This document shows positions 1-64,000 of a stretch of DNA of 64,000 bases, piece by piece. The stretch spans positions 32,001 to 96,000 of the IMG/VR virus record IMGVR_UViG_2724679538_000004; one strand, given 5' to 3'. The translations under genes were made by a program, and so were the position numbers. The notes beneath the pieces were generated by a model that worked only from the letters and a program-made list of their open reading frames with translations, was not told the DNA's origin and did not search any database. Origin of the DNA: a virus (taxonomy: Duplodnaviria > Heunggongvirae > Uroviricota > Caudoviricetes). Each line of letters starts with the position of its first letter. The stretch's first letter is position 1.

Positions 1-53
1 AGAACGGATACGACGACTTTAAGGCAAAACTACTGACAGTTGGAGATCTGCGC

Positions 54-386
54 ATGGGCGATCTTTATGTCACGGGTGTTTGTAAGAAGGTTAAGGACAA
101 AGAGAAAGACTATACCAAAGACGAGATAGGCCAGTTCACAGACTTTATGCGGGAAGAAATTAATCTTGTACGACCAACCTACATTTTGACGTGTGGTAGT
201 CGTTCAACCGCACTATTTAACAATAAGAGTAAACCATCAGATCTGATTGGTCGTAAGGAGTACTTCCCAGAGCTTGATGCAACCGTCTTCTACGGATTTA
301 ACCCGAATATCCTGTACTTCCGACCGGAAGAAGGAGAGCGACTGGAGGCCATTCTGGCTGATATCGCGGAGACAATAAATAAGTAA
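54..386 (+). CDS. hypothetical protein; reading frame is open back to the window edge so the gene may begin upstream
   Basis: ORF with GGAG 8 nt before the ATG at 54; same frame has no stop between position 3 and 54; followed by hairpin plus T-run. Confidence 0.5.
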   Translation: MGDLYVTGVCKKVKDKEKDYTKDEIGQFTDFMREEINLVRPTYILTCGSRSTALFNNKSKPSDLIGRKEYFPELDATVFYGFNPNILYFRPEEGERLEAILADIAETINK

Positions 387-393
387 TAAAGAA

Positions 394-416
394 AACCCGC
401 CTGTTGGCGGGTTTAT
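394..416 (+). terminator. rho-independent terminator (CCCGCC-TGTT-GGCGGG followed by TTT)
   Basis: GC-rich stem-loop and T-run directly after the stop of 54..386. Confidence 0.6.
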
Positions 417-689
417 AAAGAATTATGGCGCTTGTTGAGGAAGTCACTCCTCTTACGCACTTTGTTTTGCCATGCCGGCAGTTAGCTTCTGCCTTTGACT
501 ATTCATGCGGCAACCCCGCATTTCGCCACAATGGGCAATTCACTTTAATGGAATAAACTGGCCGTTGTGTCGATTTAATTAGCATGGCCTTACCATGCTA
601 ATTTATTCAACTTGTACAATCCTACAAATCTATCCACTCAGGCTTACACCGTCTTCGTTATTGTAGAAATGAGGATCATCAGCGTTGAA

Positions 690-905
690 TCAGCTTAGAG
701 CAACGACATTTGCTGCTGCTGGGCCTTTAGCCCCATTCTCGATAGAGAATTCGACCTGCTGGCCTTCTTCCAAAGTGCGGAAATTATTACTCTGAATTGC
801 CGAAAAATGTACAAAAACATCTTTACTGCCATCAGCAGGAGAAATAAAGCCAAAGCCTTTATCAGAGTTAAACCATTTTACTAAACCAGTCATTTTATTA
901 GACAT
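690..905 (-). CDS. cold-shock protein, CspA family
   Basis: Product [23 protein letters not shown]...VFVHFSAIQ carries the RNP1/RNP2 motifs of the cold-shock domain; ATG at 905 preceded by AAGAAGG; the longer track ORF (to 1001) lacks an RBS. Confidence 0.85.
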
Positions 906-1209
906 AGATATTACCTTCTTAATTTTGTGAGCCACATAGTGCGGCGAGAATTTGATCTGTATAGATTGGGACTTACTTAGGCACTTAAGGAGGAGACTCA
1001 CGAAGAAGGGAAATCAGAAGATAACACTGAACTGAGACTGCTTTACTAAAACTGCTTACATAAGGTCTGTCTTGCAAACCAACGATGCTATTAACGCATA
1101 CCCTTTCTTTTCATGCAACCTTTATTTTTCAAAGATAACTAATTTTTGTCACCGTTGGTTTAGTAAACGTTAACGAACCAGACGATGACAGACACCTTTA
1201 CAGAGAACA

Positions 1210-1233
1210 GATGCCCGCCAATTGGCGGGCATC
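1210..1233. terminator. perfect 24-bp palindrome GATGCCCGCCAATTGGCGGGCATC, probable bidirectional terminator
   Basis: Perfect inverted repeat immediately after the stop of the minus-strand gene 1235..1798. Confidence 0.5.
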
Positions 1234-1234
1234 A

Positions 1235-1798
1235 TTATGCGCATTTCGCAATATCTTTGCGGCGTTTAATCAGTTTCTCAGCAATTTGCTCTATTTCGTT
1301 GAAATCTTTCGAGACGCTGTTTCGAAGCGCCAGATTCCATTTACTCAAAGTTCGGGCATTTTGGACAATCTGATCGCCCTCTTTAAGTCGTCCGTTATTC
1401 ATGAGCCATTCAGCCACATCAGCCCAATCCCACAGAGGCGACTGGCCTTTTATGCGTTGTACAGGGCAAGGGAAGTCGCCGCTTCCGCGCTTACCGTCTT
1501 TGAGCAACGCCACAGCCTGGCGAGACAGGTCTGTCAGTTCCGCGATATCGCTTAAGCCCACAAGAGCCGAGTCGACGGATTCAACAATTGCACCGATACC
1601 GGCTGATTCAATATTGTCGACCGCAGATGCGATAGCTGCATCAAGTGATTGTGCTTCGCGGTCAAATTCTACATAGACGGAGTTTCCATATGCGCAAATT
1701 AGCGCATCGTCACAGCCGTTTTGGTACAGCGCGTCTTCCAGTCCTTCCGTCTCATACGATACGCCTGAGAGCGTCAGAGTGAAGTTATAAAGCGCCAT
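1235..1798 (-). CDS. putative DNA-binding protein, possible antitoxin (C-terminal HTH-like segment SPLWDWADVAEWL)
   Basis: ATG at 1798 preceded by AAGGA; 24 nt downstream of the 74-aa gene on the same strand; HicB-like assignment is tentative. Confidence 0.4.
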   Translation of the reverse strand: MALYNFTLTLSGVSYETEGLEDALYQNGCDDALICAYGNSVYVEFDREAQSLDAAIASAVDNIESAGIGAIVESVDSALVGLSDIAELTDLSRQAVALLKDGKRGSGDFPCPVQRIKGQSPLWDWADVAEWLMNNGRLKEGDQIVQNARTLSKWNLALRNSVSKDFNEIEQIAEKLIKRRKDIAKCA

Positions 1799-1858
1799 AG
1801 TATTCCTTTGAAGATAGTTGGACAGTTTCTGCAAAAGGCGGCTATTGCCGCCTTGAAA

Positions 1859-2083
1859 TCATTTACAACGATCAACCGTTCGTTTGATCTGTTTGGCATG
1901 GTTTTCGGTATTACCCGGAGTCGACCATACGCTCATTTGGTGAGTTTTGTGTTCACCTTCTGGATTACCGCATCGCAGTCTGCAAAAACAATGCGCAGAA
2001 CCACCAGCTGCTACCCAGATCCAGCCTTTACTTAATGCATAGTCAATGGCTGCTTGAATATGCTTATTCGGATGTTGCTTCAT
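1859..2083 (-). CDS. small protein, tentatively HicA-like toxin (GW...GSAH segment)
   Basis: 74-aa ORF with GGAGG RBS, first gene of a two-gene minus-strand unit; similarity to HicA is by motif recollection only. Confidence 0.3.
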   Translation of the reverse strand: MKQHPNKHIQAAIDYALSKGWIWVAAGGSAHCFCRLRCGNPEGEHKTHQMSVWSTPGNTENHAKQIKRTVDRCK

Positions 2084-2114
2084 TCGCCTCCGATAATAGT
2101 ATTCTATTCACAGT

Positions 2115-2130
2115 GTTGACATCTGTCAAC
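2115..2130. promoter_or_regulatory. 16-bp palindrome GTTGACATCTGTCAAC, candidate operator upstream of the 2083..1235 operon
   Basis: Perfect inverted repeat about 30 bp upstream of the minus-strand start at 2083. Confidence 0.4.
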
Positions 2131-2338
2131 GGCGACTGAATTTCATCCGTTCATGCCACACCACCCATCCATCTCATGTATGTGACCTAAAGATGGTCAG
2201 CACAGCTTACCAAAATAAGACAACTACTTACCTTCGCCGATCTCAATATTTTCCCCTGAACAAAGTTGACATCACTCCATAAGCCCGTTCACTGTTTGAT
2301 ATAATTGATACAGATTTCATAAGTAGGAACCTATTAGA

Positions 2339-2770
2339 GTGAACACTGATATTTTTTCTAAAATCATGGCCGATCTGGAGTTCGACCGCGACAATCTTGA
2401 GGAAGTATGGCGTAAGCAGCCACGGCTTTTAATGGAGTATGGGTCAAAGCTAGCGCAGGCAGATCGAGATGTTGCAGAGGCTAAACTCTCACTCGAAGCA
2501 GTAGAAGCAAAGCTATATGACACAGAACGTAAGAACCTGAGTATGAACGGAATTAAATTCAATGAATCCGTTCTTGAGGCAAAGGTAAAGACTAATCCAC
2601 AGTACCTTTCTAAGCGACAAAAACTAGATGACGCCAGATACATTGCCGACATGTACAAACATGCCGTTGCTGCCTTTTCGCATCGTCGAGACATGATAGT
2701 CCAGGCGTCAAAAATGGCGATATCTGAGCTGGAACGCCTTGGCGCTGAACGCTTTATCAGCTCCCGATAA
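2339..2770 (+). CDS. hypothetical protein (possibly a recombination mediator, given position next to SSB and RecA-like genes)
   Basis: 143-aa ORF starting at GTG 2339 (alternative ATG 2366); a TATAAT hexamer lies upstream at about 2300. Confidence 0.5.
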   Translation: MNTDIFSKIMADLEFDRDNLEEVWRKQPRLLMEYGSKLAQADRDVAEAKLSLEAVEAKLYDTERKNLSMNGIKFNESVLEAKVKTNPQYLSKRQKLDDARYIADMYKHAVAAFSHRRDMIVQASKMAISELERLGAERFISSR

Positions 2771-2888
2771 AATAATCTAGATAATAAGTAAGTACTGATC
2801 TATTATTTTCGCGCTCGTGAGAGCCACGATGAAACCAACGCCCAAAGCGCTTAGCGCCATTGGCCAAAATCACAACAAGGAGAAACAC

Positions 2889-3890
2889 ATGTCAAAGTCA
2901 TTGCTTGATTTGCTTAACAAAACTCGTGAAGACATTGCCGCCAAACGTGGCAATAAAGTTGATTTAACTCGTTTAAAAGATGGTAACAACTACATTCGTA
3001 TCTTCCCGAATAAAGACGACCCAAACGGTAAGTTCTTCCAGACTTTCGGTATGCACTACGTTAAGTATCAGAACGAGGAAGGTAAAGAAGCAACCAACGC
3101 TTATATTTGTGAGCAACATACTCACGGTCGCGCTTGTCAGCTATGCGAAATGGTGATGGAAGGTCGCGCTCGTCACAAGGGTAACAAAGCAATGGAAGAA
3201 CGCATCGGTCAAATGCGTGCTACTCCTCGCTACCTGGTAAACGGCATTCTTTCAGCTCGTGAGGATTTCGCCGATGCAGAGAAATGCCAGTTAATCGAAC
3301 TGCCGTCAACTGTATTCGATGATATCTGCAAAGCAATCACCGAAGACATCGCTGACGATATCGGCAATCCACTTAGCAAAGAGGAAGGCTACGCATTCCT
3401 GATTAAGCGTACAGGGTCTAATCGTGACACCAAATATGATGTTTCACCGAAGCGGAAAGTCTTCAAAGGCGACATCGAGGATAAATTCTGGAACACCCAA
3501 CATGATCTGATCGCATACGCAAATCAGGCTGACGAAACTCGCCTTCTGTCGACTGTTCGCACTATGGGACGTCTGATTGGTATCGCAGCACCAGCCACCG
3601 CAGCATCTGCGCCAGCCATTGCATCCACGGCAAAAGCCTCTACTGCTGCATTACCAGGATTCGGCTCTGTAACTGGTCATACGGAAGGATCAGCTACTGT
3701 AGCCACCGCTCACACTCCAAAATCCGAACCTACCAGCCTGGTAGAAGAGGAAGTCATGCGTGCAGCTGAGGCTGAGTTTAAACCAGAAACCAGCGCAGTA
3801 TCTGCGGCCGTAACAGCAAGCGAAGCCGCTGAGTCTGTGCAGGAAGACGAAGGTCTGGATGACCTACTGAGAGAACTGGACTCTCTGTAA
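2889..3890 (+). CDS. single-stranded DNA-binding protein, T4 gp32-like
   Basis: AAGGAG RBS before ATG 2889; segment YIRIFPNKDDPNGKFF and Cys/His cluster CEQHTHGRACQLC resemble the gp32 core and zinc site; acidic C-terminal tail EDEGLDDLLRELDSL. Confidence 0.65.
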   Translation: MSKSLLDLLNKTREDIAAKRGNKVDLTRLKDGNNYIRIFPNKDDPNGKFFQTFGMHYVKYQNEEGKEATNAYICEQHTHGRACQLCEMVMEGRARHKGNKAMEERIGQMRATPRYLVNGILSAREDFADAEKCQLIELPSTVFDDICKAITEDIADDIGNPLSKEEGYAFLIKRTGSNRDTKYDVSPKRKVFKGDIEDKFWNTQHDLIAYANQADETRLLSTVRTMGRLIGIAAPATAASAPAIASTAKASTAALPGFGSVTGHTEGSATVATAHTPKSEPTSLVEEEVMRAAEAEFKPETSAVSAAVTASEAAESVQEDEGLDDLLRELDSL

Positions 3891-3906
3891 TCCCATTACG
3901 TGACCA

Positions 3907-3936
3907 GTAAGGCGTCTACGGACGCCTTACTTTTTG
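3907..3936 (+). terminator. rho-independent terminator (GTAAGGCGTC-TACG-GACGCCTTAC then TTTTT)
   Basis: Hairpin plus T-run after the SSB stop; overlaps the track ORF start at 3900, supporting the later GTG start for the next gene. Confidence 0.65.
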
Positions 3937-3950
3937 GAAGGAGTATACCG

Positions 3951-4895
3951 GTGAATTATCTCTTAGTTGACGGTAACAGTCTGGGCTATTACCACCAGCA
4001 ATCTGACAAGTTACATAACGGGGAAATGGAAGTACAAGCTGCGTTCGGCTTCGTTAAAAACGTTCGTCGCTATGCCTCCATCCTCCATGCCAGACCAATG
4101 ATTCTTTGGGACGGATTTAGCGACAAGCGACGCGACTTTTACCCTGATTACAAAGCAAATCGCGACGACGATCCTGATATGAAAAAGATGAAGGAAGGCT
4201 TTGCTGTCCAGAAGCCATACATCCTCAAAATGATGACCGCGCTTGGTGTTAACCAAATCATTGCAAAAGATGCAGAAGCGGATGATCTGGCTGGGATGCT
4301 GGTATCCCGTATGGCACCGCAGCCAACCGTTGAACACATCTATCTGTTAACAGGCGATAGCGACTGGCTTCAGTTAGTTCGCGAAAACGTAAGCTGGGTA
4401 AGCCTGCGTGAAGACGCCAAAAACAAGCAGGTTAATTTTGAGCAATTTGCGGAGCTGACAGGATTCGCTACACCTCGCGCATTTTTGGAAGCAAAAGCAT
4501 TACAGGGCGATAAATCGGACAACATTAGCGGTGTTGGTGGCATTGGGACTGGCGGCGCGAAAGAGCTGCTGCATGAATGGGGAAGCGTCGCAACGATGGT
4601 ACGCGGCATCAACGACGGCTCAATCGTTGTTGACAAAGGACGCCATAAAACCGCCTTCAACAAACTAGCGAAGAATGCCTTCAACGAGAAAACAGGCTGT
4701 CGAATGCTCGAAGCGTTCAAGAGAAACATCACGCTAATGAACCTGATTGAGACGAAGTTTCCGCCGACCGAAATCGAAACAATCAAAGGCAATCGTGACG
4801 TTAAAGCATTCGAACAACTGTGCTACGAGCTGAATTTTCGTTCGTTCCTTGAAGACCTTGAAGTGTTTGTTCTTCCATTCGAAAGGTATTGCTAA
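3951..4895 (+). CDS. 5'-3' exonuclease / flap endonuclease (T4 RNase H / T5 D15-like)
   Basis: GTG start at 3951 with GGAAGGAG RBS; LLVDGNSLGYY near N-terminus, acidic metal-binding cluster LTGDSDWLQL, and glycine-rich segment DNISGVGGIGTGGAKELL typical of the H3TH region. Confidence 0.8.
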   Translation: MNYLLVDGNSLGYYHQQSDKLHNGEMEVQAAFGFVKNVRRYASILHARPMILWDGFSDKRRDFYPDYKANRDDDPDMKKMKEGFAVQKPYILKMMTALGVNQIIAKDAEADDLAGMLVSRMAPQPTVEHIYLLTGDSDWLQLVRENVSWVSLREDAKNKQVNFEQFAELTGFATPRAFLEAKALQGDKSDNISGVGGIGTGGAKELLHEWGSVATMVRGINDGSIVVDKGRHKTAFNKLAKNAFNEKTGCRMLEAFKRNITLMNLIETKFPPTEIETIKGNRDVKAFEQLCYELNFRSFLEDLEVFVLPFERYC

Positions 4896-5161
4896 TGCTT
4901 AAATCAATTATTAATGGCGCTACAACCACCCCTGCCCAACTGGCAAAAGAGATTGTCTTTTATCATGGTGAGTACGCTGTCATCGCACTGCCATCAATTC
5001 TGGGAGCTGCCGGAATGAAAGCTACAGATCGCGAGTTTGGATTAGTCAGTGAGCAGGTCGTAAAAATCCTCGCTCGTGTATCCAGACTCCTTAACCATGA
5101 TGCGATTTCATTCGACGAATCCGCCGCTTTAAAACGAATCAACGAAACAAAAGGAGCCTGA
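4889..5161 (+). CDS. hypothetical protein
   Basis: 90-aa ORF overlapping the stop of the preceding gene. Confidence 0.45.
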   Translation: MLMLKSIINGATTTPAQLAKEIVFYHGEYAVIALPSILGAAGMKATDREFGLVSEQVVKILARVSRLLNHDAISFDESAALKRINETKGA

Positions 5162-5163
5162 TC

Positions 5164-6237
5164 ATGGCAAAAGGAAAATCCCCACTGGCACTTGCTCTTA
5201 AAAAGAAAATCGGTAGCAACGATGAAATTCAAAAAGTAACCCATTGGATTGATACAGGCTTTCCCCCGTTAAACAAAGCTATTTCTGGTCGTTACGATGG
5301 TGGTTTCCCATGTGGTCGTATCGTCGAAGTATTTGGTCCTCCAAGTGCAGGGAAAACGTTCCTTGCAACAGCAGCGATGATCTCCGCTCAAAAACAAGAT
5401 GGTCTGGCGGTATTCCTCGATCATGAAAACAGTTTTGACGTTGGCCTGGCTGTAGCCAATGGCCTGAACGCAGATGAGGATGACGGTCAGTGGGTATACA
5501 AGCAGCCAGATACCTTCGAAGACTCTGTAGAGTTGATCGGCACTATTCTTAAATTGGTTCGTGATGAAGAGCTTATCCCTGAATCAGCGCCTATCTGTAT
5601 CGTGGCTGACTCCCTTGCGTCTATGGTTCCGAACTCCAAAGCCGAGAAGTTCGAAAAGATGGCAGAAGGCACTGCCAAAGACAAAGATCAGCTAAACATG
5701 AACGACAATACGGCACTGGCTCGTGCGACGAGTGCGAACTTCCCTACTCTGGCTTTGTGGGCACGCAAATACAACGCCTGCATCATCTTCTTGAATCAGG
5801 TTCGCACAAAAATCGGTGTAATGTTTGGCGACCCTACTACGTCACCAGGCGGCGATTCACCGAAGTTCTACGCTTCTGTACGTATCCGTCTTGGTGCATC
5901 GGTGATGAAGGATGGTAAAGAGAAGATCGGCCAGGACGTAGGCGCAGAGTGCATCAAAAACAAAGTCGCACCACCGTATGGCAAATGTACCTGGAAATTC
6001 TACTTCGATCCTACTCGTGGCCTCGACGTTATCGAATCGCTCGTCGAGTACATGCTGGAAGAAGGATACCTGCCAAAGAACGCCAGCGGGCGAGTTGAAA
6101 TTGGTGACAAGAAATACACCAAATCGCAGATCGTCGAGATGTATCGGGAGAAGCCATTAGCAGAAATCATTTCTGCGTTACAGGCGATAGATGACCGACG
6201 AGAGAAGACATCACCAACAGAAGAACTAGAAGATTAA
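5164..6237 (+). CDS. RecA-family recombinase (UvsX/RecA-like)
   Basis: Walker A GPPSAGKT in GRIVEVFGPPSAGKTF; FLNQVRTKIGVMFGDPTTSPGGDSPKFYASVRIRL closely resembles the RecA L2 region. Confidence 0.85.
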   Translation: MAKGKSPLALALKKKIGSNDEIQKVTHWIDTGFPPLNKAISGRYDGGFPCGRIVEVFGPPSAGKTFLATAAMISAQKQDGLAVFLDHENSFDVGLAVANGLNADEDDGQWVYKQPDTFEDSVELIGTILKLVRDEELIPESAPICIVADSLASMVPNSKAEKFEKMAEGTAKDKDQLNMNDNTALARATSANFPTLALWARKYNACIIFLNQVRTKIGVMFGDPTTSPGGDSPKFYASVRIRLGASVMKDGKEKIGQDVGAECIKNKVAPPYGKCTWKFYFDPTRGLDVIESLVEYMLEEGYLPKNASGRVEIGDKKYTKSQIVEMYREKPLAEIISALQAIDDRREKTSPTEELED

Positions 6238-6242
6238 TTATC

Positions 6243-6267
6243 AGGCGTCCAAACGGACGCCTTTTTT
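6243..6267 (+). terminator. rho-independent terminator (AGGCGTCC-AAAC-GGACGCCT then TTTTTT)
   Basis: Hairpin plus T-run after the recombinase stop; same stem sequence as the terminator at 7384. Confidence 0.7.
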
Positions 6268-6330
6268 GTATGTTGAAAATGTATAAGTACTTACTTATTA
6301 TTAGCACACAATAACCACATAGGAAAACAC

Positions 6331-6531
6331 ATGATCAAACTCTATCTTATGGCAGTAGTTACAGGTCTATCTGTAGTTTTCATCTACTGTTTGCTGGTTC
6401 CGTCGCTGATCTCTGCTAAAAGCGACATTGCCGTAATGCTTGGAATCATCGTTGCTTTTGGTGCTCCTGTGATCGGGTTTATTGCAGGTCGTAAGTTTCT
6501 AAAGTCACTCATCAATTCGAAGGAGAAGTAA
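6331..6531 (+). CDS. small membrane protein (two hydrophobic segments)
   Basis: 66-aa hydrophobic ORF with AGGAAAACAC before the ATG; immediately upstream of the SPFH gene. Confidence 0.5.
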   Translation: MIKLYLMAVVTGLSVVFIYCLLVPSLISAKSDIAVMLGIIVAFGAPVIGFIAGRKFLKSLINSKEK

Positions 6532-6534
6532 GTA

Positions 6535-7365
6535 ATGAAGAAAGGTTTACTGGCAGTGATCGTGGCCGCTGTTTGCACAATGGGTCTTACTGGCTGTGAT
6601 CGCGTAGAGCCAGGATACGTTGGCATCAAGGTAAACAAATTAGGTGAAGACAAAGGGATTGGTGAAGTAGTTGGTGTTGGTCGCCAATGGACAGGTCTTA
6701 ACACCGAACTTTACGTATTCCCGACCTTCAAACAAATGAAGACCTACGACGAGCCGTTCACATTCCAGATGAGTGACGGTACTGCTATTGGTCACAAAAT
6801 TGGCGTTGCGTATCTGGTTAATCGTGACAAGGTAACGACGGTGTTCCAGACCTATCGCAAAGGCGTAGACGATATCACCGAATCAGATCTGCGTCAGAAA
6901 ATTGCCGACTCTCTAAACCGTTTGGCCAGCCGTATGACCACTGACGCATTTATCGACGGTGGTAAGGCACAATTGCTGGACAACGCACTGAAAGATATTC
7001 AGAAAGAGATGTCTCCGGTTGGTATTGAGGTACTGAGCCTGTCATGGGTTGGAAAGCCTGATTACCCAAAAACCGTCATAGAATCTATCAACGCCAAAGT
7101 AACGGCTAACCAGCGTACTCTGCAACGTCAGCAGGAAGTAGAACAACGTAAAGCTGAGGCGAATATGCTGCGTGAACAGGCTAATGGTGAAGCTGATGCT
7201 ATCCGTGCTCGTGCGCAGGCAGAAGCAGACGCCATTCGTCTGCGCGGTGAAGCTCTGCGTCAGAACCCTAACGTTATGGAACTGGAAGCCATCAATAAAT
7301 GGAATGGTCAGTTACCGCAGTACATGACTCAAGGCGCTAACACTCCTTTCATTACAGTGAAATAA
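6535..7365 (+). CDS. SPFH/band-7 domain lipoprotein (HflC/prohibitin-like)
   Basis: Signal peptide with lipobox LTGCD; long Ala/Glu/Arg-rich coiled region EQRKAEANMLREQANGEADAIRARAQAEADAIRLRGEALRQNP typical of SPFH proteins. Confidence 0.7.
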   Translation: MKKGLLAVIVAAVCTMGLTGCDRVEPGYVGIKVNKLGEDKGIGEVVGVGRQWTGLNTELYVFPTFKQMKTYDEPFTFQMSDGTAIGHKIGVAYLVNRDKVTTVFQTYRKGVDDITESDLRQKIADSLNRLASRMTTDAFIDGGKAQLLDNALKDIQKEMSPVGIEVLSLSWVGKPDYPKTVIESINAKVTANQRTLQRQQEVEQRKAEANMLREQANGEADAIRARAQAEADAIRLRGEALRQNPNVMELEAINKWNGQLPQYMTQGANTPFITVK

Positions 7366-7383
7366 CTCTACTTAAGAAGATCA

Positions 7384-7409
7384 GGCGTCCAGTTGGACGC
7401 CGTTTTTTT
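7384..7409 (+). terminator. rho-independent terminator (GGCGTCC-AGTT-GGACGCC then TTTTTTT)
   Basis: Hairpin plus T-run after the stop at 7365. Confidence 0.7.
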
Positions 7410-7461
7410 GTTGTTATTATCACCATCAAGAAAACAATTTGTTTAAAAGGAGAAGTAAACC

Positions 7462-7887
7462 GTGACAGCAATTAAGAAACTCTACGATGCCGCAAACGCA
7501 GCTCTGGATGTTATTGATGATGAAGTATCAAAAGGCTTTCCTGAACCTGATTGGGCGCATCAGCTACGAAACGCTATAGCTGAAATGAGTCCTCCAGAGC
7601 CAACGCCTGACGAGGCTGACTGGCAGCGATTCATCCGTATGTACGCTGAGGAAATCGGACCAACGCCAACGGCGGAACAAGCAATGCTACTGAAATACTT
7701 TAAAGAGGCTGGGGAAGATTTGCCAATCGACGAATCGGCACACTGGTTTCACTGCGCATGGCGCAAGTACGACGTGATCTACACCCGTGGAATGGGCAGT
7801 AAAGATATGGTTGTGTGGCATCTTCTACATATAGATAGAGCCGTTGATAACGTAATCGAAAAGTTCTTCCCTAATGAAGAAGATTGA
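7462..7887 (+). CDS. hypothetical protein
   Basis: 141-aa ORF with AAGGAGAAG RBS, GTG start. Confidence 0.55.
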   Translation: MTAIKKLYDAANAALDVIDDEVSKGFPEPDWAHQLRNAIAEMSPPEPTPDEADWQRFIRMYAEEIGPTPTAEQAMLLKYFKEAGEDLPIDESAHWFHCAWRKYDVIYTRGMGSKDMVVWHLLHIDRAVDNVIEKFFPNEED

Positions 7888-7941
7888 TGCCCTTTTTGGC
7901 GAGAAGATAATAAGTAAGTACAAATCACAAAAGGAAAGCAC

Positions 7942-8217
7942 ATGAAAACTCTGGTTCAAATTTCAGCAAGTTTAGGCTGCGCTACTCACCCAATGTTCAT
8001 CTTGAACTGCGAAGGTCTTGATGAAGGAGAGATTGACGCACTTGTCGACCGTATTCTCATTGAATACACGGGGCATGATGCGAGTAATGTTTTTGTTGAT
8101 AGTAACGGTGTCTACAGATGTAACAGTGATTGCTGGTATAGAGAAGACGTTAAAAACATTAGCGATGAAGATGCAGAGCACCTGGAGCGCATTCTTGGCA
8201 TTCCTACATTGAAGTAA
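7942..8217 (+). CDS. hypothetical protein
   Basis: 91-aa ORF with AAGGAAAGCAC before the ATG. Confidence 0.5.
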   Translation: MKTLVQISASLGCATHPMFILNCEGLDEGEIDALVDRILIEYTGHDASNVFVDSNGVYRCNSDCWYREDVKNISDEDAEHLERILGIPTLK

Positions 8218-8256
8218 ATTTACACTACGATATATATAAGTTAGCATTTACCTATC

Positions 8257-8436
8257 ATGAAGATATATTTAGAAGCCATCTTGCTTATATTATCAACAAT
8301 GTTTGTCTTGGATTGTATGTTTACAGGTGTAATCCGCAGCGTTCTTTCCCCTGTCAACGAAGTAGTAATCAATTCGTTGGCCGTTGTACTCCTCTTCAAT
8401 TCTGCTTTTAAGGTGATTTACGAGGTAGCTGCGTGA
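8257..8436 (+). CDS. small hydrophobic protein (about 59 aa; below the ORF-track size cutoff)
   Basis: ATG 8257; product MKIYLEAILLILSTMFVLDCMF... is predicted two-TM; stop overlaps the GTG start of the next gene. Confidence 0.3.
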   Translation: MKIYLEAILLILSTMFVLDCMFTGVIRSVLSPVNEVVINSLAVVLLFNSAFKVIYEVAA

Positions 8437-8768
8437 AGGCGATAACTTTCTCACTAGTGTTTCTATCATCTTTGGTAATGGCGGATACCTCTGTTTATGA
8501 GTGCGATATGTCAGTTGCCAGTATCAACAAAGGCGCGATCACCAACATCACAAAGGCGCCATATGGCGCAATGGTAGTGGACAGCGGTGACCAGTTTTAC
8601 GTCCTTCGTGATGATCGTGTTTTGTCATCTCCTCATCTTTCGGATCGGAATGGCAAACTGACCGGAGTAGGAGAAGACCACTTCACATACAACAAATACC
8701 AGGGCTTTTATGGCATTCACGCTTCTACAAAAAGCTACCTTTTCGATGACTGCAAGGAGATTGGATAA
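8433..8768 (+). CDS. secreted protein with N-terminal signal peptide
   Basis: MKAITFSLVFLSSLVMA signal-like N-terminus. Confidence 0.5.
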   Translation: MKAITFSLVFLSSLVMADTSVYECDMSVASINKGAITNITKAPYGAMVVDSGDQFYVLRDDRVLSSPHLSDRNGKLTGVGEDHFTYNKYQGFYGIHASTKSYLFDDCKEIG

Positions 8769-8980
8769 TGGCGGTGACACTGGCAGGTCTGGAAATCGAG
8801 AAAACAAGCGGATACTGGCGTTCCAAAGGATTCAAAAAAGCCAGCATACAAGATCGGCTAGAGCGTGAAGATGGATACATCATCCACCAGCGCAAGGAGT
8901 GGAGAATGGTTGATCCTGAGACTGGTAAGCTCGCAACGAAGGCTCAGACACTCTGGGGTTTATTGAAGAAAATTCACTGA
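8768..8980 (+). CDS. hypothetical protein
   Basis: 70-aa ORF coupled to the preceding gene (ATAATG overlap). Confidence 0.45.
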   Translation: MAVTLAGLEIEKTSGYWRSKGFKKASIQDRLEREDGYIIHQRKEWRMVDPETGKLATKAQTLWGLLKKIH

Positions 8981-9036
8981 TAACACCAACCACTGCGGTG
9001 AGTAGTCTGCTCACCGCATTCGTATCCAGCTCATTA

Positions 9037-9468
9037 TCCACTGTAGTCAGTAACAAAACCTTCCTACATATCTGCTAACCACTGTAGCGAGTAGACAGCC
9101 TTTCATTCGCATCAAACAACCACTATGGTGAGTATTGGAGTGAGATGTCCAGCGGGTATCCACTATGGTGAGTAAGCCTTTGCTGTTTTCAGTGGATATC
9201 CACTCGCCACAGTGGATACGCTCAAAGATGAGGGCGACAACAACCACTATAGACAGTAAATTTTCCAAGATACCCAGTGACCACTAACCTCGCAGCCCTT
9301 GTTTCATCAGTGTTAGTGATCACTAACATTTAATTCAGTATTTGCATTCTACTGCCTACAGTGGTTATCAACAGATAACGATACTCACTATAGTGGATAG
9401 CGAATTACAGATATAAGTAAGGCTCACTACAGTGGATAGTGAGCCTTACTACTAACTACAGTGGTTGG
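9037..9468. repeat. iteron array (about 10 copies, core CCACT(A/G)TAGTGG) downstream of repA; incA-like copy-control locus
   Basis: Repeated CCACTGTAG / CACTATAGTGGATA / CACTACAGTGGATAG units seen directly in the sequence. Confidence 0.75.
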
Positions 9469-9469
9469 G

Positions 9470-10525
9470 CTATTTGCGAGTCTTTGCCTTGCGCAACTCT
9501 TCGAGAAGCGCCAGTTCTTCTTTACTCAACATGACCATTTTGCCTTCTTTTTCGTCAGGCGCAACGTCGATAATGTCATCTTGATTCTCATCTGGGAGGC
9601 TATATTCCGTCTCATCATTATCGATTTTTGTTGATATTTGTGCCTGGCGTAACTTTGGCCGCCTATAGTGGATGACGAAGTAGACCGAGTTTCCGCGCTT
9701 AACTTCCGTGTAATCGAGATATCCTATCTCTCGCAGCTGTTCCATAGCCTTTCTTACCGTCGCATTCTGAGTAATAGTGCGACTTGTCAGATTAAGTCTG
9801 GCGCGTAAACGGGCTAGTGATATTGGTGCCGGATCAGGCGGCAAACTTTCAATAAAAGTATAAAGCGCCTGAGCGGATTCTTTTCTTGAGAGTTCGTTTA
9901 TAGCCCGGAGTTGCAGAAGAACCTTTTTGTCGAACTGGTAGAGTTCGAAAATCTTGGGATCTGCTTTCAGTTCGACCGTATCGTGCTTGACACTATATTT
10001 TGCCGTTTGCACAAGATGCGTTACGTAAAACTCATCAGAGCCTTTGCTACGGAACGAGATGGTATTTGTGGCAATACGGCTTAGCGAACTGTCCAGGCGT
10101 TTGCGTAACTTCGCTGATGACCTGGCGGTCGGAATGCCACACAGCCTTACAAACTCAACGAACGGCAACGTGACGGTATCGCCAACGACCTTGTGTTTGG
10201 CAAACGCGTGGATTATTCCCACCCACGTTTTAAAGTCGTTATCCATATCAAGCCGAAGGCCAGAGATCCTTATGTCTTCGTACCCTTCTGCTTTTGCCAG
10301 AGACAGCTGTTTGAGTTCAGCAGAGGCATCCATAGAGACCATTTGCCCCTTTCTTCCTCTGGATGTCGATTTCAGCGTCGGAACGAAGAGGCCCAGACGC
10401 ATCAAAGCAACAGGCTGAACAGTGTTATTAGTGTTAGGAACCAACGTAACAACTTCGCCTGTCTTTTTATCTGTTTCTGAAAATGCTTCAACGATCGCTA
10501 TGTTTTTATTGCCGTTTTCGCTCAT
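9470..10525 (-). CDS. repA: plasmid-type replication initiator RepA (iteron-binding, winged-helix)
   Basis: 351-aa protein flanked on both sides by iteron arrays; basic C-terminus; architecture matches P1/F-type replicons. Confidence 0.75.
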
Positions 10526-10570
10526 TCCAAATGTCTCTTGTTATTCGACGGCTTTGGTGGCCTTTGCTGA

Positions 10571-10695
10571 TTACAGTGGATAGTAGCACTCATCACAGCG
10601 GTTATCCTACCGTCTATAGTGGTTTTTCTCCTCTCTATAGTGGTTGCTTTGCTCCCTATAGTGGATTATTTGCTCTCTATAGTGGATATCGATCA
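10571..10695. repeat. iteron array, 4-5 direct repeats of about 21 bp (core CTCTATAGTGG) upstream of repA
   Basis: ctatagtggtttttctcctctctatagtggttgctttgctccctatagtggattatttgctctctatagtggatat. Confidence 0.8.
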
Positions 10696-10699
10696 TGTC

Positions 10700-10955
10700 T
10701 GAAGGCAGATGGCACAACGGTTTGAGGTGGGCGGGGATCTTATTGGGTCTTTATGGGTCTCTTTGGTTCTCTTTGTGATCTGAATTACTGGATCGGGCCT
10801 GTGGATAAAAATCAGAGGATTACAAGAACAGGTAACTCTACTCTTCTGTGGATATTTAAGGACATAAGAATCATGACTAAGAGTAGAGTTTAAAATATAT
10901 CTATGTGTATCAGTATGTTAATGAAGAATTAAGTCATTAAGTTATCCATAAAAGA
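10700..10955. promoter_or_regulatory. AT-rich origin spacer with DnaA-box-like 9-mers (TGTGGATAA at 10800-10808; TGTGGATAT at 10855-10863; TTATCCATA at 10942-10950) and GGGTCT(C)TTT repeats
   Basis: Matches to the DnaA box consensus TTATCCACA on either strand, lying between two iteron arrays. Confidence 0.55.
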
Positions 10956-10961
10956 CAATGT

Positions 10962-11075
10962 GCTCTACTCTCTACAGTGGATATATACAGCTCTCCAGAG
11001 TGGTTGTTTTACTCTTCATAGCGGTTATTCTGCTCTCTACAGAGGTTACTTTGCTCTCCATAGTGGATGGCAACA
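10962..11075. repeat. iteron array, about 5 direct repeats (CTCTACAGTGG / CTCCAGAGTGG / CTCCATAGTGG)
   Basis: Direct repeats at about 22-bp spacing. Confidence 0.75.
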
Positions 11076-11100
11076 CCCTTTCAGACCAGTAACCGCAACG

Positions 11101-11165
11101 CCTGGAGGCGATCGGGGATCTCTTTGGATCTTCTGTTTGATCTTACTTGGGATCTCTTATTTGGA
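11101..11165. promoter_or_regulatory. cluster of GATC (Dam) sites in short direct repeats, typical of oriC/P1 oriR-type origins
   Basis: GGGGATCTCTTTGGATCTTCTGTTTGATCTTACTTGGGATCTCTTATTTGGATCTATCC has five GATC in about 60 bp. Confidence 0.55.
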
Positions 11166-11268
11166 TCTATCCAGTGGATAACTGGGATAAGTAAAACAGG
11201 CAAATGCAGATTAAGGTATGCCTAATGAGTTATCGTAGCATCGGCTAATAACTACTGAAAAAACGATT

Positions 11269-11913
11269 ATGGATCTAAAACGCACGCGCTGGGTTCGTCG
11301 TCTTGAGGACGGCTCCTACACCATCGAATCAAATTCCAACCTGAATAAGCAGAAGTTACTTTGTGATATCTGCGGTATAGCAGCGAAGTGCCCGATCTAC
11401 GAAACCAGAATTAAACTTGATAAGGCTGGTGTGAACTTTCATTTGAATAGTTGTATCAGGTACGTTCCATTGCTCGCATTTCGTAAACCGATCATCGGAT
11501 TGGATGCGCCCTACTTCAACACACTCCGTTCAGGAGTAACGTGGCGAGATCGTTTATCACCAGACAAACTGATTTGCCTTGTATCCGCAGATACAGGAAA
11601 AATCATCCGTTTTGGGAAAGTAGACAAGGTTTACTCAGGCCCAGTTGACGAGATGTTGCGGAAACACAGCCGGTTTAATCACCTCTGCATGGGTGGTGAG
11701 AAAATCGAGAAAGTTGAAGAAGTGATCCGCAAATCCTACGGACACTTCCTGACCAAAGATAGCCTGCTCACTGCAATCTACATCAGACATGTAAAACGTG
11801 AGTTCGACCTTGAATACCATAGCGAAGAAGAACTGAACCTTGTCGATCCACGTCCTAAAGCTGGCGTCATAAACATAAACGCAGCGCGTAAAAAGCCCAC
11901 TGACGCACTGTAA
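11269..11913 (+). CDS. hypothetical protein
   Basis: 214-aa ORF; CDICG...C motif near the N-terminus; no fold recognised. Confidence 0.55.
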   Translation: MDLKRTRWVRRLEDGSYTIESNSNLNKQKLLCDICGIAAKCPIYETRIKLDKAGVNFHLNSCIRYVPLLAFRKPIIGLDAPYFNTLRSGVTWRDRLSPDKLICLVSADTGKIIRFGKVDKVYSGPVDEMLRKHSRFNHLCMGGEKIEKVEEVIRKSYGHFLTKDSLLTAIYIRHVKREFDLEYHSEEELNLVDPRPKAGVININAARKKPTDAL

Positions 11914-12167
11914 CCCTCCAGAACGCATAATGGCGTAGAGTTTAACTACGCCTCATCAAAATCGCTCTCATGACGTTCTACAGTGTCACTGTCTGATTTT
12001 TAGCCACATATAAAAGCAAAGTTACGCCATTTGGAATAGGTATATACTTACTTATAAATCTTGTATATTAAGGCGCTCGTTTCATTCCTAACATACCGTT
12101 ATGCATAGTTGTTTACCTTCTTATTACTCTTAAAATTTGTATCAAAATAACCACAAAGGAAAAACAC

Positions 12168-13253
12168 ATGACTTTGCCATACGGCGTCATTTCTGACTGC
12201 CACTACCACAAATGGGATGCGTTCTCCACGACGAACGCTGAGGGGCTTAACTCCAGACTTGAAATACAGTTGGAAGCAACGAAAGAAGCAGCCATCGCCA
12301 TGAAGAAGGCCGGTTGTAAGTACATGTTGGTTGCCGGTGATACATTTCACGTCCGAGGAACTGTGTCCCCTTCTGTTCTGCATTACGTAACTGAAACGTA
12401 CAAGTGGATTATCAATGAGCTTGATTTGACAGTAGTAATGCTGGCCGGTAATCACGATCTTGAAACTAACGATTCAGTATATAGCGCCAACGCAGCGGCA
12501 TCGCTGAGTTCTATCGGCGTGGTAATCGTATGTGGCAAGCGCCCACACTCAATCAAAATCGGTGATGTCACTGTTCATCTGATTAGCTGGCGTAACAATC
12601 ATGCGGAGCTTATCAGCGATCTGAAAGCATTACGCAAAAGCGTAGAAGGCGACAACCACGACGTGGTTATCCATACATCCATTAACAAAGCCATTCCAAC
12701 AATGCCTGACGTCGGTATCGACGCGCAGGAGCTAAAGGATATCGGTTTTCGTCTTGTACTTAGTGGGCATTACCACAATCACAAAGAAGTCATTCCTGGA
12801 GTTATCAGTGTCGGTGCACTGACTCATCAGAATTGGGGAGATGTTGGATCTCTGGCGGGATATATGATCGTAAACCCAGACGGCAGTTTCAGTCACTACG
12901 AAACCAGTGCGCCTAAATTCATTAACCTGGAAGATGATGTTGCTGATGACCAGATTCGCGGCAACTACGTGCGCTTCCGTGCCGTAATCGAGAACGACGA
13001 GGAAGGCATTAAGTACCAGAATATCCTCAAAACAATGGGTGCGAAAGGTGTTGTGTGCAACTTCATCCGTAAATCATCAATGATGGAAGGTACAGCCAGC
13101 ACAACTGAAACCAGCAAAATTGATAGCCTGGGAGAGTCTGTATCTGCTTACTGCAAAATTGTTCACGATACTGACGGTGGTTTTGAACTAAGCAAGCTGG
13201 ACACCTTGTGTCAGGAGATCCTTACCGAAGCTGAGAGTTCGGAGACCGTATGA
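12168..13253 (+). CDS. SbcD/Mre11-like nuclease (calcineurin-type phosphoesterase; T4 gp47-like)
   Basis: Metallophosphatase motifs GVISDCHYH, VAGDTFH, LAGNHD; AAAGGAAAAACAC before the ATG. Confidence 0.8.
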   Translation: MTLPYGVISDCHYHKWDAFSTTNAEGLNSRLEIQLEATKEAAIAMKKAGCKYMLVAGDTFHVRGTVSPSVLHYVTETYKWIINELDLTVVMLAGNHDLETNDSVYSANAAASLSSIGVVIVCGKRPHSIKIGDVTVHLISWRNNHAELISDLKALRKSVEGDNHDVVIHTSINKAIPTMPDVGIDAQELKDIGFRLVLSGHYHNHKEVIPGVISVGALTHQNWGDVGSLAGYMIVNPDGSFSHYETSAPKFINLEDDVADDQIRGNYVRFRAVIENDEEGIKYQNILKTMGAKGVVCNFIRKSSMMEGTASTTETSKIDSLGESVSAYCKIVHDTDGGFELSKLDTLCQEILTEAESSETV

Positions 13254-13468
13254 CCAGTAAATATTACGGAAGGATCAGATGGTGCACCGGGGCCATGACG
13301 CGTTTGCGCCGCGGCGAAGTCGTAATGGTTCAGAAATCGAACTTCAAAAATGATGCTCGTCTTTTGAAATATCTTAATAGCCTCGCCAGAAAAGGCCTGC
13401 TGGACAGCACTGATTTTCCTTCACACAAAGAATTTCGCATGACCGAAGAGCAAAAAAGTCGTTTCTGA
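13250..13468 (+). CDS. hypothetical protein
   Basis: 72-aa basic ORF between the SbcD-like and SbcC-like genes. Confidence 0.4.
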   Translation: MTSKYYGRIRWCTGAMTRLRRGEVVMVQKSNFKNDARLLKYLNSLARKGLLDSTDFPSHKEFRMTEEQKSRF

Positions 13469-13477
13469 GAGGCGTTA

Positions 13478-15394
13478 ATGAAATTTCTAAAACTCCAGGT
13501 AGAAAATTTTATGGCGCTGGCAAGCGCCGAAGTAGATTTAGACCAACGAGGCTTGGTACTCATTCAGGGTGTTAACAGCGGCGATTCTTCTGCGGCCAGC
13601 AATGGCGCTGGTAAATCTACTTTGATGAACAGCCTGATGTGGTGTCTGTATGGCGAAACTGCGCATGGAGTCAAAGGTGACGACGTGCTGTCTACAGGCT
13701 ACGAGAAAAACTGTCGTGTAATGGTGACTGTTGAGGATGAAGGCAAGAGATACGCGATCATTCGTCACCGTAAACACAAAGAGTTCAAGAACCGGCTGAT
13801 CATCCGCGGTGAAGACGGTGACATGACCAAAGGCAAGGACACGCTGACGCAGGAGTTCGTTGAACGTCTGATTGGTGCATCGAAAGAGGTGTTCATGGCG
13901 TCTATCTACGCCAGTCAGGAAGCAATGCCAGATCTACCTGGGATGTCCGACAAAAACCTCAAAACCATCGTAGAAGAGGCCGCTGGTGTAGACAGACTAA
14001 CACGCGCTTACGCCATCGCTCGTGAACGTGCTAATGCAGCTGCCGCACGAATGGATGTTGTCAAAACCAAAATAGAGTCGGCCATTTCCACTATTGAGTC
14101 CACACAGTCCGAAATTGATTCCGCAAAAGCCTCTTCTGAGTCATGGGAAAAAGAACGTTCTAAGCGCTATGACGATGCCCTGGCTGGGTTGGCCAGTGCC
14201 GAGGTCGAATTAACGGAAGTCGAGCTTGAGATCCGCACTCTTCCCGAGCAAATCCGTGATACCGAGAAGGCAATCGAAAGTGAGCGCAATAAATTGGCAT
14301 CAAAAGAAGAGCATGATGCTAAGTTGCTCAAAGTTCGAGGTGCGATAACTGACATTCGGTCCAGCATCAAAGCTACAGAAAGAAGCCAAAATGACGCGAT
14401 GAATCGTGCCCGTAGTTTCAAAAACAAAGCGGAAGAGGTCAACACTAAAGTTGGCGCTCCATGCCCAACGTGTGGCAAAGCTTACTGCGAGGAAGATTTG
14501 TCAACCGTGAAGGAAAGCTTCATCGAACAAGCGCGGCAGGAGATTGGGCAGGCGAAAACGCTGGCTGAGACTATGGCTAAGCACAAATCGCATCTTGAGA
14601 AAGCATTAGGCATCGAAGCTGCTCTCGTCAAAGCCACACCTGATGTGAGCGCCATCATTACCAGAATCGAAGAGCTTACGAAGCAACTTTCTTCTCTACG
14701 CCATCGGGAGAAAGAGGTTGCTGCTATTGAGTCGCTTGTTGCTCGTGCTCGTGCTGATGTTGAGCGGATCACCAAAGAGATTAACCCGTTTATTGCTCTT
14801 ATCGCGAGACACGAGGAAAGCCTTGCGACACGCAAATCAGCGTACAAGTCATTGAAAGACGAATTGAAGGCCATTCAGGAGCAATCATTGCTGTTAGAGA
14901 AAGCTCGTCAGGTTTATTCGCCAGCAGGGGTACGCTCTCACATTTTGACGTCAGTTACGCCCTTCCTTAATGCACGTACCGCTGAGTATCTCAATACGTT
15001 GTCTGACGGGAATATTACTGCTGAGTGGTCGACGATGGATGTCACTAAAAAAGGTGAGTATCGCGACAAATTCAACATTAGTGTGCAGAAGAAAGGTTCA
15101 AGTAAGTCGTTCCAGACCCTCTCTGGTGGTGAGAAGCGGAAGGTTCGCATTGCGTGTTCTTTGGCATTGCAAGATCTGGTCAGTAACCGGGCGAGTAAAA
15201 ACATCGATTTGTTTATCGGCGACGAAATTGACGATGCACTCGATACAGCCGGTCTTGAGCGCCTCATGGGTATTCTGGAGTCCAAAGCTCGCGAGCGGGG
15301 TACTGTGCTGATTATCTCCCATAAAGAGATGAAGTCATGGTTCCGGGAAACGATCACTGTCGAAGTTAAAGAGGGGCGCAGCTATGTCGTTTAA
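13478..15394 (+). CDS. SbcC/Rad50-like ATPase (T4 gp46-like)
   Basis: Walker A NGAGKST, central coiled coil with zinc-hook CPTCG, ABC signature LSGGEKRKV, Walker B DLFIGDEIDDALD. Confidence 0.85.
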   Translation: MKFLKLQVENFMALASAEVDLDQRGLVLIQGVNSGDSSAASNGAGKSTLMNSLMWCLYGETAHGVKGDDVLSTGYEKNCRVMVTVEDEGKRYAIIRHRKHKEFKNRLIIRGEDGDMTKGKDTLTQEFVERLIGASKEVFMASIYASQEAMPDLPGMSDKNLKTIVEEAAGVDRLTRAYAIARERANAAAARMDVVKTKIESAISTIESTQSEIDSAKASSESWEKERSKRYDDALAGLASAEVELTEVELEIRTLPEQIRDTEKAIESERNKLASKEEHDAKLLKVRGAITDIRSSIKATERSQNDAMNRARSFKNKAEEVNTKVGAPCPTCGKAYCEEDLSTVKESFIEQARQEIGQAKTLAETMAKHKSHLEKALGIEAALVKATPDVSAIITRIEELTKQLSSLRHREKEVAAIESLVARARADVERITKEINPFIALIARHEESLATRKSAYKSLKDELKAIQEQSLLLEKARQVYSPAGVRSHILTSVTPFLNARTAEYLNTLSDGNITAEWSTMDVTKKGEYRDKFNISVQKKGSSKSFQTLSGGEKRKVRIACSLALQDLVSNRASKNIDLFIGDEIDDALDTAGLERLMGILESKARERGTVLIISHKEMKSWFRETITVEVKEGRSYVV

Positions 15395-16112
15395 ATTAAG
15401 CCGCTCGCAGTTTTTGCAGGTGTTTGCGGTGATGCAGTCAATAAAACTGATCAATGAACATACCTACAATGGTGCGGCACCAGGCATTATGTGGGGCAGC
15501 AATAATATCGACAAAGCGCAATTTGCTCAGTTGATTGGCCTAATATCCGAGACACCATTGATGCAAAGTTTGAAATCCCTGCCGTCTGGATGTACTGCCC
15601 CGATCTTGATCAATCCTTTTGTTGAAGGTGGATATATTCCCGACACCGGACCTGGGTTTATTGCAACCCATGAAAATGAAGGTCTTAACATTAAAAGCGA
15701 CGCGTACTTTGGGGCAATGGATGCACATATCTGTATGGCTTTCACGAACCTTATTCGATTTGCCAATAAGCGAGCGGATAGTTTGGCATCGCCAGGTGAT
15801 GGTTTTACCGGTTTCCTTATCGAAAGAAGGGATAAAAAGTACAGTGCGGACAAACTACAGTTCATTGGGAAGTATGGAGAAAATGCAGAAATCGAACTAC
15901 AGCTACCTCATGTTTTAGCAAACAATAGCGCAGACAGTAGGCTGTTGATGGATATCATGCGTCATTTCATTCTGGAAAGCGTTAAACATGTCGACGATAA
16001 GGCCGTCGCGCACAATACCGAATCTTTTGACTTCGCAACATTGCAAACGGCAACAGTGGTCAAATCGTTAGAGACGAGATTATTGGAAAACCCTGTATGG
16101 GGAACATGGTAA
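15384..16112 (+). CDS. hypothetical protein
   Basis: 242-aa ORF overlapping the SbcC-like stop. Confidence 0.55.
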   Translation: MSFKLSRSQFLQVFAVMQSIKLINEHTYNGAAPGIMWGSNNIDKAQFAQLIGLISETPLMQSLKSLPSGCTAPILINPFVEGGYIPDTGPGFIATHENEGLNIKSDAYFGAMDAHICMAFTNLIRFANKRADSLASPGDGFTGFLIERRDKKYSADKLQFIGKYGENAEIELQLPHVLANNSADSRLLMDIMRHFILESVKHVDDKAVAHNTESFDFATLQTATVVKSLETRLLENPVWGTW

Positions 16113-16121
16113 GGAGGCCAT

Positions 16122-16691
16122 ATGAGTAAAAAAATCAGCGTAGTTGGTGTAGACCCTTCAATGAGCAACTTTGGGCTTGCTGTGGGCACTTTAGACCTTG
16201 AAACGGACGAACTTGAGATTCAAGGCCTTACTCTTGTGGAAACTAAAGCGGGAAGCAACAAAAAGACGGTCCGCGTAAACAGCGACGATCTGCGCCGCGC
16301 GAACGAAATCTGGCGTGCAGCCAAGCCCATAATCGAGAAGGCTCAGATGGTGTTTTGCGAATTGCCGGTTGGTAGCCAGTCCAGTCGTGCGCAAACTTCA
16401 TACGGCATCTGCATTGGCGTACTAGCGTGTGTGGACAAGCCATTGATACAGGTCACACCAAACGAAATCAAACATTTTGTCGGTAACAAACTTACTACGT
16501 CGAAAGAAGAAATTATCCAGTGGGCTACGAAAAAACACCCTAAAGCACCGTGGTTGCGTCGTAAGCAATCTGGACAGGATGTGCTCGTGAATAAAAACGA
16601 ACATTTGGCTGATGCTGTGGCAGCCATCCATACCGGTATGCAAACAGATCAGTTCCGTCAGGTACGTGAAATGCTCAAGTCACTTATATAA
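16122..16691 (+). CDS. RuvC-like Holliday-junction resolvase
   Basis: VVGVDPSMSNFGLAV (RuvC motif I-like), FCELPVGSQ, and C-terminal EHLADAVAAIHTG resembling the RuvC catalytic Asp region. Confidence 0.6.
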   Translation: MSKKISVVGVDPSMSNFGLAVGTLDLETDELEIQGLTLVETKAGSNKKTVRVNSDDLRRANEIWRAAKPIIEKAQMVFCELPVGSQSSRAQTSYGICIGVLACVDKPLIQVTPNEIKHFVGNKLTTSKEEIIQWATKKHPKAPWLRRKQSGQDVLVNKNEHLADAVAAIHTGMQTDQFRQVREMLKSLI

Positions 16692-16699
16692 ACCAGATT

Positions 16700-16720
16700 G
16701 ATAGGTAAGTACTTATCTAT
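16700..16720. repeat. intergenic palindrome GATAGGTAAGTACTTATCTAT (family member)
   Basis: Between the RuvC-like gene and nrdA. Confidence 0.75.
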
Positions 16721-16765
16721 TAACATGGGCCACTACATTTAGTGGCCCTTTTTATTTGGTGATAC

Positions 16766-19081
16766 ATGATAAGCATCGTAAAACGTAACGGCCAAACAGA
16801 GCCGTTATCCGAAGAAAAATACAACCGCGTCGTAATGTATGGCGTAGAAGGTATTCGTGGCGTAAGCGCATCAGCTGTAGCAATGGGAGCTGCGGCCAGT
16901 ATTTTTGATGGGATGACCACCAGCCAGTTGCATGAGGCTTTGGTTAAATCTGCTGCGGACCTAATCTCTCCAGAGACACCAAACTACTCACAAGTAGCCG
17001 CACGTCTGAACATTTTCAAAATCCGCAAGCATGCATTCGGTCAATACGACTATCCGAATTTCTATCAACACATTGTTAAAAATGTCAACAAAGGCGTTTA
17101 TGACGCAGATCTACTGAAATACTACTCGGTCGAAGAAATAGAGGAGCTTGGCATATACATTAAGCCTAAGCGTGATGAGCTTTTTGGTTATGCAGCTACT
17201 GTTCAGCTACATAGCAAATACCTTGTCCAGAATCGTGTGACTGGAGAAATCTACGAGGGGCCACAACATATTTATATGCTGGTGGGCATGTGTCTGTTCC
17301 AGAATTGGGAAGACGACTGCGCTGGCAAAACTCGTATGGAGATGGTCAAAGGCTTCTATGACATCACCAGTACGTTCAAATTGTCCTTGCCGACCCCAAT
17401 CATGGCAGGCGTTCGTACTCCTACTCGCCAGTTCTCCAGTTGTGTGCTGATTGAGTCTGGGGATAGTCTGAAAGGGATTAGTGCAGCTTCAGCCGCAATT
17501 ATCGACTACGTTTCACGTCGTGCTGGAATTGGTATTGGTTTTGGCCGCATACGTGCGCTGGGAAGTGAGATCCGCAATGGTGAAGCCACCCATACCGGAG
17601 TTCTTCCATTCCTGAAGCATTTCCAGACTGCTGTTAAATCTTGCTCGCAAGGTGGTGTTCGTGGTGGAGCAGCAACAGCGTTTTACCCGATCTGGCATCT
17701 TGAAGTTGAAAGTCTGCTGGTGGTGAAAAACAACCGAGGTATCGAGGAAAACCGTGTTCGCCATCTTGATTACGGAGTAATGATCAATCGCCTCATGTAT
17801 CGCCGACTTGTTCGAGGCGAGAACATTACTCTGTTCAGTCCGCATGATGTGCCTGATATGTACGAAGCCTTCTTTACAGATCAGGATCTGTTTGAAAAGC
17901 TGTACCATAAATACGAAGCCGATGATTCAATCCGCAAGAAGTCAGTACCTGCCGTTGAGCTGTTTTCATCTCTGATGCAGGAACGAGCGTCCACTGGCCG
18001 CATTTATATTGCGAACGTCGACCATATTAATGAGCATGGTGCTTTTATTCCTGCTCTTGCACCTGTTCGTCAGTCAAACCTGTGCATGGAGATCACCCTA
18101 CCCACTCGTCCACTGACATTTACCGACGATCCGAACGGTGAGATCGCGCTGTGCACTTTATCAGCTTTTAACCTAGGAGCCATCCGTTCACTGGAGTCTC
18201 TTAAAGAGGTTGCGTTCTATGCCGTGGCTGCACTGGATTCGCTACTGGATTATCAAGACTATCCGATGGATGCAGCGAAAGTGCCTGCCAAAGCTCGTCG
18301 TAGCCTGGGGATTGGTGTAACCAACTTTGCTTATTACCTGGCAAAGAATGGCGTTCGTTATTCTGATACCGCTGGCAATAAACTGGTGCATGAAACGTTT
18401 GAAGCTATCCAGTATTACCTTCTTGATGCCAGTTGCCGACTTGCGGAAGCAAAAGGTGAATGTGACTGGTTTGAGCAGACCAGGTACGCAATTGGCCAGT
18501 TGCCGATCGACCACTACCGTTCTTCATTAGACGAAAGTGACGAAACTAACTTTGAATTAAAGATGCCGTGGGAAGAACTGCGTGAACGAATTGCAAAACA
18601 CGGCCTTCGCAATTCCACGCTGACGGCACAAATGCCATGTGAGACTTCCAGCCAGATCACTAACTCCACCAACGGCATTGAACCGCCTCGTGGCCCGGTG
18701 TCAGTGAAATCTTCTAAGGACGGCATCGTCAAGATGGTCGTGCCTGAGTTTGAAAAATTGAAGGAACAGTATGAATACCTGTGGGATATGCCGGACAACC
18801 GCGGCTATCTGACAAAGGTGGCGATCATCCAGAAGTTCTTCGACCAGGCTATTTCAGCCAATACCAACTATGACCCTTCTCGCTTTGAAGGCGATAAAGT
18901 TCCAATGATGACGCTACTGTCAGATTTGCTTCTTGCCTACAAGATGGGAGTTAAAACGCTTTACTACCACAACACCAGAGATGGTGCAGGAAAGCGTGAT
19001 GACGACGAACCGCAGAATCCACTGGCGCAAGCTGTAGCCGTCGAGCCAGAAGATGAGTGCGACGGAGCCTGCAAAATCTGA
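16766..19081 (+). CDS. nrdA: ribonucleoside-diphosphate reductase large subunit (class Ia NrdA)
   Basis: 771 aa; N-terminal ATP-cone-like IVKRNGQTEPLSEEKYNRVV; directly upstream of the NrdB-like gene. Confidence 0.9.
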   Translation: MISIVKRNGQTEPLSEEKYNRVVMYGVEGIRGVSASAVAMGAAASIFDGMTTSQLHEALVKSAADLISPETPNYSQVAARLNIFKIRKHAFGQYDYPNFYQHIVKNVNKGVYDADLLKYYSVEEIEELGIYIKPKRDELFGYAATVQLHSKYLVQNRVTGEIYEGPQHIYMLVGMCLFQNWEDDCAGKTRMEMVKGFYDITSTFKLSLPTPIMAGVRTPTRQFSSCVLIESGDSLKGISAASAAIIDYVSRRAGIGIGFGRIRALGSEIRNGEATHTGVLPFLKHFQTAVKSCSQGGVRGGAATAFYPIWHLEVESLLVVKNNRGIEENRVRHLDYGVMINRLMYRRLVRGENITLFSPHDVPDMYEAFFTDQDLFEKLYHKYEADDSIRKKSVPAVELFSSLMQERASTGRIYIANVDHINEHGAFIPALAPVRQSNLCMEITLPTRPLTFTDDPNGEIALCTLSAFNLGAIRSLESLKEVAFYAVAALDSLLDYQDYPMDAAKVPAKARRSLGIGVTNFAYYLAKNGVRYSDTAGNKLVHETFEAIQYYLLDASCRLAEAKGECDWFEQTRYAIGQLPIDHYRSSLDESDETNFELKMPWEELRERIAKHGLRNSTLTAQMPCETSSQITNSTNGIEPPRGPVSVKSSKDGIVKMVVPEFEKLKEQYEYLWDMPDNRGYLTKVAIIQKFFDQAISANTNYDPSRFEGDKVPMMTLLSDLLLAYKMGVKTLYYHNTRDGAGKRDDDEPQNPLAQAVAVEPEDECDGACKI

Positions 19082-19142
19082 CATATGGTGGGGGATATCC
19101 CCACCTTCTCTTTGATTTGTAAGCCTTGTTTAAACACATAAG

Positions 19143-19160
19143 ATAACAACTTGTTTAAAC
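19143..19160 (+). promoter_or_regulatory. promoter/operator motif ATAACAACTTGTTTAAAC upstream of nrdB
   Basis: AAACAA-N-TTGTTT family member. Confidence 0.45.
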
Positions 19161-19186
19161 ACACCAAAAAGCAAAAGGAAAAACAC

Positions 19187-20329
19187 ATGTCATATTCAAC
19201 GTTCCGTTTGGGTGCTAATGATGCAACCAAAGAGCCTATGTTCCTCGGACAATCTGTCAACGTGGCACGTTACGATCAGCAAAAGTACCGTGATTTTGAA
19301 AAGTTGATTGAACGTCAATTGTCTTTCTTCTGGCGGCCAGAAGAAGTTGATATTTCAAGCGATCGCATCGACTTCAATACGAAGCTGCGGGACCACGAAC
19401 GTCACATTTTCCTGAGTAATCTCCGTTATCAAACGTTACTCGATTCAGTTCAGGGACGTAGCCCAAATGCAACGCTGCTGCCGCTTATCTCTATCCCTGA
19501 ACTGGAAACGTGGATTGAAACGTGGTCTTTCTCTGAGACTATCCATAGCCGCAGCTACACCCACATTATTCGTGGCATGGTGGATGACCCTAGCATTGTT
19601 TTTGACGGTATTGTTACGGATGAAGAAATCATCAACCGAGCGATCAGTATCTCTGCTGAATATGACAGGCTTTATGGGATGACCTGCGATCGCCAGTCGT
19701 TAGGTGAGAAGGAATTTGAGCGTCTGTACGTAAATGAATATGGCTGGGAGCCATACCCTTTGCAACGTCAGCTTTTCCGCACGTTGGTGTCTATTAATGC
19801 GCTTGAGGCGATCCGTTTCTACGTAAGTTTTGCATGTACGTTTGCCTTTGGCGAACGGAAGTTGCTTGAGGGTAACACCAAAATTATGCGCTTTATTGCC
19901 CGTGATGAAGCTCTGCATTGCGAGGGAACAGAACGTATGATCCGCTTCATGCGTACAGGTCGCGAAGGTTTATTGTGGAAAGAGATTGCTGCTGATGAAG
20001 AAAATGTCATTTACGACACCATGAAATCAGTCGCCGAACAAGAAATGAACTGGGCAGACTATCTCTTCAAAGATGGCTCAATGATTGGTTTAAACGCAGA
20101 GATTCTCAAAAGCTACGTAAAGTACCGCACCAATCTGGCTATGAATCGTCTTGGCCTTAAGGCGTTATTCCCAGAAGTTACCAGTGATCCGCTGGTCTGG
20201 ATGAATAAGTGGCTATTGACCGACACACTGCAAATCGCACCACAAGAGGCAGAGCAAAGCACATATCTGGTAGGTCAGATCGATTCTACCGTAGACAAAG
20301 CCTCACTGAGTCAGTTCGCGGACCTGTAA
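19187..20329 (+). CDS. nrdB: ribonucleoside-diphosphate reductase small subunit (NrdB)
   Basis: ATG 19187 with AAAAGGAAAAACAC RBS context; ferritin-like protein of NrdB size immediately downstream of the large-subunit gene. Confidence 0.9.
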
Positions 20330-20407
20330 GCCTATAAATTGCGTTATGTGGCCTGGTAACGCTGGGCCACAATGGAGCACAAGTTCTAATAAAGGAAAGA
20401 AAACGAT

Positions 20408-21283
20408 ATGAATTTTACCAAACTGAAAGACCACCTAAAGATTGCCACGGATCGTCTCGTTGGTTTCAAGGCTGAACCATATGAAATCAATGAAGGTCAC
20501 GTTATGGCGACGGAAGCTATTTACCAAATGGTCGATCAGTTTCATGAACTCTTTCAACACCCGCGTCGTGTGGTGCCAACACCGGAATTACTTCGTCTCC
20601 GTGCCAGATTGATTCATGAGGAAGCTGTAATAGAAGGCATCCCAGCCGCACAAAAAGGAGACATTGAGCAGCTGCTGGATGCAATGGCTGATTTTCTCTA
20701 TGTAGGTGTAGGCACAATGGTCGCAGTTAAAGGTGGTATTTCTACAGGTATGACTTACTACACGCAGGAACAAAGCATTGATCGCTTTATTGAGACATTC
20801 TTTGTGCCTCAGAATACTGTGTTCGATGACATGGCTATTCCATTCAAAGAAGCTCAGCAGGCGGCTGTGATGCTTGAAGAGTTGGCTGACAAACTTGAAA
20901 AGAAAACCATGAGAGATCCTGAACTGATTCAGGAGCTACGCCGTGTAATGAATAAAATTTACGTCGCGTGCATGATGACATATCGACTCGCTGATTTCTT
21001 GGGTGTCGATGTTGTTGAGCTGGTACGTGAGATTCATCGTTCCAACATGACTAAATTATGGCCTGCGGATATGGAAGAGCGCCAAAAGGCTGTAGAGAAC
21101 TGCAAATACGACAAACACGATCTAAGTTTTCGCCATGCGGACGGGACAGACATGATGATAGGCTTTCGTGTTTCAGATGGAAAAATACTCAAATCGCCAA
21201 CATACAGTGACGTTGATCTTACTGCGTTTGTAGCGCAGGCGAAGTCTTCTGCAATATATGATGAAGTTAAAAAATTATTGTAG
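20408..21283 (+). CDS. MazG-like nucleotide pyrophosphohydrolase domain protein (N-terminal), C-terminal part unknown
   Basis: EAIYQMVDQFHE and HEEAVIEGIPAAQKGDIEQLLDAMADFLYV resemble the EExxE...D helices of all-alpha NTP pyrophosphatases. Confidence 0.45.
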   Translation: MNFTKLKDHLKIATDRLVGFKAEPYEINEGHVMATEAIYQMVDQFHELFQHPRRVVPTPELLRLRARLIHEEAVIEGIPAAQKGDIEQLLDAMADFLYVGVGTMVAVKGGISTGMTYYTQEQSIDRFIETFFVPQNTVFDDMAIPFKEAQQAAVMLEELADKLEKKTMRDPELIQELRRVMNKIYVACMMTYRLADFLGVDVVELVREIHRSNMTKLWPADMEERQKAVENCKYDKHDLSFRHADGTDMMIGFRVSDGKILKSPTYSDVDLTAFVAQAKSSAIYDEVKKLL

Positions 21284-21465
21284 GTAGTTACTTATGTGTG
21301 TATATTAATTTTGTGTACTAACTACACCTGGTAAGAGAATCTTCGTATATTTTGGTGGCCATGTGCCACCATTTTTTTTGTCATCTGGTCTTGCCTGGTT
21401 TTCGCGTGTAAACTCTCACTTATGAATAATAGGTATGTACTTATCTATCTTTTTGTGGGGTTTAT

Positions 21466-22569
21466 GTGTCTCTTCTATTGAATGGTGAGCATACGAATGG
21501 CCAGGTGGCTAATACATCGTATGCAAAAGTAATTGAAACGGTACTTAAATCAGGCGTGAAAGCAGGAGATCGGACTGGTACTGGCACTACGAGTGTTTCT
21601 TACGTTCCATCCTACTACTTACTGACTGGCGGCTCTGTTCCGTTGATTTCAGGGAAGGCTGTGAATTTAAAACCGCTTCTGGTTGAGCTGGAGTGGTATC
21701 TCAAAGGAACAGGCAACATCCAGTTCCTGAAAGACAATGGCGTCAAAATTTGGGATGCCTGGGCTGATGAAAATGGCGATTTAGGACCGGTTTATGGCAA
21801 GCAATGGCGTCGGTGGGAAGACACCCGCATCGTTAGCAATAGTGAGTATTTAAAAAAAATCGACACGTTGCGTGAGCGCGGATACAAGGTCGAGGGGTAT
21901 CTGGGCATAAGTGAAGATCGCGTTGTGTTGTCCCGTGAAATCGACCAGCTACAGCGTATCGTCGACACACTGCGTACCAATCCTACCGATCGTCGTATTC
22001 TGCTTAATGCGTGGAATGTTGGCGAGTTGGAAGATATGAAGTTGCCACCTTGTCACTTTGTCTTTTCTCTGTGGAGTCGTGAGCTGGACTTTAAGACCCG
22101 GCTGACGATGGCCACCGACATAGGCATCCAACACAATCGCTACGGCCACGAATCCATTTACACCCAGATGCTGTGTCTTCTGGAACGTGATGGAGGTATT
22201 ACAGAGAACATGCTGGACGAGCTGGGCATCCCGAAACGTATTCTGAACTCCTGTCTTGTGCAGCGTAGCGTCGATACTTTCGTTGGTATGCCTTTCAATA
22301 TCGCTGGTTATGGCATTCTCACTCACTTCCTCGCAAAGATCACCGGCCATATGGCTGGCGCATTCGTACATTTTGGTTTTGACGTTCATTTATACGACAA
22401 CCATATGGAAGGCGTTGAGGAACTGCTGAATCGCGAACCGCCAAAAGAGTCCGACCCTGTTGTCATCTTCCCGCATGAGTGGGCTGAGTTAGATGACTTC
22501 AAGTGGGAAGGTGTTCAGATTCTTGGCTATTCACCACTTCCGTGGATCAAGGTTCCAGTGGCGGTGTGA
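21466..22569 (+). CDS. thyA: thymidylate synthase (ThyA family) with two insertions relative to E. coli ThyA
   Basis: DRTGTGT, IWDAWADENGDLGPVYGKQWR, RRILLNAWNVGELEDMKLPPCHFVF and QRSVDTFVGMPFNIAGY are near-identical to canonical ThyA motifs; GTG start. Confidence 0.9.
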   Translation: MSLLLNGEHTNGQVANTSYAKVIETVLKSGVKAGDRTGTGTTSVSYVPSYYLLTGGSVPLISGKAVNLKPLLVELEWYLKGTGNIQFLKDNGVKIWDAWADENGDLGPVYGKQWRRWEDTRIVSNSEYLKKIDTLRERGYKVEGYLGISEDRVVLSREIDQLQRIVDTLRTNPTDRRILLNAWNVGELEDMKLPPCHFVFSLWSRELDFKTRLTMATDIGIQHNRYGHESIYTQMLCLLERDGGITENMLDELGIPKRILNSCLVQRSVDTFVGMPFNIAGYGILTHFLAKITGHMAGAFVHFGFDVHLYDNHMEGVEELLNREPPKESDPVVIFPHEWAELDDFKWEGVQILGYSPLPWIKVPVAV

Positions 22570-22570
22570 T

Positions 22571-22984
22571 ATGGCCAGAGGGATGTATGTACTGTGTGAA
22601 ATCGATGATGTGCTGGCGAACGTCAGCCATCGTAAGTCGGTGCCTGAATCTGATGCAGGGGCTTTTATTGCAGGTGATGAACTCATCTTTCCAACCAGCC
22701 GCATGTTGCGTGGTTTTGCTCGCTCTGGTGCTGAGATCGTGCTTATCAGCCGTCGCTCCGAGTCTCTTGAAGGCCAGACAAAACGCTGGTTGAAAGACTT
22801 TGGTGTTGATTACGACTGGCTTCACCTTGTTCCTGATGGTGTCAGTTTTGAAAAGCACATCAAACGCACGCTTGCTGAGCACAAGGGTGAGTTGCTGATA
22901 GCTGCGCTGATCCACGATCCGCGATTGCGATCGACTTTAGCCAATTATCACCAACGCCCCATTATTTATGAGGTAAGCCAATGA
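22571..22984 (+). CDS. hypothetical protein (possible HAD-like 5'-nucleotidase; tentative)
   Basis: ATG 22571 overlaps the thyA stop; YVLCEIDDVLAN loosely resembles HAD motif I. Confidence 0.4.
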   Translation: MARGMYVLCEIDDVLANVSHRKSVPESDAGAFIAGDELIFPTSRMLRGFARSGAEIVLISRRSESLEGQTKRWLKDFGVDYDWLHLVPDGVSFEKHIKRTLAEHKGELLIAALIHDPRLRSTLANYHQRPIIYEVSQ

Positions 22985-23457
22985 GGATGATTGCAGCTGT
23001 AGGACGCAACTATGAAATTGGCATAGGAAACGTACTCCCCTGGCGTTGCCCAACAGACATGAAATTGTTCAAGCGGCTAACTCAAAACGCAAGTGTAGTG
23101 ATGGGGCGTAAGACGATGGAAAGTCTGAAACGCCCACTGCCTGAGCGCCACAACCTTGTATTAACGCGCTCACAAGGTCATATGCCGAATGGGTTTTACT
23201 CTGCTTGCGTGGAAGACGTGCTAAAGCTTCCAGAGCCTATCTGGGTAATTGGAGGCGGGCAGATTTATTCAACTCTTATGCCTTACGTAGAAGAAATATG
23301 GCTTTCACATATAGGTGTTGATGTGCCAAACGCAGATGCATTCTTCCCTGTAGAGCTGATGCGCACATTGGGATTTGCTCCAGTGGAGACGGCATATACG
23401 CAACGACAGAGTGAGGAAGAACCTGGATTTTTGCAGATTGTATACAGAAGGGCGTAA
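22981..23457 (+). CDS. dihydrofolate reductase
   Basis: MIAAVGRNYEIGIGNVLPW...VMGRKT...VWVIGGGQIYSTL matches the DHFR fold signature; adjacent to thyA. Confidence 0.8.
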   Translation: MRMIAAVGRNYEIGIGNVLPWRCPTDMKLFKRLTQNASVVMGRKTMESLKRPLPERHNLVLTRSQGHMPNGFYSACVEDVLKLPEPIWVIGGGQIYSTLMPYVEEIWLSHIGVDVPNADAFFPVELMRTLGFAPVETAYTQRQSEEEPGFLQIVYRRA

Positions 23458-24101
23458 TGGATTACCGAATTGGGATCACTGGTGTACAGGGCAGTGGTAA
23501 AACAACCCTGGCAAAATACATCGACAAACACTTTGGCATTCCGTATGTGGATGCCGGGGTTGGCAGACTTATGAGTAGCTTAGGTGTGAAGGTTGGCGCA
23601 AAAATGCCGCTTTACGAGCGTCTTCAAATTCAGATGGAGATTGCAAAGCACATCGAAGTGATTACCCGTGGGGTTGAAGGCTTTGTGATTGATCGAACTC
23701 CTGCTGATGTTATGGCTTACACGCTAGATCTTGTTGGGCAAACCAATGAAGAGAGGTGTATCGAGTTAGCAATCGACATTGAAAGGTTTTGCCACGATAC
23801 GGCAATTTCAAATTTCAATGCCATAGCTGGTTTACGCCCGGGAGTCACATTGACCGACGACGACTTCAAACGTGAACAGAGAGGTTCTCTTGATCGTCTC
23901 TATGTTGCTCGTATAGACGCTCTTATGTGTGGGGAATTAACCAAAATCCACCTGCATCCGCAGAGGGGAGATCTGCAAACATTTATTATTTCAGAGCGGT
24001 ATCGAACAGTCGAAGCAAGAGCCAGATCCGTGTTCAGGATGATTGATAACGCCGTTGAAAAAATTGAAAAAAGATTCAGTGGCCGCGTGACCGTTCATTG
24101 A
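23457..24101 (+). CDS. P-loop nucleotide kinase-like protein (possible dNMP kinase)
   Basis: Walker A GVQGSGKTT at the N-terminus; located in the nucleotide-metabolism cluster. Confidence 0.5.
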   Translation: MDYRIGITGVQGSGKTTLAKYIDKHFGIPYVDAGVGRLMSSLGVKVGAKMPLYERLQIQMEIAKHIEVITRGVEGFVIDRTPADVMAYTLDLVGQTNEERCIELAIDIERFCHDTAISNFNAIAGLRPGVTLTDDDFKREQRGSLDRLYVARIDALMCGELTKIHLHPQRGDLQTFIISERYRTVEARARSVFRMIDNAVEKIEKRFSGRVTVH

Positions 24102-24162
24102 AAATTGTTCGCCTCTCCAATATTGCAACAATAGAACTCTCAAAATGGATTAAGGATAAAAA

Positions 24163-24582
24163 ATGTTTACTGAAACGCTGCTGGAAGATGAGCTTGATCG
24201 GAAAACGACAGAGGCTCTTATTCGCGTGGCAGACGAACATTCCAGGTCGCTTCTAAGTGATCGAGAGGCTCGTTTGGTAATTCGCGCCATATTTGAAACG
24301 GTGCAAGGACTTGTTGGAGCGCAAGTTGGTGAAGCCGTTAATTTTGCAATGAATCAATTCAGTGGCGAAGCCAAGAAGCCACTGTTCCCTATGCATCTGA
24401 AGCTCGCGAATGGAACGGTGTTGTATGTTTCTGTTTGTCTTGATAATAACCAAATAAACGTACTCAATGTGACATCTGGCGAATGGCGCGATCCGGTTGT
24501 TTGCGAAAGTGGTGAAGAAGCATTGAAGAAAGCAGCTCAGTTTGTGCGTAGCGCATTGCTGAAAGGCGCGAAGAAGTTGTAA
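24163..24582 (+). CDS. hypothetical protein
   Basis: 139-aa ORF with AAGGATAAAAA before the ATG. Confidence 0.5.
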   Translation: MFTETLLEDELDRKTTEALIRVADEHSRSLLSDREARLVIRAIFETVQGLVGAQVGEAVNFAMNQFSGEAKKPLFPMHLKLANGTVLYVSVCLDNNQINVLNVTSGEWRDPVVCESGEEALKKAAQFVRSALLKGAKKL

Positions 24583-24591
24583 GGAGTATTA

Positions 24592-25149
24592 ATGGCTACG
24601 TTAGTCGCTGGTATCGATATTGAGTCTACAGGGCTGGATTTCAGATCTGGTCATAAAATCATTGAAATTGCCATTACTCGTTATGAACTGGAGTCGCAAT
24701 CACACATCGATAACCTTGTAATGCGTTTTAATCCGCGTCGCAGCATTGATCCAAAAGCCCAGGCGGTTCATGGCATTTCTCTCGAAGATCTGGCAACCGA
24801 ACCGTTGCTGTCTGACCATGCAAAAAAGATTGCCGATTACATGGGTACATGTAGTGCATGGGTTGCGCATAACGGCGAAGCGTTTGACATTCCATTCATT
24901 CGTCACGAGTTTTCAGGGTATGGGATTGTATTATCGGACATACCACTAATAGACACTATGCTATCAGGTTTATGGGCTACCGAAGATGGCAAGCGTCCTC
25001 GTCTGGAAGAATTGGCGTTTTCACTTGGTTTTATTTATGACCATAAAAAGGCACACAGTGCATTGTATGACACTGATCTGATGATGAAGTGTTTCTTTAA
25101 GGCAAGAGATAAATACGGTTTTTTCAAACTGCCTTTTGAATCAGTATAA
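24592..25149 (+). CDS. DnaQ-like 3'-5' exonuclease (DEDDh family)
   Basis: Exo motifs GIDIESTGLD, HNGEAFDIPFI, HSALYDTD. Confidence 0.7.
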   Translation: MATLVAGIDIESTGLDFRSGHKIIEIAITRYELESQSHIDNLVMRFNPRRSIDPKAQAVHGISLEDLATEPLLSDHAKKIADYMGTCSAWVAHNGEAFDIPFIRHEFSGYGIVLSDIPLIDTMLSGLWATEDGKRPRLEELAFSLGFIYDHKKAHSALYDTDLMMKCFFKARDKYGFFKLPFESV

Positions 25150-25157
25150 CTTTAAAC

Positions 25158-25185
25158 AAAGCCTACTTTTTACGGAGTAGGCTTT
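25158..25185 (+). terminator. hairpin AAAGCCTACT-loop-AGTAGGCTTT after the exonuclease gene
   Basis: 10-bp inverted repeat just after the stop. Confidence 0.5.
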
Positions 25186-25461
25186 GTCAATACTAAAAGT
25201 ATGCAACAAACAGCCTGGCGTATTCTACAACTGCAACAACACATTTAATTATAAAACTGCCTATGTTACCTTTTTGCGACGGGATTCCAAAAATACAGTT
25301 CTTGTGGGCCTGATGGTATATTTACAAGCCAAAAATTGCGAACAGGACCAACAATGCGCCTTCTATTTATTTCCTGCCTGTAATTAACACTTTTCCGCCT
25401 GATAGGTTTCATCAAAATATACACAGTGACGAAACAACTTAACAACTGACAGGAGCACGAA

Positions 25462-26253
25462 ATGAGTGTCGTTGAAAATGCAGTATTGAAAGATGACCTT
25501 GATGAACTGACAGCAATGCTTCAAGCGCTTGATGAACCAGTGCAAAAGGCGTCGCGGGTAGAAAATACAGATGAAATTGACAACTTACTTGAAGGACTGG
25601 ATTCAGGTATTGCAGTAAGTTCCGATGACATTGTAGGGGAAGTGATAGACGCTGAGGTCTCTGGTGATTTTAGCTTTGCGTTAAATGAGTTAGAAATTGA
25701 ACATGAGTCATTAAATGTAAACGATAAAGAAGAAGAGGAAAAAATTGAGTCTGATATATCTCAAAATAAAATAATTTCTGTTTCAGAGGAACAAATTAGC
25801 AGGTCAGATAAAGGAAAAAATAACAACAAAAAAATCCGTTCCACAAGAGGTCCACGCTTTACACTGGACGACAAAGAACAGTCATTTTTTGAAAATGCAG
25901 GCCTCGATAAAGAATCATTCCTTGCAGCTTATGAAAAAGCACCAGTTAAGGCAAAGGATAAGGTTTTGAATTTATTAAACTGGTTTAGTGGTGGTCCAGA
26001 TATTAGTGTTTATACAGTAATATCATTGCGTCACATTATTGAGGCTAATGTGGCTACAAGTAACAGTATTAAAATTGCTTTGATGAGCAATCCTGAAAAA
26101 CCTTATCCACTCAACACAGCATCAACGCAGGCCGGTCAGATGATGGCTGTTTTTCCTGCTACTGGAGTCGCTTTACGAGAAGGTGGAAATCTTACACTGA
26201 ATGTGGAGTCGCCGATCATTAAGAAGTTTAAAGCGGAGTACACTATTGGATGA
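25462..26253 (+). CDS. hypothetical acidic protein
   Basis: 263-aa ORF with CAGGAGCACGAA RBS; highly acidic N-terminal half. Confidence 0.5.
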   Translation: MSVVENAVLKDDLDELTAMLQALDEPVQKASRVENTDEIDNLLEGLDSGIAVSSDDIVGEVIDAEVSGDFSFALNELEIEHESLNVNDKEEEEKIESDISQNKIISVSEEQISRSDKGKNNNKKIRSTRGPRFTLDDKEQSFFENAGLDKESFLAAYEKAPVKAKDKVLNLLNWFSGGPDISVYTVISLRHIIEANVATSNSIKIALMSNPEKPYPLNTASTQAGQMMAVFPATGVALREGGNLTLNVESPIIKKFKAEYTIG

Positions 26254-26405
26254 AGTTCCCCTACTCAAAATAAAGCCCATAGAGAGCATTTTGTTGCTGG
26301 GTAAGCCAATCGCATACCCAGCACTAAAAAAACGCGTCAGAAAGCTTCTCGTGCACGTTCTGACGCGTTTTTTATTGGTTGATATGCATTTGAGGAAATG
26401 AAAAA

Positions 26406-26425
26406 ATAGGTAAGTAGTTACCTAT
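26406..26425. repeat. intergenic palindrome ATAGGTAAGTAGTTACCTAT (family member)
   Basis: Immediately upstream of the Dam-like gene. Confidence 0.75.
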
Positions 26426-26438
26426 ACGGAGTGATTCA

Positions 26439-27032
26439 ATGATAGCGGCTGAGAAAATTAAAAAACGAGAGCGTGACCCTTCTCTTAGAGATCTATGGCG
26501 CACACCTCAATGGTTGTTTAACGCTATCCAGAAATACTTAGGTGTTCAATTCGATGTGGACGTTGCCTGCAACAAAGACAACGCTCTTCTTGCAAATTAC
26601 ATAGGCGTGGAGCGTGATGCTTTGAAAAGCAACTGGGGAGAACCGGGCACTATAGCATTCCTAAACCCGCCCTACTCGAAAATTTCCCCGTGGATCGAGG
26701 CCGCAATACGCGAACAAGCACGAGGTGTCACTACAGTTATGCTTATACCACAATCCCTTGATACAAAATGGTATGAGCGGGCCACTGAGCACGCAAACGA
26801 AACGGTTATTCTGTCTGGAGGTCGTGTGGCTTTCGTGGAACCAGACGTTAATTTGGGATTTGTGGAGGTAAACATTAACCCTGGTGGAAGTATGCTTCTG
26901 ATTTTTAGAGGCTTTTGTCAGGGAGCTGGACACACGATTAGAAAAATTCCTCTGGCGGTGTTGAAACAGCTGGGGGGTTATGATCCTGCCAATGTTTCCA
27001 GAAAGAAAAGAACATACAAGAAGGCAGCTTAA
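26439..27032 (+). CDS. DNA N6-adenine methyltransferase (phage Dam-like)
   Basis: Catalytic motif IV NPPYS within FLNPPYSKISPWIE; small size typical of phage orphan Dam enzymes. Confidence 0.8.
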   Translation: MIAAEKIKKRERDPSLRDLWRTPQWLFNAIQKYLGVQFDVDVACNKDNALLANYIGVERDALKSNWGEPGTIAFLNPPYSKISPWIEAAIREQARGVTTVMLIPQSLDTKWYERATEHANETVILSGGRVAFVEPDVNLGFVEVNINPGGSMLLIFRGFCQGAGHTIRKIPLAVLKQLGGYDPANVSRKKRTYKKAA

Positions 27033-27056
27033 GTTCTGTCTGGGAGTGTTCTTGGA

Positions 27057-27114
27057 CCTGCTTCTGTATAAATAAATACATACTAATATATTAATATACA
27101 GATGCAGGTTTTTT
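27057..27114 (+). terminator. long hairpin CCTGCTTCTGTATA-(AT-rich loop)-TATACAGATGCAGG followed by T6
   Basis: 14-bp inverted repeat plus T-run after the Dam stop; a related element occurs at 56601-56703. Confidence 0.55.
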
Positions 27115-27214
27115 GTAGCAAACGTGCCAGACCTTGACAACATCCCAGAACCCACTAGAAACCCTCCCCAGACGCTCTAGAATCAATTTTGAGTAGCAAA
27201 GTAAGGAAACACAC

Positions 27215-27445
27215 ATGGTCTATCAAACAAACGTTGTAGCGCTCGTTGAGAGCGATTTTCTAGCCCAGGCGCGTGAAATGCTTAAAGATCGCGAGCGGGC
27301 GTTTAATTTGTATGAATGGGCACTCAAATGCCTACATCTTGGCGAGCATAAAGAACTTGTTGAACAGCTGTTAGGTGAGTTGATTAATGAGGTGTTTGCC
27401 TTAAACGTCCAGCTACATGGGCGAGAAAGTAACCAACCCCAATAA
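27215..27445 (+). CDS. hypothetical protein
   Basis: 76-aa ORF with AAGGAAACACAC RBS context. Confidence 0.45.
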   Translation: MVYQTNVVALVESDFLAQAREMLKDRERAFNLYEWALKCLHLGEHKELVEQLLGELINEVFALNVQLHGRESNQPQ

Positions 27446-27469
27446 TAGATAAGTACCTACTATTCATAT

Positions 27470-27990
27470 TATTTATCTTAAGTGATAGGATACTATAGTT
27501 TTCAGTCCATGTACTGGAGACTCGACCTGATGGGTGGAGGGTAGCGTCACTGGCGTCAGGTTTAAAAAAAAGCTCACTACCAGCGTAGAACCGGTGCCGT
27601 TTAGGCGCTGGGGAAGGGGGAACCAGAGTGAGCAGAGACAAGGGTCACTTTATGATTGTCGAGTCTGGGAAGTTCGAGAGGTTGAATCCAGTACTCCCCT
27701 TCATAAAGTGTGGGAAGATCTCGGTTCTGGGATGCTGTCATCCATAACTTCCCAAGCTTAAGCTGGCAGTAGACTTAAGCCATAACTTTTCAGGTTATGA
27801 AACGACCAGGTTGGTGAGGAACTTTTGTACTCACCTCCCTGGGAGGATATTACCTGAAAAGACAACCTCTCACTTCGTTCGAGGTGAACTTCACTCACTT
27901 CGTTCGTTCAGTTCAGATTAATTAAAAACCTCTTCTGGGAAGTAAGGTTTTAAAAAATAAATTTATTATTAATAAGTTATAACACGCACG
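27470..27990 (+). ncRNA. candidate structured non-coding region (consecutive hairpins, short repeats, alternating purine-pyrimidine GC tract)
   Basis: About 520 bp without a convincing ORF; hairpins GCTTAAG...CTTAAGC, CATAAC...GTTATG, GGTGAG...CTCACC; repeats CTGGGAAG x3 and CACTTCGTTCG x2; CACGCACGCGTGTGCGCACGCGCG at 27975-27998. Confidence 0.3.
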
Positions 27991-28044
27991 CGTGTGCGCA
28001 CGCGCGAGGAAAAAATCGGCGCGGCGCTTGATTCAGGAGTTTAT

Positions 28045-28641
28045 ATGACGACGAAGACACCAGCCCGATCGCAAGCAAAAACTCTCAAAAAAGCCAAAAA
28101 CAAAAATTCTCCCCGCACCAATCACACAACGCCTGTCGTAGAGTTCAATCCCCAGCTTAAAACCGTGAAAATCTTTAGTGATGGCTCTTGCCTTAAAAAT
28201 CCGGGTGGTCCTGGCGGTTACGGTATCGTTCTCCAGTATCGTGGTGAGGAACGCGAGTTCTCAGATGGTTTTCATAGCACCACTAATAACCGCATGGAGA
28301 TGATGGGCGCACTCATCGGGCTGGAGCGTTTGAAATATCCATGCAACGTTATTTTGTACTCTGATAGCCAGTATCTGAAAAACGGCATGACACAGTGGAT
28401 GAAATGGTGGAAACGAAATGGATGGATGACTTCTGATAAAAAACCGGTAAAGAATGTTGATCTGTGGAAGCGTCTGGATGAGGCCGCAAGTCGACATAAT
28501 GTTCGCTGGAAGTGGGTTAAAGGCCATGCGGGACATCGTGAAAACGAGATCTGTGATCGTCTTGCTAAGATTGCAGCATTCACTGCCGCTGATACTCCAT
28601 TTAAAAAAGATTTAGGTTTTTTGAATCAAAATAGTAAGTAA
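28045..28641 (+). CDS. rnhA: ribonuclease HI with basic N-terminal extension
   Basis: [71 protein letters not shown] closely match E. coli RNase HI; ATG 28045 with GGAG RBS (track ORF starts at GTG 27994). Confidence 0.9.
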
Positions 28642-28783
28642 GTATTTACCTATTATTTAGATTAAGGTATTCTGATCACCGTCAGGATGACAATGTGTCG
28701 GTGAGACACAGTTCCAGGATGGAACGGGAAAGGCGGCTGGTTAATGCCAGCCGCAACTCTTTCTGACACTGGATGGAGTCCTA

Positions 28784-29281
28784 ATGGCACGTCAAACCTA
28801 TTTCACTTCTGCAACTAAAAGCAAACGCCCACGCTCTTTACGTCAAATTTTGGCCGAGCTATTTAGCGGTCGCGCTTTGTCACGCCTTGATGAACTGGAG
28901 TCTACCGTTCAGTTGCTGACGAAACGTTTAGATGATCAAGCATCAGTCGTTGCGAATATGGGGGCGATTGTTACCTCTCGTTCTTCACGCGAGGCGAAAA
29001 AAGTACGTCCTTTAGTGAAGGAGAAAAATAACAAGGACAGTTCGAATGGAAAATTTTCAAAGAAAGAGGCTGAAACCAATGGCCTACGCTCTCATTTTGC
29101 TTTCACTGGCGACGGTAGCCGTCCCAGCAGGCCAGAGCCTTTTGATGCAGGATTCTTCCACCACACGTCAGCCGACGACAATTTCCACCGCTCCAGTGGA
29201 GCGTCCTGTCTCTCTGGATGGGATGTCGGTGGATGCGATACCTCAAGTTCATCCAGTTACTCTGGATCATGCTGCGATTAA
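28784..29281 (+). CDS. hypothetical protein (C-terminal third is Ser-rich low complexity and overlaps the next ORF; true 3' end uncertain)
   Basis: 165-aa ORF; N-terminal 90 aa look protein-like. Confidence 0.3.
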   Translation: MARQTYFTSATKSKRPRSLRQILAELFSGRALSRLDELESTVQLLTKRLDDQASVVANMGAIVTSRSSREAKKVRPLVKEKNNKDSSNGKFSKKEAETNGLRSHFAFTGDGSRPSRPEPFDAGFFHHTSADDNFHRSSGASCLSGWDVGGCDTSSSSSYSGSCCD

Positions 29282-29294
29282 GGCTGTTGCATGA
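29046..29294 (+). CDS. putative membrane-anchored or secreted small protein
   Basis: Hydrophobic N-terminus MAYALILLSLATVAVPAGQS; overlaps 28784..29281 in another frame. Confidence 0.3.
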   Translation: MENFQRKRLKPMAYALILLSLATVAVPAGQSLLMQDSSTTRQPTTISTAPVERPVSLDGMSVDAIPQVHPVTLDHAAIKAVA

Positions 29295-29479
29295 ACTGGC
29301 TTTCAAATCACTTTGGAAAAATTTGGCTGGTTATTGTGGCTCTCATGGCCGCAGGTTGGGTGTCAAACATTGTAAAACTCGTTTGCTCTGGGGATCTCCA
29401 GTTTCAGGCTGGAATGACTCTGGCTCGTGTAGTTGGGATTTTTATGTTTCCAGTCGGTTCGGTGCTTGGCTATTTCTAA
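29291..29479 (+). CDS. small membrane protein
   Basis: 62-aa ORF with two hydrophobic segments. Confidence 0.4.
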   Translation: MNWLSNHFGKIWLVIVALMAAGWVSNIVKLVCSGDLQFQAGMTLARVVGIFMFPVGSVLGYF

Positions 29480-29580
29480 TGCGTGTCGGAGTTGAGGCTT
29501 TAGAAGCCATAGTTCATGTAATTCTGTTTACTTCACTTAGAAAACAACTTGTTTTGACAAATAACATATAGGAAAAACAC

Positions 29581-30006
29581 ATGTTAGGTTTCTTTAAAAA
29601 GAAAACTCGTAAAGCTGTTATCGAAGTCAAAAAAATGGAGAACCGTGATGCGGTTGAAGCCACTGTGTGGGGCGCGTATATGATCTCCTATTCCGATGGC
29701 ACATGCGATGCAAAAGAAATTTCCATTCTTGAGAAAACAATTGCAGCTCTGCCTGCGTTTTCTCCGTTTGCTGCTGAGATAGCCCAGATGAGTGCCAATA
29801 TCCGCGCTCAATACGAAGCCTCACCACGCCGAGCTAATGCTCAAGCTTTACGTGAACTGGCTGATGTGGCCGGGACTAATGATGCAGTAGATGTTCTGTG
29901 TCTGTGTATTGATATTGCCGATCAGGACGGTATTGGCGAGGAGGAAGAGTTGGTGTTGAAAAAAATCGCTCAGGCGCTCCAGCTTTCACTGGATGCTTAT
30001 CTCTAA
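29581..30006 (+). CDS. hypothetical protein (TerB-like fold suspected)
   Basis: 141-aa ORF with GGAAAAACAC RBS context; acidic C-terminus. Confidence 0.4.
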   Translation: MLGFFKKKTRKAVIEVKKMENRDAVEATVWGAYMISYSDGTCDAKEISILEKTIAALPAFSPFAAEIAQMSANIRAQYEASPRRANAQALRELADVAGTNDAVDVLCLCIDIADQDGIGEEEELVLKKIAQALQLSLDAYL

Positions 30007-30164
30007 TGCTTGAGAGATTCCGGCTTGTGATCGTCATTGCTCTTTTGGTGATGGCGGTGCTGGTGGATTTTACGGGAAAGATCATGTCTGTCATTTCTGA
30101 TGGCGTTCTTGTTGGTCTGGCGATCTACTTCGCTCGCCCTCTAATCCGTAATGCAAAGTGTTAA
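30006..30164 (+). CDS. small hydrophobic protein (about 52 aa; below the ORF-track cutoff)
   Basis: ATG overlaps the preceding stop; product MLERFRLVIVIALLVMAVLVDF...; followed by a terminator. Confidence 0.3.
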   Translation: MLERFRLVIVIALLVMAVLVDFTGKIMSVISDGVLVGLAIYFARPLIRNAKC

Positions 30165-30170
30165 TAACAA

Positions 30171-30190
30171 GGGCCGACTATGGCCCTTTT
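30171..30190 (+). terminator. rho-independent terminator (GGGCC-loop-GGCCC then TTTT)
   Basis: Hairpin plus T-run; overlaps the track ORF start at 30180, supporting ATG 30207 for the next gene. Confidence 0.6.
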
Positions 30191-30206
30191 GTTTCATGGA
30201 GCGCGT

Positions 30207-31022
30207 ATGTTTGAGATTTCAACACTCACTTCTACTACCAAAGGTTTTCACGATAAGCCTTCAATGACCAGTCAGGAGATTGCCGAGTTGGTTGGCAGTC
30301 GTCACGACAGCGTTAAACGCACCATAGAACGGCTGGTAAAAACTGGCGTCATTACTTTTCCACCAATGGTGGAAAAGCCCACCGCAGGTCGCCCTTCGAC
30401 GATGTACCTGTTTGAAGGCGATCAGGGCAAACGAGACAGCATTGTCGTAGTTGCGCAGCTGTCGCCGGAATTTACGGCACGTTTAGTTGATCGCTGGAGA
30501 GAGTTGGAGTCCATATATGGCGCAGCTGTGACTCCAGCGATACCTCGTACCTACAAAGAAGCTCTTGTTCATTTGCTTCATCAGGTTGAAGAAAACGAGC
30601 GCCTTGAAAAGAAAAATGAGGCTTTGGAAGTAGCGCTGTCAAATGCAAAGCCAAAAGCCATTCTGATGGATACGATTTGCGGAACCGCAAATGAACTTTA
30701 CGGGCTTAATGAAGCTGGGCGCATTCTCGGTACATCTGGTGTTGTTATGGGGGAATTTCTGGATTCTCTTGGCGACGTTTATGTAAAGCGCAAATACACA
30801 ACTATCAATCGTCAGTTCTTGAAGGCTTTCATTGACCGTGGCTATGGGAAAAATGTCGTGATCGGAACTGGACGTAACCAGGCAAAATTCACCTTTAAGG
30901 GGCTTTGCTTTGCGGCTGTGAAGCTGATTGCCGCAGGAAAAATAACCGTCAACTCCATCGAATATGAACCGTGCCGGGAACATGTTGAGCGTGAATTGAA
31001 GGGCGCAAAAAGTCTTCATTGA
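30207..31022 (+). CDS. phage antirepressor-like regulatory protein (Rha N-terminal domain plus KilA-C-like C-terminal domain)
   Basis: MTSQEIAELVGSRHDSVKRTIERL matches the Rha family N-terminus; GGAG RBS before ATG 30207. Confidence 0.65.
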   Translation: MFEISTLTSTTKGFHDKPSMTSQEIAELVGSRHDSVKRTIERLVKTGVITFPPMVEKPTAGRPSTMYLFEGDQGKRDSIVVVAQLSPEFTARLVDRWRELESIYGAAVTPAIPRTYKEALVHLLHQVEENERLEKKNEALEVALSNAKPKAILMDTICGTANELYGLNEAGRILGTSGVVMGEFLDSLGDVYVKRKYTTINRQFLKAFIDRGYGKNVVIGTGRNQAKFTFKGLCFAAVKLIAAGKITVNSIEYEPCREHVERELKGAKSLH

Positions 31023-31093
31023 TTTTCAACGTGGACACTCACCTTTTCATTGCGATTGTTCCCCTCTCCTAATCAGACACAATAAAGCCAATA

Positions 31094-31110
31094 AGAAAAC
31101 AACTTGTTTA
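31094..31110 (+). promoter_or_regulatory. promoter/operator motif AGAAAACAACTTGTTTA
   Basis: AAACAA-N-TTGTTT family member upstream of 31129. Confidence 0.45.
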
Positions 31111-31128
31111 ATCATCAAGGAAAAACAC

Positions 31129-31698
31129 ATGTGCGAGAAATGCAAAGCGATAGCTGATGAACAAAATGCCCTATTTGAAGAAATGGGTGCTAATGAGCTG
31201 GTAAAAATGTTAGCCATTCTTCGGGGAATAGAAGACGTTTCCATATTTGAGAGAGTGCTAACAGCACATAGTTTTAAGTCTACCTTTGAAGAGCCAATTC
31301 AGGTTGTCGCTTTGGCGCACCATTTTGGTGTTCATTATCTTGCTGAAAAAGAGCGAGCTAAAAAGTTGCAGGCGACTTTGGATATGGTGAGCGAGCCTCA
31401 ACGAACTCATGACGATAACAAGAGTGAGACGATTATTGCTGACAAAGATCGTGAAATTGCCGGACTCAAATCCTCTCTAACAATGTTGATGTCCGCAATG
31501 AACCTGGTGTCATCTCAGGCTGGCTTAAAAATGCCATCACTAAATAGCTATGATCCGATGGCAGTGCGCCAGCTGCTTGGTGCAATGGCTGATCAGCTTG
31601 ACGACACGAAAAATCGTATTGAAGATATGATGCGGGAACTTAGTCATCGTCATAATCTGACAACTCAGCCACATAAAGCTTTTCAAGTATCACATTAA
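31129..31698 (+). CDS. hypothetical protein
   Basis: 189-aa ORF with AAGGAAAAACAC RBS context. Confidence 0.55.
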   Translation: MCEKCKAIADEQNALFEEMGANELVKMLAILRGIEDVSIFERVLTAHSFKSTFEEPIQVVALAHHFGVHYLAEKERAKKLQATLDMVSEPQRTHDDNKSETIIADKDREIAGLKSSLTMLMSAMNLVSSQAGLKMPSLNSYDPMAVRQLLGAMADQLDDTKNRIEDMMRELSHRHNLTTQPHKAFQVSH

Positions 31699-31700
31699 TA

Positions 31701-31725
31701 AAAGGGGATTCGTCCCCTTTTTCCT
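31701..31725. terminator. hairpin AAAGGGGA-TTCG-TCCCCTTT with T-run, probably bidirectional
   Basis: Lies between convergent genes 31129..31698 (+) and 31769..32212 (-). Confidence 0.6.
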
Positions 31726-31768
31726 TACCTAAGTGAAATTTTAAAAATATTATTCTTTTTATATTATT

Positions 31769-32212
31769 TTAAATACCAGGATTAGATAAATTGTCTATGA
31801 ATGTGCGGGTGGTATTGACAAATCCAGACCCAGAAAAGCGCATAATGAAGCCGTTTTCATCAAAAGTTACGCTCTTTTTATTCATAAATTCATTAAAAAT
31901 ATGATTTGTGCCTGCTCTTGTTGAGGGATACCAATATATTCCCATATCACTGTCGCAGTCCTGATGCATGCGAACCTTTACACCGTTTATTTGCATGGGG
32001 ACTGACTCGCCTGTTGTAGTGCATTTTTGTGATCTGTATGGTGTTAAGTATAAACCAGGTTCATTACCCTTTGATCTGGCAATAAAAATATACCAATTGC
32101 CGTCATCTGACAGTACTGCCGGAAGACTGTTCTTGGCTATATACCATCCTTCGGCGTTTGCCACAGATATTGAGCCGAATGTCAGAAGCATTGCGGCGAT
32201 AAATTTATGCAT
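31769..32212 (-). CDS. secreted protein with signal peptide (isolated reverse-strand gene)
   Basis: MHKFIAAMLLTFGSISVANA signal peptide; AAAGAGG RBS. Confidence 0.55.
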   Translation of the reverse strand: MHKFIAAMLLTFGSISVANAEGWYIAKNSLPAVLSDDGNWYIFIARSKGNEPGLYLTPYRSQKCTTTGESVPMQINGVKVRMHQDCDSDMGIYWYPSTRAGTNHIFNEFMNKKSVTFDENGFIMRFSGSGFVNTTRTFIDNLSNPGI

Positions 32213-32461
32213 CGTTTTACCTCTTTAAAGAAAGGCTATTAATTTAATGGTTAAGGTGCAGTCACAGGCATTCAATTGAAGTGTAGAAAAAATTGAAGGC
32301 GCTAAGCGATAAGCGCTAATCAATGTAGCATAATACGTTGTTGTTGTAACAATAAAACAACATGTAATTTTGACGTCCATCGCCTTAATAACATCTTTAT
32401 CCCCTTTTTAACTTATTCATAATTAAACCAATTAGAAAATAATTTGTTTACTGGTTTGATT

Positions 32462-34147
32462 ATGACAACTGCCCTTTCAATCACTGACACCTTCAAAACA
32501 AGTTCAGAAGTTGACTATCGAAAAGAGCTTAACCTCATCCATAAAATCGTTGCAGAGTGCGAACGCGAGATCGCTTTCATGCGCCAGGTACATGATTACG
32601 TATATGGCGATGAACGCCATAAGATGATTAATCGTTTGTTACGACTTAACTACCGTCCAGATGATGAGAACGCTCGTTTTAATAACATTGTACTGGACAA
32701 GGCTGATCTCGAATGGGTGAAGCAGAACATCTGGGCTGAATACTGGAAAAAGGTCACTGATATGACTAACGTTCTGCTGATCATGCCAGCTTCCCGTCGC
32801 GAGGAGTGGCGTGAGCAATTTATCGAGGGCAAGCAGGAAATCACCAAAACTGACAGAACTGGCTACCAGATGAAGGTTAAGGAGTTCGTTGGAGTACCCG
32901 AGTTCAAGGTAGAAACTGTCATACCAACGATGATTAGCCTTCTAAATGACAGACATAAATATCTTTCTGAGCGCGTGTACGGTTTGTTTAAGGTGCTGAG
33001 TCCTGCACATAAGACCAACAAAACGAACGGCTTTAGCGAACGTTTGATCATTGCCAATTGCATTACTGATTTTTGGCGGGATAGCGTAAGTGTTAATTAT
33101 AAGCTTGAGGACTACATTGACGATCTGCGGGTATTGCTGCATTTCTTCGCGCACAAAGAGTTCATTACTATTAATCGCAGTTCGCAGATGCTATCCCTGG
33201 CATACAGAGCTAATGGCTGCAACACCGGTGAGTGGGTGAGCGTCGACGGCAATTTAATGCGTGTGAAGATGTTCAAGAACGGTAACGTTCACTTCGAAAT
33301 CCACCCTGACGTGGCCTGGAAGTTGAATGAAGTTCTGGCGCACAGTATGCCATCAGCCATACCTGCACCATGTCGTACCGCGCCAAAAACGCGAGCGCCA
33401 AAAGAGTTTGGCACTATTCATAAGATTATTTCAGACCCTGTACGAATCGCTTTGCGAGACGGACGACGTACCCGTAATCAAGAAGCCTGGTACTTTTCTG
33501 ATTCATGTTTGCAGAAAAATCAGGTGGAAGAGTTGGAGCGTACATTAAGTTTTATTGGAGGAGTACGGGAGAACAGTCAGTGGACGTTCCCCTATGATGC
33601 GACACAAACAATAAACAGTATCGTTGATACGGGGCTAGTTCCAGAAGCGAAATCACACCAGTTCTATCCAACACCGCATGTAATCGCTGAGTATGTGGCG
33701 AGAGCGATCGATCATAAGCCTGGAGAAACTCTTTTGGAACCGGAAGCCGGGCGTGGTGATTTGTTGTCCTGTATTGACGCTAACCGGGAAGATATTACCT
33801 GCATAGAATTAGCTCCCCTTTTTGCGGATATCCTCCGTTCAAAGGGGTACGCGAATACGATTTGTTGCGACTTCTTGAAATGGTCAGAGAGTAATGCAGG
33901 CTATCAATTCGACAAAATCGTTATGAATCCCCCCTACTCTTTTAATCGCTATAAAGAGCACACGCTATCTGCTCTTGGGCATCTGAAAGTTGGAGGCAGG
34001 CTGGTGGCCGTGTTGCCGGGAAACTCGCCTTCGCTTAATTGGATGACTTTGGATAATTACGTTTATGCAAAGGGGAAATCTTTCACTGGTGAGTTCGCTG
34101 ATACGGGGGTTACTGTCAGCGTGTATGTCTTCAAACGCGTAAAATAA
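32462..34147 (+). CDS. DNA methyltransferase with large N-terminal domain of unknown function
   Basis: C-terminal region has AdoMet motif I LEPEAGRGDLL followed by catalytic motif IV MNPPYS; ATG at 32462 (track ORF begins at TTG 32444). Confidence 0.75.
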   Translation: MTTALSITDTFKTSSEVDYRKELNLIHKIVAECEREIAFMRQVHDYVYGDERHKMINRLLRLNYRPDDENARFNNIVLDKADLEWVKQNIWAEYWKKVTDMTNVLLIMPASRREEWREQFIEGKQEITKTDRTGYQMKVKEFVGVPEFKVETVIPTMISLLNDRHKYLSERVYGLFKVLSPAHKTNKTNGFSERLIIANCITDFWRDSVSVNYKLEDYIDDLRVLLHFFAHKEFITINRSSQMLSLAYRANGCNTGEWVSVDGNLMRVKMFKNGNVHFEIHPDVAWKLNEVLAHSMPSAIPAPCRTAPKTRAPKEFGTIHKIISDPVRIALRDGRRTRNQEAWYFSDSCLQKNQVEELERTLSFIGGVRENSQWTFPYDATQTINSIVDTGLVPEAKSHQFYPTPHVIAEYVARAIDHKPGETLLEPEAGRGDLLSCIDANREDITCIELAPLFADILRSKGYANTICCDFLKWSESNAGYQFDKIVMNPPYSFNRYKEHTLSALGHLKVGGRLVAVLPGNSPSLNWMTLDNYVYAKGKSFTGEFADTGVTVSVYVFKRVK

Positions 34148-34208
34148 TAGGTAAATACTTACTTAAAATATGTAAGAATGTAGTTAGTTGAAGACGAGAG
34201 AAAAGCAC

Positions 34209-34904
34209 ATGACAAATTACAGATTTACGGCATGGGATGATTCACGGCCCCCCTTCAAATTCTGTATGAGAGGAGAACTTGATCAGCCTGCTGGAGCAAT
34301 CATCATCGATAAAGATGTTGTTAAGTTTGAGGGTGACTTTGATACATCAGCAAAGCTTTTCGTTGAACATGTTGCCAAACGCTGGAGTAAGCAGTGGAAA
34401 AGCCTTGAAAAACGCGCTCTTGGATTTGATGTATTTATGGCTGGCATTGATACAGCAAAAAAGGCTCTGGCTGCCGGAAATCCATTAGATCTTGAATCAC
34501 TTTTCAAAGGTGAAATGGCCTCAGCCATGTTCGCCACTATGTTCGCGGGTGAGTTCGTCCGTAGCGGTGCCAGAAACTATCTGGAGCTGTTGTACAACGT
34601 TCCTGAAATGGGTGATTTTACCGTCACTATTCAACGCAAAGAAGGTAAGACTCCAGGCGAACGTATCGCTGAACTTGAGGCTGTGGTGGACCAGCGTAAC
34701 GGAGAATGTGATCGTTTGGTCAACGAACTTAATGCTCTCCGGGAAGAAAAAATTGGAACGGGTAGCAATACACGCAATGCTGCGGATATCTACTTCCAGT
34801 TAGTCGAGGAATGCCAGATTCCACCAGGCGGATCTCTTGTCGATTACGTCAGACATTTAATGGAGCAAGTGGATTCCAAAGATAAAGATAGTGAGGGACG
34901 CTAA
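34209..34904 (+). CDS. hypothetical protein
   Basis: ATG 34209 after purine-rich GAGAGAAAAGCAC. Confidence 0.5.
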   Translation: MTNYRFTAWDDSRPPFKFCMRGELDQPAGAIIIDKDVVKFEGDFDTSAKLFVEHVAKRWSKQWKSLEKRALGFDVFMAGIDTAKKALAAGNPLDLESLFKGEMASAMFATMFAGEFVRSGARNYLELLYNVPEMGDFTVTIQRKEGKTPGERIAELEAVVDQRNGECDRLVNELNALREEKIGTGSNTRNAADIYFQLVEECQIPPGGSLVDYVRHLMEQVDSKDKDSEGR

Positions 34905-35182
34905 TGTTTGGCGTTGATGCAGGTCGTATTGCTGCTTTTGTACAAAAGCCACTTGAAAACCCACTGTCTCGCAGTGAGCAAATGGAACTTGCAAGGCTGT
35001 TTCTGCATATCAAGGAACAGATGGATTCCTTCAACAGTCTTCCAGAACGGCCTATTTCTGACGTTCATGTTCAGATGGTCATTGATAGCCACGAAAAGGG
35101 TTGGGCGACGATTGTTCCCTGCAAAATCACTTATGAACTTGCAAAAGAAGTAAAGGAATTACGAGGTAGTAAAAATGACTGA
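34904..35182 (+). CDS. hypothetical protein
   Basis: 92-aa ORF, start overlaps preceding stop. Confidence 0.4.
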   Translation: MFGVDAGRIAAFVQKPLENPLSRSEQMELARLFLHIKEQMDSFNSLPERPISDVHVQMVIDSHEKGWATIVPCKITYELAKEVKELRGSKND

Positions 35183-35495
35183 TCGAAAACGATTTGAGGC
35201 ATGGTGTTGTAAGAATTTAAGGAAGTGCAATCTTTTAAAAATTGGCGGATCAAATGGTGAGTACATTTCGCCAACAATGCAGGCTCGTTGGGAGATTTGG
35301 AAGGCAGCCTCGCAGGAAATGCGTCGAGTAGCCTCCGCATTCAAAACAGGTGAAGCTGTGTCCGCTAAAGCTGCAATAGATACGCTTGATCGCATGGGGT
35401 TTACGTGGGAAGGGGGTGTCTACTGGAAGCCTCCGGTTGGATTAATTCCCTCATATCTCATCCAGCAGCTTAATGCCGAGCACAACCCATCGTAA
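35175..35495 (+). CDS. hypothetical protein
   Basis: 106-aa ORF, start overlaps preceding stop. Confidence 0.45.
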   Translation: MTDRKRFEAWCCKNLRKCNLLKIGGSNGEYISPTMQARWEIWKAASQEMRRVASAFKTGEAVSAKAAIDTLDRMGFTWEGGVYWKPPVGLIPSYLIQQLNAEHNPS

Positions 35496-35523
35496 ATAAA
35501 TAAAGGCCATAAGTTATGGCCTT

Positions 35524-35580
35524 AAATAAATTGTTTTCTACCTTTTCTTATTTGTGAAAATAACCACAACTAGAAAACAA
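35524..35580 (+). promoter_or_regulatory. conserved ~55-bp promoter/operator block (AAATAAATTGTTTTCTACCTTTTCTTATTTGTGAAAATAACCACAACTAGAAAACAA); near-identical copy at 41449-41514
   Basis: Two near-identical copies upstream of different genes; related shorter versions at 44260, 45200, 45920, 46745. Confidence 0.5.
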
Positions 35581-35591
35581 TGGAGTTAAGA

Positions 35592-36233
35592 ATGTCTCGC
35601 ATTTCCGAAGCACACATGTTCGCCGCTGGCGCTCATGGTGGCGTTGGCCAGAAAAGAAAATATACCGGTGAAGATTATATCAATCACCCGGTTGCTGTCC
35701 GAGAGATTGTTGCATTGCATGACGGAACCGTGGAGATGCAGATCGCGGCGCTTCTGCATGATGTGGTCGAAGACACCAATGTAACCACAGAGATGGTACG
35801 TGATCACTTCGGTGAGCGCGTAGCTGAAATGGTTCAGGCTCTGACCAATATTGCAAGGCCAGAAGACGGCAATCGAATACAGCGTTTCATCATCAATGTC
35901 CGGGAGCTGGAGCAAAATCTCGACATGCAGACGCGCATGATCAAGCTGGCTGACCTGCTCGACAATACCTCTTCTATCGTGAGTCGCGATCCTGAGTTTT
36001 CAGCTATCTACCTTGCAGAGAAAGAGCTGATGCTGGACGTACTTTTTAACGGGAAGGAGATTGGTACCAACGCTGATGTTGTCGAGTACATGGAGAGGAT
36101 AGGTATAGAACACCCGTTGCTATTAAGCGCAATGGCGAAAGTCACTGAAGGTATTGCGCTTCTGAAACCGGTACTCATCAAACGTTATGAAAAACACAAA
36201 TCGCTGATCTGGAGCGCGTGGGAGGCTGCATGA
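35592..36233 (+). CDS. HD-domain phosphohydrolase, RelA/SpoT hydrolase-like (small alarmone hydrolase-like)
   Basis: AALLHDVVEDT matches the HD motif of (p)ppGpp hydrolase domains; GGAG RBS before ATG 35592. Confidence 0.65.
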   Translation: MSRISEAHMFAAGAHGGVGQKRKYTGEDYINHPVAVREIVALHDGTVEMQIAALLHDVVEDTNVTTEMVRDHFGERVAEMVQALTNIARPEDGNRIQRFIINVRELEQNLDMQTRMIKLADLLDNTSSIVSRDPEFSAIYLAEKELMLDVLFNGKEIGTNADVVEYMERIGIEHPLLLSAMAKVTEGIALLKPVLIKRYEKHKSLIWSAWEAA

Positions 36234-36772
36234 AGGTCGAAAAAATAGATGTTCTTTCCTTTGTGTTGACAGATCTGGAACGTCTCGATCCGGTTCGAGT
36301 GATGATTGAAAACTACGAATCTGGTAAGGGAAGAATCACCATCACCTGCTACGGAAAAGCGTGGACTGCGGCTTGGTTTGCTATGGGCGGTGATGATGTG
36401 CAGACGTTCATCAAGCGAGTCAGCAACGACTATCTAATCGACAATTTCGACCCTCAACTGCCAAGAACGGTCGACGATGACAACGATGCAAATCTGCTTT
36501 TCGTGAAGTCAGAAATAATAAAGTTACGAAGAGAGAGAGAAATCGACGCCGTACTGGCTCGTGAAATGTGGGACGAGGCGGAAAACGCCGATGACGTAAA
36601 AGAAAGCTGCTGTTGTTTCGGCGTCGGTAACAAACTGCTGAATCTCTTTGGCGATGATCCGTGGTATGCCTCCTGGCCAACGATACCAAACCCGAAATAC
36701 CAGTATCTTGAACGCATTGTGAACGCGGTACGTGAAGGGTTGAAAGAGTTAGACAAGTTAGAGGCATCGTAA
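36230..36772 (+). CDS. hypothetical protein
   Basis: GGGAGG RBS before ATG 36230; overlaps preceding stop. Confidence 0.5.
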   Translation: MKVEKIDVLSFVLTDLERLDPVRVMIENYESGKGRITITCYGKAWTAAWFAMGGDDVQTFIKRVSNDYLIDNFDPQLPRTVDDDNDANLLFVKSEIIKLRREREIDAVLAREMWDEAENADDVKESCCCFGVGNKLLNLFGDDPWYASWPTIPNPKYQYLERIVNAVREGLKELDKLEAS

Positions 36773-37266
36773 TGAGAGAGAAAATCAAGAACCCGGTCGT
36801 CGTATTGTATAAACGGGAAAACAGCGATTCTTATGCGGTATCCATCACTGATGGAAGCCAGAACATGCACGATGGCCTGCTAATGGCCTCAGTGTCTCCT
36901 GATGAGTCGGACTATCCCTTCGCCACCTTCGCTATGGTTGGTTACTACATGGCTGCCGAAATTGAGAAGTTACGGGCGCAGAGAGACGCATTGGCGGCGG
37001 AGAATGTGGCATTGAGGTCTAAGGCTGAGGAACTGGCAAATGAAGCGTCAAAAATTTACTCGGCATACAACGCCACTATCACAGAGCCTGACGGGGATTT
37101 TATAGACATGCAGACACTGCATGAAATGCAGTGCATAGAAACTCCAGCTACCGACGCTTTCCTAGTTGAAGTACGAGCGCAGGGCGTAGAGGTGTTTGCT
37201 GAGTGCGCATACACACTTGAACATCATGATCACGCAGTGGCCTTCGCATCAAAGGAGAGTGAGTGA
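36772..37266 (+). CDS. hypothetical protein
   Basis: 164-aa ORF. Confidence 0.5.
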   Translation: MREKIKNPVVVLYKRENSDSYAVSITDGSQNMHDGLLMASVSPDESDYPFATFAMVGYYMAAEIEKLRAQRDALAAENVALRSKAEELANEASKIYSAYNATITEPDGDFIDMQTLHEMQCIETPATDAFLVEVRAQGVEVFAECAYTLEHHDHAVAFASKESE

Positions 37267-37267
37267 T

Positions 37268-37465
37268 ATGGATAAAAATACCCCTGCTTACTGGAGTCTA
37301 TCACTTGATACCGAATGCCCGAAATGCGGTATCAATTTCGATCTACTTTGTGATGCTGATTTCTGGGAGTTTTCTGGAGCAAAACAGGCATGTGAAGAAA
37401 TAACAGGTTACGAAACATGCTGTCCAGAATGCAACCATGAATTTAAAACAGATTTTGTGTATTGA
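37268..37465 (+). CDS. small zinc-ribbon protein
   Basis: CPKCG ... CPECN pair of CxxC motifs; AAGGAGAGTGAG RBS before ATG 37268. Confidence 0.5.
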   Translation: MDKNTPAYWSLSLDTECPKCGINFDLLCDADFWEFSGAKQACEEITGYETCCPECNHEFKTDFVY

Positions 37466-37475
37466 AGCATAGCAA

Positions 37476-38105
37476 ATGACCACCTTTACTAAAGAACAAC
37501 TAATTGATCATATTAATGATCGCAAAGATGTCCGTCAGAGAATGTTGGAAACTGCGACGATTTCTTCTGGATTCAGAGAATATCTTGAAAGAGAGCTTGC
37601 CACCGATCGGATTGCCCTGGCGTCGCTGGAAGCAAAACCAATAGGTGCATTCCACATTGCAGAACAGCAAGTTGAAGGCACAAGTGACTATCTCAAGGAT
37701 GGAGAATGGCCTATTGATAATGGAATTATTGAGGTCTACGCCGCTCCACCCGTTCCAGTAGTACCGGAAGAAAAACCAATGCCTAATCCTCTTAGCATGT
37801 ACGCGGTTGATGCTGTTGCCGCTATTGCAGAGGTGAGAGGATGGAACGCCTGCCGCGCAGCCATACTTCAGAGTCAAGATAGGGGCATTAAGGATGCATG
37901 GATAAGCTGTAGTGAGCGAATGCCAGATGATGGTCAGCACGTAATTATTTTATGTGATGGCGCATTTGTTCTTTATGCGCAATATCGAGACGGTGAGTTT
38001 TTTGATGTCGTCCGTGATGGTGATGAATTTTTCGAAACGCAGAGCCGCAACGTCACACACTGGATGCAGCTACCAGAACCGCCGCAGGAGTCGAAGAGTG
38101 AATAA
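37476..38105 (+). CDS. hypothetical protein
   Basis: 209-aa ORF. Confidence 0.5.
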   Translation: MTTFTKEQLIDHINDRKDVRQRMLETATISSGFREYLERELATDRIALASLEAKPIGAFHIAEQQVEGTSDYLKDGEWPIDNGIIEVYAAPPVPVVPEEKPMPNPLSMYAVDAVAAIAEVRGWNACRAAILQSQDRGIKDAWISCSERMPDDGQHVIILCDGAFVLYAQYRDGEFFDVVRDGDEFFETQSRNVTHWMQLPEPPQESKSE

Positions 38106-38319
38106 AGCAGAGTTATTTCAGAAAATATCGGCTCTCGCGGCTGAATGCCACGCTATAGCATCTGAGCTTGATGTTGGCGACGAACGAACCGAGATGTTCG
38201 AAATATACAGTGTACTGCGCAATCTCTCTCGGCGTGGCTACGCCATTCAGGTAGGGCGAGTGACTAATCCACTACTCACATCATGTGATGAGGATGACCC
38301 GGATGAGGATGACGAATGA
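38098..38319 (+). CDS. hypothetical protein with acidic C-terminus
   Basis: GTG 38098 with GGAG 7 nt upstream; the longer track ORF would overlap the previous gene by 150 nt. Confidence 0.4.
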   Translation: MNKAELFQKISALAAECHAIASELDVGDERTEMFEIYSVLRNLSRRGYAIQVGRVTNPLLTSCDEDDPDEDDE

Positions 38320-38699
38320 TGAATAAATCAGTAGCCGGTGAGTTTCAGAAGGAAGTCGATAATACCACTGTTCTATTGGACGATATTTTAAGCATTCTCG
38401 CGCTGCTTGAGGCTGGAGAATGGTCAGAACATTGCACCAAAACAGAGCTAGGCGGTCGGCTTGAAAGAGAGATTACACGGCTGATTAGCGATGCCCAAAA
38501 TTATTTGTCACCTGAGAACCTCCCTTGCGATGTAGTCCTTGTGCCAGGGATGAGGATACACGAAGGTGTCAGAACGAAAACATTATTGACCGCATTACAG
38601 AGAAGAGCCGAATTAAAGTCGCGGGTTAAGTTGATGCCATCGAAAATGCTTGATGCCATCAAATTTACGCAATCGCAACATACTGAGAGAGATAAATGA
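38316..38699 (+). CDS. hypothetical protein
   Basis: 127-aa ORF, ATGA overlap with previous gene. Confidence 0.5.
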   Translation: MMNKSVAGEFQKEVDNTTVLLDDILSILALLEAGEWSEHCTKTELGGRLEREITRLISDAQNYLSPENLPCDVVLVPGMRIHEGVRTKTLLTALQRRAELKSRVKLMPSKMLDAIKFTQSQHTERDK

Positions 38700-39325
38700 G
38701 CACGGTAGCGAAAGATCTCACAGAAGATATTCTCAATGAAATTATTGCTGGCGCGAATACCTCGCTTGAACAATATCTTGCGTTGGCGCTAAGAGCCGAA
38801 CGTCGAGACAGAAAGCATTTTTATGAGCGATTACCAGGGAAGCGACCAGATAGATCAGATGAAGAAGGTAGCGATATAGACTACATGGAACCTTTAGATG
38901 TTTATCAACTTGGTAAAGATGATGGCTGGAACGCTTATCACGATGCTGTGTTGAAGTTGGATGAAAAAGTGAAACCTCTTTCGCGACCAGTAGATCACGG
39001 TTTTCGCGATAACTGCGAGTGCTCTAGTTGTCAGATCACGGCTCGTATTTGTTCCGAATTAACAGATAAGTCCACCCTAATCTACGAAGTTAATGTAGGC
39101 GGTAATACATGGGTCGAATGCACAAGAGCTGCATACGTAAGAGCAAAAGACAACGGCGAATTGACCAGAGTTGTTACCCATCACCCAAATAATGTGCTTA
39201 AAGATCACCAGATTCGAGAACTAGTGAATGAATTGCGGGATATTGCGGTTACGTATCACGGAACGCAGCAATTGCGGGAGAAGATTGCCAGAGCAGTGAA
39301 CAACTCAATCCGTCCAGAAAAATAA
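38696..39325 (+). CDS. hypothetical protein
   Basis: 209-aa ORF, ATGA overlap with previous gene. Confidence 0.5.
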   Translation: MSTVAKDLTEDILNEIIAGANTSLEQYLALALRAERRDRKHFYERLPGKRPDRSDEEGSDIDYMEPLDVYQLGKDDGWNAYHDAVLKLDEKVKPLSRPVDHGFRDNCECSSCQITARICSELTDKSTLIYEVNVGGNTWVECTRAAYVRAKDNGELTRVVTHHPNNVLKDHQIRELVNELRDIAVTYHGTQQLREKIARAVNNSIRPEK

Positions 39326-39329
39326 GTAA

Positions 39330-39795
39330 TAGTACGATAAAGAGGCCCCATGCTCTTGATGGGGCCTGTAGCAACAAGCGTTATGGACGTTGGTTTACGT
39401 ACTCAATGATCGCTTTGATAATCGCGAACATCGGCGGCACGATTTTGAAAAGTAAGTTAAGCATAACAGGCCTCACTTAGTTTTATCGCGCCTAGCTGCA
39501 AATACCTTTGAGCTTGCCTTTGCAGTTGCAATATCTGTAGTCGCCAGATACTTACGGCACGATTTCGAGTTAAGGTAAGGTTTGAGAGTCACCAAAAACC
39601 TGGACTTAAATCTTCTTTGAGAACAATGATGTTTAGTAAATGGTCATTGTTACTAGGTATGACCACTCTACGTTTCTTGATGAATCCAGTACATTCGGTT
39701 AATCTTAACTCAGTCGCCAGATACTTATGGCTCAGGAACAGAGACGCAAACTCCGTTTCCTTTTAAAAAGCCCGGTCTAGTCAACTGGGCTTTTT
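39330..39795 (+). ncRNA. candidate non-coding RNA locus ending at a rho-independent terminator (hairpin 39769-39791 plus T-run)
   Basis: No ORF of 60 aa or more in any frame; direct repeats AGTCGCCAGATACTTA(C/T)GG at about 39537 and 39712; hairpins at 39341-39367 and 39495-39526. Confidence 0.3.
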
Positions 39796-40090
39796 AATGT
39801 CTGCTTTTTAACCAAACATACCCTCAATACTGCAACATCAGTGTCTTGCGAATCAAGATAGTGTGTATAGATTTTTCATGCAAGTGCATAAGTCTGTGGA
39901 TAACTCAGGAAGGAAAAAGTGACTTCCGCGCACTTTAGGCCGGACAAGGCCTTCGAAAAAGTCAATGGGAAGAAAAAATTTGTTAAAAATAACGTTTGTT
40001 TGAATTGTATATTTTATACCTGTCAATAGTTAGCATCTTATTAACATCTTTTTTAAGAGACAGAGTTTAAAAACATGTCGCTCCAACATA

Positions 40091-40110
40091 TACTGTATGT
40101 ACATACAGTA
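40091..40110 (+). promoter_or_regulatory. LexA operator (SOS box) TACTGTATGTACATACAGTA
   Basis: Perfect CTGT-N8-ACAG palindrome 17 bp upstream of the humD-like start. Confidence 0.85.
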
Positions 40111-40126
40111 TTAAGAGGCGAGTATT

Positions 40127-40516
40127 ATGGGATTCCCATCTCCTGCAGCGGATTATGTTGAAAGCCGTATTTCTCTTGATCGGCAGATAATTAGACATCC
40201 TTCAGCGACCTACTTCCTGCGAGCGGCTGATAGCCATCACCGCGAAGGAATATTGCAGGGGGCGCTGCTGGTGGTCGATTCTTCACTAACTCCGGTTGAT
40301 GGTTCACTGCTTGTATGTGCTATTGATGGGGAATTTCGTGTAAAAAAATACCGTAAGTATCCGCGTCAGTACCTGGAGGATTTAAGAACTGGCAAGAAGG
40401 AAGCATTGCCAAAGGATGACGATGGATGCACTGGCAGTACTGCCGTGTTTGGTGTCATCACTCACATTATCAACGACGCAAGAAGTGGCGAATTTGATGA
40501 TTGTCCTGTGATGTAG
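40127..40516 (+). CDS. humD: UmuD'-like protein (P1 HumD-like; begins at the position equivalent to the UmuD cleavage site)
   Basis: N-terminus MGFPSPAADYVE matches UmuD residues immediately after the Cys24-Gly25 cleavage site; conserved VDGEF(R/T)VKK; preceded by a LexA box; no umuC neighbour. Confidence 0.8.
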   Translation: MGFPSPAADYVESRISLDRQIIRHPSATYFLRAADSHHREGILQGALLVVDSSLTPVDGSLLVCAIDGEFRVKKYRKYPRQYLEDLRTGKKEALPKDDDGCTGSTAVFGVITHIINDARSGEFDDCPVM

Positions 40517-40560
40517 ATAGAAAGCCCTCGTTTGTATGAGGGCTTCTAGGTAAACACAAA

Positions 40561-41304
40561 TCACTGCATGTTGCCGAATTTTTTGTTAAGGCTTTTTCGT
40601 ATTGTCTCTATGGTTTTCTCCCTATCTGAATATAGTTCGCTAACTACATAGTCCATAATCTCAAAAGCACCTTCGATATCTTTGATCCGAACTTCATCAA
40701 ACGTATGACTGCCTGCATTCCCCAAGAACTTTATCGCCAAAAGATTTTGAGCAAGTTTGCTGCCCTCTTCCGGGATTTTTTCGATACGATGGTGCAATCG
40801 GATTGTCTTACCTTTATCATTTTGCGTAGGTATCCCCATAGAGGTAAGGATATTTTCTACAGCGATTCTGATTAGGTTTGCTGCGGCACCTTGCTGCATT
40901 AAAAAAATGGAAAAAGCAGCTTTCAGGGGGCCACTTACTTCATCCGGGCAGTTCTCTGGAATTTGAAAAACATTCAAGGAAGGAACAAAGCAAAGAGGTT
41001 TGTACCATTGATAATATTCGTCTGCCATTTCCTCTGGTTGGTAATCTCTATCCCATCCTGCCTTTCCTACGCAGGCAACCGCTTCGCCACATTTTGCTCG
41101 TGAACATTTGGCCATACAGCTGAAATAGGACTCAGACATATCGTAATCAAACCAATCTTCATTTTGTGCTTTCCTGGTACCTAAAGACTCCTCTTCAACA
41201 AAACTATCTTGCATGATTTCCAGAGTCTTTTGTCCGCAGACCGGACAAGGCCAGTCCACATGTTTATCGCTGTAAAATCGATGGGAAATTTTATGAATAG
41301 CCAT
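40561..41304 (-). CDS. zinc-ribbon protein with C-terminal HEPN/DUF4145-like segment (tentative)
   Basis: N-terminal CPVCG ... CMAKCSRAKCGEAVAC zinc-ribbon pattern; C-terminal LLAIKFLGNAGSHTFDEV resembles the R/K-x-x-G-N-x-x-x-H helix pair of DUF4145-type HEPN domains; only reverse-strand gene in its neighbourhood. Confidence 0.5.
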   Translation of the reverse strand: MAIHKISHRFYSDKHVDWPCPVCGQKTLEIMQDSFVEEESLGTRKAQNEDWFDYDMSESYFSCMAKCSRAKCGEAVACVGKAGWDRDYQPEEMADEYYQWYKPLCFVPSLNVFQIPENCPDEVSGPLKAAFSIFLMQQGAAANLIRIAVENILTSMGIPTQNDKGKTIRLHHRIEKIPEEGSKLAQNLLAIKFLGNAGSHTFDEVRIKDIEGAFEIMDYVVSELYSDREKTIETIRKSLNKKFGNMQ

Positions 41305-41448
41305 TTATTTCGCTCCATGCATATTGGCCGAAATGAGTTCAAACGATACCAATATGAATAATAGATGCGTTACTTTAAGACACTGTGGATTAAATACAAA
41401 GCATGGCTACCAACAGAAGGAACAAAAGATACTGGTTACAAATACCCG

Positions 41449-41514
41449 TAAATAAATTGTTTTCTACCTTTTCTTAATTGTGATAATAAACCACACAAGA
41501 AAACAAATTGTTTA
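41449..41514 (+). promoter_or_regulatory. conserved promoter/operator block (second copy of the 35524-35580 element, ending in AGAAAACAAATTGTTTA)
   Basis: Near-identical to 35524-35580. Confidence 0.5.
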
Positions 41515-41526
41515 GGAGTGGCAAAA

Positions 41527-41826
41527 ATGCTGAACATTACCCAAGCCTACCAGGTGGCATTGATTAGTGCATCTCATACATCAGAGGAAGATGCTCGCCG
41601 ATTCATGATCGCAAGCAATGAGCTGGATTGGGTTTCACAAATTGACGGCGGTTGTATTGTCCACGCCTGGTTACAGGATGATGTCTGGAAAGACAACTTG
41701 CGTCGATATGGTATATCCGAAGGCGCAATTGCTAACATTCAGAAAGTACTTGATGTAGGCTTTGACTCTGTACATTTCGATTGTGGCGCACCGGTCGTTG
41801 AAGGGCTTGAGTGCTGGAACTGGTAA
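41527..41826 (+). CDS. hypothetical protein
   Basis: AGGAG 8 nt before ATG 41527. Confidence 0.5.
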   Translation: MLNITQAYQVALISASHTSEEDARRFMIASNELDWVSQIDGGCIVHAWLQDDVWKDNLRRYGISEGAIANIQKVLDVGFDSVHFDCGAPVVEGLECWNW

Positions 41827-41862
41827 TCCGGCAAACGTTCCATACTATGTAACGGAGAATTT

Positions 41863-42048
41863 ATGCTTAAAGAGGACTCATATCTACTAAAGGCGCTTGA
41901 AATGCGTGGCGTTGAACCTACAGTGAAAAACGCTCACGATATCTACCTTCAGTTTTCACCGGAGCTGAAACGGCTCATAAATCAATACGGGGTTAATGAC
42001 TCAAGTGTTAAAGCAATGATAGATGATGAATTAGACCATCTCATCTAA
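41863..42048 (+). CDS. hypothetical small protein
   Basis: GGAG 6 nt before the ATG; 61 aa. Confidence 0.45.
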   Translation: MLKEDSYLLKALEMRGVEPTVKNAHDIYLQFSPELKRLINQYGVNDSSVKAMIDDELDHLI

Positions 42049-42200
42049 TCGTTTCCTATGATAATGGTTTTCACTTTGAGATTGTTATTTTTCATAGCCA
42101 AAGCTGATGTTTGTGGAAGGTGGATTGATAAACGGATGCGTATTTAGGTTATACAAGTGAGAAAATTGATAATATATAAACGCGATTTTTATGTGATGGA

Positions 42201-42770
42201 ATGGATGTAATGGAAACCCAGAACCAACAAACAAAACCTCTGAATAACATTTATGCGTGGATTCTAGCGTTCATGCCTTTCTTCTTTGCAGTATCGCCGG
42301 AAGAGTATACCAATTACGCTATTATAATTGGGGGTGTAACTACCATCGGTTTGTTAGTAGCTGACAGAATGGCTCTATCGGAGTCTGGCTGTGAACCACC
42401 TTCAATTCTATGGGGGGTATTCCTCCTGCCTGTCTATCTCTGGAAGCGCGCGACTATTACAAAAGGCAGCAGAGTGCCATTTATCATAATCGTTGCGTCG
42501 CTGGCTTGGGTTATCTTCATCGGCATCCCACACAAGGACGAGGTTGCTCTTGAAGAAGCAGCCTGCCCTCTCGTGACAACTATTCTGAAAGAGAATAACG
42601 GTTCGACTGCACCAAAATGTATGAAGGTGACAATAGAGGACAAGGTGACGGATAAGTTCTATAGAGCAACGGCTACACTAGACAATGGTAATGACATTAA
42701 CATTACTCTGGAACTTACCGGCGACAGGAACTTCTACGTCCGTGTTCCAAATGTTTATCTGAACAACTAA
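42201..42770 (+). CDS. integral membrane protein (about 3 TM segments) with C-terminal soluble domain
   Basis: Hydrophobic segments IYAWILAFMPFFFAV, AIIIGGVTTIGLLV, FIIIVASLAWVIFIG. Confidence 0.5.
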   Translation: MDVMETQNQQTKPLNNIYAWILAFMPFFFAVSPEEYTNYAIIIGGVTTIGLLVADRMALSESGCEPPSILWGVFLLPVYLWKRATITKGSRVPFIIIVASLAWVIFIGIPHKDEVALEEAACPLVTTILKENNGSTAPKCMKVTIEDKVTDKFYRATATLDNGNDINITLELTGDRNFYVRVPNVYLNN

Positions 42771-42889
42771 CGGTTGCAACTTATTGATAATGGCGGTCAC
42801 AATTTGATTCTTTTCTATAAGAATCCGTTGATCGCCACTACTCCCCTTCCATACCTGCAACCACATCCTTAAATATCAATTAGTTATAG

Positions 42890-43766
42890 TTGTTTATACC
42901 AATAAGAAAACAACTAAATAACAGATCAACGAAATGTCAATGCTTTCGCCCGATTTGGTCTATAAAATTGACGTTTTCACACATCACTTCTTATACCCGC
43001 AATCCTACGCAGCAGACAGCGCCACAGCGTCCAATTTTCACCACAGATGACCCAACAACTACCAATAAAAACACACGCTCAAAATCGCTCCCGTTGCGTT
43101 ACACAACCATATAAACAACTTGTTTTCAGGCATAACAAAACAACTAAATAACACATATGCCATTCCCCAAAACAACCAACCTCTTTATGGCAGGCTACCG
43201 AAAAGACCCACCTCTTCTTCCCAGGCTACCGGACAACCAACCTAACTTTCACAGGCAATTCGAAACCTCCATACGCGCGATACCCACGACACGCCATTCC
43301 CCAAATAGCGAAGAACCACCGAAACCCCAACGAAGCTTGTAACCGCAAGGATTTCCTCAATCCCAAAAGACACGAAACAGAACATTCGAGGGAAACGCCA
43401 TTACCCAATACACGAATAACTACAAAAGCCTTTCACGCACTCCATACAAGCAACTCAAACACAATAACGAAAGGAATCGCCCACCTGCCATTACTCCATA
43501 CACGGAGAAGAACAATCACCAAAACGTCGAGAACAACCCAGAGAAGAACCACCGCAAAACGAACGAAACCATATAAACCGACAGAGAGAACTACACACCC
43601 AATTCACCAACAGAAATAGTCGCCGTATAGAACGTTCAGGGAGGAGTGAGTATTAACGCCTATAGAGAGCTTGAGACAGATAAAACACGAAGAAAACACA
43701 ACATGTATAACGGAGAAGCCAGGTATGTATAAGTGGGGAGTGGAGGAGGGGTGTCGCCTCCTTTTT
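42890..43766 (+). ncRNA. A+C-rich, G/T-poor tract with ~100-bp-spaced GCCATT(A/C)CCCAA-type repeats; candidate long non-coding RNA(s) ending at hairpin GGAGG-loop-CCTCC plus T5 (43742-43766)
   Basis: Strong strand-asymmetric composition; promoter-like AAAACAACTAAATAACA at about 42913 and 43138; only low-complexity ORFs without RBS. Confidence 0.3.
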
Positions 43767-43830
43767 CGTATTTATTCAACTCCTGATTTTATCCCCCCGT
43801 AAAACCCCTACGGTCAGCCTTCGGTCCATA

Positions 43831-43970
43831 CAGGGAAAAGGTTGCATCCCGCTACAGAAACGGCTGGGTTGCCTTCGGGGAACGGCTGGAGGTTTTCAGG
43901 GAAACGGTCGAGTTGCCTGTGTGGGTTTCGGGAAAAGGCTCGATGCCGGTTCAGGAACGGTGGCGTACCG
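43831..43970 (+). repeat. array of about six ~21-bp direct repeats with core (C)AGGGAAA(A/C)GG / GGGAACGGCT (GGA-rich)
   Basis: cagggaaaaggttgcatccc, cagaaacggctgggttgcc, ggggaacggctggagg, cagggaaacggtcgagttgcc, cgggaaaaggctcgatgcc, caggaacggtggcgtaccgg. Confidence 0.6.
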
Positions 43971-44295
43971 GTATAGCGAGAGGGAGAGTTGCGGCTACCC
44001 ACCTGTAATGTGCGGGAAGAAGGGAGACTCTCACGTATAGGCGAACCTACTTCCCGCTGGATTCCCTCTGAATGCCCAGCTACAGCGTAATTGTGCCAGA
44101 CAGTCCGCGGGTCACAATCGATTTCAGTAGGTTTTCGGGGAGAGGATTATTCTGCCCACCAGCTCCCTGCGGCCAGTAAATCAGAATAATGTAAAAAGTG
44201 CCCACGGTACTGAACCTGAAAAGTCACTACTAAAACTGCATTTACCGGAATAAAACTCTTTTTCACCTATGTGTTATTGCGATAATAACACCAAC

Positions 44296-44313
44296 GAGAA
44301 AACAAGTTGTTTA
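44296..44313 (+). promoter_or_regulatory. promoter/operator motif GAGAAAACAAGTTGTTTA
   Basis: Palindromic AAACAA-N-TTGTTT core immediately upstream of RBS GGAG. Confidence 0.45.
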
Positions 44314-44323
44314 CGGAGTGGTA

Positions 44324-44635
44324 ATGAATACCTCATTGGTTCTTGGTCTTGCAGAAGGTCAGGACAGAAAAGAAAAGCCAACTTTGATGGGACACCTCAC
44401 ATTGTTGGATATCGTAGCGAACGGAACTTCTATTCGACTGTTTCGTGAAAAAGCTATTACCTTCGACAAAGTGAATTTAACGCGCTATGTGATGGTTGTT
44501 CGTCGCCAGCGAGGAAGAGGGTGGATGTCAGTTCAGAAAATGTGGCCAGAGGACCAGCTTGAACTGGCACTGATGGAAGTGAACCGCGTAGCCCAGCAAG
44601 AAATCCAACGAGCTTCTGTTCAGGCAGTGGCTTAA
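44324..44635 (+). CDS. hypothetical protein
   Basis: GGAG 5 nt before ATG 44324. Confidence 0.5.
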   Translation: MNTSLVLGLAEGQDRKEKPTLMGHLTLLDIVANGTSIRLFREKAITFDKVNLTRYVMVVRRQRGRGWMSVQKMWPEDQLELALMEVNRVAQQEIQRASVQAVA

Positions 44636-44761
44636 GCATGTGCAAGCAGTAGTTAGTCGAGTGTACGACAGCCCTGATTCCTTACAGGGCTTTTTTGTAT
44701 TGTAAGTAACTACTTACAATAATAGAATTACCTCGTTCGTTAACTTACATACAGGGAGAGT

Positions 44762-45160
44762 ATGATGAGCGTAAAACGCGAAAACCTGACAATCGATATG
44801 TACTATGCCTCTGAAAAAGCAGAAGACGAAGCGGTTGCAAAAATTACCGTGATGATTCGTGACAATGAATCTGGTGCAGAGGTACAAACAAGCACTCTTG
44901 TACGCACAGGAACAGGCGAAGAGGCGACTTATGCCGTCGGCTATCAGAATATCAACGATGCCACGGACCCGCTGTTACTTAAACTGGAAAACCACTTCCG
45001 CAGTGTCGATAAGGTGCTTTTTGAGAAGCTGATGGAAGCCGTGGATGAGGTGTATACCTCAAACCTCAACAGCAATACTACCTGGATGGGACAGTATGGC
45101 CTGCGAATTACCACCGGCGCTCAAGTAGAAACCGTCATCCCCGAAAGCGTATTCGCTTAA
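44762..45160 (+). CDS. hypothetical protein
   Basis: GGGAGAG RBS; 132 aa. Confidence 0.5.
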   Translation: MMSVKRENLTIDMYYASEKAEDEAVAKITVMIRDNESGAEVQTSTLVRTGTGEEATYAVGYQNINDATDPLLLKLENHFRSVDKVLFEKLMEAVDEVYTSNLNSNTTWMGQYGLRITTGAQVETVIPESVFA

Positions 45161-45277
45161 TCCTCTTTGAATGGCGCGTAAACCGCGCCATTTTCTTATG
45201 CCCGATAACAATTTGTTTTCTGCCTTATCTGATTTGTGAAAATGATTTCACTGAAGCAACTTAATAAGGAAACCATC

Positions 45278-45652
45278 ATGGAACTTGATATCTATATCGA
45301 GACGCAGCCTAAAAACGATCTGAATAACGAGGAATCCAGAAGACAGGTTGCTTACTTCCGCAAGTTCAATGCGCTCGTTGGGTGGATGGAGCGCAACGTA
45401 GGTGAAGTCGAAAATTGTGAGCTTTTAGAATTAACGATGAATGACATTTGTTTTCTGAAAGCTCATTTGATGCACATAAACGAAAGTAATTGCGAAGAGT
45501 ACTTACCTACACAGGAAGGGTTTTTCTTCGGCAGTCAGGAGTACGATGAAGGTTACTGGCATGACGTGGATAAGCTGAAAAAACTGGTGGAAGACCTGAT
45601 TAGGAACCACGACTTCCACAATAACAGACTGACATTTTGCGCCTGGTGGTAA
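45278..45652 (+). CDS. hypothetical acidic protein
   Basis: AAGGAAA RBS before ATG 45278. Confidence 0.5.
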   Translation: MELDIYIETQPKNDLNNEESRRQVAYFRKFNALVGWMERNVGEVENCELLELTMNDICFLKAHLMHINESNCEEYLPTQEGFFFGSQEYDEGYWHDVDKLKKLVEDLIRNHDFHNNRLTFCAWW

Positions 45653-45989
45653 ATATGGGGGATTTTAGAAAGCGTCTTAAGGAAAGAACTGAGCAGGCCA
45701 GGAGGCAAAACGCGTTTTCTGTTATCCGGTACGCGAAACAATTCAGTCGGAACAACAAGTCAGTTGAGGAAAAGATCCTCAGCGTAATAGGACGATAATT
45801 ATTGAGGCTACCAGCATGGATAGCCTCACTGACTTTTCTTATAACCGAAGGTTAGTTTTGAAACCTGGCTAATGACTTCCAGTACCTGTCTTGATAATTC
45901 AGCCTGCATTAACTTCTTTTCTGCCTTATCTACACTGCGATAATTACACCAACAAGAAAACAACATGTTTACGCAGTGAGGATATGCAC

Positions 45990-46271
45990 ATGACTGATTT
46001 CACCATTACTACCAAAGCACAAAATGTATTCCTTGAATCATGGCTGGACTTGCCGGAAACAGAACAGCAAGAAATGGATCATGTGGAATATGACGAGCAG
46101 GTAAGCACGCGATTCTTCCACTTTGAGGGCTGCGTTTACGATATTGCCGACTTCATGCGAGATGACCGCTTCCCTGAATGGCACGCAAGCTATCCACTTA
46201 ACGCCTTCGCCATGCTGATGATCCGTGTGGATGACTCAGGGGATACCATCGATGTCGGTTTGCTCCACTAA
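45990..46271 (+). CDS. hypothetical acidic small protein
   Basis: GAGGA RBS 8 nt before ATG 45990; 93 aa. Confidence 0.5.
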   Translation: MTDFTITTKAQNVFLESWLDLPETEQQEMDHVEYDEQVSTRFFHFEGCVYDIADFMRDDRFPEWHASYPLNAFAMLMIRVDDSGDTIDVGLLH

Positions 46272-46301
46272 ATAATAAGGGACCACCAGCATTGGTGGCT
46301 C

Positions 46302-46574
46302 TTATATCATTTTTGCGAGCTTATTCATTTTGGTGAAGTCAATTGGCAATTCGGCCAAAGGTATCAAATAGTCTTTTTGTGCCCAGAAGTTTGGAGATCT
46401 GCCCACTACATACGAAAGCCGATAAGCGTCTTCATCGGTAATCGGCTTTCTTTGTTCTAGTATAGCTTCAGCATAGTCGATACTAACCGCCATGCTGCGA
46501 GCCAATAATTCAACCCCAATACCGTAATCGTCATAAATGGCATCAAGAAATTTTTTCACATCAAGTTGGGACAT
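46302..46574 (-). CDS. XRE/HigA-like helix-turn-helix regulator (tentative)
   Basis: GRSPNFWAQKDY resembles the G-x-S-P-x-F-W motif of HigA/VapI-type HTH proteins. Confidence 0.45.
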   Translation of the reverse strand: MSQLDVKKFLDAIYDDYGIGVELLARSMAVSIDYAEAILEQRKPITDEDAYRLSYVVGRSPNFWAQKDYLIPLAELPIDFTKMNKLAKMI

Positions 46575-46769
46575 ATGATTATCTCCTCAAATAAGCCAAG
46601 TTTTTATTATATAACGATATTTTTCGATTGTGGGTAATATGATTACACCCGCAGGCTAAAAACACCAACCTCTTACCTCCAGGCTACCGATTAACCCACC
46701 TGTTCCCGTCCGGCTACCGCAACTTTCCACTTTGACGCCTTATTCGTACAACGATAATTAACACCAACA

Positions 46770-46786
46770 AGAAAACAATTTGTTAT
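46770..46786 (+). promoter_or_regulatory. promoter/operator motif AGAAAACAATTTGTTAT
   Basis: Same element family as 44296, 45204, 45954. Confidence 0.45.
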
Positions 46787-46805
46787 TTACGATAAGGAAT
46801 TAATC

Positions 46806-47288
46806 ATGAATTTTATCGTTACTGTAAACGCACCCGCACATGGCAATATCGCTGTAACGTTCTCTGACATTGAAAAACGAGTACTTGGTGCATGGCGCGA
46901 CAATGAGACGGTAGAACTGTCAGCACAAGAAAAATGCATTATTGCACGCGACATCATTGGTAATCGTCGTTACTCGCGGGTATTTGAGAAAGCGTATGTG
47001 GTAAATTCTGGATTCGGAACGTTCGTCTTTCCGGTGCGCTCCGGGCGATTCTGCCAGTCCAAGCTGATTGAGTTCGCTACGCAGATTTCTGTCTGGATTA
47101 AAACTCAATCGTCGTTCAAATTTTCCGACGATGAAGCAGTATCGCAGGGGATGCGGATCGCCAACAATGCGATAAAATGCAAAAACATTACGTATGCCGC
47201 TGGCGTTGACACATGGAAACTGTTTTGCGCTAACTTTATGCTGAATGTATACGCAAGCAACCGCATCCACATCCTTGATGGCGTGTAA
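46806..47288 (+). CDS. hypothetical protein
   Basis: AAGGAAT RBS; 160 aa. Confidence 0.5.
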   Translation: MNFIVTVNAPAHGNIAVTFSDIEKRVLGAWRDNETVELSAQEKCIIARDIIGNRRYSRVFEKAYVVNSGFGTFVFPVRSGRFCQSKLIEFATQISVWIKTQSSFKFSDDEAVSQGMRIANNAIKCKNITYAAGVDTWKLFCANFMLNVYASNRIHILDGV

Positions 47289-47294
47289 CTGAGA

Positions 47295-47320
47295 AGAGGG
47301 CCAGAAACGGCCCTTTCTCT
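47295..47320 (+). terminator. rho-independent terminator (AGAGGGCC-AGAAAC-GGCCCTTT)
   Basis: Hairpin with T-rich tail after the stop at 47288. Confidence 0.6.
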
Positions 47321-47324
47321 ATAG

Positions 47325-47455
47325 CCACCAGCTGCCGCAGGGAAATTTTCAGAAACGGCGAGGAACGCATTCATGAACCGACGGGAAACGGCCAAGATTT
47401 TTTCGGGAAACGGCTGCATTCGCCTTTATGTAGAAAAACATCGGGAAGCTGGTGG
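47325..47455 (+). repeat. second GGA-rich repeat array (GGGAAATTTTC, AGAAACGGCG, GGGAAACGGCC, GGGAAACGGCT) enclosed by 9-bp inverted repeat CCACCAGCT / AGCTGGTGG
   Basis: Same core motif as the 43831-43970 array; flanking inverted repeat about 110 nt apart. Confidence 0.6.
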
Positions 47456-47880
47456 AATCCAACCAGCGGTTGTCGGACAGGTGAGCGCGGAAAATAATGA
47501 TGACTTTCGTCGCCTGAGACATACAGATTTCTTTCATAGCGTAATCACATACGTGATTAAGTAGTGTGATTATGTGAAAAATCACGCGCACATAATACGC
47601 GAGCGGATAAAGAACAACACAAAATGCCGATCCGCGCCGACAAATAAACGCGGATCACATAGCAAGACTAATAACCAATGATTAGCCATACATTATAACG
47701 CAATATAACGCGATTTAAGCGCGTTAATGTGTTAAGTAATGGGTATGTACTGGTAAGGATGTAAAAGCGCGTCTATGGTGTTATTTTGGCGCTTATTTTT
47801 ATGTTGTTGGAGTGAGTCAAAGACAATAAAAAAACGCGCCATTGATGGCGCGTTATTGTGGAAGTATTGGAAACGAAAAA

Positions 47881-47899
47881 AGCGCCCATAGTGGGCGCT
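47881..47899. terminator. hairpin AGCGCCCATAGTGGGCGCT flanked by A-run and T-run (bidirectional)
   Basis: Identical copy at 48151-48168; lies at the 3' end of the minus-strand gene 47904..48134. Confidence 0.6.
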
Positions 47900-47903
47900 C
47901 GAT

Positions 47904-48134
47904 TTATTTATGTAAACTGATTTCAAATCCCATTTCTACAAACGCTTTCAGCATTAAAAATATATCAGCGTCGTTCACCTCAGCTTTTTTGCGCTCCTGG
48001 TCGCTCAATAAGTCAATTTTGCGCGTCGTTTCATCTATAAGCTCGACTGCGCGCCCAGCGTAACCAGCGATCCCAGCGATCCGATTTACATAATATTCAT
48101 TGTGGACGTTAACGCCAGCGATAAGAATAAACAT
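47904..48134 (-). CDS. hypothetical protein
   Basis: 76-aa ORF bracketed by two copies of the same terminator hairpin. Confidence 0.4.
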   Translation of the reverse strand: MFILIAGVNVHNEYYVNRIAGIAGYAGRAVELIDETTRKIDLLSDQERKKAEVNDADIFLMLKAFVEMGFEISLHK

Positions 48135-48150
48135 GATTAAGCTCCTTAAA

Positions 48151-48168
48151 AGCGCCCATAGTGGGCGC
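48151..48168. terminator. hairpin AGCGCCCATAGTGGGCGC (second copy)
   Basis: Between minus-strand genes 48182..48832 and 47904..48134. Confidence 0.55.
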
Positions 48169-48181
48169 CAGATTCCATTAA

Positions 48182-48832
48182 TTACGCTTTGAAAGCATCA
48201 GCCAGATAGTTATAGAAATCATTTTTAATAAAGCGATATTGCTGCGTACCAGCTTTTGCGCTTCCCATTCCTTTGACTTTCTCAACAAGTCCAAGACGTT
48301 CACAAAGATTAATTAGCTGATTAGCTTGAGTATAGCCAGCGTCAAGTTTAATCTCACACGCTTTTTTAGCTTCATTCATTAAATCGAAAACAGCGCCATT
48401 TGTGAACGTCTCGATCTCGTCGTTAATCATATCGATTAAAGCGAATACACGAGATCCTGACATATCAGCGACGGAATATACACATGTTCCAGCTTTAATA
48501 GATTTAACAAGATAAACCAGCTTTTCCAGTGAATAACTATTAGTCATAGCGTCACGGAAAAATACTTCTGGGGCTTGTTTACTTGCTTTAATCGCATAGT
48601 AGAAAACAGAACATAATTTATCGTCTTCTACTGCGTTAACCACGTTGTTGATGAAGTAAGCAAGCTTAGTGGTCGCAGCTTGCATATTTGCTTTGTCTGC
48701 TTTAGTGTGCGTACCATTTTTATAATGTTCGTTATATGTTTGAGTTGCCAGATCTGCTTTTTCGCGCAGCTCATCGGATACAATGGAAGCAGCTTCAATG
48801 ATGGATTTTTTAGAAATGATAATGTTAGCCAT
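48182..48832 (-). CDS. hypothetical protein (AT-rich codon usage)
   Basis: 216-aa ORF with GGAAAATTATC RBS context. Confidence 0.55.
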   Translation of the reverse strand: MANIIISKKSIIEAASIVSDELREKADLATQTYNEHYKNGTHTKADKANMQAATTKLAYFINNVVNAVEDDKLCSVFYYAIKASKQAPEVFFRDAMTNSYSLEKLVYLVKSIKAGTCVYSVADMSGSRVFALIDMINDEIETFTNGAVFDLMNEAKKACEIKLDAGYTQANQLINLCERLGLVEKVKGMGSAKAGTQQYRFIKNDFYNYLADAFKA

Positions 48833-49115
48833 GATAATTTTCCTTATGTAAATTTAAAATTTATTGTCGTTAGCGTCTTCGCTTTCGACGAGTTCAATTA
48901 TCGATACGCGAAAAAAGATTTCAAGTGTTTTTTTAAATTTTTTTGCAGGGACGAAAGTCCTAGAAATAAAAGCGAGATCGTCGAAGGTGTTCCCTAAATA
49001 AATAATCGATTCCGGCTTTTGACCTTATATATATTTAGGTTATTTAATTTATAGAATATAAAGAAGTGACATGAAAAATAATAACCGGACTTAGCCGGTT
49101 ATTAACCTTATAGAT

Positions 49116-49424
49116 TTATTGGACAGACTCTACAGCCTTACGATTGGTGTCAAATAGCGCATCAACGAACTGTGCCGATGACTCGCTAGATTCGCAATCC
49201 AACATTGCCCGTTCTTCATTTGCCACTTTCTTACACAGTTCCACATTCTCACCTATCGCTTTTCCTGCTTTTACGGCTGCCGAAAATTGATACATGCAAA
49301 CTGATACATTCTGAGACGTTGAGCACACGTCATTCATCAGCGACTGAATGACAGGCTTATAGTCCATTGCATTTGCCGCAACTGAGCAAAGTAAAAATAA
49401 TGGTGGTAACAATATCGATTTCAT
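49116..49424 (-). CDS. small secreted Cys-containing protein
   Basis: Signal peptide MKSILLPPLFLLCSVAANA. Confidence 0.5.
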   Translation of the reverse strand: MKSILLPPLFLLCSVAANAMDYKPVIQSLMNDVCSTSQNVSVCMYQFSAAVKAGKAIGENVELCKKVANEERAMLDCESSESSAQFVDALFDTNRKAVESVQ

Positions 49425-49427
49425 AAC

Positions 49428-49952
49428 TCAAAAAGGCAAAATTCGTTCAACCCAATCGAACAAAACAACTATTTTTCTACCGTTCTCGACACGTAGTGTA
49501 ACCTGACAAGCATCTGCGCCTGCTGACACCCCCTCAATTTCACGGCCATCCGCCATGTACACCCTTATAGATTTGTTTGCTTTATGGGCCTGGTTGCAAA
49601 TTGCAAAAAAATCACGGCGTGATGGCCGATTGTCAACATAATCAGGGTGAACTGTTAATCGACCTTTGAAATCGTGAGCGATACCGTCAACCACACCTGA
49701 TTCAATTGTACTAATGCGTTCAAGTGGAAGCCTTATACGATTTTCTTTGTCAAAAGGGGCTGGGCAAAGATCAACTTTGTTACGAGATGGCATGAGACCA
49801 TAAACGTACATGCAAAACGCCTGGCCATCTTCGAGAGTGGCCCTTACAGGAATTTGTTCTCTGCGCCAGAACATCAGGAGGTTTTCAATATTCTTATAAT
49901 CTCGCGGCCAGACCTCCGCTGGCACGCCGTAGGTGATGTCTTTAGTCGTCAT
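49428..49952 (-). CDS. hypothetical protein
   Basis: ATG at 49952, 4 nt after the lipoprotein stop; the longer track ORF would overlap the upstream gene. Confidence 0.5.
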   Translation of the reverse strand: MTTKDITYGVPAEVWPRDYKNIENLLMFWRREQIPVRATLEDGQAFCMYVYGLMPSRNKVDLCPAPFDKENRIRLPLERISTIESGVVDGIAHDFKGRLTVHPDYVDNRPSRRDFFAICNQAHKANKSIRVYMADGREIEGVSAGADACQVTLRVENGRKIVVLFDWVERILPF

Positions 49953-49956
49953 GTCA

Positions 49957-50376
49957 TTATAAAGTTGTTGGCAATATATCCATTGTACCATCCCAGGTTG
50001 TGAAGACCCGATATGTTTTAGCATCGTTTTGTTTTAGCCTTATTTCTCGCTCCATCCGAGAAGGGTTAAATGCGCAAAGCCCTGAGCTTTCAATTGATGT
50101 GCCAACTATCCACTCACCTTCATTAAGAAAGAAGGTGACTTTTTCTCCTGGTTTCAACTTGGCGGATGTCTCACCATTGATAAAAATGGAGGCATAACAG
50201 CCTGAGCCTACAAGACCTTTGTCTCGAACAATCGTTAATGTTGATACATTTGGCGTCTGGTATTTGAAGATTCTTTCTTGAGGCGCAACTTTCGCTTTTG
50301 AAACTGAGATAGAGGAGGATGAACACCCAATTAGAGAGGCCCCAAACATTAAAATAATGAATTTTGTAGCTTTCAT
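49957..50376 (-). CDS. lipoprotein
   Basis: MKATKFIILMFGASLIGCSSS is a signal peptide with lipobox LIGC. Confidence 0.6.
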   Translation of the reverse strand: MKATKFIILMFGASLIGCSSSSISVSKAKVAPQERIFKYQTPNVSTLTIVRDKGLVGSGCYASIFINGETSAKLKPGEKVTFFLNEGEWIVGTSIESSGLCAFNPSRMEREIRLKQNDAKTYRVFTTWDGTMDILPTTL

Positions 50377-50400
50377 AGTACCTAACATATTAATTCATCG

Positions 50401-50943
50401 TTATTTATTGATTAGTGTTCTCTTGTAAATATCTACCAGAAGATCGTCTCTTTTAATATCGGTGCAGATATCATCGAATGTCAATGTTTTCGATAATATG
50501 CTTGCATTGTACTTTTCTATGAAACATTTTAGCGCCAGGTGGTCCTTGAAAATGAATGAAAAACCATATGATGAATCGCTATCATCTATGTATCTTTTGG
50601 CTTTAGGATAACCGTATAAATTTGAATGTAATTCTAATTTACCAGGCGACACACCATCACATGAATTCATAATCGAGAACAAACACGATAAATTGTATGG
50701 GTAAAATACAATACCGCAATTGGTTTTTACCCCCTCAATATCTTTAACATATATATAGTGTTCATAATCGTCTTTATATGAAGCCTTAAGCTTATATCTG
50801 ATTAGTTTATGTTCGCCATTTTGTATTGGAGATAGATATGCCTGTTTTGCTAAACAAGATTTTTTTGACTTATAATATGTATGAATGCATTCTTTAATCT
50901 GCCTTGCACTCAAATAGTTATTGTCAATATTTAGCTTTCCCAT
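50401..50943 (-). CDS. hypothetical protein (Lys/Asn/Tyr/Ile-rich, AT-rich codon usage)
   Basis: 180-aa ORF, first gene of a four-gene reverse-strand cluster. Confidence 0.5.
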   Translation of the reverse strand: MGKLNIDNNYLSARQIKECIHTYYKSKKSCLAKQAYLSPIQNGEHKLIRYKLKASYKDDYEHYIYVKDIEGVKTNCGIVFYPYNLSCLFSIMNSCDGVSPGKLELHSNLYGYPKAKRYIDDSDSSYGFSFIFKDHLALKCFIEKYNASILSKTLTFDDICTDIKRDDLLVDIYKRTLINK

Positions 50944-51043
50944 ATAGCTCTATAAACTGAAACCAAAACGCTTGTTAATAGCCTACAAACCTCGTTCAGC
51001 CAATCAAGTTTTTTTCTCAGCCGGAGGCTTGCGCTTATAAAAA

Positions 51044-51059
51044 TGTGATCAATATCACG
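51044..51059. promoter_or_regulatory. CRP-like site TGTGATCAATATCACG upstream of the reverse-strand cluster
   Basis: Matches TGTGA-N6-TCACA at 9 of 10 positions; about 100 bp upstream of the start at 50943. Confidence 0.35.
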
Positions 51060-51262
51060 CATTGTCGCTCACTACATACACGTGAACTCTCACAATCTTC
51101 TAGTTACGCCTGATTGATTTATAGCCTTTTTGGTGAAAACAAGAGCAAATTGTGAATTTTATTTAATATCAGAGGATAATTACTTCAACAACATCATTGA
51201 TGTGCCTCTTTTGACAAGTAAGCACATCATAATCTTAGTAATTAGAGGAAGAAGATAGAACG

Positions 51263-51559
51263 TTACGGTAGCCTGCTAAGGATTTCGTCCAGATCTTCCT
51301 TAGTCAAATTTGAGTTTTCATAAATCTGCATAATCCTTTCGCGAGCTTTAGCAGAAGCTTTTGCAGTTGCGCCCAAAGAAGAAGCAATTTTGTCAAACTC
51401 GGCCATCGGCATCTTTTCAAGTACAACATTGATGATTTCAGACTTTGACAGTTTTAGGTTTTTGTCTTTCAGTTTGGCTTTAAATTTTGTTAGTTTGTTG
51501 TTCGCCTGTTCAGTTAATGCGACCTGACAATACGTTGTTTTTTTCTCGCTCATAGTCAA
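51263..51559 (-). CDS. hypothetical protein
   Basis: 98-aa ORF immediately downstream of the helicase gene on the same strand. Confidence 0.45.
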   Translation of the reverse strand: MTMSEKKTTYCQVALTEQANNKLTKFKAKLKDKNLKLSKSEIINVVLEKMPMAEFDKIASSLGATAKASAKARERIMQIYENSNLTKEDLDEILSRLP

Positions 51560-53115
51560 TCTCGTTTCAAAATCCCAAAATCAAAAGTACCACCTACTGG
51601 CAAAACGCCTTCCGCAAAACCTGGTGTTGTATCGATAATATGCTTCCGTTCGTAAGAATGAGACAGTAAGTATTTATTACTAACGTCAATAAAATCACTG
51701 ATAAAGCACACATTGGCTTGATTTTTCTTGGCTCGAAGGCCGCGACCAACACGTTGCCTCATCTCAACTTCGGCCTTTCCACCACCAGCCAGAATCACTG
51801 CCCCAACACTCGGTACATCAACACCAACATCCAGAATAGTCGACCCTATTAAAACATCTATTTCGCCGGACGCTAAACTATTCAATTTTGCTTGCCTTGT
51901 CGATTGGTTGGACTCGCCATAAATGAAGTCAACTTTCAGACCGGACTCCTTCATCATTTCCATTAAGATCTGCCCGTGGCGCTTAAGGCGAACTAGAGTC
52001 ATACAGTTCAGAGAATGCTTTTTATACATTAACGCTTCTCGAACTATGGCCTCGTTACGACTTAGATTATATACGATCCCCAACTGATAAGCCTTTTGGT
52101 AGGCGGTACTCATGCCAACCCTAAAATTTAGATGCTTATTAGCGAGTTCAGCCTTGATTCGTGCCTCGTCTGGAATGTAGGCAATTTTATGATAGAGGAA
52201 GTATGGTTTGGCCAAAATACCTTTATCAATTAGATATTTTTCTGTGACCTTGATTTCTATGCGACCAGCCACGGCCATCAGGCGCATGTTGGCTTCGGTA
52301 GAGTCCTTCATGAAAGGGGTTGCAGTCAGCGCAAGACGATAATCTGCGTTCACACAAAGACGGGCGATATCATAGAAGTTGGAGCCGGAAGACTCATGGG
52401 CTTCTTCAAGAATGAGAAGAGAAACGCTAGAAAGAAAGCGCTTTACCAAATCTCGGCGTTTTAGATGGTAGTTTTTCTTATCTGCCGATGCGTCTCGTGG
52501 CGGCTCTTCAAGGAAGCTTGCCAATGTCTGTACCGTGGCGACGTTGATATGACGTGAAACCTGAAACTCACCAGATCCAATTACTCCAACTTTCTGACCT
52601 TTTAGCCATGATTCGCCATTTTCTGCACGGTAATCGATAGATTTCTGAAAGTTTTCTGCCATTTGATACATCAGAACAGAACGAGTGGTTAAAAATAGCG
52701 TCATGCGGCCAATTCTTGCAGCTGCTTTACATGCAACGTTAGATTTCCCGCCACCAGTTGCGATCTGCGCAATCATCATCCCTTCTCGTACTAGAGTTTC
52801 TACCGTCTGATCCTGATATGCATAATCTGGGTTATATGGGAAAGGGTTAACAACTGGGTTTGGTTTCCCAAGTGCAGGGGCTTTGTCCTTTCGAATATGT
52901 AAGCATTTGATGCCTGCTTTATTCAGATTCGAGGCTACAGGCTTCGCGAATCCAGCGGGGAACGAGTTTTTGCTCCAGTTGAACATGGTGCTTGTGCCTT
53001 TCCAATCACCAGCTTCAACTTCATAGCTCAGCATCTCTTGCACGAGTCGTTTTACATTGTCATCAGCGCCAGAAATCAGTGCGTTTACAGCATTAGATAC
53101 AATCCGAACTGTCAT
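51556..53115 (-). CDS. superfamily 2 DNA helicase (DEAD/DEAH-box, type III restriction res-like)
   Basis: Walker A TGGGKS (motif I), motif II LLILEEAHE, C-terminal helicase domain. Confidence 0.75.
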   Translation of the reverse strand: MTVRIVSNAVNALISGADDNVKRLVQEMLSYEVEAGDWKGTSTMFNWSKNSFPAGFAKPVASNLNKAGIKCLHIRKDKAPALGKPNPVVNPFPYNPDYAYQDQTVETLVREGMMIAQIATGGGKSNVACKAAARIGRMTLFLTTRSVLMYQMAENFQKSIDYRAENGESWLKGQKVGVIGSGEFQVSRHINVATVQTLASFLEEPPRDASADKKNYHLKRRDLVKRFLSSVSLLILEEAHESSGSNFYDIARLCVNADYRLALTATPFMKDSTEANMRLMAVAGRIEIKVTEKYLIDKGILAKPYFLYHKIAYIPDEARIKAELANKHLNFRVGMSTAYQKAYQLGIVYNLSRNEAIVREALMYKKHSLNCMTLVRLKRHGQILMEMMKESGLKVDFIYGESNQSTRQAKLNSLASGEIDVLIGSTILDVGVDVPSVGAVILAGGGKAEVEMRQRVGRGLRAKKNQANVCFISDFIDVSNKYLLSHSYERKHIIDTTPGFAEGVLPVGGTFDFGILKRD

Positions 53116-53179
53116 AAATCTCTTTCCTTCGTGCCTTTTGTGTGTTATTTGGCTATCATAATAAGTAAGTGCTTATCTA

Positions 53180-53878
53180 ATGGATTGTATCAGCAAAATG
53201 GATGTGAAAATCACGATTTTGCAGGTTGAAGTGGCCAACCTGCGTCCAAATTCATGGAACACCAACTCAGTAGGTGCTCAAAACTTCGAAAAACTGAAAG
53301 GATCTATCGAAAAATTGGGCTTTTTTAAGCCTATTTTGGCGCGTGAGCTTAATGACGGCATTTATGAAATCCTCGGCGGCGAACATCGCTGGCGTGCGGC
53401 CATTGAACAAGGAATTTCAACGGTTCCAGTGCTATCGGTTGGCAAAATTAGCGACTTAGTAGCGAAACAGATGTCACTCGTGGACAACGAACGCTACGGC
53501 GAAGACGATCAGATTGCTTTGCAGCGCTTTATTGAAGAAATTCAGTCTGAACTCGATTACCAGTTGTCAGAAATTGCCCCTTATGACGATGAAATTTCTA
53601 TGGTTCTTGCAAAAGAGGCTGCAATTGACCTCGAAGCTCTTGAGGCACTGTCGCGTGGGGAGGATGAGCCTGTAGATACTGACAAGCGTGAAAAAATCGA
53701 ACGCGCCGGAACAGATCATCAGACCATGCGTTTCAAAGTTACCTTTGATGCGTCAGATCGTGTTGCCGACACAATAAAAAACATCATCAAAGAACAAGCA
53801 ATTAACACTGGCAATGAAATGGAGAACGCTGGTGAGGCTTTGGTGTGGCTGGTCGACTACTACAAGGAGCGTATGTAA
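53180..53878 (+). CDS. ParB N-terminal domain (ParB/sulfiredoxin-fold) protein
   Basis: ILGGEHRWRAA resembles the ParB box II GxxRxxA motif. Confidence 0.6.
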   Translation: MDCISKMDVKITILQVEVANLRPNSWNTNSVGAQNFEKLKGSIEKLGFFKPILARELNDGIYEILGGEHRWRAAIEQGISTVPVLSVGKISDLVAKQMSLVDNERYGEDDQIALQRFIEEIQSELDYQLSEIAPYDDEISMVLAKEAAIDLEALEALSRGEDEPVDTDKREKIERAGTDHQTMRFKVTFDASDRVADTIKNIIKEQAINTGNEMENAGEALVWLVDYYKERM

Positions 53879-54546
53879 TGACCAAAAAGTTTGAAATCGT
53901 ATATCGCAATCCGGCAGATCTCATTCCTTACGAGATGAATGCCAAAAAGCATGATGAACAGCAGATCCGAGATCTGGCCGCAGCCATTAAAAAGCGCGGA
54001 TTTGACCAGCCAATTACGGTCGATAAGAACGACGTAATTATTACTGGCCACGGCCGCCGTGAGGCTGCAATTTTTGCTGGGCTTGAGCGCGTACCAGTTA
54101 TTGTTCGCGATGATCTGAGTGATGACGAGGTTCGTGCGAAGCGCCTTGAAGATAACCGACTCGCCAGCATTGATTACGATGCAATTAAGCTACAGAAAGA
54201 GCTTGAGTCGCTTGTTCTGGACGATATCGAGGTTTTCGGCTTTGAAGAGCGAGAGTTGAATGTTCTCGTTGGCAGCATGACTGAGGAAATGGATACCGAC
54301 TCGTTAGTTATCGATCTGGGCGAAGAAACCAAACGACAGAAGGATGAGCACACCGAAATCAGTCGTGAAGTTGCAGCGGAAGAAGTGCGCGTTGTCGACG
54401 TATTGGGCTTTAAAACGCTCCCTGCTGGCTCTGCCATTGTTGTTGGTGATTTGCTTGCCCACATGGAAGAAATGACTGGAGAAAGCGGGGTAGACGCATT
54501 TGTGGCATATGCGGAGAAGATCTCTTCCGGGGAGATGACTGCATGA
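53878..54546 (+). CDS. second ParB N-terminal domain protein
   Basis: ITGHGRREAAIFAGL ParB-box-like motif; AGGAG RBS before ATG 53878 (TAATG overlap with previous stop). Confidence 0.6.
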   Translation: MTKKFEIVYRNPADLIPYEMNAKKHDEQQIRDLAAAIKKRGFDQPITVDKNDVIITGHGRREAAIFAGLERVPVIVRDDLSDDEVRAKRLEDNRLASIDYDAIKLQKELESLVLDDIEVFGFEERELNVLVGSMTEEMDTDSLVIDLGEETKRQKDEHTEISREVAAEEVRVVDVLGFKTLPAGSAIVVGDLLAHMEEMTGESGVDAFVAYAEKISSGEMTA

Positions 54547-55181
54547 GCAAATACATCATCAACGTATCGTTTCAGACTCGCGTAAATAAAACCACGCGCA
54601 CGTTGGAAATCGCCGAGTCGTTCGGGCTTGGCCTTGACGAAAAAGAGTGGACGCTTTACGACAATCTGGAGCTGGAAGTTAAGCAGGGCGATGTAGTGTA
54701 CATCACCGGCCAATCCGGTTCAGGCAAATCAGTTGTGCTGCGCGAACTGCAACGCCAGATGAAAGATGAAGGGCTTTCTGTGGCCTCCATCGATGATTTT
54801 ACATTCGACAATGATGTTAACGTCATCGACCAGCTAGGGAAAACAACCAGCGAAGCGCTGGGGCTGCTGTCTATGGCCGGATTGAATGACGCCTATCTCT
54901 TTGTGCGCAAACCTTCCGAAATGTCTGACGGTCAGAAATATCGTCTCAAGATCGCCAAGCTAATTGAGTCAGGCGCAAAAGTGTGGGCTGCGGACGAGTT
55001 CGGTGCTGTTCTTGATCGTGTAACGGCGCAGGTCGTGGCGTCCAATCTACAGCGTGCAGCCCGTAAAGTTGGGGCGACGGTGATGGTTGCGACAACTCAT
55101 GAGGACCTTAAAAACGCTCTTCGTCCTGATATGCAGATCACTAAGCACTATAAAGAGCGAGTGAAGGTGGAATATGCCTGA
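54543..55181 (+). CDS. stand-alone ABC-type ATPase
   Basis: Walker A GQSGSGKS, signature-like MSDGQKYR, Walker B VWAADEFGAVLD, H-loop TTHE. Confidence 0.7.
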   Translation: MSKYIINVSFQTRVNKTTRTLEIAESFGLGLDEKEWTLYDNLELEVKQGDVVYITGQSGSGKSVVLRELQRQMKDEGLSVASIDDFTFDNDVNVIDQLGKTTSEALGLLSMAGLNDAYLFVRKPSEMSDGQKYRLKIAKLIESGAKVWAADEFGAVLDRVTAQVVASNLQRAARKVGATVMVATTHEDLKNALRPDMQITKHYKERVKVEYA

Positions 55182-55428
55182 TTTGAAGATTGTAGAGCTG
55201 AAGCCATCGAAAGAGGATGACAATAACAATGTTGAGGTCATCCGCTTGCTGGAAGAAGCACTCCAGTACGCCAGAGAAGGCAAATCCCAGAGTCTGGCGC
55301 TGCTGATGATCAATAACGACGGCAGTGTCATGGATTGCTGGCATAACGGTGGGCGTCCTTACGTCATGGTTGGGGCGATGGAATCGCTTCGCCTGGACTT
55401 CATCAATGCCAATATAGAGCGCAGGTGA
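55174..55428 (+). CDS. hypothetical small protein
   Basis: 84-aa ORF overlapping both neighbours. Confidence 0.45.
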   Translation: MPDLKIVELKPSKEDDNNNVEVIRLLEEALQYAREGKSQSLALLMINNDGSVMDCWHNGGRPYVMVGAMESLRLDFINANIERR

Positions 55429-56324
55429 TCGACATGACAGACATCATCATCAAACGCTACCGCCTTGAAGAGTTTCCGCGTCATCTGGACTTTCTGGAGC
55501 GAATGACTGTCACAAAGGGGACTGTAGAGGACTGGCACGCTCTTAAGTCGCTTCACTACAAAACTGACGGCAAACCTTTCGCACCAACTTATTATCGCTG
55601 CGAACTGGATGGCCGTCTGGTGGGCGTCGTGGTAATGGCTTACCCGAAACTTTTGCTGGCACCTCGCCATCGCATGTTTCCTAAGTTGAAACCAACCACT
55701 AACACCACCGTGGCGAACCAGTACTGGGGGCGATACGTGAATAACAACTTTGCGGTGATCAGTCGCTCAGTTGTGGATACTCAGTACCGTGGCGTTGGCG
55801 TCTCTTATCGAATGATTAACCTGGTTAGCAGGATGCATGATCGGCCAATAATTGAGATCCAGTCCTCAATGAGCAAATACAATCCCTTCGCCATGAAAGC
55901 AGGGTTCAAGTTCATCCGCCCTGAGCGACCGAAGAGCTATGAAAGTGCACTGCGTGTGTTCCAGCGCCATTTCCGCTCCGACCCGGGAGATAACGAGGCG
56001 ATCGTCAAAGAGTTGTTCGCAATGAGCGAGTCCCGTCGTCGCCGTGCACTGCGTGATCTGGTGGCGGACTACCACAAGAACAGTTCCCTGGCAAAAGCTG
56101 GGCGGAATCGTGGCACGACGATTCAGGACATTGCCGACAGTCTCGTGGACGAGGCCAGCATAGTGAAGCTGCTCAAGGACATTCACAACCTGAGCTTTAC
56201 GTCTCCGTTGTATGGTGTGTACCGAAACCCTGACTTTGGCCGTCGACTGCCTGATTCGCTGCCACTGCTGGCATTCGACAAACAACCTTTGGATAAACCG
56301 TTAGAAATTGCTTTACCGGCATAA
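55425..56324 (+). CDS. GNAT-like acetyltransferase-fold protein with C-terminal extension (tentative)
   Basis: VVDTQYRGVGVSYRMINLV fits GNAT motif A (R-G-x-G); GTG start 55425 or ATG 55434. Confidence 0.45.
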   Translation: MIDMTDIIIKRYRLEEFPRHLDFLERMTVTKGTVEDWHALKSLHYKTDGKPFAPTYYRCELDGRLVGVVVMAYPKLLLAPRHRMFPKLKPTTNTTVANQYWGRYVNNNFAVISRSVVDTQYRGVGVSYRMINLVSRMHDRPIIEIQSSMSKYNPFAMKAGFKFIRPERPKSYESALRVFQRHFRSDPGDNEAIVKELFAMSESRRRRALRDLVADYHKNSSLAKAGRNRGTTIQDIADSLVDEASIVKLLKDIHNLSFTSPLYGVYRNPDFGRRLPDSLPLLAFDKQPLDKPLEIALPA

Positions 56325-56333
56325 GGATTTGCC

Positions 56334-56600
56334 ATGACGTTAACCGATAAACAAAAGGACATTATCAAAACGCTCAATCTCGGTTATGAACGAGGACATC
56401 TACTTGATCTGGACGAATTGCTTGAAGTTTTGCCCTACAAAACATCTAAGCAAAGTATCCAGTTCTCTATTCGCGCACTGATCAAAAAAGGGCTGGTGGA
56501 GAAAGGAAACACTCGCCAGCGCAGTGATACTCGATATCACCGTCGTACTCTTGGGTTAACTACTTTAGGTCGAGCACGAGCCAAATTACTGGTGATGTAA
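56334..56600 (+). CDS. small basic protein, probable winged-helix DNA-binding protein
   Basis: 88-aa ORF with GGAT RBS; basic C-terminus. Confidence 0.4.
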   Translation: MTLTDKQKDIIKTLNLGYERGHLLDLDELLEVLPYKTSKQSIQFSIRALIKKGLVEKGNTRQRSDTRYHRRTLGLTTLGRARAKLLVM

Positions 56601-56703
56601 TAGGTCTGGGGTGCTTATTTAAAGCCTGCGTCTGTATATATAAATAATAAATAACTTATTAAATATATACGGAAGCAGGTTCAATAAGACACGCCCAGAC
56701 CTA
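56601..56703. other. nested inverted-repeat element (outer TAGGTCTGGG / CCCAGACCTA; inner CCTGCGTCTGTATATAT / ATATATACGGAAGCAGG) around an AT-rich core, directly upstream of terS; candidate packaging or terminase-binding site
   Basis: Inverted repeats seen directly; position between the ParB-like operon and the small terminase subunit. Confidence 0.35.
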
Positions 56704-56716
56704 ATTTGACACCCCA

Positions 56717-56758
56717 GAAAACAAGTTGGTTAGTGAATGCAATAAACAAGTTGTTTTA
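56717..56758 (+). promoter_or_regulatory. two copies of the AAACAAGTTG(T/G)TT promoter/operator motif upstream of terS
   Basis: AGAAAACAAGTTGGTTA and AATAAACAAGTTGTTTTA. Confidence 0.45.
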
Positions 56759-56796
56759 GAGCGCATGGACGCGCTCTGTGTGTTTTAGAGGGATCT

Positions 56797-57429
56797 ATGA
56801 CTGTCGAAAAAGACGAGGGAAAAACTCGCCTGACACCAGCGGAGTGGGCCGAAGCAGAAGCCAAATGGACGTCAGGCGAATATACACTCTCAAAGCTGGA
56901 GGAAGAGTACGGCATTCGCCGTGAAACACTCTCCAGACATTTCAAAAAGCGAGGATTGGAGAAAGGCGCAGACTCTGTTGGGAAGATGGTTCGCGAGTCT
57001 CTCAAATCTGACGCAGAGCTTCGTGCTAAAGCCCGTGCAGAAAAGATAGAAGAACGTCGTACACGTTATGACGGCTGGGCATATGCCTTGGGGCAGATGG
57101 TGATGGTCGAAGTCACTACTGCTAAACGTGAGGGAAAACCTTTAGGGGGGATTGAGGATTCTCTTAAGAGCTTACAGAGAGCAAGTAATACCCTTGCAAA
57201 ATGCTTTGAAATTTCGTCCAAAGCGTTGGGCATGGATCATGCGGAAAATGACGAGGAAGAAATTCCTAACCTGGTATTTGGCGAACTTACGCCTTCTCAG
57301 GTGGCGAAATTACGTCAGGAAGACGATGAGCCTGAAATCATCGATGACGAATTGCTTGAGGCACTAGAGGAAGAAGCTCTTAGCGAACTGGACGCCAGTG
57401 AGGAGGAGAGCGAAGGGGGAGATAAGTAA
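56797..57429 (+). CDS. terminase small subunit (putative)
   Basis: N-terminal HTH-like TLSKLEEEYGIRRETLSRHF, acidic C-terminus; immediately upstream of the large terminase. Confidence 0.6.
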   Translation: MTVEKDEGKTRLTPAEWAEAEAKWTSGEYTLSKLEEEYGIRRETLSRHFKKRGLEKGADSVGKMVRESLKSDAELRAKARAEKIEERRTRYDGWAYALGQMVMVEVTTAKREGKPLGGIEDSLKSLQRASNTLAKCFEISSKALGMDHAENDEEEIPNLVFGELTPSQVAKLRQEDDEPEIIDDELLEALEEEALSELDASEEESEGGDK

Positions 57430-58685
57430 TGTCGATCCCGTCTTCTCTGAGTCTTGTGCAGCTGCATTCTGGGCAGATGAAGGTGTTCCAGTCGCCACAT
57501 CGATTTAAGGTGGTATGCGCAGGTCGTCGCTGGGGTAAGTCCAGGTTGTCGATCTCAACCATAATTCGTGCGGCAGCAAAGAGCAAAAAGCAAAGAGTCT
57601 GGTACGTAGCGCCGACCTATCAAATGGCACGCCAGATTCTGTGGGATGACCTACAGGAAGTTCTGCCTCGCAAGTGGGTTCGTAAAAAGAACGACACCAC
57701 GATGACAATCGTGTTGAAGAACGGTTCTGAGATCGCCCTCAAAGGTGCTGATAAACCTGACACTCTGCGCGGCGTAGCGTTGCATTTTGTAGTGCTTGAT
57801 GAATTTCAGGATATGAAGGCTGATACCTGGTACAAGGTATTACGACCTACTCTTTCATCGACACGAGGCGGTGCACTGATCATTGGTACGCCAAAAGGAT
57901 TCTCGGAATTTCACAAACTGTGGACCATCGGCCAGAACATTGAGCTGCAAAGAAAAGGACAGTGGAAGAGTTGGCAGTTTGTTACCGCTGATTCTCCGTT
58001 TGTGCCTACTGCCGAAATCGAAGCGGCAAAGAACGATATGGACCCGAAGTCCTTTGCGCAGGAATACCTGGCCAGCTTCGAAAACATGTCAGGTCGTGTT
58101 TATTACCCGTTTGATCGTAACGTGCATGTGAAGCCACTCCAGTTCAATCCGAAACTACCTATTTGGGTTGGGCAGGATTTCAACATAGACCCGATGTCTT
58201 CTGTAATTTTGCAACCACAGCCAAACGGTGAACTATGGGCAGTTGATGAGTTGGTACTCTTCTCATCAAACACGGCAGAAGTGTGTGACGAACTGGAACG
58301 ACGCTATTGGCGATGGAAATCGCAGGTGACGATTTTTCCTGACCCCGCTGGGGCATATCGTCAGCACGCGCGAGGTGAATCAGATGTCGATATCTTTAAA
58401 GAAAAGGGATTCTTACGTGTTGACTATTCGAAGAAGCACCCGCCGATTGCAGATCGTGTGAATGCTGTAAACCGTATGCTGATGAGCGCATCAGGTGAAG
58501 TTCGTCTCTATGTCGATCCTAAGTGCAAGCACCTCATAGATTCTCTTGAAAAGGTTATCTACAAGCCCGGATCTCGTGACATGGATAAGTCAGGTGGGGT
58601 TGAGCACAGCGCAGACGCATTGGGCTACCCAGTTCATCGTAGGTATCCGGTGAAAAATCGTGTTATTCTTGGTGGATCTAGATAG
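57429..58685 (+). CDS. terminase large subunit
   Basis: Walker A-like VCAGRRWGKS, Walker B VVLDEF, C-terminal nuclease-like region; ATG overlaps terS stop. Confidence 0.8.
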   Translation: MSIPSSLSLVQLHSGQMKVFQSPHRFKVVCAGRRWGKSRLSISTIIRAAAKSKKQRVWYVAPTYQMARQILWDDLQEVLPRKWVRKKNDTTMTIVLKNGSEIALKGADKPDTLRGVALHFVVLDEFQDMKADTWYKVLRPTLSSTRGGALIIGTPKGFSEFHKLWTIGQNIELQRKGQWKSWQFVTADSPFVPTAEIEAAKNDMDPKSFAQEYLASFENMSGRVYYPFDRNVHVKPLQFNPKLPIWVGQDFNIDPMSSVILQPQPNGELWAVDELVLFSSNTAEVCDELERRYWRWKSQVTIFPDPAGAYRQHARGESDVDIFKEKGFLRVDYSKKHPPIADRVNAVNRMLMSASGEVRLYVDPKCKHLIDSLEKVIYKPGSRDMDKSGGVEHSADALGYPVHRRYPVKNRVILGGSR

Positions 58686-58701
58686 GTAAGTACTTACCTA
58701 T
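58682..58701. repeat. intergenic palindrome ATAGGTAAGTACTTACCTAT (perfect copy of a dispersed family)
   Basis: Family members also at about 2785, 6283, 7906, 12035, 16700, 21283, 21425, 26406, 27443, 28631, 34146, 44701, 53161, 62118. Confidence 0.8.
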
Positions 58702-58719
58702 GAATATGGAGAAATTCAA

Positions 58720-60294
58720 ATGGAATTGGATGACAAACAAATTAAAGATTTAGTGGCAAGACGCCACCCTGAATACGAAAAGAAAAAGACACATTGGGAC
58801 TTCCTCGCCAGCACTTACGCTGGTGGGCGTGGTTGGTTCGCTGACAACATCTTTCGTTATTTCAAAGAAGGCGATCAGGAGTTTAAGGAACGTCTTGAGC
58901 GTGCTTACCGCTTCAATCACACCCGTGAAGTAGTAAACCTCATTAATAAATACCTGTTTAAAGAAGATATCCATCGAAACACAGAGGAAGCGCCTGAGCA
59001 GATCCGTAACTTCTGGAAAAGAGCGACACGCCAGAATGCATCTATCGACTCATTTATGGCTGCTATCGATTTGCAATCGTCAATCTATGGCCGTATTTGG
59101 GTTGTTGTAGATAGCACAATGAATGGTGATGTGGAGTCAGTCGCTGATGAGAAGAGGAAGAATGCACGTGCCTATGCCTACTGGATTTCCCCTCAACAAA
59201 TGCTGGATGTGGCATGGGATGATGACGGCAATATGTTATGGGCGTTAATTGTGGAAGTTGCTCGTGATGATGCAGATCCATTTACTTCAACCGGTCAGGA
59301 ATACCAACGTTATCGTCTGTGGACACAAAACGAGTGGTATCTGTTCCGTGAAGAAGTTAAGAAGAGCGCTGGCGGAGCCGGTCGCCGTCAGGCAAAAGTT
59401 ATTTTAGAGGATAGCGGTGAACATAATCTCGGCGTAGTTCCCGTGTTTCCTGTTGATTGTATTGGAGAAAGCGAATCACCGTATTTCAGTCCATCGTTAA
59501 TCGATGACATCGCATATCTTGATCGTGCTGTAGCCAACTATTTGTCTAACCTTGATGCCATTATTCAGGATCAAACTTTCAGTCAGTTGGCTATCCCCGT
59601 GCAGTCGATGATGCCTGGTGATGAAAGCCATAGCAAGGTGCTGGAAATGGGCACAAAACGAGTTTTCACCTACGATTCTGAAGGTGGAAACCAGCCGTTT
59701 TATCTTTCTCCAGATCCAAAACAAGCTCAGATGATCATCACTACGATTAAGACGGTGATTAATGAAATCTACCATTCAGTTGGTGTTGCTGGCGAACGAA
59801 CGAAGCAGGATAACGCACAGGGAATCGATAACTCTTCTGGTGCCGCTAAGATGTATGACTTCCAGCGAGTTAACAGTCTGCTGGTCACAAAAGCAGAGCG
59901 TCTTGAAAGGGCAGAGCGACAAATTATGCAACTTGTCGCTAAATGGATGGGAGTCGAGCTGGATGAAGACCATTCTCTAATTGCTTACCCTGAGAGTTTT
60001 GATATTCGCGGTCTTACTGACGAATTTGCTGTTGCTGAGAAGCTGTCAATGCTTCAAGCGCCTGATTCTGTACGTCGTCGTCAGATGGAAATGCTCATCG
60101 AGAAGATTTTCCCGAATATCACTGAGGCGATGAAAAAGGAATTTGATAAAGATCTCTTGAATTTTCCGCCAAAAAATGATCTAAATACCCTTGAAAATAA
60201 GTCAGTACTTACTTATCATCGAGATACAGCTCAAGAAACCGAGCAAGATCAACCCCGAGGGAGTGGGGACTCATCTACTCAAGAAACCGAGTGA
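58720..60294 (+). CDS. portal protein (putative, by position and size)
   Basis: 524-aa protein between the terminase and scaffold genes. Confidence 0.6.
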   Translation: MELDDKQIKDLVARRHPEYEKKKTHWDFLASTYAGGRGWFADNIFRYFKEGDQEFKERLERAYRFNHTREVVNLINKYLFKEDIHRNTEEAPEQIRNFWKRATRQNASIDSFMAAIDLQSSIYGRIWVVVDSTMNGDVESVADEKRKNARAYAYWISPQQMLDVAWDDDGNMLWALIVEVARDDADPFTSTGQEYQRYRLWTQNEWYLFREEVKKSAGGAGRRQAKVILEDSGEHNLGVVPVFPVDCIGESESPYFSPSLIDDIAYLDRAVANYLSNLDAIIQDQTFSQLAIPVQSMMPGDESHSKVLEMGTKRVFTYDSEGGNQPFYLSPDPKQAQMIITTIKTVINEIYHSVGVAGERTKQDNAQGIDNSSGAAKMYDFQRVNSLLVTKAERLERAERQIMQLVAKWMGVELDEDHSLIAYPESFDIRGLTDEFAVAEKLSMLQAPDSVRRRQMEMLIEKIFPNITEAMKKEFDKDLLNFPPKNDLNTLENKSVLTYHRDTAQETEQDQPRGSGDSSTQETE

Positions 60295-60316
60295 TAAGTA
60301 ACTGAAAGGAATTTTT

Positions 60317-61204
60317 ATGTATCTGTGGCAAATGCTTATGGCCCAACGTGGGCTTATGAATGTGGCCGAAGCGCATGAGCGTGGAGGTGCAGGCGTTGCT
60401 CCTGCTGAGAATGATCAGGGTGCACAAGTCCTTGACAATCAGAATGAGCAAAAAGAGCAGCCGAAGGGCGATGACGAGTTTGCTGGCATGACTCAGGAAG
60501 AGTTGGTGGCCGAGCTTCGTAAGTCCAAAAAAGCTGGTGCTGAACTACTGAAAGAGAACATGAAGCGCAAAGAGAAAGAGCGCACATTGGCCGATCAGCT
60601 TGCTCAGTACGGCGATATTGATCCGGCGCGTGCTCGTCAGCTTTTAGAAGCTGAACAGGCCGCAGAAAACGCACGTCGTGAGGCGGAGCAGGCTGAGCTT
60701 GAGCGTCGTGGTGAGTTCGATGCTGTTAAGAAGCAGATGATCGAAGCACATCAGGCAGAGCTGGCACAACGTGACGAACGCTATGCCGCACTGGAGAGTG
60801 AGAACACCGCACTGAAATCTCAATTAGTTGAGATGACAATAGGCGCTTCTTTCAGCAACTCAACATTCCTACGTGACAAAGTTCTGATGACTCCGGCAAA
60901 AGCTCGCGTTGTCTACGGTTCTCATTTCGAAGTTGGTGAAGACGGTAGTGTTGTGGGCTATGACAAACCGGCAGGTCATAAGGAACGAACTGTTCTGGTT
61001 GACGGTGAAGGTAAACCGTTGCCGTTTGAATCCGCGATTGAACGCATTGTGCGGGCAGATCCGGAAGCTGACGCATTGATGCGCAGCGAAGCCAAGCAGG
61101 GTGCTGGTTCTAATACTAAACCAACCCATAAAGTTACCCAGCCGAAGAATAAGTCAACTATGGATAAGTTGGCGTCAGGTCTGGGGAAAATCGGACTTAA
61201 GTAA
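60317..61204 (+). CDS. head scaffolding protein (putative)
   Basis: Ala/Glu/Arg/Gln-rich predicted coiled coil; immediately upstream of the major capsid gene. Confidence 0.55.
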   Translation: MYLWQMLMAQRGLMNVAEAHERGGAGVAPAENDQGAQVLDNQNEQKEQPKGDDEFAGMTQEELVAELRKSKKAGAELLKENMKRKEKERTLADQLAQYGDIDPARARQLLEAEQAAENARREAEQAELERRGEFDAVKKQMIEAHQAELAQRDERYAALESENTALKSQLVEMTIGASFSNSTFLRDKVLMTPAKARVVYGSHFEVGEDGSVVGYDKPAGHKERTVLVDGEGKPLPFESAIERIVRADPEADALMRSEAKQGAGSNTKPTHKVTQPKNKSTMDKLASGLGKIGLK

Positions 61205-61229
61205 CATCTTAATCAAAGGGAATTGATAG

Positions 61230-62111
61230 ATGCCATTACTGCGTGAAGAAGCTGAAAAGCTGTCTAATAACGAACTTGAACAGGGCGTGATTGAAACCAT
61301 CATCGATCGCGATGACTTGTTCGCAATCCTGCCGTTCATGAAGATTAATTCCAAGGCGTACCTGTACAATCGTGAGGCTACCCTGAGCGAAGCAGAGTTC
61401 ATCGACGTGAACGACACCATCACCGAAGGTGCAGCAACCTTCACTGAACATGTAGCGAAGCTGCGTATTCTGGCGGGTGATGTAGACGTCGACAAATTCC
61501 TGGCAACCACGATGGCAGATACCAACAACCAGCTGGCTATCCAGGTTCGTCAGAAAGTAAAAGGTCTGGCTCGCGCATTCCGTCGTAATCTGATTCTGGG
61601 GGACTCCAGTTCCAACAATAAGGCGTTTGATGGCATTCCTCGCCTGATGCACGCCGATCAGAAGATCGATATCGCAAAAGCCGCTATGACCTTCTCAATG
61701 TTCGACGAACTGGTCGATGCGGTTAAAGATCTTGGTGCTGACTGCATCATGATGCGCTCAGAACATCTGCGTGCATATCGTGCACTGCTGCGTACCGTTA
61801 ACGTTGGTCCGTCTGAAATTATGATGGAGAATTTCGGTCGTCCGATGCTGTGCCATAACGGTGTGCCGTTCATCGTAAACGACTTTATTCCGCTGACCAC
61901 CGAGAAGGATGCAGCAGACATCTACTGCCTGCACCTGTCGGAAGAAAATGGTGTAACTGGTCTGTATGGCGGCGACAACGCAGGTATTGTCGTAGAGAAT
62001 ATTGGTACTGTTCAGAACAAAGACGCTACGCGTACTCGTGTGAAATGGTACTGCTCTCTGGCGAACAAGCACGACAAGGCTATCGCTGCGCTGACCAATG
62101 TAAAAATTTAA
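61230..62111 (+). CDS. major capsid protein (putative)
   Basis: 293-aa protein following the scaffold gene; GGGAATTGATAG RBS region; followed by a strong terminator. Confidence 0.65.
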   Translation: MPLLREEAEKLSNNELEQGVIETIIDRDDLFAILPFMKINSKAYLYNREATLSEAEFIDVNDTITEGAATFTEHVAKLRILAGDVDVDKFLATTMADTNNQLAIQVRQKVKGLARAFRRNLILGDSSSNNKAFDGIPRLMHADQKIDIAKAAMTFSMFDELVDAVKDLGADCIMMRSEHLRAYRALLRTVNVGPSEIMMENFGRPMLCHNGVPFIVNDFIPLTTEKDAADIYCLHLSEENGVTGLYGGDNAGIVVENIGTVQNKDATRTRVKWYCSLANKHDKAIAALTNVKI

Positions 62112-62117
62112 CCTAAA

Positions 62118-62139
62118 TAATAGGTAAGCACTTACCTAT
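62118..62139. repeat. intergenic palindrome AATAGGTAAGCACTTACCTAT (family member)
   Basis: Immediately after the capsid gene stop. Confidence 0.75.
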
Positions 62140-62148
62140 GCTTTCAAG

Positions 62149-62175
62149 GGGTGGGCTTTGCGCCCACCTTTTTTC
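62149..62175 (+). terminator. rho-independent terminator (GGGTGGGC-TTTGC-GCCCACC then TTTTTT)
   Basis: Hairpin plus T-run after the capsid gene. Confidence 0.7.
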
Positions 62176-62200
62176 AAGGTGGAAACGGAGAGAGCGAACG

Positions 62201-62632
62201 ATGAAACCAGCGAAAATACGCCTAATTGAACCATCCTTCATCGGCTATACAGGTGTCTTATGTGGAGTGCAGTTCAAAGACGGTATTTCTGTAAAAGATC
62301 TGCCTTTTATTGATCAGCAACGAATTTGCGCTTCAATGCGTGCCATGACCCTTGAAGGTGAGAACGCATCTCCCTCTGCTGCTTATGGTGCTCGTCACAC
62401 ATTATCTGCCGATAAAGTCGTTGAAAAAGAAGCCCCAGAAATTGTGCCGTTGAAGCGCGGTAAGTCAGAGGAAGAAAAGAAAGTTCAGCATTTTTCTCGT
62501 GAAGAATTGGAGTCAATTGCTGACAGTGAAGGAATTGCAGGTCTTCGTATCATTGGCAATCAGTTTGGCGTGAAAGCGAAAGGTATTGTTGAAATGATCG
62601 AAGGAATCCTGAAAGCGCAAGGCGGTGAGTAA
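62201..62632 (+). CDS. hypothetical head-module protein
   Basis: ATG 62201 with GGAGAGAG RBS; the track ORF start at 62138 would run through the terminator. Confidence 0.5.
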   Translation: MKPAKIRLIEPSFIGYTGVLCGVQFKDGISVKDLPFIDQQRICASMRAMTLEGENASPSAAYGARHTLSADKVVEKEAPEIVPLKRGKSEEEKKVQHFSREELESIADSEGIAGLRIIGNQFGVKAKGIVEMIEGILKAQGGE

Positions 62633-63465
62633 TGGCGCAGATCGACACCTACCGAGGCGGGGAGACGGTTTCCCTGTCATTTGCATTTAATGTGCTGGAT
62701 ATCCAGTCGGCCACATATACAGTTCGAGATGGAGCCGGGACTGCACTCGTTGAAGACGAGCCGATTGATATTACAGAAGGTCAGATGGCAATTCCGGTCG
62801 TCGTGTCGGCTGAACATAACCAACTTGCGGATAAAGAGCGCGATCTGCGTTACGTCATCGTCAAAGCGGTGGCATCAGGACTCACGCATGAAGAGCGTAG
62901 AATGTATGTTCTGCTAAACAGCTTTGAGCTGGCAATACCAGAACAATCATTTGCAACCATCGCTGATGCACAGATGCAGGCCATTGATATGTTGAATGGT
63001 GACACTTTGCTGGCAGATGGTGAAGGTTTGATGCGTAAACGTCTCATAGAAGCCACCAGACGAATAAAAACATTGCCATTCTCAGTTCGTAAAATTCTTC
63101 GAATCGACTTCGACAGATATGACCGTCCTCAGAACATGTTAAACGTGTACGACATCCCGTGGGGTGCTGATGGGGCATATCGACATGATTTGGTCGATTG
63201 GGAGCAAATGACGCATGAGAAGTTTGAAGAATTTCCTGAATACTTCAAAGAAGCGTTAATGCTGGCCGTTATCAACGAAGCGTGCGAAATCGCTAATGGT
63301 AATGATGTAGCAGCAGCTCGCGAAGACGGTATTTTGTCTGAATCAATTGGTGAAACAACCAACATGTACCGAACAGGTAAAGCGGCAAATACCCATGTTG
63401 CTCGTAGCACCTGGAGGCTGCTAGTTAGTTATATCAACAATCGGATGATTATCCGTCGTGCGTAA
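62632..63465 (+). CDS. hypothetical head-module protein
   Basis: 277-aa ORF, TAATG overlap with previous gene. Confidence 0.5.
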   Translation: MAQIDTYRGGETVSLSFAFNVLDIQSATYTVRDGAGTALVEDEPIDITEGQMAIPVVVSAEHNQLADKERDLRYVIVKAVASGLTHEERRMYVLLNSFELAIPEQSFATIADAQMQAIDMLNGDTLLADGEGLMRKRLIEATRRIKTLPFSVRKILRIDFDRYDRPQNMLNVYDIPWGADGAYRHDLVDWEQMTHEKFEEFPEYFKEALMLAVINEACEIANGNDVAAAREDGILSESIGETTNMYRTGKAANTHVARSTWRLLVSYINNRMIIRRA

Positions 63466-63907
63466 CTCTCGTCGCACCATTTACTTCTGGTCGAATGGCT
63501 TAAGACGTGAACACGCGCCTTCGCCTGGTAATGCGTGCGGCGATCTTCACGAGGGAGAGTGGATGAACGTTTCATGGCAAACAGAAATTTCAATATACCG
63601 TTTTGGCGTAAAAAACGTTTACGGTGAGGCTCAGCTGCAATTTGTCAGGAAGACAAATGTTGGTGTTGTTAAGTTCGAGCAGAGCAATGAAAAGTCTTCT
63701 GTTCGTGCAGATAGCTCTGGTAGCCGTGGTAAAGCCAATCTGGAGTTGTTTGACGCGGTATTAGTAATACCACTTGAAGCGGCGGTGCAGCTCGACGATG
63801 TACTGATACTTGAAGGGCAGAAATTAAAAGTCTCAAGTGTGCATCGTAGATGGGGATTGCGTGGTCGACCTGGGCATCTTGAGGTTGGTGCAAATATATG
63901 GGTCTGA
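63458..63907 (+). CDS. hypothetical head-module protein
   Basis: 149-aa ORF overlapping the previous stop. Confidence 0.5.
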   Translation: MRNSRRTIYFWSNGLRREHAPSPGNACGDLHEGEWMNVSWQTEISIYRFGVKNVYGEAQLQFVRKTNVGVVKFEQSNEKSSVRADSSGSRGKANLELFDAVLVIPLEAAVQLDDVLILEGQKLKVSSVHRRWGLRGRPGHLEVGANIWV

Positions 63908-63910
63908 AAT

Positions 63911-64000
63911 ATGATGCGCACCAATTCAAACGTGCAGGAGAGAGACTTAACAACAGTCAGAAAGCCTTTAAGCGCTATCTCATCAGAGATATGGAAAGAC
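63911..64000 (+). CDS. hypothetical protein, 5' fragment running off the window end
   Basis: ATG 63911 opens a frame with no stop before the window end. Confidence 0.3.
   Translation, partial: MMRTNSNVQERDLTTVRKPLSAISSEIWKD

Follow-up and report, generated by a model that had tools for sequence, protein, structure and literature searches.

The interval between a small gene and the RNase HI gene in the DNA analyzed here (64,000 nucleotides, positions 32,001 to 96,000 of IMG/VR record IMGVR_UViG_2724679538_000004, called the window below) very probably is an RNA gene of its own, about 450 nt long and reaching from about 27498 to 27955 on the plus strand, both ends being predicted. Our best guess is that its product is stable and acts in trans, as an RNA that belongs to the lysogenic state. 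For a stable, structured SSU5-type non-coding RNA that acts in trans in lysogeny, taken as a whole explanation, our confidence is moderate, and this is a compromise between the high confidence that the RNA gene exists and the more tentative case for the trans role, to which the conservation pattern and the expression point and which by itself we hold to be quite conceivable, somewhat short of probable. A predicted promoter, a candidate terminator, covariation, the lack of a conserved ORF and a separate transcript were all found for this gene.

On its sequence matches we assign the window to an SSU5-like phage-plasmid whose nearest relatives are Escherichia fergusonii and E. coli elements, because the 1.5 kb round the RNA locus matches Escherichia phage Cyrano (89%), Salmonella phage SSU5 (80%) and Klebsiella phage-plasmids (about 77%), because a 600-nt intergenic query finds 687 PLSDB plasmids, mostly non-mobilizable and about 110 kb in size, and because the 76-aa protein encoded beside the RNA has 100% identity with an E. 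fergusonii protein. Around the locus, the plus strand carries a long run of genes for replication, recombination and nucleotide metabolism, with RepA encoded about 17 kb upstream, and the interval itself (27446-28044) is the gap between the 76-aa ORF and rnhA. The 76-aa gene (27215..27445, plus strand in the ORF list) matches phrog_5343, of no assigned function (E = 2e-48), and its protein has 44 homologous protein clusters, all from Enterobacteriaceae. All lineages found have this gene next to the RNA on its upstream side, and by means of the linked protein family we recovered the divergent RNA lineages L077/L078, L080, L161, L160 and L158. A deposited phage record, PQ492289.1, starts at the start of the 76-aa gene. 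The stop codon of this gene is overlapped by a degenerate palindromic operator-like motif (27441..27464, consensus AATAGGTAAGTACTTACCTATT), the centre of which precedes the predicted RNA start by about 45 nt, a position that is kept in the relatives. The half-site of the motif has 16 matches in the window against 0.17 expected, and a stricter search for the full palindrome gave 12 other sites, all beside gene starts or ends, the degenerate copy at 27441-27464 not being among them.

The conserved object was delimited with a nucleotide diversity profile of 50 unique homologous segments aligned over 2.8 kb. Diversity was 0.12-0.25 in the flanking protein genes, 0.32-0.39 in the promoter-proximal stretch (27439-27518), and 0.01-0.10 in the RNA core (27519-27918), of which 27679-27918 is almost invariant in the main group; the following stretch (27919-28038), which holds AT-rich sequence and an alternating GC tract, is as variable as the genes and contains indels. 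By this profile, what is conserved is a block of some 400 nt, which stops short of the GC tract. Recombinational homogenisation, as distinct from selection acting on each base, could account for part of the near-invariance seen in the main group.

Within the variable 27446-27518, the sole conserved block is an extended -10 promoter element, TGnTAnnAT (TGATAGGAT here, 27483..27491, plus strand). TGnTA..AT is retained in most lineages, and TG-proximal -10-like elements are present in L077, L080, L161, L160 and L158, which strongly supports, at the level of sequence, a predicted sigma-70 promoter of the extended -10 type with a transcription start inferred near 27498. The predicted RNA begins with a 5'-terminal hairpin (27497..27522, plus strand, core CAGU/ACUG at 27503-27516) directly before an invariant CUCG. 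This hairpin is part of the minimum-energy folds, and pairing is kept in every lineage with unrelated sequences, such as CCGGAUUGAUUCCGG, CUGGCAGAUGUAUCUGCCAG, UUUCGACCUGAAUCGAAA, GUCUGGCUAGCCAGAC and GUCAGUUACAAAACUGAC. The multi-helix core (27520..27918, plus strand), recognized by its low diversity, its covariation and its G-U and A-C counts, has about 19 predicted helices, a G-rich 5' half (GC skew up to +0.33) and a pyrimidine-rich 3' half. In the folds, it is followed by a 3' stem, AACCUCUUCUGGGAAGUAAGGUU, and a U-run (27925..27955, plus strand), a candidate intrinsic terminator that is probably the 3' end of the RNA. In most lineages a U-rich tract stands shortly 3' of the conserved UCUGGGAAG stem (for example GUUUUUCUUUUC, GUUUUUUUAUU, AAUUUUUUAUU and GAUUUUUUAA); it is absent in L161, and weak or several nt farther downstream in L077 and L158. 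Beyond it lies an AT-rich spacer (27956..27983), variable in sequence and length, with indels in 15-21% of the alignment cells and a diversity of about 0.18.

An earlier note, made from the letters alone, had described the gap as a structured region, and this description is confirmed: the plus-strand fold of 27470-27990 has z = -5.3 (0/100 dinucleotide shuffles folded as well) and the minus strand z = -3.7, the plus-strand fold of 27497-27955 has z = -4.9, and a transcript was detected in the LF82 homologue (see below). RNAalifold applied to 58 close relatives gave 128 pairs, 8 of them compensatory and almost none broken. The covariation test used 12 diverse sequences (mean column identity 63%) and a 120-pair structure. 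Of the cells in predicted pairs, 92.6% were paired, versus 82.6±0.5% in shuffles and 37-50% in slid controls; 60/120 pairs were changed on both sides, versus 29±3.2 in shuffles (0/500 reached 60) and 16-22 in slid controls; and the covariation score was 0.375, versus 0.205 and 0.06-0.11, respectively. Whole helices were exchanged in this way, for example ACCUGA/UCAGGU to GUUACG/CGUAAC, UGGGAAG/CUUCCCA to AGGAAGG/CCUUCCU, and CACUUUAUGA/UCAUAAAGUG to CACUGUAGG/CCUACAGUG. Moreover, G-U cells outnumber A-C cells 168 to 27 in the predicted pairs, which fixes the RNA strand as plus and disfavours a site in duplex DNA. Many unpaired nucleotides are also invariant across host genera.

Among the four hairpins named in the earlier note, three hold up in this alignment: GCTTAAG/CTTAAGC is helix 15, with compensatory changes in 8/10 pairs, GGTGAG/CTCACC is kept as helix 17, and CATAAC/GTTATG covaries to CAUAGU/GCUAUG in three lineages. 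The fourth, CCTCCC/GGGAGG, does not; it would have a 1-nt loop and is weakened in relatives (GGGAGA, GGGAAA), and the alignment fold at this site pairs CCAGG with CCUGG instead, a helix that itself has no covariation support because it is nearly invariant. As for the direct repeats listed there, CTCACTTCGTTCG does occur twice (27869 and 27894), while CTGGGAAG, given as threefold, has exactly two copies (27665 and 27935), the supposed third reading GTGGGAAG (27711). The first CTGGGAAG copy is specific to the window, and three lineages have lost the second CTCACTTCG copy. The note had also proposed an sRNA. An RNA of the plus strand is what covariation, the excess of G-U over A-C, the promoter, the 5' hairpin, the 3' stem with its U-tail and RNA-seq all point to, but about 450 nt and about 19 helices make it far larger and more intricate than a typical sRNA.

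Expression was taken from published data on the homologue Cyrano in an E. coli LF82 lysogen, and the figures that follow refer to this element and not to the exact element of the window. In the Cyrano annotation, the middle of the conserved block is a hypothetical CDS, CYRAN_81, which is among the genes expressed 12-fold above the prophage background (PMC9928086, Table 1). Its normalised reads were 117, as compared with 9.5 for CYRAN_80 (the 76-aa gene), 8.4 for rnhA and 96 for the putative repressor (PMC9928086, S1 Table), counts that are possibly not strand-specific, as the 'moron' CYRAN_40 overlaps tRNA genes of the opposite strand. In each of the five conditions CYRAN_81 exceeded both flanks by 3-5 log2 units, and it followed the repressor in its profile (PMC9928086). 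Because its reads far exceed those of both neighbours, we infer that transcription starts from a promoter lying after the 76-aa gene and ahead of the block, that it stops efficiently before it reaches rnhA, and that both signals work in the plasmid-prophage state. Read density falls 14-fold from CYRAN_81 to rnhA, a drop that could be partly processing or decay, since the 3' U-tract is weak, displaced or missing in L077 and L161. These data strongly support that the RNA is transcribed in lysogeny at about the level of the prophage repressor, with its neighbours at background. A paper on the Klebsiella element p2 contained no transcript data.

The gene downstream, rnhA (28045..28641, plus strand), encodes an RNase HI that is extended by about 40 aa at its N-terminus (Pfam RNase_H, E = 1e-45, residues 40-178). 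Its start is the ATG at 28045 behind an AGGAG ribosome-binding site. The alternating purine-pyrimidine GC tract, CACGCACGCGTGTGCGCACGCGCG, is present over 24 nt at 27984..28007 (plus strand) as the earlier note had it, 3' of the probable end of the RNA and 5' of the rnhA start codon; the overlap with the RNase HI coding frame that was claimed for it does not stand, the longer GTG-started ORF over the tract being mechanical. Relatives have 1-13-nt indels between the tract and the rnhA ATG, so the tract is untranslated. It is moderately conserved, with point changes and with 10-13-nt deletions in some relatives, and its diversity of about 0.17 is no better than that of the flanking genes, versus 0.01-0.10 in the RNA core. 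A related CGCACGCGAG motif was present in L077, L080, L160 and L161 and was missing in L158. We found nothing in support of the Z-DNA potential attributed to the tract, which lies outside the RNA.

The neighbourhood of the RNA differs on its two sides. The gene after the RNA is Tad2-like in L161, and in L158 a palindromic motif comes next and then a homologue of the gene that stands after rnhA in the window; neither lineage has rnhA at that position. Because these two lineages keep the RNA without a downstream rnhA, the RNA is not an rnhA-specific leader. Together with an RNA level about 14-fold above that of rnhA in the lysogen, this speaks against the regulatory leader for rnhA, suggested in the note, as the defining role. 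Comparison of the gene orders strongly supports a link of the RNA to the upstream 76-aa gene rather than to rnhA, which looks like a cassette placed behind the predicted terminator of the RNA.

The RNA was found once per element. The 687 PLSDB plasmids that have it came from Klebsiella, Escherichia, Enterobacter, Salmonella, Citrobacter and Cronobacter; the RNA was present in 232/5426 complete E. coli genomes (4.3%) and on 76 IMG/VR contigs. In metagenomes, a 19-nt general core pattern gave 23 true homologues among 80 loci, none of them more divergent than the L077 group. The divergent members share 68-73% identity or are detectable by profile only. A genome scan with the profile of the 76-aa protein added two Kluyvera loci only, and a pattern specific to the L160/L158 lineages had no match in viral and metagenome contigs. 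In L159, the 76-aa gene and a 570-nt gap are present, and no RNA homologue was detectable in that gap. All finds included, the RNA appears confined to SSU5-like phage-plasmids of Enterobacteriaceae.

No known family accounts for it. An Rfam scan had been proposed with the earlier note as a check, and none of the families matched in the gap: at gathering thresholds, Rfam 15 gave only cspA (665-1083) in the whole window, and with permissive thresholds nothing but sub-threshold miRNA, snoRNA and CRISPR-repeat noise came up in 27000-28900, in 27490-27965 and in the divergent homologue L160. The tRNA/tmRNA scan found none. In all deposited records inspected, the RNA locus was unannotated or a hypothetical protein, and searches of the literature by topic and by sequence string, outside which lay one possibly relevant 2026 preprint, returned no description of the RNA. 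The RNA family is new relative to Rfam 15 and the searchable literature. A CsrA sponge of the CsrB/RsmZ type was considered and rejected: there was no CsrB-clan match inside the RNA, the only weak match (E = 0.28) lying at 28660-28808, past rnhA. About 9 GGA occur in 450 nt, most of them in stems of the predicted structure when inspected by eye, a count that we judged roughly chance for the G-rich composition. We also looked for antisense targets, and found no complementarity of at least 14 nt in the rest of the window or in 98 kb (about 90%) of the Cyrano genome; the 12-13-mer complementarities found were at chance level.

Further, we propose that the RNA, with its own predicted extended -10 promoter active in the plasmid-prophage state and with its 5' hairpin, about 19 helices kept by compensatory substitutions and 3' stem, followed in most lineages by a U-tract, would act in trans in lysogeny. 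Most probably it would bind a protein, or else some other component of the cell or phage that is conserved; this role is suggested because so many of its unpaired positions stay the same from one host genus to the next and because the sequence of the element that was searched offers no extended antisense target. Its terminator would incidentally keep lysogenic transcription out of rnhA and the early genes beyond. In the type of mechanism, the RNA would resemble 6S and CsrB-type RNAs, which are stable and abundant and bind a conserved protein, but it has neither the 6S rod-with-bulge architecture nor an enrichment of GGA loops nor an Rfam match. In its size, its many covarying helices and its many invariant unpaired nucleotides, it is similar to OLE, GOLLD, ROOL and raiA, which are often located on prophages or mobile elements and were likewise found by comparative genomics with a role initially unknown; however, it has no Rfam 15 match to any of them and a far narrower range, namely one phage-plasmid family of Enterobacteriaceae.

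The main rival, which we consider rather unlikely, is a cis-acting leader or attenuator, possibly of the P4 CI/P1 c4/N15 CB immunity type, in which a leader made from a constitutive promoter would stop prematurely in lysogeny and in this way gate the early genes downstream (rnhA and, farther on in SSU5 itself, an antirepressor), and a processed piece may enforce the termination. The RNA is on the same strand as the downstream genes with its predicted terminator just upstream of them, the reads drop before rnhA in the lysogen, and the Ant gene lies about 1.5 kb downstream in SSU5. P4 lysogens have abundant short leader transcripts and silent downstream genes. A cis role also keeps some weight because rnhA has no palindrome-type promoter of its own among the full-palindrome sites in the window and may be transcribed in lytic growth by read-through of the RNA element. 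In addition, the CAUAAC/GUUAUG helix overlaps a competing long-range helix, CUUUUCAGGU/ACCUGAAAAG, and for both of them pairing survives in divergent lineages, a hint of a switch in the modelled structure; when we looked for terminator/antiterminator helices, this overlapping pair left the terminator uninvolved. The competing helices of the fold are at 27781-27799 as against 27786-27861, and at 27676-27684 with 27863-27871. C4 RNAs (P1/P7 c4, P4 CI, N15 CB; RF01695) are likewise encoded by temperate elements, including phage-plasmids; in lysogeny they are made constitutively from a promoter that precedes silent genes of the lytic cycle, and they end before those genes. However, they are processed RNAs of 70-90 nt with conserved target repeats, whereas the RNA here has about 450 nt, about 19 helices, no conserved repeats and variable downstream genes, and RF01695 gave no match even at E <= 10. 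The repeat/target logic of P4 was tried and rejected, as the candidate repeats lack conservation (the first copy of CUGGGAAG is peculiar to the window, and three lineages have lost the second copy of CUCACUUCG) and the pairing of ACUUCCCA with the 3' UGGGAAGU does not covary and fails in L077, L080, L161 and L158. The downstream genes differ among lineages, and about 400 near-invariant nt with so many helices go far beyond what any known attenuator needs.

A replication pre-primer or R-loop origin transcript, like ColE1 RNA II or T4 oriF/oriG, processed by the adjacent RNase HI, is in our view improbable. ColE1 RNA II is also several hundred nt long, highly folded and constitutive in the plasmid state, and it is functionally tied to RNase H, while here an RNase HI is encoded adjacent to the RNA in most lineages. 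The position in a replication, recombination and nucleotide-metabolism module, the comparable length of about 450 nt, the G-rich 5' half, the AT-rich stretch after the RNA and the constitutive transcription in the plasmid state would suit such a transcript. However, unlike RNA II, the RNA ends at a stem and U-tract in most lineages, rnhA is not always adjacent (L158 and L161), and a consensus scan found no minus-strand promoter-like site within the RNA from which an RNA I-like antisense transcript could be predicted. Within the interval, conservation is lowest in the AT-rich spacer, and expression in lysogeny speaks against a lytic origin. The RNA is 17 kb from the RepA/DnaA-box origin: no DnaA boxes were found in the interval, the cluster lying at 10.2-12.7 kb near repA, and the cumulative GC skew has no inflection at the RNA interval, two null results with which a DnaA-independent origin is compatible.

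A cis-acting site in the DNA (pac, a recombination or resolution site, or a 'linker' for module exchange), with transcription incidental, is still harder to uphold. It would explain the extreme conservation between mosaic flanks and the phage record that begins at the 76-aa gene, but divergent lineages change the sequence and keep the base-pairing, G-U is tolerated six times more often than A-C, a strand-specific pattern unexpected for duplex DNA, and the block has its own conserved promoter and 5' hairpin and no repeated protein-binding motifs or iterons. The packaging site or lytic origin mentioned in the earlier note lacks positive evidence, with no DnaA boxes or iterons in the interval and no GC-skew inflection. 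Least credible of all is conservation from a small protein (CYRAN_81, 39 aa here, 27628-27747), annotated as a CDS in Cyrano and reported as a lysogeny-expressed 'moron' in the LF82 study, because its GTG/ATG start and frame are not kept in L077, L080, L160 and L161, conservation reaches beyond the 39-aa ORF by about 100 nt on its upstream side and 170 nt on its downstream side, the substitutions are paired compensatory changes, and PGAP calls no gene at the matching place in 232 E. coli plasmids. A separate 75-aa ORF is broken by a poly-A run (27564-27571) whose length in the homologues ranges from 5 to 8 A. Frame-breaking indels and start loss leave no conserved ORF in 27446-28044, as the earlier note had stated in finding no convincing one.

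Phage-plasmids of the SSU5 type occur commonly in clinical E. coli, Klebsiella, Salmonella (including pHCM2 of S. Typhi), Enterobacter and Cronobacter, and can have resistance genes among their cargo. The RNA described here is a further candidate for the small set of large bacterial RNAs without an assigned function, and it corrects a published reading, in that the lysogeny-expressed 'moron' CYRAN_81 (PMC9928086) is this RNA and not a protein gene. We suggest, tentatively and as one possibility, that the RNA represents a new class of large structured RNA by which these phage-plasmids engage conserved machinery of the host, for example RNA polymerase, the ribosome or translation factors, an RNase, or a defence or repair complex. 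If this is true, the RNA would stabilise the plasmid-prophage state or exclude competitors, and would be an RNA-only lysogeny function without an adjacent protein partner. A large and conserved RNA that is well expressed in the dormant state likely matters for the persistence of these elements, for the decision between plasmid and lysis, or for the interaction with the host.

About 13 copies of the palindrome AATAGGTAAGTACTTACCTATT, each about 22 nt long, were found in the window (2783, 6278, 12035, 16700, 21428, 26405, 27441, 28633, 34146, 53160, 58681, 60196 and 62119), all of them at gene boundaries within the early-gene block, and a half-site search returned 16 half-sites against 0.17 expected. 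The right edge of the palindrome often forms a TATTAT-like -10 element, and a degenerate copy is located about 45 nt upstream of the predicted start of the structured non-coding RNA that lies between the 76-aa gene and rnhA. The set looks like dispersed operators of a regulator, either the prophage repressor or a different one, and recalls the way in which the C1 operators are scattered in P1. DnaA-box matches (27 in the whole window, 15.8 expected) were clustered at 10200-12700, adjoining the repA homologue, with one exact box, TTATCCACA, at 10800 on the minus strand; this region is the probable plasmid origin.

A full-length cspA 5'-UTR thermoregulator was matched at 665-1083 on the minus strand (Rfam RF01766, 185.7 bits, E = 2e-49), so the genes of the phage-plasmid include one for a cold-shock protein, together with its RNA thermosensor. 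The 5' leader (28662-28783, plus strand) of the 165-aa gene starting at 28784, the gene after rnhA, is conserved and structured (fold z = -4.6), and it resembles a CsrA-repressed leader: one GGA is in the loop of the hairpin GUUCCA-GGA-UGGAAC, a second within UCAGGAUGA, and a third overlaps the Shine-Dalgarno sequence (CUGGAUGGAG), while the hairpin GCGGCUGG/CCAGCCGC is also conserved. The sole database signal in this leader was a weak, sub-threshold match to the CsrB clan (E = 0.28).

In one lineage, L159, the 76-aa gene is followed by a terminator-like hairpin, a 570-nt G-rich non-coding gap (3226-3796) and rnhA. No similarity between this gap and the RNA was detectable, and the gap may contain either an RNA that is analogous without being related, or a homologue diverged beyond detection.

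In phage Cyrano, the hypothetical CDS CYRAN_40 (39021-39356), a lysogeny-expressed "moron" in the RNA-seq study of the E. coli LF82 lysogen, is overlapped by genes for tRNA-Thr and tRNA-Ser that lie on the other strand, and its reads are probably tRNA signal. Therefore, at least two reported Cyrano morons, CYRAN_40 and CYRAN_81, the latter a CDS mis-annotated inside the RNA, would be RNA genes, and the read counts of that study may not be strand-specific.

In some lineages a Tad2-like (anti-Thoeris) gene is located immediately 3' of the RNA or of rnhA (L077 and L078, both 4605-4916; L161, 4098-4412), and a Dam methylase gene lies upstream in the same neighbourhood. Such flanking genes suggest that the region around the RNA is a slot in which counter-defence cassettes vary.

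What the first reader, a model, noticed from the sequence alone, without database searches (positions are those of the whole stretch)
35524..35580. Conserved promoter/operator element with palindromic core AAACAA-N-TTGTTT, including two near-identical ~55-bp blocks
More than a dozen genes (7462, nrdB, 29581, 31129, 32462, 35580, 41518, 44318, 45236, 45891, 46806, terS) are preceded by ...AGAAAACAA-N-TTGTTTA immediately 5' of the ribosome-binding site. The blocks at 35524-35580 and 41449-41514 are nearly identical over about 55 bp. The dyad symmetry in the 5' leader suggests an operator for a dimeric phage regulator controlling a regulon, rather than a standard sigma-70 promoter alone.
Basis: seen in the sequence. 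Interest (0 to 1): 0.5.

Follow-up and report, generated by a model that had tools for sequence, protein, structure and literature searches.

The report
Conserved promoter-operator dyad of SSU5-like phage-plasmids
A 13-base palindrome (AAACAA-N-TTGTTT) sits at a fixed distance from about fifteen promoter-like sites in this SSU5-type phage-plasmid and is kept unchanged across the whole family, so it is most likely the shared control site through which one still unidentified regulator switches most phage operons together.

Summary
AAACAAnTTGTTT (one mismatch allowed) occurs 15 times in the window against 0.33 expected, and every copy is intergenic. The window is an SSU5-like phage-plasmid, closest to Escherichia phage Cyrano. 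Cyrano, SSU5, Yersinia pestis pFra and divergent Klebsiella and Nissabacter-like relatives carry the same motif, 16 to 60 times more often than chance predicts. Between the window and SSU5 the two arms are 92-97% identical, the centre base 31% and the flanks 55-60%. The dyad has two fixed positions: about +14 after a TGnGATAAT-type -10, and in some cassettes also about -38, exactly 51 bp upstream. The RNA hairpin is only -0.7 kcal/mol. In a published Cyrano lysogen transcriptome the genes behind these sites sit at background, except parA. The best reading is a dispersed DNA operator for a global repressor, comparable to P1 C1 operators, L5 stoperators or RK2 KorB sites. The binder is unknown. 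A lysogen-expressed FljA-family tandem-Sm protein does not co-vary with the motif. A conserved 88-aa winged-helix protein, two ParB-like proteins or a host factor remain possible. The element is undescribed in the searchable literature but belongs to a known kind.

The parts
35524..35539 (+). Upstream-class dyad AAATAAATTGTTTTCT, centre 35530, about -38 relative to the predicted start of the 35592 gene. This is the finding's own coordinate.
35553..35561 (+). Extended -10-like element TGTGAAAAT of the 35.5-kb cassette.
   Evidence: its last T lies 20 nt before the implied dyad centre
35572..35580 (+). Leader half-site AGAAAACAA only. The right arm is replaced by the Shine-Dalgarno GGAG. Its implied centre is 51 bp from the upstream dyad.
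35503..35523 (+). Hairpin AAGGCCATAAgTTATGGCCTT, terminator-like, abutting the upstream dyad.
   Evidence: the same arrangement occurs in SSU5
41450..41465 (+). Upstream-class dyad AAATAAATTGTTTTCT, centre 41456.
41479..41487 (+). Extended -10-like element TGTGATAAT.
41498..41514 (+). Leader-class dyad AGAAAACAAATTGTTTA, centre 41507, 51 bp from the 41456 dyad, directly followed by the Shine-Dalgarno GGAG of the DUF5983 gene.
7429..7445 (+). Leader-class dyad before the DUF7238 gene (7462), preceded by a terminator-like hairpin at about 7384-7409.
19141..19157 (+). Leader-class dyad AGATAACAACTTGTTTA before nrdB.
29539..29555 (+). Leader-class dyad before the tciA-like gene (29581).
31094..31110 (+). 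Leader-class dyad before gene 31129.
32434..32450 (+). Leader-class dyad AGAAAATAATTTGTTTA before the DUF4942 gene (32462).
42905..42913 (+). Left-half-only leader site AGAAAACAA.
43113..43128 (+). Dyad AAACAACTTGTTTTCA, followed at 43135-43143 by the half-site ACAAAACAA.
44297..44313 (+). Leader-class dyad, with TGCGATAAT at 44278-44286.
45206..45221 (+). Upstream-class dyad TAACAATTTGTTTTCT after a terminator-like hairpin. It is followed by TGTGAAAAT and a degenerate leader.
45955..45971 (+). Leader-class dyad AGAAAACAACATGTTTA, with TGCGATAAT at 45936-45944.
46770..46786 (+). Leader-class dyad, with GATAAT at 46753-46758 and TTGACG as a -35-like hexamer.
56716..56732 (+). First dyad of the late (terS) leader, AGAAAACAAGTTGGTTA. 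The G variant is conserved in Cyrano, SSU5 and pFra.
56741..56757 (+). Second dyad of the terS leader, 25 bp after the first.
56758..56786 (+). Terminator-like hairpin AGAGCGC-atggac-GCGCTCT plus a T-run, between the dyads and the terS start (56797). It is conserved in SSU5.
49428..49952 (-). Candidate trans-factor 1: FljA-family (PF03614) protein, 174 aa, tandem Sm-like fold, expressed in the Cyrano lysogen.
51263..51559 (-). Candidate trans-factor 2: 98-aa protein after uvsW (Cyrano CYRAN_117), the most highly expressed member of that operon in the lysogen. A ribbon-helix-helix fold was suspected but is not supported.
56334..56600 (+). Candidate trans-factor 3: 88-aa winged-helix-like protein immediately upstream of the terS leader, 75-89% conserved across the family.
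53180..54546 (+). Candidate trans-factors 4: two adjacent ParB_N-domain proteins (53180-53878 and 53845-54546).
   Evidence: at background in the lysogen

Best explanation
The palindrome is the operator of a family-wide regulon.

Shown:
- Each of about 15-20 transcription units of an SSU5-like phage-plasmid starts with the same cassette: an optional dyad at about -38, then TCTaCCTTtTCT, then an extended -10-like TGnGATAAT, then 10 nt (aACACCAACA), then AGAAAACAA-N-TTGTTTA centred at about +14, then 0-19 nt, then the Shine-Dalgarno sequence.
- The two 6-bp arms are under strong purifying selection, and the centre base is free.

Inferred:
- A sequence-specific protein binds the double-stranded dyad as a symmetric dimer just downstream of the start site, and blocks open-complex formation or promoter escape.
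- Where there is a second dyad 51 bp (about five helical turns) upstream, two dimers bracket the core promoter and may cooperate or loop.
- The result is coordinated silencing of replication, nucleotide-metabolism, accessory and late (terS) operons in the plasmid-prophage state, with joint release on induction.
- The late operon is additionally gated by a terminator-like hairpin behind its two dyads.

Unknown: the binder. It must be highly conserved or host-encoded, because the motif does not change across lineages. Candidates, in my order:
1. The conserved 88-aa winged-helix protein.
2. The lysogen-expressed pair of the 98-aa protein and the FljA-like protein.
3. The ParB-like proteins.
4. 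A host nucleoid protein.
For: - Enrichment: 15 sites against 0.33 expected, all intergenic.
- The same motif is 16-60-fold enriched in Cyrano (18), SSU5 (20), pFra, and Nissabacter-like, divergent E. coli and Klebsiella relatives. None occurs in 80 kb of chromosomal control DNA.
- Footprint between window and SSU5: arms 0.92-0.97 identity, centre 0.31, flanks 0.55-0.60.
- Mismatched sites are not compensated on the other arm, so sequence, not pairing, is selected.
- Phasing: in the largest class (22 of 61 sites) the last T of the -10-like hexamer lies 20 nt before the dyad centre. The spacing between the upstream dyad and the leader site is 51 bp in 10 of 13 pairs over 6 genomes.
- The upstream copies keep both arms although they lie outside the transcript of their own promoter.
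- The RNA hairpin is only -0.7 kcal/mol and the leaders are no more structured than shuffles.
- Cyrano lysogen RNA-seq (PMC9928086, S1 Table): the first genes behind the dyads read 5-13 against a median of 9.8. The exceptions are the parA operon (50-89), dnaB (21) and CYRAN_111 (25).
Against: - No binding protein is identified and no start site has been mapped. The promoters lack a -35 and were not called by the consensus scan.
- Silence in the lysogen could also mean activator-dependent promoters, or rapid decay of the mRNA.
- Each site has an extended arm on one side only, with AGAAAACAA facing the core promoter. Left-half-only leaders also exist (35572, 42905, 43135). A pure symmetric-dimer model does not explain either feature.
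- The conserved DNA-binding candidates (wHTH88, ParB-like) are at background in the lysogen. The lysogen-expressed candidates diverge to 35% identity without any change in the motif.
Confidence: 0.55

Rival explanations
1. RNA-level operator. The motif acts in the 5' leader of the mRNAs (about +8 to +20) as the binding site of the phage-plasmid's FljA-family protein. By analogy with Salmonella FljA on the fliC leader, that protein would block translation initiation and destabilise the mRNA of all lytic and early operons in the lysogen.
For: - Window 49431-49952(-) is PF03614 Flag1_repress (E 2.5e-83).
- It is present in every family member, including pHCM2 and pFra.
- It is expressed in the Cyrano lysogen at log2 7-8, against 3-4 for silent genes.
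- All leaders are short, so a protein at the dyad would lie inside the ribosome footprint.
- Left-half-only leader sites fit single-strand recognition.
[quoted passage not shown] 2006). These papers are not held in the library.
Against: - The motif is unchanged where the FljA-like protein has diverged to 35% identity. That is as far as true FljA, whose target, the fliC leader, does not match the phage motif (PWM p 0.1-0.2).
- Mirror complementarity of the arms has no role in single-strand binding, and the hairpin is only -0.7 kcal/mol.
- Upstream (-38) copies and direct TTGTTTTCT repeats upstream of promoters lie outside the regulated transcript.
- The distance is fixed to the -10, not to the Shine-Dalgarno sequence.
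Confidence: 0.15
2. A cis-only promoter and leader module with no dedicated trans-factor. The conserved block would be part of the promoter itself (initially transcribed region, AT-rich S1 or ribosome enhancer, curvature). It would be kept uniform because cassettes spread and are homogenised by recombination, as with the promoter-early stem-loop (PeSL) cassettes of T4-type phages.
For: - The motif is invariant across hosts and across deeply diverged lineages.
- Conservation extends beyond the dyad (TCTaCCTTtTCT, ACACCAACA).
- Two blocks of about 55 bp are near-identical in front of unrelated genes.
- Many cassettes are bounded by terminator-like hairpins and flank small ORFs in a mosaic region at 41-47 kb.
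Against: - A promoter or enhancer element has no need for exact dyad symmetry with a free centre base, nor for a second inverted copy exactly 51 bp away.
- Orthologous cassettes in SSU5 and the window have diverged in their flanks but not in the arms, so conservation is by selection at each site rather than by recent copying.
- Promoters that look constitutive give background mRNA in the lysogen.
Confidence: 0.15
3. A host DNA-binding protein site. A conserved enterobacterial nucleoid or regulatory protein binds the dyad and couples all phage-plasmid promoters to host physiology. One example is IHF, whose core WATCAANNNNTTR the motif resembles on both strands with two mismatches.
For: - The motif is invariant in Escherichia, Salmonella, Klebsiella, Enterobacter, Cronobacter and Yersinia elements, although every candidate phage regulator diverges.
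- The resemblance to the IHF core is my own reading of the sequence.
Against: - All 12 arm positions are 92-97% conserved, far tighter than known IHF, Fis or H-NS sites.
- No site was found in 80 kb of enterobacterial chromosomal control DNA.
- In IMG/VR, contigs with several sites are all SSU5-like.
- I could not match the dyad to any E. coli regulator motif from memory. This was not tested against a motif database.
Confidence: 0.1

Closest known systems
Bacteriophage P1 C1 repressor operators (Op sites)
   Same: P1 is also a phage-plasmid. One operator sequence is dispersed over the genome at many promoters, so a single factor holds many unlinked operons silent in the plasmid prophage. The SSU5 family also shares several P1-like genes (cra, tciA/B, a humD-like gene).
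   Different: P1 operators are asymmetric 17-mers (ATTGCTCTAATAAATTT). None is present here, with 0 matches at up to 3 mismatches. Here the site is a 13-bp dyad at a fixed +14 or -38 position. No C1 homologue was noticed, but none was searched for.
Mycobacteriophage L5 (cluster A) stoperators
   Same: Dozens of copies of one 13-bp site lie in short intergenic regions, all in one orientation relative to transcription, and silence the genome in the lysogen.
   Different: Stoperators are asymmetric and act on elongating RNAP at variable positions. Here the core is symmetric and phased to the -10 element.
KorB OB operators of IncP plasmid RK2
   Same: The geometry is the same: a 13-bp 6-N1-6 palindrome repeated about 12 times on a plasmid. 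Class I sites are centred at about -39/-40, and the binder is a ParB-family global repressor. The window encodes two ParB_N proteins.
   Different: The sequence differs (TTTAGCSGCTAAA is absent). The ParB-like genes are at background in the Cyrano lysogen. Most sites here are at +14, a position not used by KorB.
Salmonella FljA and the fliC 5' leader
   Same: A protein of the same Pfam family (PF03614) is encoded here, and the element lies in short 5' leaders a few nucleotides before the Shine-Dalgarno sequence.
   Different: FljA has one target, whereas there are about 20 here. The fliC leader does not match the motif significantly, and there is no co-variation.
PeSL (promoter-early stem-loop) cassettes of T4-type phages
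   Same: Repeated promoter plus hairpin modules flank small, variable ORFs in a mosaic region.
   Different: PeSLs are not reported to carry a dyad operator, and they are thought to act mainly in gene shuffling.

Membership tests
Dispersed prophage operator network (P1 C1 type) | The same short site recurs at many unlinked promoters of one phage or plasmid genome, far above chance. | tested here: met
   15 sites against 0.33 expected in the window, and 18-20 per related genome.
Dispersed prophage operator network (P1 C1 type) | P1 operator consensus ATTGCTCTAATAAATTT. | tested here: not met
   0 matches at up to 3 mismatches.
Dispersed prophage operator network (P1 C1 type) | A cognate repressor is shown to bind the sites and to be expressed in the lysogen. 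| not testable with these tools
   There are only candidates. Expression data are available for Cyrano but no binding data.
Operator of a symmetric dimeric DNA-binding protein | Two-fold sequence symmetry with both arms conserved and the centre free. | tested here: met
   Arm identity 0.92 and 0.97, centre 0.31. AAACAA/N1 is the only over-represented 6-mer palindrome (7 perfect copies against at most 2 for any other).
Operator of a symmetric dimeric DNA-binding protein | Fixed position relative to core promoter elements. | tested here: met
   The -10-like T lies at -20 from the centre in the modal class, and the second site is 51 bp away in 10 of 13 pairs. Start sites are predicted, not mapped.
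Immunity-specificity operator (lambda, P22 or 434 type) | Operators are clustered next to the repressor gene and co-vary with it between heteroimmune relatives. | tested here: not met
   The sites are dispersed. The motif is identical in lineages whose lysogen-expressed regulators are only 35% identical.
KorB/ParB OB operators | A 13-bp 6-N1-6 palindrome bound by a ParB-family protein. | tested here: inconclusive
   The geometry is met, and ParB_N proteins are present. The OB sequence is absent, the ParB-like genes are silent in the lysogen, and binding is untested.
FljA-type leader operator (RNA) | An FljA-family protein is encoded by the element. | tested here: met
   PF03614, E 2.5e-83, with a tandem Sm-like model.
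FljA-type leader operator (RNA) | The target resembles the known FljA target (fliC 5'UTR), or co-varies with the protein. | tested here: not met
   The best PWM score on the fliC leader has p 0.1-0.2, and there is no co-variation.
Structured cis-regulatory RNA (Rfam family, stable hairpin) | A stable or covarying secondary structure, or a match to a curated family. | tested here: not met
   The hairpin is -0.7 kcal/mol and leader z-scores are about 0. No compensatory changes are seen. No Rfam match overlaps the sites.

The most novel reading that the evidence does not exclude
The leader dyad, or its A-rich and U-rich halves, is the RNA target of the family's FljA-like tandem-Sm protein. SSU5-type phage-plasmids, including Salmonella Typhi pHCM2 and Yersinia pestis pMT1/pFra, would then hold their lytic programme down post-transcriptionally through an Hfq-fold repressor acting on about 20 mRNA leaders. 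This would be a mode of lysogeny control not known for any temperate phage. It would also reveal the ancestral function of the flagellar phase-variation repressor FljA.
Probability: 0.13. Interest if true: 0.75.

Novelty: new member of a known kind. Interest (0 to 1): 0.45.

Why it matters
SSU5-like phage-plasmids are among the commonest large plasmids of clinical Escherichia, Klebsiella, Salmonella and Enterobacter. About 830-960 PLSDB records matched the queries. The family includes Salmonella Typhi pHCM2 and the Yersinia pestis pMT1/pFra backbone. Their lysis-lysogeny control is essentially uncharacterised.

A single invariant operator in front of nearly every forward-strand operon gives a direct experimental handle:
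- It serves as bait to fish out the master regulator.
- It predicts which genes belong to the silenced set.
- It offers a portable, tightly regulated promoter cassette.

The finding also suggests that all family members share one regulatory specificity, which bears on superinfection immunity and on the co-residence of these plasmids.

Tried and rejected
1. fliC leader similarity. The Salmonella and Citrobacter fliC leader shares CAAGTTGT with the motif, but a PWM test gives p 0.1-0.2. I rejected this as evidence.
2. Co-variation test. I fetched relatives with FljA-like proteins of 58%, 56% and 35% identity (L007, L018, L020). The motif is identical in all of them, so no binder can be assigned this way.
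3. Independent occurrence. The FljA-like hit on a 5.2-Mb E. coli chromosome (L006) is just an SSU5-like element. In the phage collection, full-length homologues occur only in SSU5-like phages. In IMG/VR, non-SSU5 contigs with 2-3 hits are chance matches in low-GC coding DNA.
4. Ribbon-helix-helix idea for the 98-aa protein. The AF2 model has pLDDT 54, hhalign to CopG gives 1.6% probability, and there is no PDB hit. The idea is unsupported.
5. CYRAN_45, the HTH 'putative repressor' of Cyrano, is absent from SSU5, which keeps the motif. It is unlikely to be the binder.
6. The HigA-like HTH at 46302-46574 has no homologue in pFra, L018, L007 or L020, so it is not family-wide.
7. The sigma-70 consensus scan does not call the cassette promoters.
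8. The first genome-contig scan with the FljA-like protein found nothing.
9. The FljA papers and a 2026 bioRxiv preprint on a phage-plasmid promoter could not be read.
10. Literature searches for the 13-mers, and for FljA together with phage-plasmids, found nothing relevant.
11. PDB sequence searches for wHTH88 and the 216-aa protein were uninformative.

Full report
**What the window is.** The region around the finding matches SSU5-like phage-plasmids. Escherichia phage Cyrano (pLF82) covers window 1-25000 at 89% identity, and Salmonella phage SSU5 matches at about 79%. Hundreds of non-mobilizable plasmids of about 110 kb from Escherichia, Klebsiella, Enterobacter, Salmonella and Yersinia also match. 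Using the Cyrano and SSU5 annotations, the window runs from the recombination and replication genes through nrdAB, a mosaic block of small ORFs and a minus-strand block (uvsW to a 216-aa protein). It continues into parB-like genes, terS, terL, portal and capsid.

**Checking the observation.** AAACAANTTGTTT with at most one mismatch occurs 15 times against 0.33 expected; the largest shuffle gave 2. All 15 fall in the 12% of the window that is not ORF.
- At 35580 only the left half (AGAAAACAA, 35572-35580) lies in the leader. The palindrome at the finding's own coordinates (35524-35536) is a second, upstream copy.
- The copy at 45206 is of the same upstream type.
- A site at 43113 was missed.

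The two blocks at 35524-35580 and 41449-41514 are about 90% identical.

**Anatomy.** I pooled 51 sites from four genomes. The consensus is ..TGnGATAAT-(10 nt, aACACCAACA)-AGAAAACAA-N-TTGTTTA.
- In the modal class the last T of the -10-like hexamer lies 20 nt before the dyad centre. The predicted start is therefore about 13 nt upstream of the centre, which puts the centre at about +14.
- The distance from the dyad to the Shine-Dalgarno sequence varies from 0 to 19 nt. The element is tied to the promoter, not to the ribosome-binding site.
- A second class of sites lies upstream: AAAyAA-N-TTGTTTTCT followed by aCCTTtTCT and then the -10.
- In 10 of 13 pairs over six genomes this upstream dyad is exactly 51 bp from the leader site, or from a leader half-site. 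That places it at about -38.
- In both classes the longer arm (AGAAAACAA / TTGTTTTCT) faces the core promoter.
- Three leaders carry only the left half.
- There is no recognisable -35, and the consensus scanner does not call these promoters. Their reading as extended -10 promoters is my inference.
- Several cassettes start right after a terminator-like hairpin.
- The terS leader has two dyads 25 bp apart, then a conserved terminator-like hairpin and T-run just before the terS Shine-Dalgarno sequence.

**Conservation.** The motif is strongly enriched across the family:

| Sequence | Sites | Expected |
|---|---|---|
| Cyrano | 18 | 0.8 |
| SSU5 (first 100 kb) | 20 | 0.3 |
| Y. pestis pFra (32 kb) | 4 | 0.17 |
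| Nissabacter-like metagenomic relative (20 kb) | 6 | 0.15 |
| Divergent E. coli relative (20 kb) | 7 | 0.19 |
| Deeply divergent Klebsiella plasmid (40 kb) | 13 | 0.23 |
| Enterobacterial chromosomal control (80 kb) | 0 | not computed |

- At 13 orthologous site pairs between the window and SSU5, identity is 0.92 (AGA), 0.92 (left arm), 0.31 (centre), 0.97 (right arm) and 0.55-0.60 in the flanks.
- Variant sites (AAATAA, TTGGTT, TTATTT, TAACAA) are never compensated on the other arm.
- In IMG/VR, contigs carrying several copies are all SSU5-like. The few others are chance hits in low-GC coding DNA.
- No Rfam family overlaps the sites.

**DNA or RNA.**
- As RNA, the dyad can form only a 5-bp A-U-rich stem with a 3-nt loop (-0.7 kcal/mol).
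- It appears in the minimum-energy fold of 2 of 10 leaders, and the leaders are no more structured than shuffles.
- The exact mirror complementarity, the lack of compensation, the upstream copies that lie outside their own transcript, the 51-bp phasing and the fixed distance to the -10 all favour recognition of double-stranded DNA by a symmetric protein.

**Expression.** The published LF82 transcriptomes give per-gene values for the Cyrano lysogen (PMC9928086, S1 Table).
- The first genes behind the dyads sit at background: terS 7.1, cobT 7.8, CYRAN_58 5.7, nrdB 12.9, tciA 7.0, CYRAN_87 7.1, CYRAN_101 7.5, CYRAN_105 12.8, CYRAN_106 12.2, CYRAN_110 6.7, against a median of 9.8.
- The exceptions are the parA operon (50-89), dnaB (21) and CYRAN_111 (25). 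In Cyrano a further GATAAT lies downstream of the parA dyad.
- Promoters that look constitutive are therefore silent at the mRNA level in the plasmid-prophage state. This fits repression. It does not exclude activator dependence or fast mRNA decay.

**Who binds.** The most striking candidate is at window 49431-49952(-).
- It is a PF03614 'repressor of phase-1 flagellin' (FljA) family protein (E 2.5e-83).
- It is present in all family members, including pHCM2 and pFra, and is about 39% identical to true FljA.
- It is expressed in the lysogen at log2 7-8.
- From my own knowledge, FljA binds the fliC 5'UTR and blocks translation.

This makes an RNA-level model attractive, but two tests went against it. 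The verified fliC leader does not match the phage motif (p 0.1-0.2). The motif is also unchanged in a Klebsiella lineage where this protein is only 35% identical.

The other candidates compare as follows:
- The 98-aa protein after uvsW is the most highly expressed gene of that operon in the lysogen. It diverges equally fast, and my ribbon-helix-helix guess was not supported.
- The 88-aa winged-helix-like protein just upstream of the terS leader stays 75-89% identical, but it is at background in the lysogen.
- The two ParB_N proteins stay 65-90% identical, but they too are at background in the lysogen.
- Cyrano's HTH 'putative repressor' is missing from SSU5.
- A host factor cannot be excluded.

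I therefore leave the binder open.

**Comparison with known systems.** Functionally the element resembles three kinds of dispersed site: the operators of P1 C1, the stoperators of mycobacteriophage L5, and, in geometry (13 bp, 6-N1-6, a class at about -39), the KorB operators of RK2. It is not a sequence member of any of them. The P1 and KorB consensus sequences are absent. It also fails the co-variation expected of a lambda-type immunity operator. The cassette organisation in the 41-47 kb mosaic region recalls the PeSL cassettes of T4-type phages. Neither the 13-mers nor a link between FljA and phage-plasmids appears in the searchable literature. One 2026 preprint on a phage-plasmid promoter could not be read.

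**Verdict.**
- Most likely (about 0.55) this is a family-specific, DNA-level operator embedded in a conserved promoter cassette, giving coordinated repression of about 15-20 operons.
- The regulator is unidentified.
- It is a new member of a known kind and of moderate interest.
- The more novel possibility is post-transcriptional control by the FljA-like Sm-fold protein. It remains open at about 0.13.

Noticed in passing
window 665-1083 (-): Full-length match to the Rfam cspA thermoregulator (RF01766; 185.7 bits against a gathering score of 78). The phage-plasmid therefore carries a cold-shock-protein gene with its long regulatory 5'UTR.
   Followed up: no
window 49428-49952 (-): An FljA-family (PF03614) protein is conserved in all SSU5-like phage-plasmids, including S. 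Typhi pHCM2 and Y. pestis pFra. The predicted fold is two tandem Sm/Hfq-like domains. I found no solved structure and no literature link to phage-plasmids.
   Followed up: yes
window 56758-56786 (+): A conserved terminator-like hairpin plus T-run lies between a promoter-like region with two dyads and the terS start codon. This suggests that late-gene expression also needs antitermination or read-through.
   Followed up: partly
window 51263-53115 (-), and Cyrano CYRAN_117/118: The uvsW helicase and the following 98-aa protein are among the few non-toxin-antitoxin genes clearly expressed in the Cyrano lysogen (46 and 114 against a median of 9.8). The uvsW/parB divergent intergenic region (window 53116-53179) is conserved across the family and lacks the dyad.
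   Followed up: partly
L020 (Klebsiella pCAVP366-109, reverse strand, around 15840-15900): Three direct copies of the half-site TTGTTTTCT, spaced 17 and 25 nt, lie upstream of one promoter cassette. The 9-mer half-site may be the basic recognition unit.
   Followed up: no
window 56334-56600 (+): Many database copies of the 88-aa protein are 'partial' at contig ends, and the Cyrano and SSU5 records both start about 60 bp before the first terS dyad. Assemblies and phage genome ends therefore tend to break in the AT-rich stretch at 56620-56680, a possible packaging site.
   Followed up: no
Cyrano 40268-40822 (outside the window): CYRAN_43 is expressed about 720-fold above background in the lysogen. 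Its function is unknown, and the signal might come from a small RNA rather than the ORF.
   Followed up: no
window 46302-46574 (-): A HigA-like HTH protein (TIGR02607, E 8e-8) is transcribed divergently from the 46.8-kb cassette. It is absent from pFra, L018, L007 and L020, so it is an accessory gene.
   Followed up: partly

Follow-up and report, generated by a model that had tools for sequence, protein, structure and literature searches.

Positions 39343–39797 of the window (the whole 64 000 nt stretch of DNA that was analysed) probably form a self-contained type I toxin–antitoxin-like module of the divergent, trans-pairing kind. The best reading of the sequence is that the module represents a new family of such systems, with a candidate toxin and predicted expression; the toxin–antitoxin assignment is made from architecture alone, since homology to known toxin or antitoxin families was not detectable. 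The interval 39330–40090 upstream of humD had originally been described as a single non-coding region harbouring a candidate small RNA (sRNA). It consists of three separate things: the module, an nrdA-type promoter and the humD promoter. All of the sequence features listed in the original prediction, including several hairpins, are present in 39330–40090, and the ORFs that overlap this interval all stay below 60 aa, the longest being of 57 and 49 aa. A 27 aa ORF (39464→39381), a minus-strand terminator (39343–39367) and a LexA box (40091–40110) had been missed. A tRNA scan found no tRNA. The features are as follows, with the basis of each in parentheses.

39343–39367, minus strand: terminator hairpin (AGGCCCCAU...AUGGGGCCU, then CUUUAUCGU), putative 3' end of the peptide mRNA (terminator scan)
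39381–39464, minus strand: 27 aa ORF, 'type B' peptide MLNLLFKIVPPMFAIIKAIIEYVNQRP, candidate type I toxin (ORF listing, sequence)
39471–39474, minus strand: Shine–Dalgarno sequence GAGG, 6 nt 5' of the ATG (read from the sequence)
39485–39563, minus strand: structured leader core, helices P1–P3 (RNAalifold consensus, pair counts)
39539–39558, minus strand: repeat copy 1, putative sRNA target site in the leader (mRNA GCCGUAAGUAUCUGGCGACU) (comparison)
39574–39601, minus strand: 5'-proximal leader hairpin AGGUUU/AAACCU or alternative GGUGA/UUACC (compensatory changes)
39604–39670, minus strand: variable spacer with the putative promoter and 5' end of the peptide mRNA (PWM scan, by eye)
39617–39766, plus strand: ORF of 49 aa (ORF listing)
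39677–39705, plus strand: sRNA promoter, −35 TTGATG (39677–39682), 17 bp spacer, −10 TAATCT (39700–39705) (conservation)
39712–39795, plus strand: candidate antitoxin sRNA, ∼84 nt (fold, covariation)
39763–39797, both strands: bidirectional intrinsic terminator (UUAAAAAGCCCGGU...ACUGGGCUUUUUAA) (terminator scan, stem covariation)
39853–40026, minus strand: ORF of 57 aa (ORF listing)
39854–39933, minus strand: nrdA-type promoter, separate from the module (homology to the chromosomal nrdA upstream region)
40066–40110, plus strand: humD promoter (−35 TTTAAA, −10 TATACT at 40089–40094), a separate element (promoter scan)

The peptide gene runs on the minus strand from an ATG at 39464–39462 to a stop codon at 39383–39381, and codons 3–5 form a local hairpin with the Shine–Dalgarno sequence when the window mRNA is folded to its MFE. 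Of the unique modules in which the left flank is complete, 29/29 retain an intact ORF of type A, type B or both, and two paralogous peptide ORFs are often found in tandem within one module. Variable sites were distributed over the three codon positions as 12/6/22 in the type B ORF (pN/pS 0.27) and as 13/5/20 in a second set from the peptide family (pN/pS 0.22), third-position variation dominating both; between the window ORF and that of L023, pS was 0.52 and pN 0.05. Judged from these substitutions, the 27 aa ORF is under purifying selection at the protein level (pN/pS about 0.25). A conserved small protein gene in the homologs had been named as grounds against the non-coding label; a minus-strand gene of this kind, bearing a coding signature, is present, and the label is given up. 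The mRNA would end at the hairpin at 39343–39367, which contains nine pairs (six of them G–C) and was called by the terminator scan on the minus strand only, the T-run being absent on the plus strand; a G+C-rich hairpin also closes the homologous modules at the corresponding place.

The GRAVY value is 0.85 for the 27 aa peptide and 1.56 over residues 2–21, and the C-terminus (EYVNQRP) is aromatic and charged. The ORF is thus of the type described for the class, i.e. short (20–60 aa) and encoding a hydrophobic peptide, often with an aromatic or charged C-terminus (PMC2887945, PMC8594479), the peptide properties being among the criteria of Fozo et al. 2010 (PMC2887945). Since two lysines and one glutamate lie within the hydrophobic stretch, the peptide may not be a classic transmembrane helix but amphipathic. 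Searches with six members of the peptide family against Pfam-A and NCBIfam gave no family at E ≤ 10, PHROGs returned nothing significant for the peptides (noise at E of about 0.1 only), and a HMMER scan of 1.84 billion proteins yielded just two clusters, both 'hypothetical protein' in viral MAGs. Neither the peptide nor the seed sequences turned up in a paper when the literature was searched for them as strings. Known toxin families of this kind are TisB, ShoB, ZorO, DinQ, Ldr, Fst, Ibs and Hok; the scores of known toxin sequences against the peptide-family HMM, no better than those of shuffles, are supportive only.

The consensus structure of the leader was calculated with RNAalifold from 18 distinct leaders. 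Helix P1 pairs AUCGUGCC (39563→39556) with GGCGCGAU (39492→39485) and encloses the target hairpin P2 (39551→39531) and hairpin P3 (CUGCAAA/UUUGCAG, 39525→39496), the invariance of which is in part a selection artefact of the pattern with which homologs were searched for. The pairs are formed in 97.1% of cells (about 40% in slid controls), the observed values were reached by 0/500 shuffles and seven pairs were changed on both sides. Compensatory changes (AU↔GC, UA↔CG) occur in three of the six pairs of the 5'-proximal hairpin, the G·U pairs of which form on the minus strand only; as the two 5' stems cross and an H-type pseudoknot seems sterically unlikely, they are taken as alternatives. A lineage-specific hairpin in the spacer (39651→39622) retains its pairing in phage Cyrano via G·U on the minus strand only. 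The leader would measure roughly 140–190 nt, with the mRNA starting between about 39658 and 39604. Promoter candidates for this mRNA are inconsistent between lineages: those of the window are weak, the best from the PWM scan being GTCATA-17-TTTACT (only 7/12 matches), with TGTACT-17-TAGAGT (39693→39665, minus strand) noted by eye, and better promoters, ending 10–16 nt before GGUGA, are seen in several homologs.

A third partial repeat at 39435–39448 and the MFE of the window had suggested a structural switch, in which binding of the sRNA would free GGCGCGAU to lock the Shine–Dalgarno sequence. The idea was rejected: blocking the target altered the predicted Shine–Dalgarno accessibility in almost no locus, and the partner inside the ORF varies at synonymous sites in relatives.

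The direct repeats, placed about 175 bp apart in the original prediction, are two copies of AGTCGCCAGATACTTA(C/T)GGC at 39539–39558 and 39712–39731, 20 nt in length with one mismatch and a spacing of 173; at three or fewer mismatches the window contains two matches versus 0.01 expected from shuffles. They had been regarded as parts of one RNA. Because the two genes run in opposite directions, the direct repeat in DNA becomes a complementary pair in RNA, and the copies are read instead as the 5' seed of the sRNA (copy 2, plus strand) and its target on the oppositely transcribed mRNA (copy 1). The target site is located 75–94 nt upstream of the ATG, and the target–AUG distance is kept at 69–76 nt in 17 loci. 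By sequence, the locus thus includes a small RNA (of predicted expression) complementary to the mRNA of the candidate toxin, as expected of the class.

Comparison of the loci shows that the predicted seed and target co-evolve: the pair of 20–24 nt co-varies in at least five lineages, compensatory changes affect both copies at 9/24 positions and 0/500 shuffles reach the values observed across the 12 distinct seed/target combinations. In principle, gene conversion or a DNA-binding protein common to both sites could also make direct repeats co-vary in this way. What argues specifically for RNA is the G·U asymmetry alone, with about 4–5 independent events: the differences between the copies at positions 2–20 are all C in copy 1 and T in copy 2 or A in copy 1 and G in copy 2, and are G·U-compatible solely if plus-strand transcription is assumed for copy 2 and minus-strand transcription for copy 1 (96.2% of cells paired versus 88.5%). 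A reading of the repeats as DNA sites (iterons, operators) or as remnants of a small mobile element, with the small ORF fortuitous, would account for two 20 bp sites 173 bp apart and for the location of the module within about 1–2 kb of repA/repB in some Citrobacter plasmids, but is highly improbable given the mere two copies, the lack of a co-travelling protein gene, the strict G·U compatibility in one orientation, the covarying RNA structures on either side and the purifying selection on the ORF; terminal inverted repeats were likewise not reported at the module ends. Similarity between the copies ends at the edges of the repeat. That the sRNA gene might have diverged from a duplicate covering more of the leader than the repeat was considered and discarded, similarity being nil beyond the 20–24 nt repeat (z about 0).

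The predicted sRNA is composed of the 5' seed (39712–39731), held in a GCCA/UGGC mini-hairpin, stem-loop 1 (39734–39761) and the terminator. Its single-sequence fold has an energy of −30.3 kcal mol−1 (z = −4.1). Among 22 distinct sequences (alifold and pair counts) 97.1% of the cells pair, versus 31–59% in slid controls; the covariation score is 0.25 versus 0.154, and one terminator pair exchanges GC↔AU at 11:11. The hairpin-plus-T-run terminator claimed at 39769–39795 was recovered at 39763–39797 with a 14 bp stem; since an A-run precedes and a T-run follows this stem the terminator is bidirectional, and the conserved module has its right border here. The promoter hexamers, the 17 bp spacer and the 6 nt distance to the seed are maintained without indels in 22 unique upstream sequences, conservation being lost upstream of the −35 element; the hexamers are moderate matches only and the promoter stays short of the 9/12 matches that the consensus scan requires. 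An sRNA ending at the terminator at 39769–39795 was therefore rightly anticipated, as judged from its conserved promoter, covarying structure and conserved 5' seed, but its extent is revised to a predicted ∼84 nt (39712–39795) in place of a transcript of ∼450 nt from after 39325.

Comparative analysis and an Rfam search were among the checks proposed with the original prediction. Compensatory base changes were found in the leader, in the sRNA and in the seed/target pair, and the comparison shows conserved covarying structures for both predicted RNAs on their assigned strands. Rfam, which includes 13 families of type I antitoxins (PMC8594479), gave no match at the gathering score for the window and nine homologous loci, and at E ≤ 10 only sub-threshold terminator-type noise over 39250–40200.

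A single long non-coding RNA from the plus strand, starting just after 39325, ending at the terminator at 39795 and carrying the repeats as internal motifs, was the form in which the locus had been proposed. The absence of ORFs of 60 aa or more and a terminator that works on the plus strand agree with it, as does a promoter-like site at 39394–39422 (plus strand, 9/12 matches), but this site is inside the peptide ORF and its kind is not above chance (three sites versus 2.9 expected). Read as plus-strand RNA, moreover, the leader is paired in 85.5% of cells versus 97.1% on the minus strand; the ORF with its codon-position bias and low pN/pS is on the minus strand, the copy differences are wobble-compatible only under opposite transcription and a conserved promoter lies immediately upstream of copy 2. 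We consider the long RNA very unlikely, and the remainder of the module outside the sRNA is, on these sequence comparisons, read from the minus strand.

The module was also found outside the window: of 5426 complete E. coli genomes, 114 (about 2%) have it, unannotated, on P1-like phage-plasmids, and further copies occur on viral contigs and on unrelated plasmids of Citrobacter, Enterobacter and Klebsiella. Examples of carriers are plasmid NZ_CP104619.1 of E. coli AHM9C68I, with 99.5% identity to the window in this region, pECOH89 and phage Cyrano. Homology spans about 39370–39801 with unrelated flanks beyond, and no other gene is attached to the module across the unrelated plasmids and phage-plasmids; by this distribution the module is mobile and sharply bounded. 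A metagenome scan with a 16-mer gave mostly chance single matches, few of the loci being real modules. In T1TAdb 24 type I toxin–antitoxin families are listed (PMC8594479), and annotation usually misses such systems. The natural seed/target variants, at least five in number, could be used to study the specificity of trans-acting antitoxins.

A benign small membrane protein (e.g. a modulator of host or phage membrane function), its synthesis tuned by the sRNA, would agree equally well with the pairing, the sRNA and the coding signature. The charged residues inside the hydrophobic stretch are in keeping with this, and the candidate YhzE-2 of Fozo et al. was non-toxic when overproduced (PMC2887945). 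A harmless product is nevertheless judged unlikely: the module moves as a unit among unrelated plasmids and phage-plasmids and often carries two paralogous tandem peptides, a long structured leader with a far-upstream pairing site is typical of toxin mRNAs, and dedicated, co-evolving repression to such a degree is typical of dangerous products.

Returning to a toxin–antitoxin-like module, for its transcription, mRNA 5' end, repression, toxicity and biological role we infer the following course. The minus-strand mRNA would start at ∼39658–39604, comprise the structured leader and the peptide gene (39464→39381) and end at the hairpin 39367→39343, giving a length of roughly 260–320 nt, while the plus-strand promoter at 39677–39705 would produce the ∼84 nt sRNA. 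The 5' seed of the sRNA would pair with the target site in the leader and, if OrzO/zorO and IstR-1/tisB are a guide, the duplex may block ribosome loading from an upstream standby region and/or draw cleavage by RNase III. The peptide would be made only once the short-lived sRNA is lost; insertion into the inner membrane and growth arrest would then be expected. A plausible role would be stabilization of the plasmid prophage or another function in phage–plasmid conflict. Should the peptide prove toxic, plasmid prophages, often carriers of resistance genes, would have in this module a candidate determinant of maintenance or conflict.

The nrdA-type promoter is a neighbour of the module and not a part of it. 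It consists of the DnaA box TTATCCACA (39903→39895), a −35 element TTGCAT (39882→39877) and a −10 element TATCTT (39859→39854), and is oriented towards the terminator at 39797, which is reached after about 50 nt; the minus-strand RNA predicted from this promoter would measure ∼85 nt (39847→39763). The DnaA-box-like site noted at about 39895 is an exact consensus box (TGTGGATAA, 39895–39903), a 9-mer that taken alone is not beyond chance (two in the window versus 0.46 expected); it had been counted as part of the sRNA locus, but belongs to this separate, annotated nrdA-like promoter in the opposite orientation. Positions 39854–39933 are 84% identical to the segment 113–192 bp upstream of nrdA, in the same orientation, in 5426/5426 complete E. 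coli genomes, with nrdA on the side matching the minus strand of the window. The homologous site of P1 (window 39876–39978, 76%) is annotated as 'nrdA-like promoter' and 'dnaA box' (GenBank M95666; upfN/upfO region), and the DnaA box and −35 element do not vary among P1, P7, Cyrano and the window. The window copy is nearer to the chromosomal nrdA promoter than is the P1 copy: its DnaA box and its −10 element are identical to those of the chromosome, and the −35 element is TTGCAT versus TTGCAA there. The DnaA box, both here and in P1, is thus part of a promoter captured from host nrdA.

A more far-reaching proposal, rather a long shot in our estimation, is that the module belongs to a hitherto unrecognized type I toxin family specific to plasmid prophages, typically with two paralogous peptides expressed from one sRNA-controlled leader, and is here wired to the captured nrdA promoter, which would fire head-on into the antitoxin gene so that host replication or dNTP status sets the toxin/antitoxin balance. 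The RNA from this promoter would then be antisense to the terminator of the sRNA, and to the entire sRNA if the terminator is read through, and maintenance or induction of the plasmid prophage would be linked to the host cell cycle.

The third element, at 40066–40110, is identified by its sequence as a LexA-controlled humD promoter of the P1 type. The LexA box TACTGTATGTACATACAGTA (40091–40110) overlaps the −10 element, forms a perfect 11 nt inverted repeat and has the CTGT-N8-ACAG pattern; the records of P1 and P7 carry a LexA annotation at the equivalent place before humD. The humD gene itself (40127–40516) is 88% identical to P1 HumD. In P1, humD is immediately followed by the type II system phd-doc, which shares with the module a P1-type neighbourhood and the presumed task of plasmid-prophage maintenance, but which has a protein antitoxin and an entirely different mechanism; the module is upstream of humD, and phd and doc are absent from the 64 kb window.

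Among type I systems, par (fst/RNA II) of the Enterococcus plasmid pAD1, of the Fst/Ldr superfamily, is plasmid-borne like the module, and its complementarity likewise arises from direct DNA repeats transcribed in opposite directions. The helix proline and charged C-terminal tail of the module peptide are loosely like LAAPILAGIITAAIVSWWRNRK of Ldr, a resemblance that we take to be a lead only. In contrast to the divergent RNAs of the module, those of par are convergent with a common terminator; Ldr and Fst sequences fall within the shuffled range against the family HMM, and the module has no Pfam or NCBIfam family. T1TAdb places the par interaction outside the overlap region (PMC8594479).

In tisB-istR-1, as in dinQ-agrB and shoB-ohsC (all chromosomal in E. 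coli, with trans-encoded antitoxins), the ribosome-binding site is partly sequestered and the 5' end of the sRNA pairs at a site far upstream of it, as proposed for the module. Both tisB and dinQ are LexA-controlled; no LexA box was seen by eye in the module sequence, the nearby one being that of humD. The module shows no sequence or Rfam similarity to this group and its family resides on mobile elements. The standby-site mechanism of tisB is summarized in PMC3919570. For the divergent subgroup (ShoB/OhsC, TisB/IstR-1, Zor/Orz, DinQ/AgrB) the antisense RNA gene is 5' of the mRNA, without overlap and within 300 nt, and the leader interaction is of at least 15 nt (PMC8594479); here, by sequence, the sRNA runs rightward from about 39712 and the predicted leader leftward from about 39658 or further left, with a pairing of 20 nt.

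A similar arrangement is that of zorO-orzO and zorP-orzP of E. coli O157:H7, in which a small hydrophobic peptide (29 aa versus 27 aa here) is accompanied by a divergent sRNA gene with no overlap with the mRNA. The 5' end of OrzO pairs over 18 nt at 73–91 nt upstream of the zorO start (PMC3919570), compared with 20 nt at 75–94 nt upstream as predicted from sequence for the module. The peptides are without detectable similarity, ZorO scoring no better than shuffles against the family HMM, and Rfam gave no OrzO match at E ≤ 10. Tandem duplication is common to both families, but Zor/Orz consists of duplicated complete loci, whereas the paralogous peptides of the module usually share one mRNA, one leader and one sRNA, and zorO-orzO occupies a fixed chromosomal site, whereas the module is carried by phage-plasmids and plasmids.

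The window is taken from a P1-like plasmid prophage, and its studied region matched the Escherichia phages Cyrano and CMS-2020a at 92–93% identity and ∼85 non-mobilizable E. coli plasmids (roughly 100–135 kb) at 90–99%. In homology searches the resemblance to P1 and P7 was limited to 39876–40128, and 39370–39801 was common to Citrobacter, Enterobacter and Klebsiella plasmids at 67–76% identity, where it sits between unrelated genes and has hardly ever been annotated. On the basis of these searches the region is divided into three putative elements, a module (39343–39797), an nrdA-type promoter and a humD promoter, with the following features.

39464 (ATG), minus strand: 27-codon ORF preceded by GAGG and 6 nt; peptide MLNLLFKIVPPMFAIIKAIIEYVNQRP
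39677–39705, plus strand: predicted sRNA promoter TTGATG-17-TAATCT, directly upstream of repeat copy 2
39854–39933, minus strand: nrdA-type promoter, 84% identical to 113–192 bp upstream of chromosomal nrdA
40066–40110, plus strand: humD promoter containing a perfect LexA box, counterpart in P1 and P7
40127–40516, right of the region: humD, 88% identical to P1 HumD

Module copies were collected by pattern scans of public collections and with an nhmmer profile, yielding 47 copies with 30 distinct cores. The original prediction had described 39330–40090 as non-coding. No ORF of at least 60 aa overlaps it, as claimed; the term itself was abandoned, as the minus-strand small protein gene is kept in each of the 29 unique modules whose left flank is complete, a finding that the prediction had itself named as refuting it. 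Two paralogous peptide types, A (e.g. MQMLLLFLKLAHPVAVIIMTLLGYWKDR) and B (e.g. MVALLLKIVPPMFVIINAIIEYVNQRP), are mutually alignable without internal gaps; many loci carry A then B in tandem behind a single leader, and the window carries B only. Variable sites at codon positions 1/2/3 numbered 12/6/22 (type B) and 13/5/20 (type A), pN/pS was 0.27 and 0.22, respectively, and the window peptide gene compared with that of homologous locus L023 gave pS 0.52 and pN 0.05. From these substitution patterns the ORF is assigned as a protein-coding gene. A terminator scan scored the hairpin 3′ of the ORF on the minus strand only, and in the predicted fold of the window mRNA the Shine–Dalgarno sequence was partly sequestered by codons 3–5. 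A third partial repeat (CGGCACGATTTTGA/CGGCACGATTTCGA, 39435–39448 and 39555–39568) places the leader P1 strand again inside the ORF (codons K-I-V-P); it varies at synonymous sites in relatives and is thus probably lineage-specific or due to chance.

The direct repeats, AGTCGCCAGATACTTA(C/T)GGC, were recovered at 39539–39558 (copy 1) and 39712–39731 (copy 2) with a spacing of 173 (two in the window, 0.01 expected). Because the peptide and sRNA genes are divergent, a direct DNA repeat yields complementary RNAs. Both copies co-vary across lineages: six positions are altered in both at locus L007 (…GCCGGTTAACAAC…), TC became CT in both at L008/L010, two positions are altered in L025, one in L009 and two in the window type. 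Pairing extends to 96.2% of cells over the 12 distinct seed/target combinations, with compensatory changes at 9 of 24 positions, and none of 500 shuffles reached the observed pairing. At positions 2–20 all 12 inter-copy differences (four positions) have C or A in copy 1 and T or G in copy 2, which gives G·U only if copy 2 is read as plus-strand RNA and copy 1 as minus-strand RNA; with the strands swapped, pairing fell to 88.5%. Simple duplication or a gene-conversion tract is argued against by similarity stopping at the repeat borders. The repeats are accordingly read, from sequence, as the sRNA seed and its leader target. L007 lies on a 261 kb conjugative IncFIB Klebsiella pneumoniae plasmid (NZ_CP143910.1) beside an IS3-family transposase; six positions off the common type, its pair is a naturally orthogonal variant.

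The sRNA promoter corresponds to TTGAAG-17-TAAGCT in relatives; its spacing and the 6-nt gap to the repeat show zero indels across 22 unique upstream sequences, and sequence farther upstream is unconserved. The predicted 84-nt RNA would begin at 39712 and end in the T-run at 39795; its fold has −30.3 kcal/mol (z = −4.1). The consensus of 22 distinct sequences comprises a seed-presenting 5′ mini-hairpin (GCCA/UGGC), a stem-loop and the terminator; 97.1% of it is paired, compared with 31–59% for slid controls, with a covariation score of 0.25 versus 0.154, and one terminator pair is G-C in 11 sequences and A-U in 11. The terminator was located at 39763–39797, its 14-bp stem having an A-run before and a T-run after it, and is therefore bidirectional. 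The observation behind the original prediction is confirmed and its interpretation partly supported: a plus-strand candidate sRNA does end at the named terminator, whereas this sRNA is short and the remainder of the proposed locus is the opposite-strand small-protein gene. Compensatory changes, proposed there as a check, were found in the candidate sRNA, the leader and the seed/target pairs.

RNAalifold on 18 distinct minus-strand leaders gave a consensus of four elements.

Leader element 1, minus strand: 5′ hairpin
Leader element 2, minus strand: closing helix AUCGUGCC/GGCGCGAU
Leader element 3, minus strand: hairpin whose loop displays the 3′ portion of the target, stem GUAUC/GAUAC (GUUAAC/GUUAAC in L007)
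Leader element 4, minus strand: CUGCAAA/UUUGCAG hairpin

Leader cells were 97.1% paired (∼40% in slid controls; 0 of 500 shuffles matched) and seven pairs were changed on both sides. With G·U in 71 of 592 cells, the plus strand as RNA would pair only 85.5%. The target lies 75–94 nt upstream of the AUG, with a spacing of 69–76 nt in 17 loci. Promoter candidates for the peptide mRNA were weak in the window and inconsistent between lineages; a lineage-specific hairpin (39651→39622), its pairing held in Cyrano by G·U on the minus strand only, hints at an mRNA start near 39658. A riboswitch-like rearrangement of the leader was considered and found to be unsupported.

The nrdA upstream counterpart occurs in every complete E. 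coli genome, oriented as the window minus strand. Chromosomal nrdA and the window copy share an identical DnaA box and −10 TATCTT, the −35 is TTGCAT in the window versus TTGCAA in the chromosome, and homology ends directly after the −10. The box noted in the original prediction (TGTGGATAA, 39895–39903) is an exact DnaA-box 9-mer, although taken alone it is within chance expectation; in the original record of P1 the homologous site bears the labels 'nrdA-like promoter' and 'dnaA box'. Since it is absent beside the module in other hosts, this captured nrdA-type promoter is a neighbour and not part of the module. It faces the bidirectional terminator and predicts an ∼85-nt minus-strand RNA (39847→39763, −24.2 kcal/mol, z = −2.9), the 3′ end of which would be complementary to the sRNA terminator; on readthrough, the transcript would be antisense to the candidate sRNA over its full length. 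The 20-bp LexA box TACTGTATGTACATACAGTA (40091–40110) overlaps the humD promoter −10; in alignment P7 retains half of it, next to an IS903 insertion. P1 phd, doc, hot and lxr were not found in the window: the position that phd-doc occupies in P1, downstream of humD, is taken here by an unrelated 247-aa gene (40561–41304, minus strand) and in Cyrano by MinD-like and MetRS-like genes, making this a variable cargo site. In non-P1-type hosts (loci L005–L010, L022, L023, L025 and L030) another conserved non-coding block (…ATAAATACTACATATAGG…TATATGGTGAGTATTCTAGTA…TTTTCAGTACAAGAGTTGATTTTAAGGTTAAATTGAGG) lies ∼20–150 nt beyond the sRNA terminator, to its right (e.g. L006 2800–2950), and upstream of repA/repB in some plasmids; it is absent from the window and has no Rfam match. 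Elsewhere, a full-length match to the Rfam cspA thermoregulator (RF01766; 665–1083, minus strand, 185.7 bits) means that the prophage carries a cspA-type cold-shock 5′ UTR.

The peptides had no significant match in Pfam, NCBIfam or PHROGs, and the Rfam search suggested in the original prediction returned no antitoxin family. With the family HMM, TisB, DinQ, ZorO, ShoB, Ldr, Ibs, Fst and Hok sequences did not score above shuffles, and a literature text search with the peptide and seed strings gave no match. When 1.84 billion protein representatives were scanned, only two clusters matched, both 'hypothetical protein' in viral MAGs. The stretch occurs unannotated in 114 of the 5426 complete E. 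coli genomes (105 plasmid places, ten chromosomal) and likewise in ∼90 PLSDB plasmids. Judged by sequence comparison, the module falls outside every curated family tested and appears as a new family of a known kind, probably an sRNA-controlled small-peptide module. In that kind, the OrzO 5′ end pairs with zorO mRNA over 18 nt, 73–91 nt upstream of the start, in a control that needs RNase III and not Hfq, and the sRNA acting on tisB occupies a ribosome standby site (PMC3919570). By analogy with these precedents, the candidate sRNA would act on the leader through standby-site occlusion and/or RNase III cleavage.
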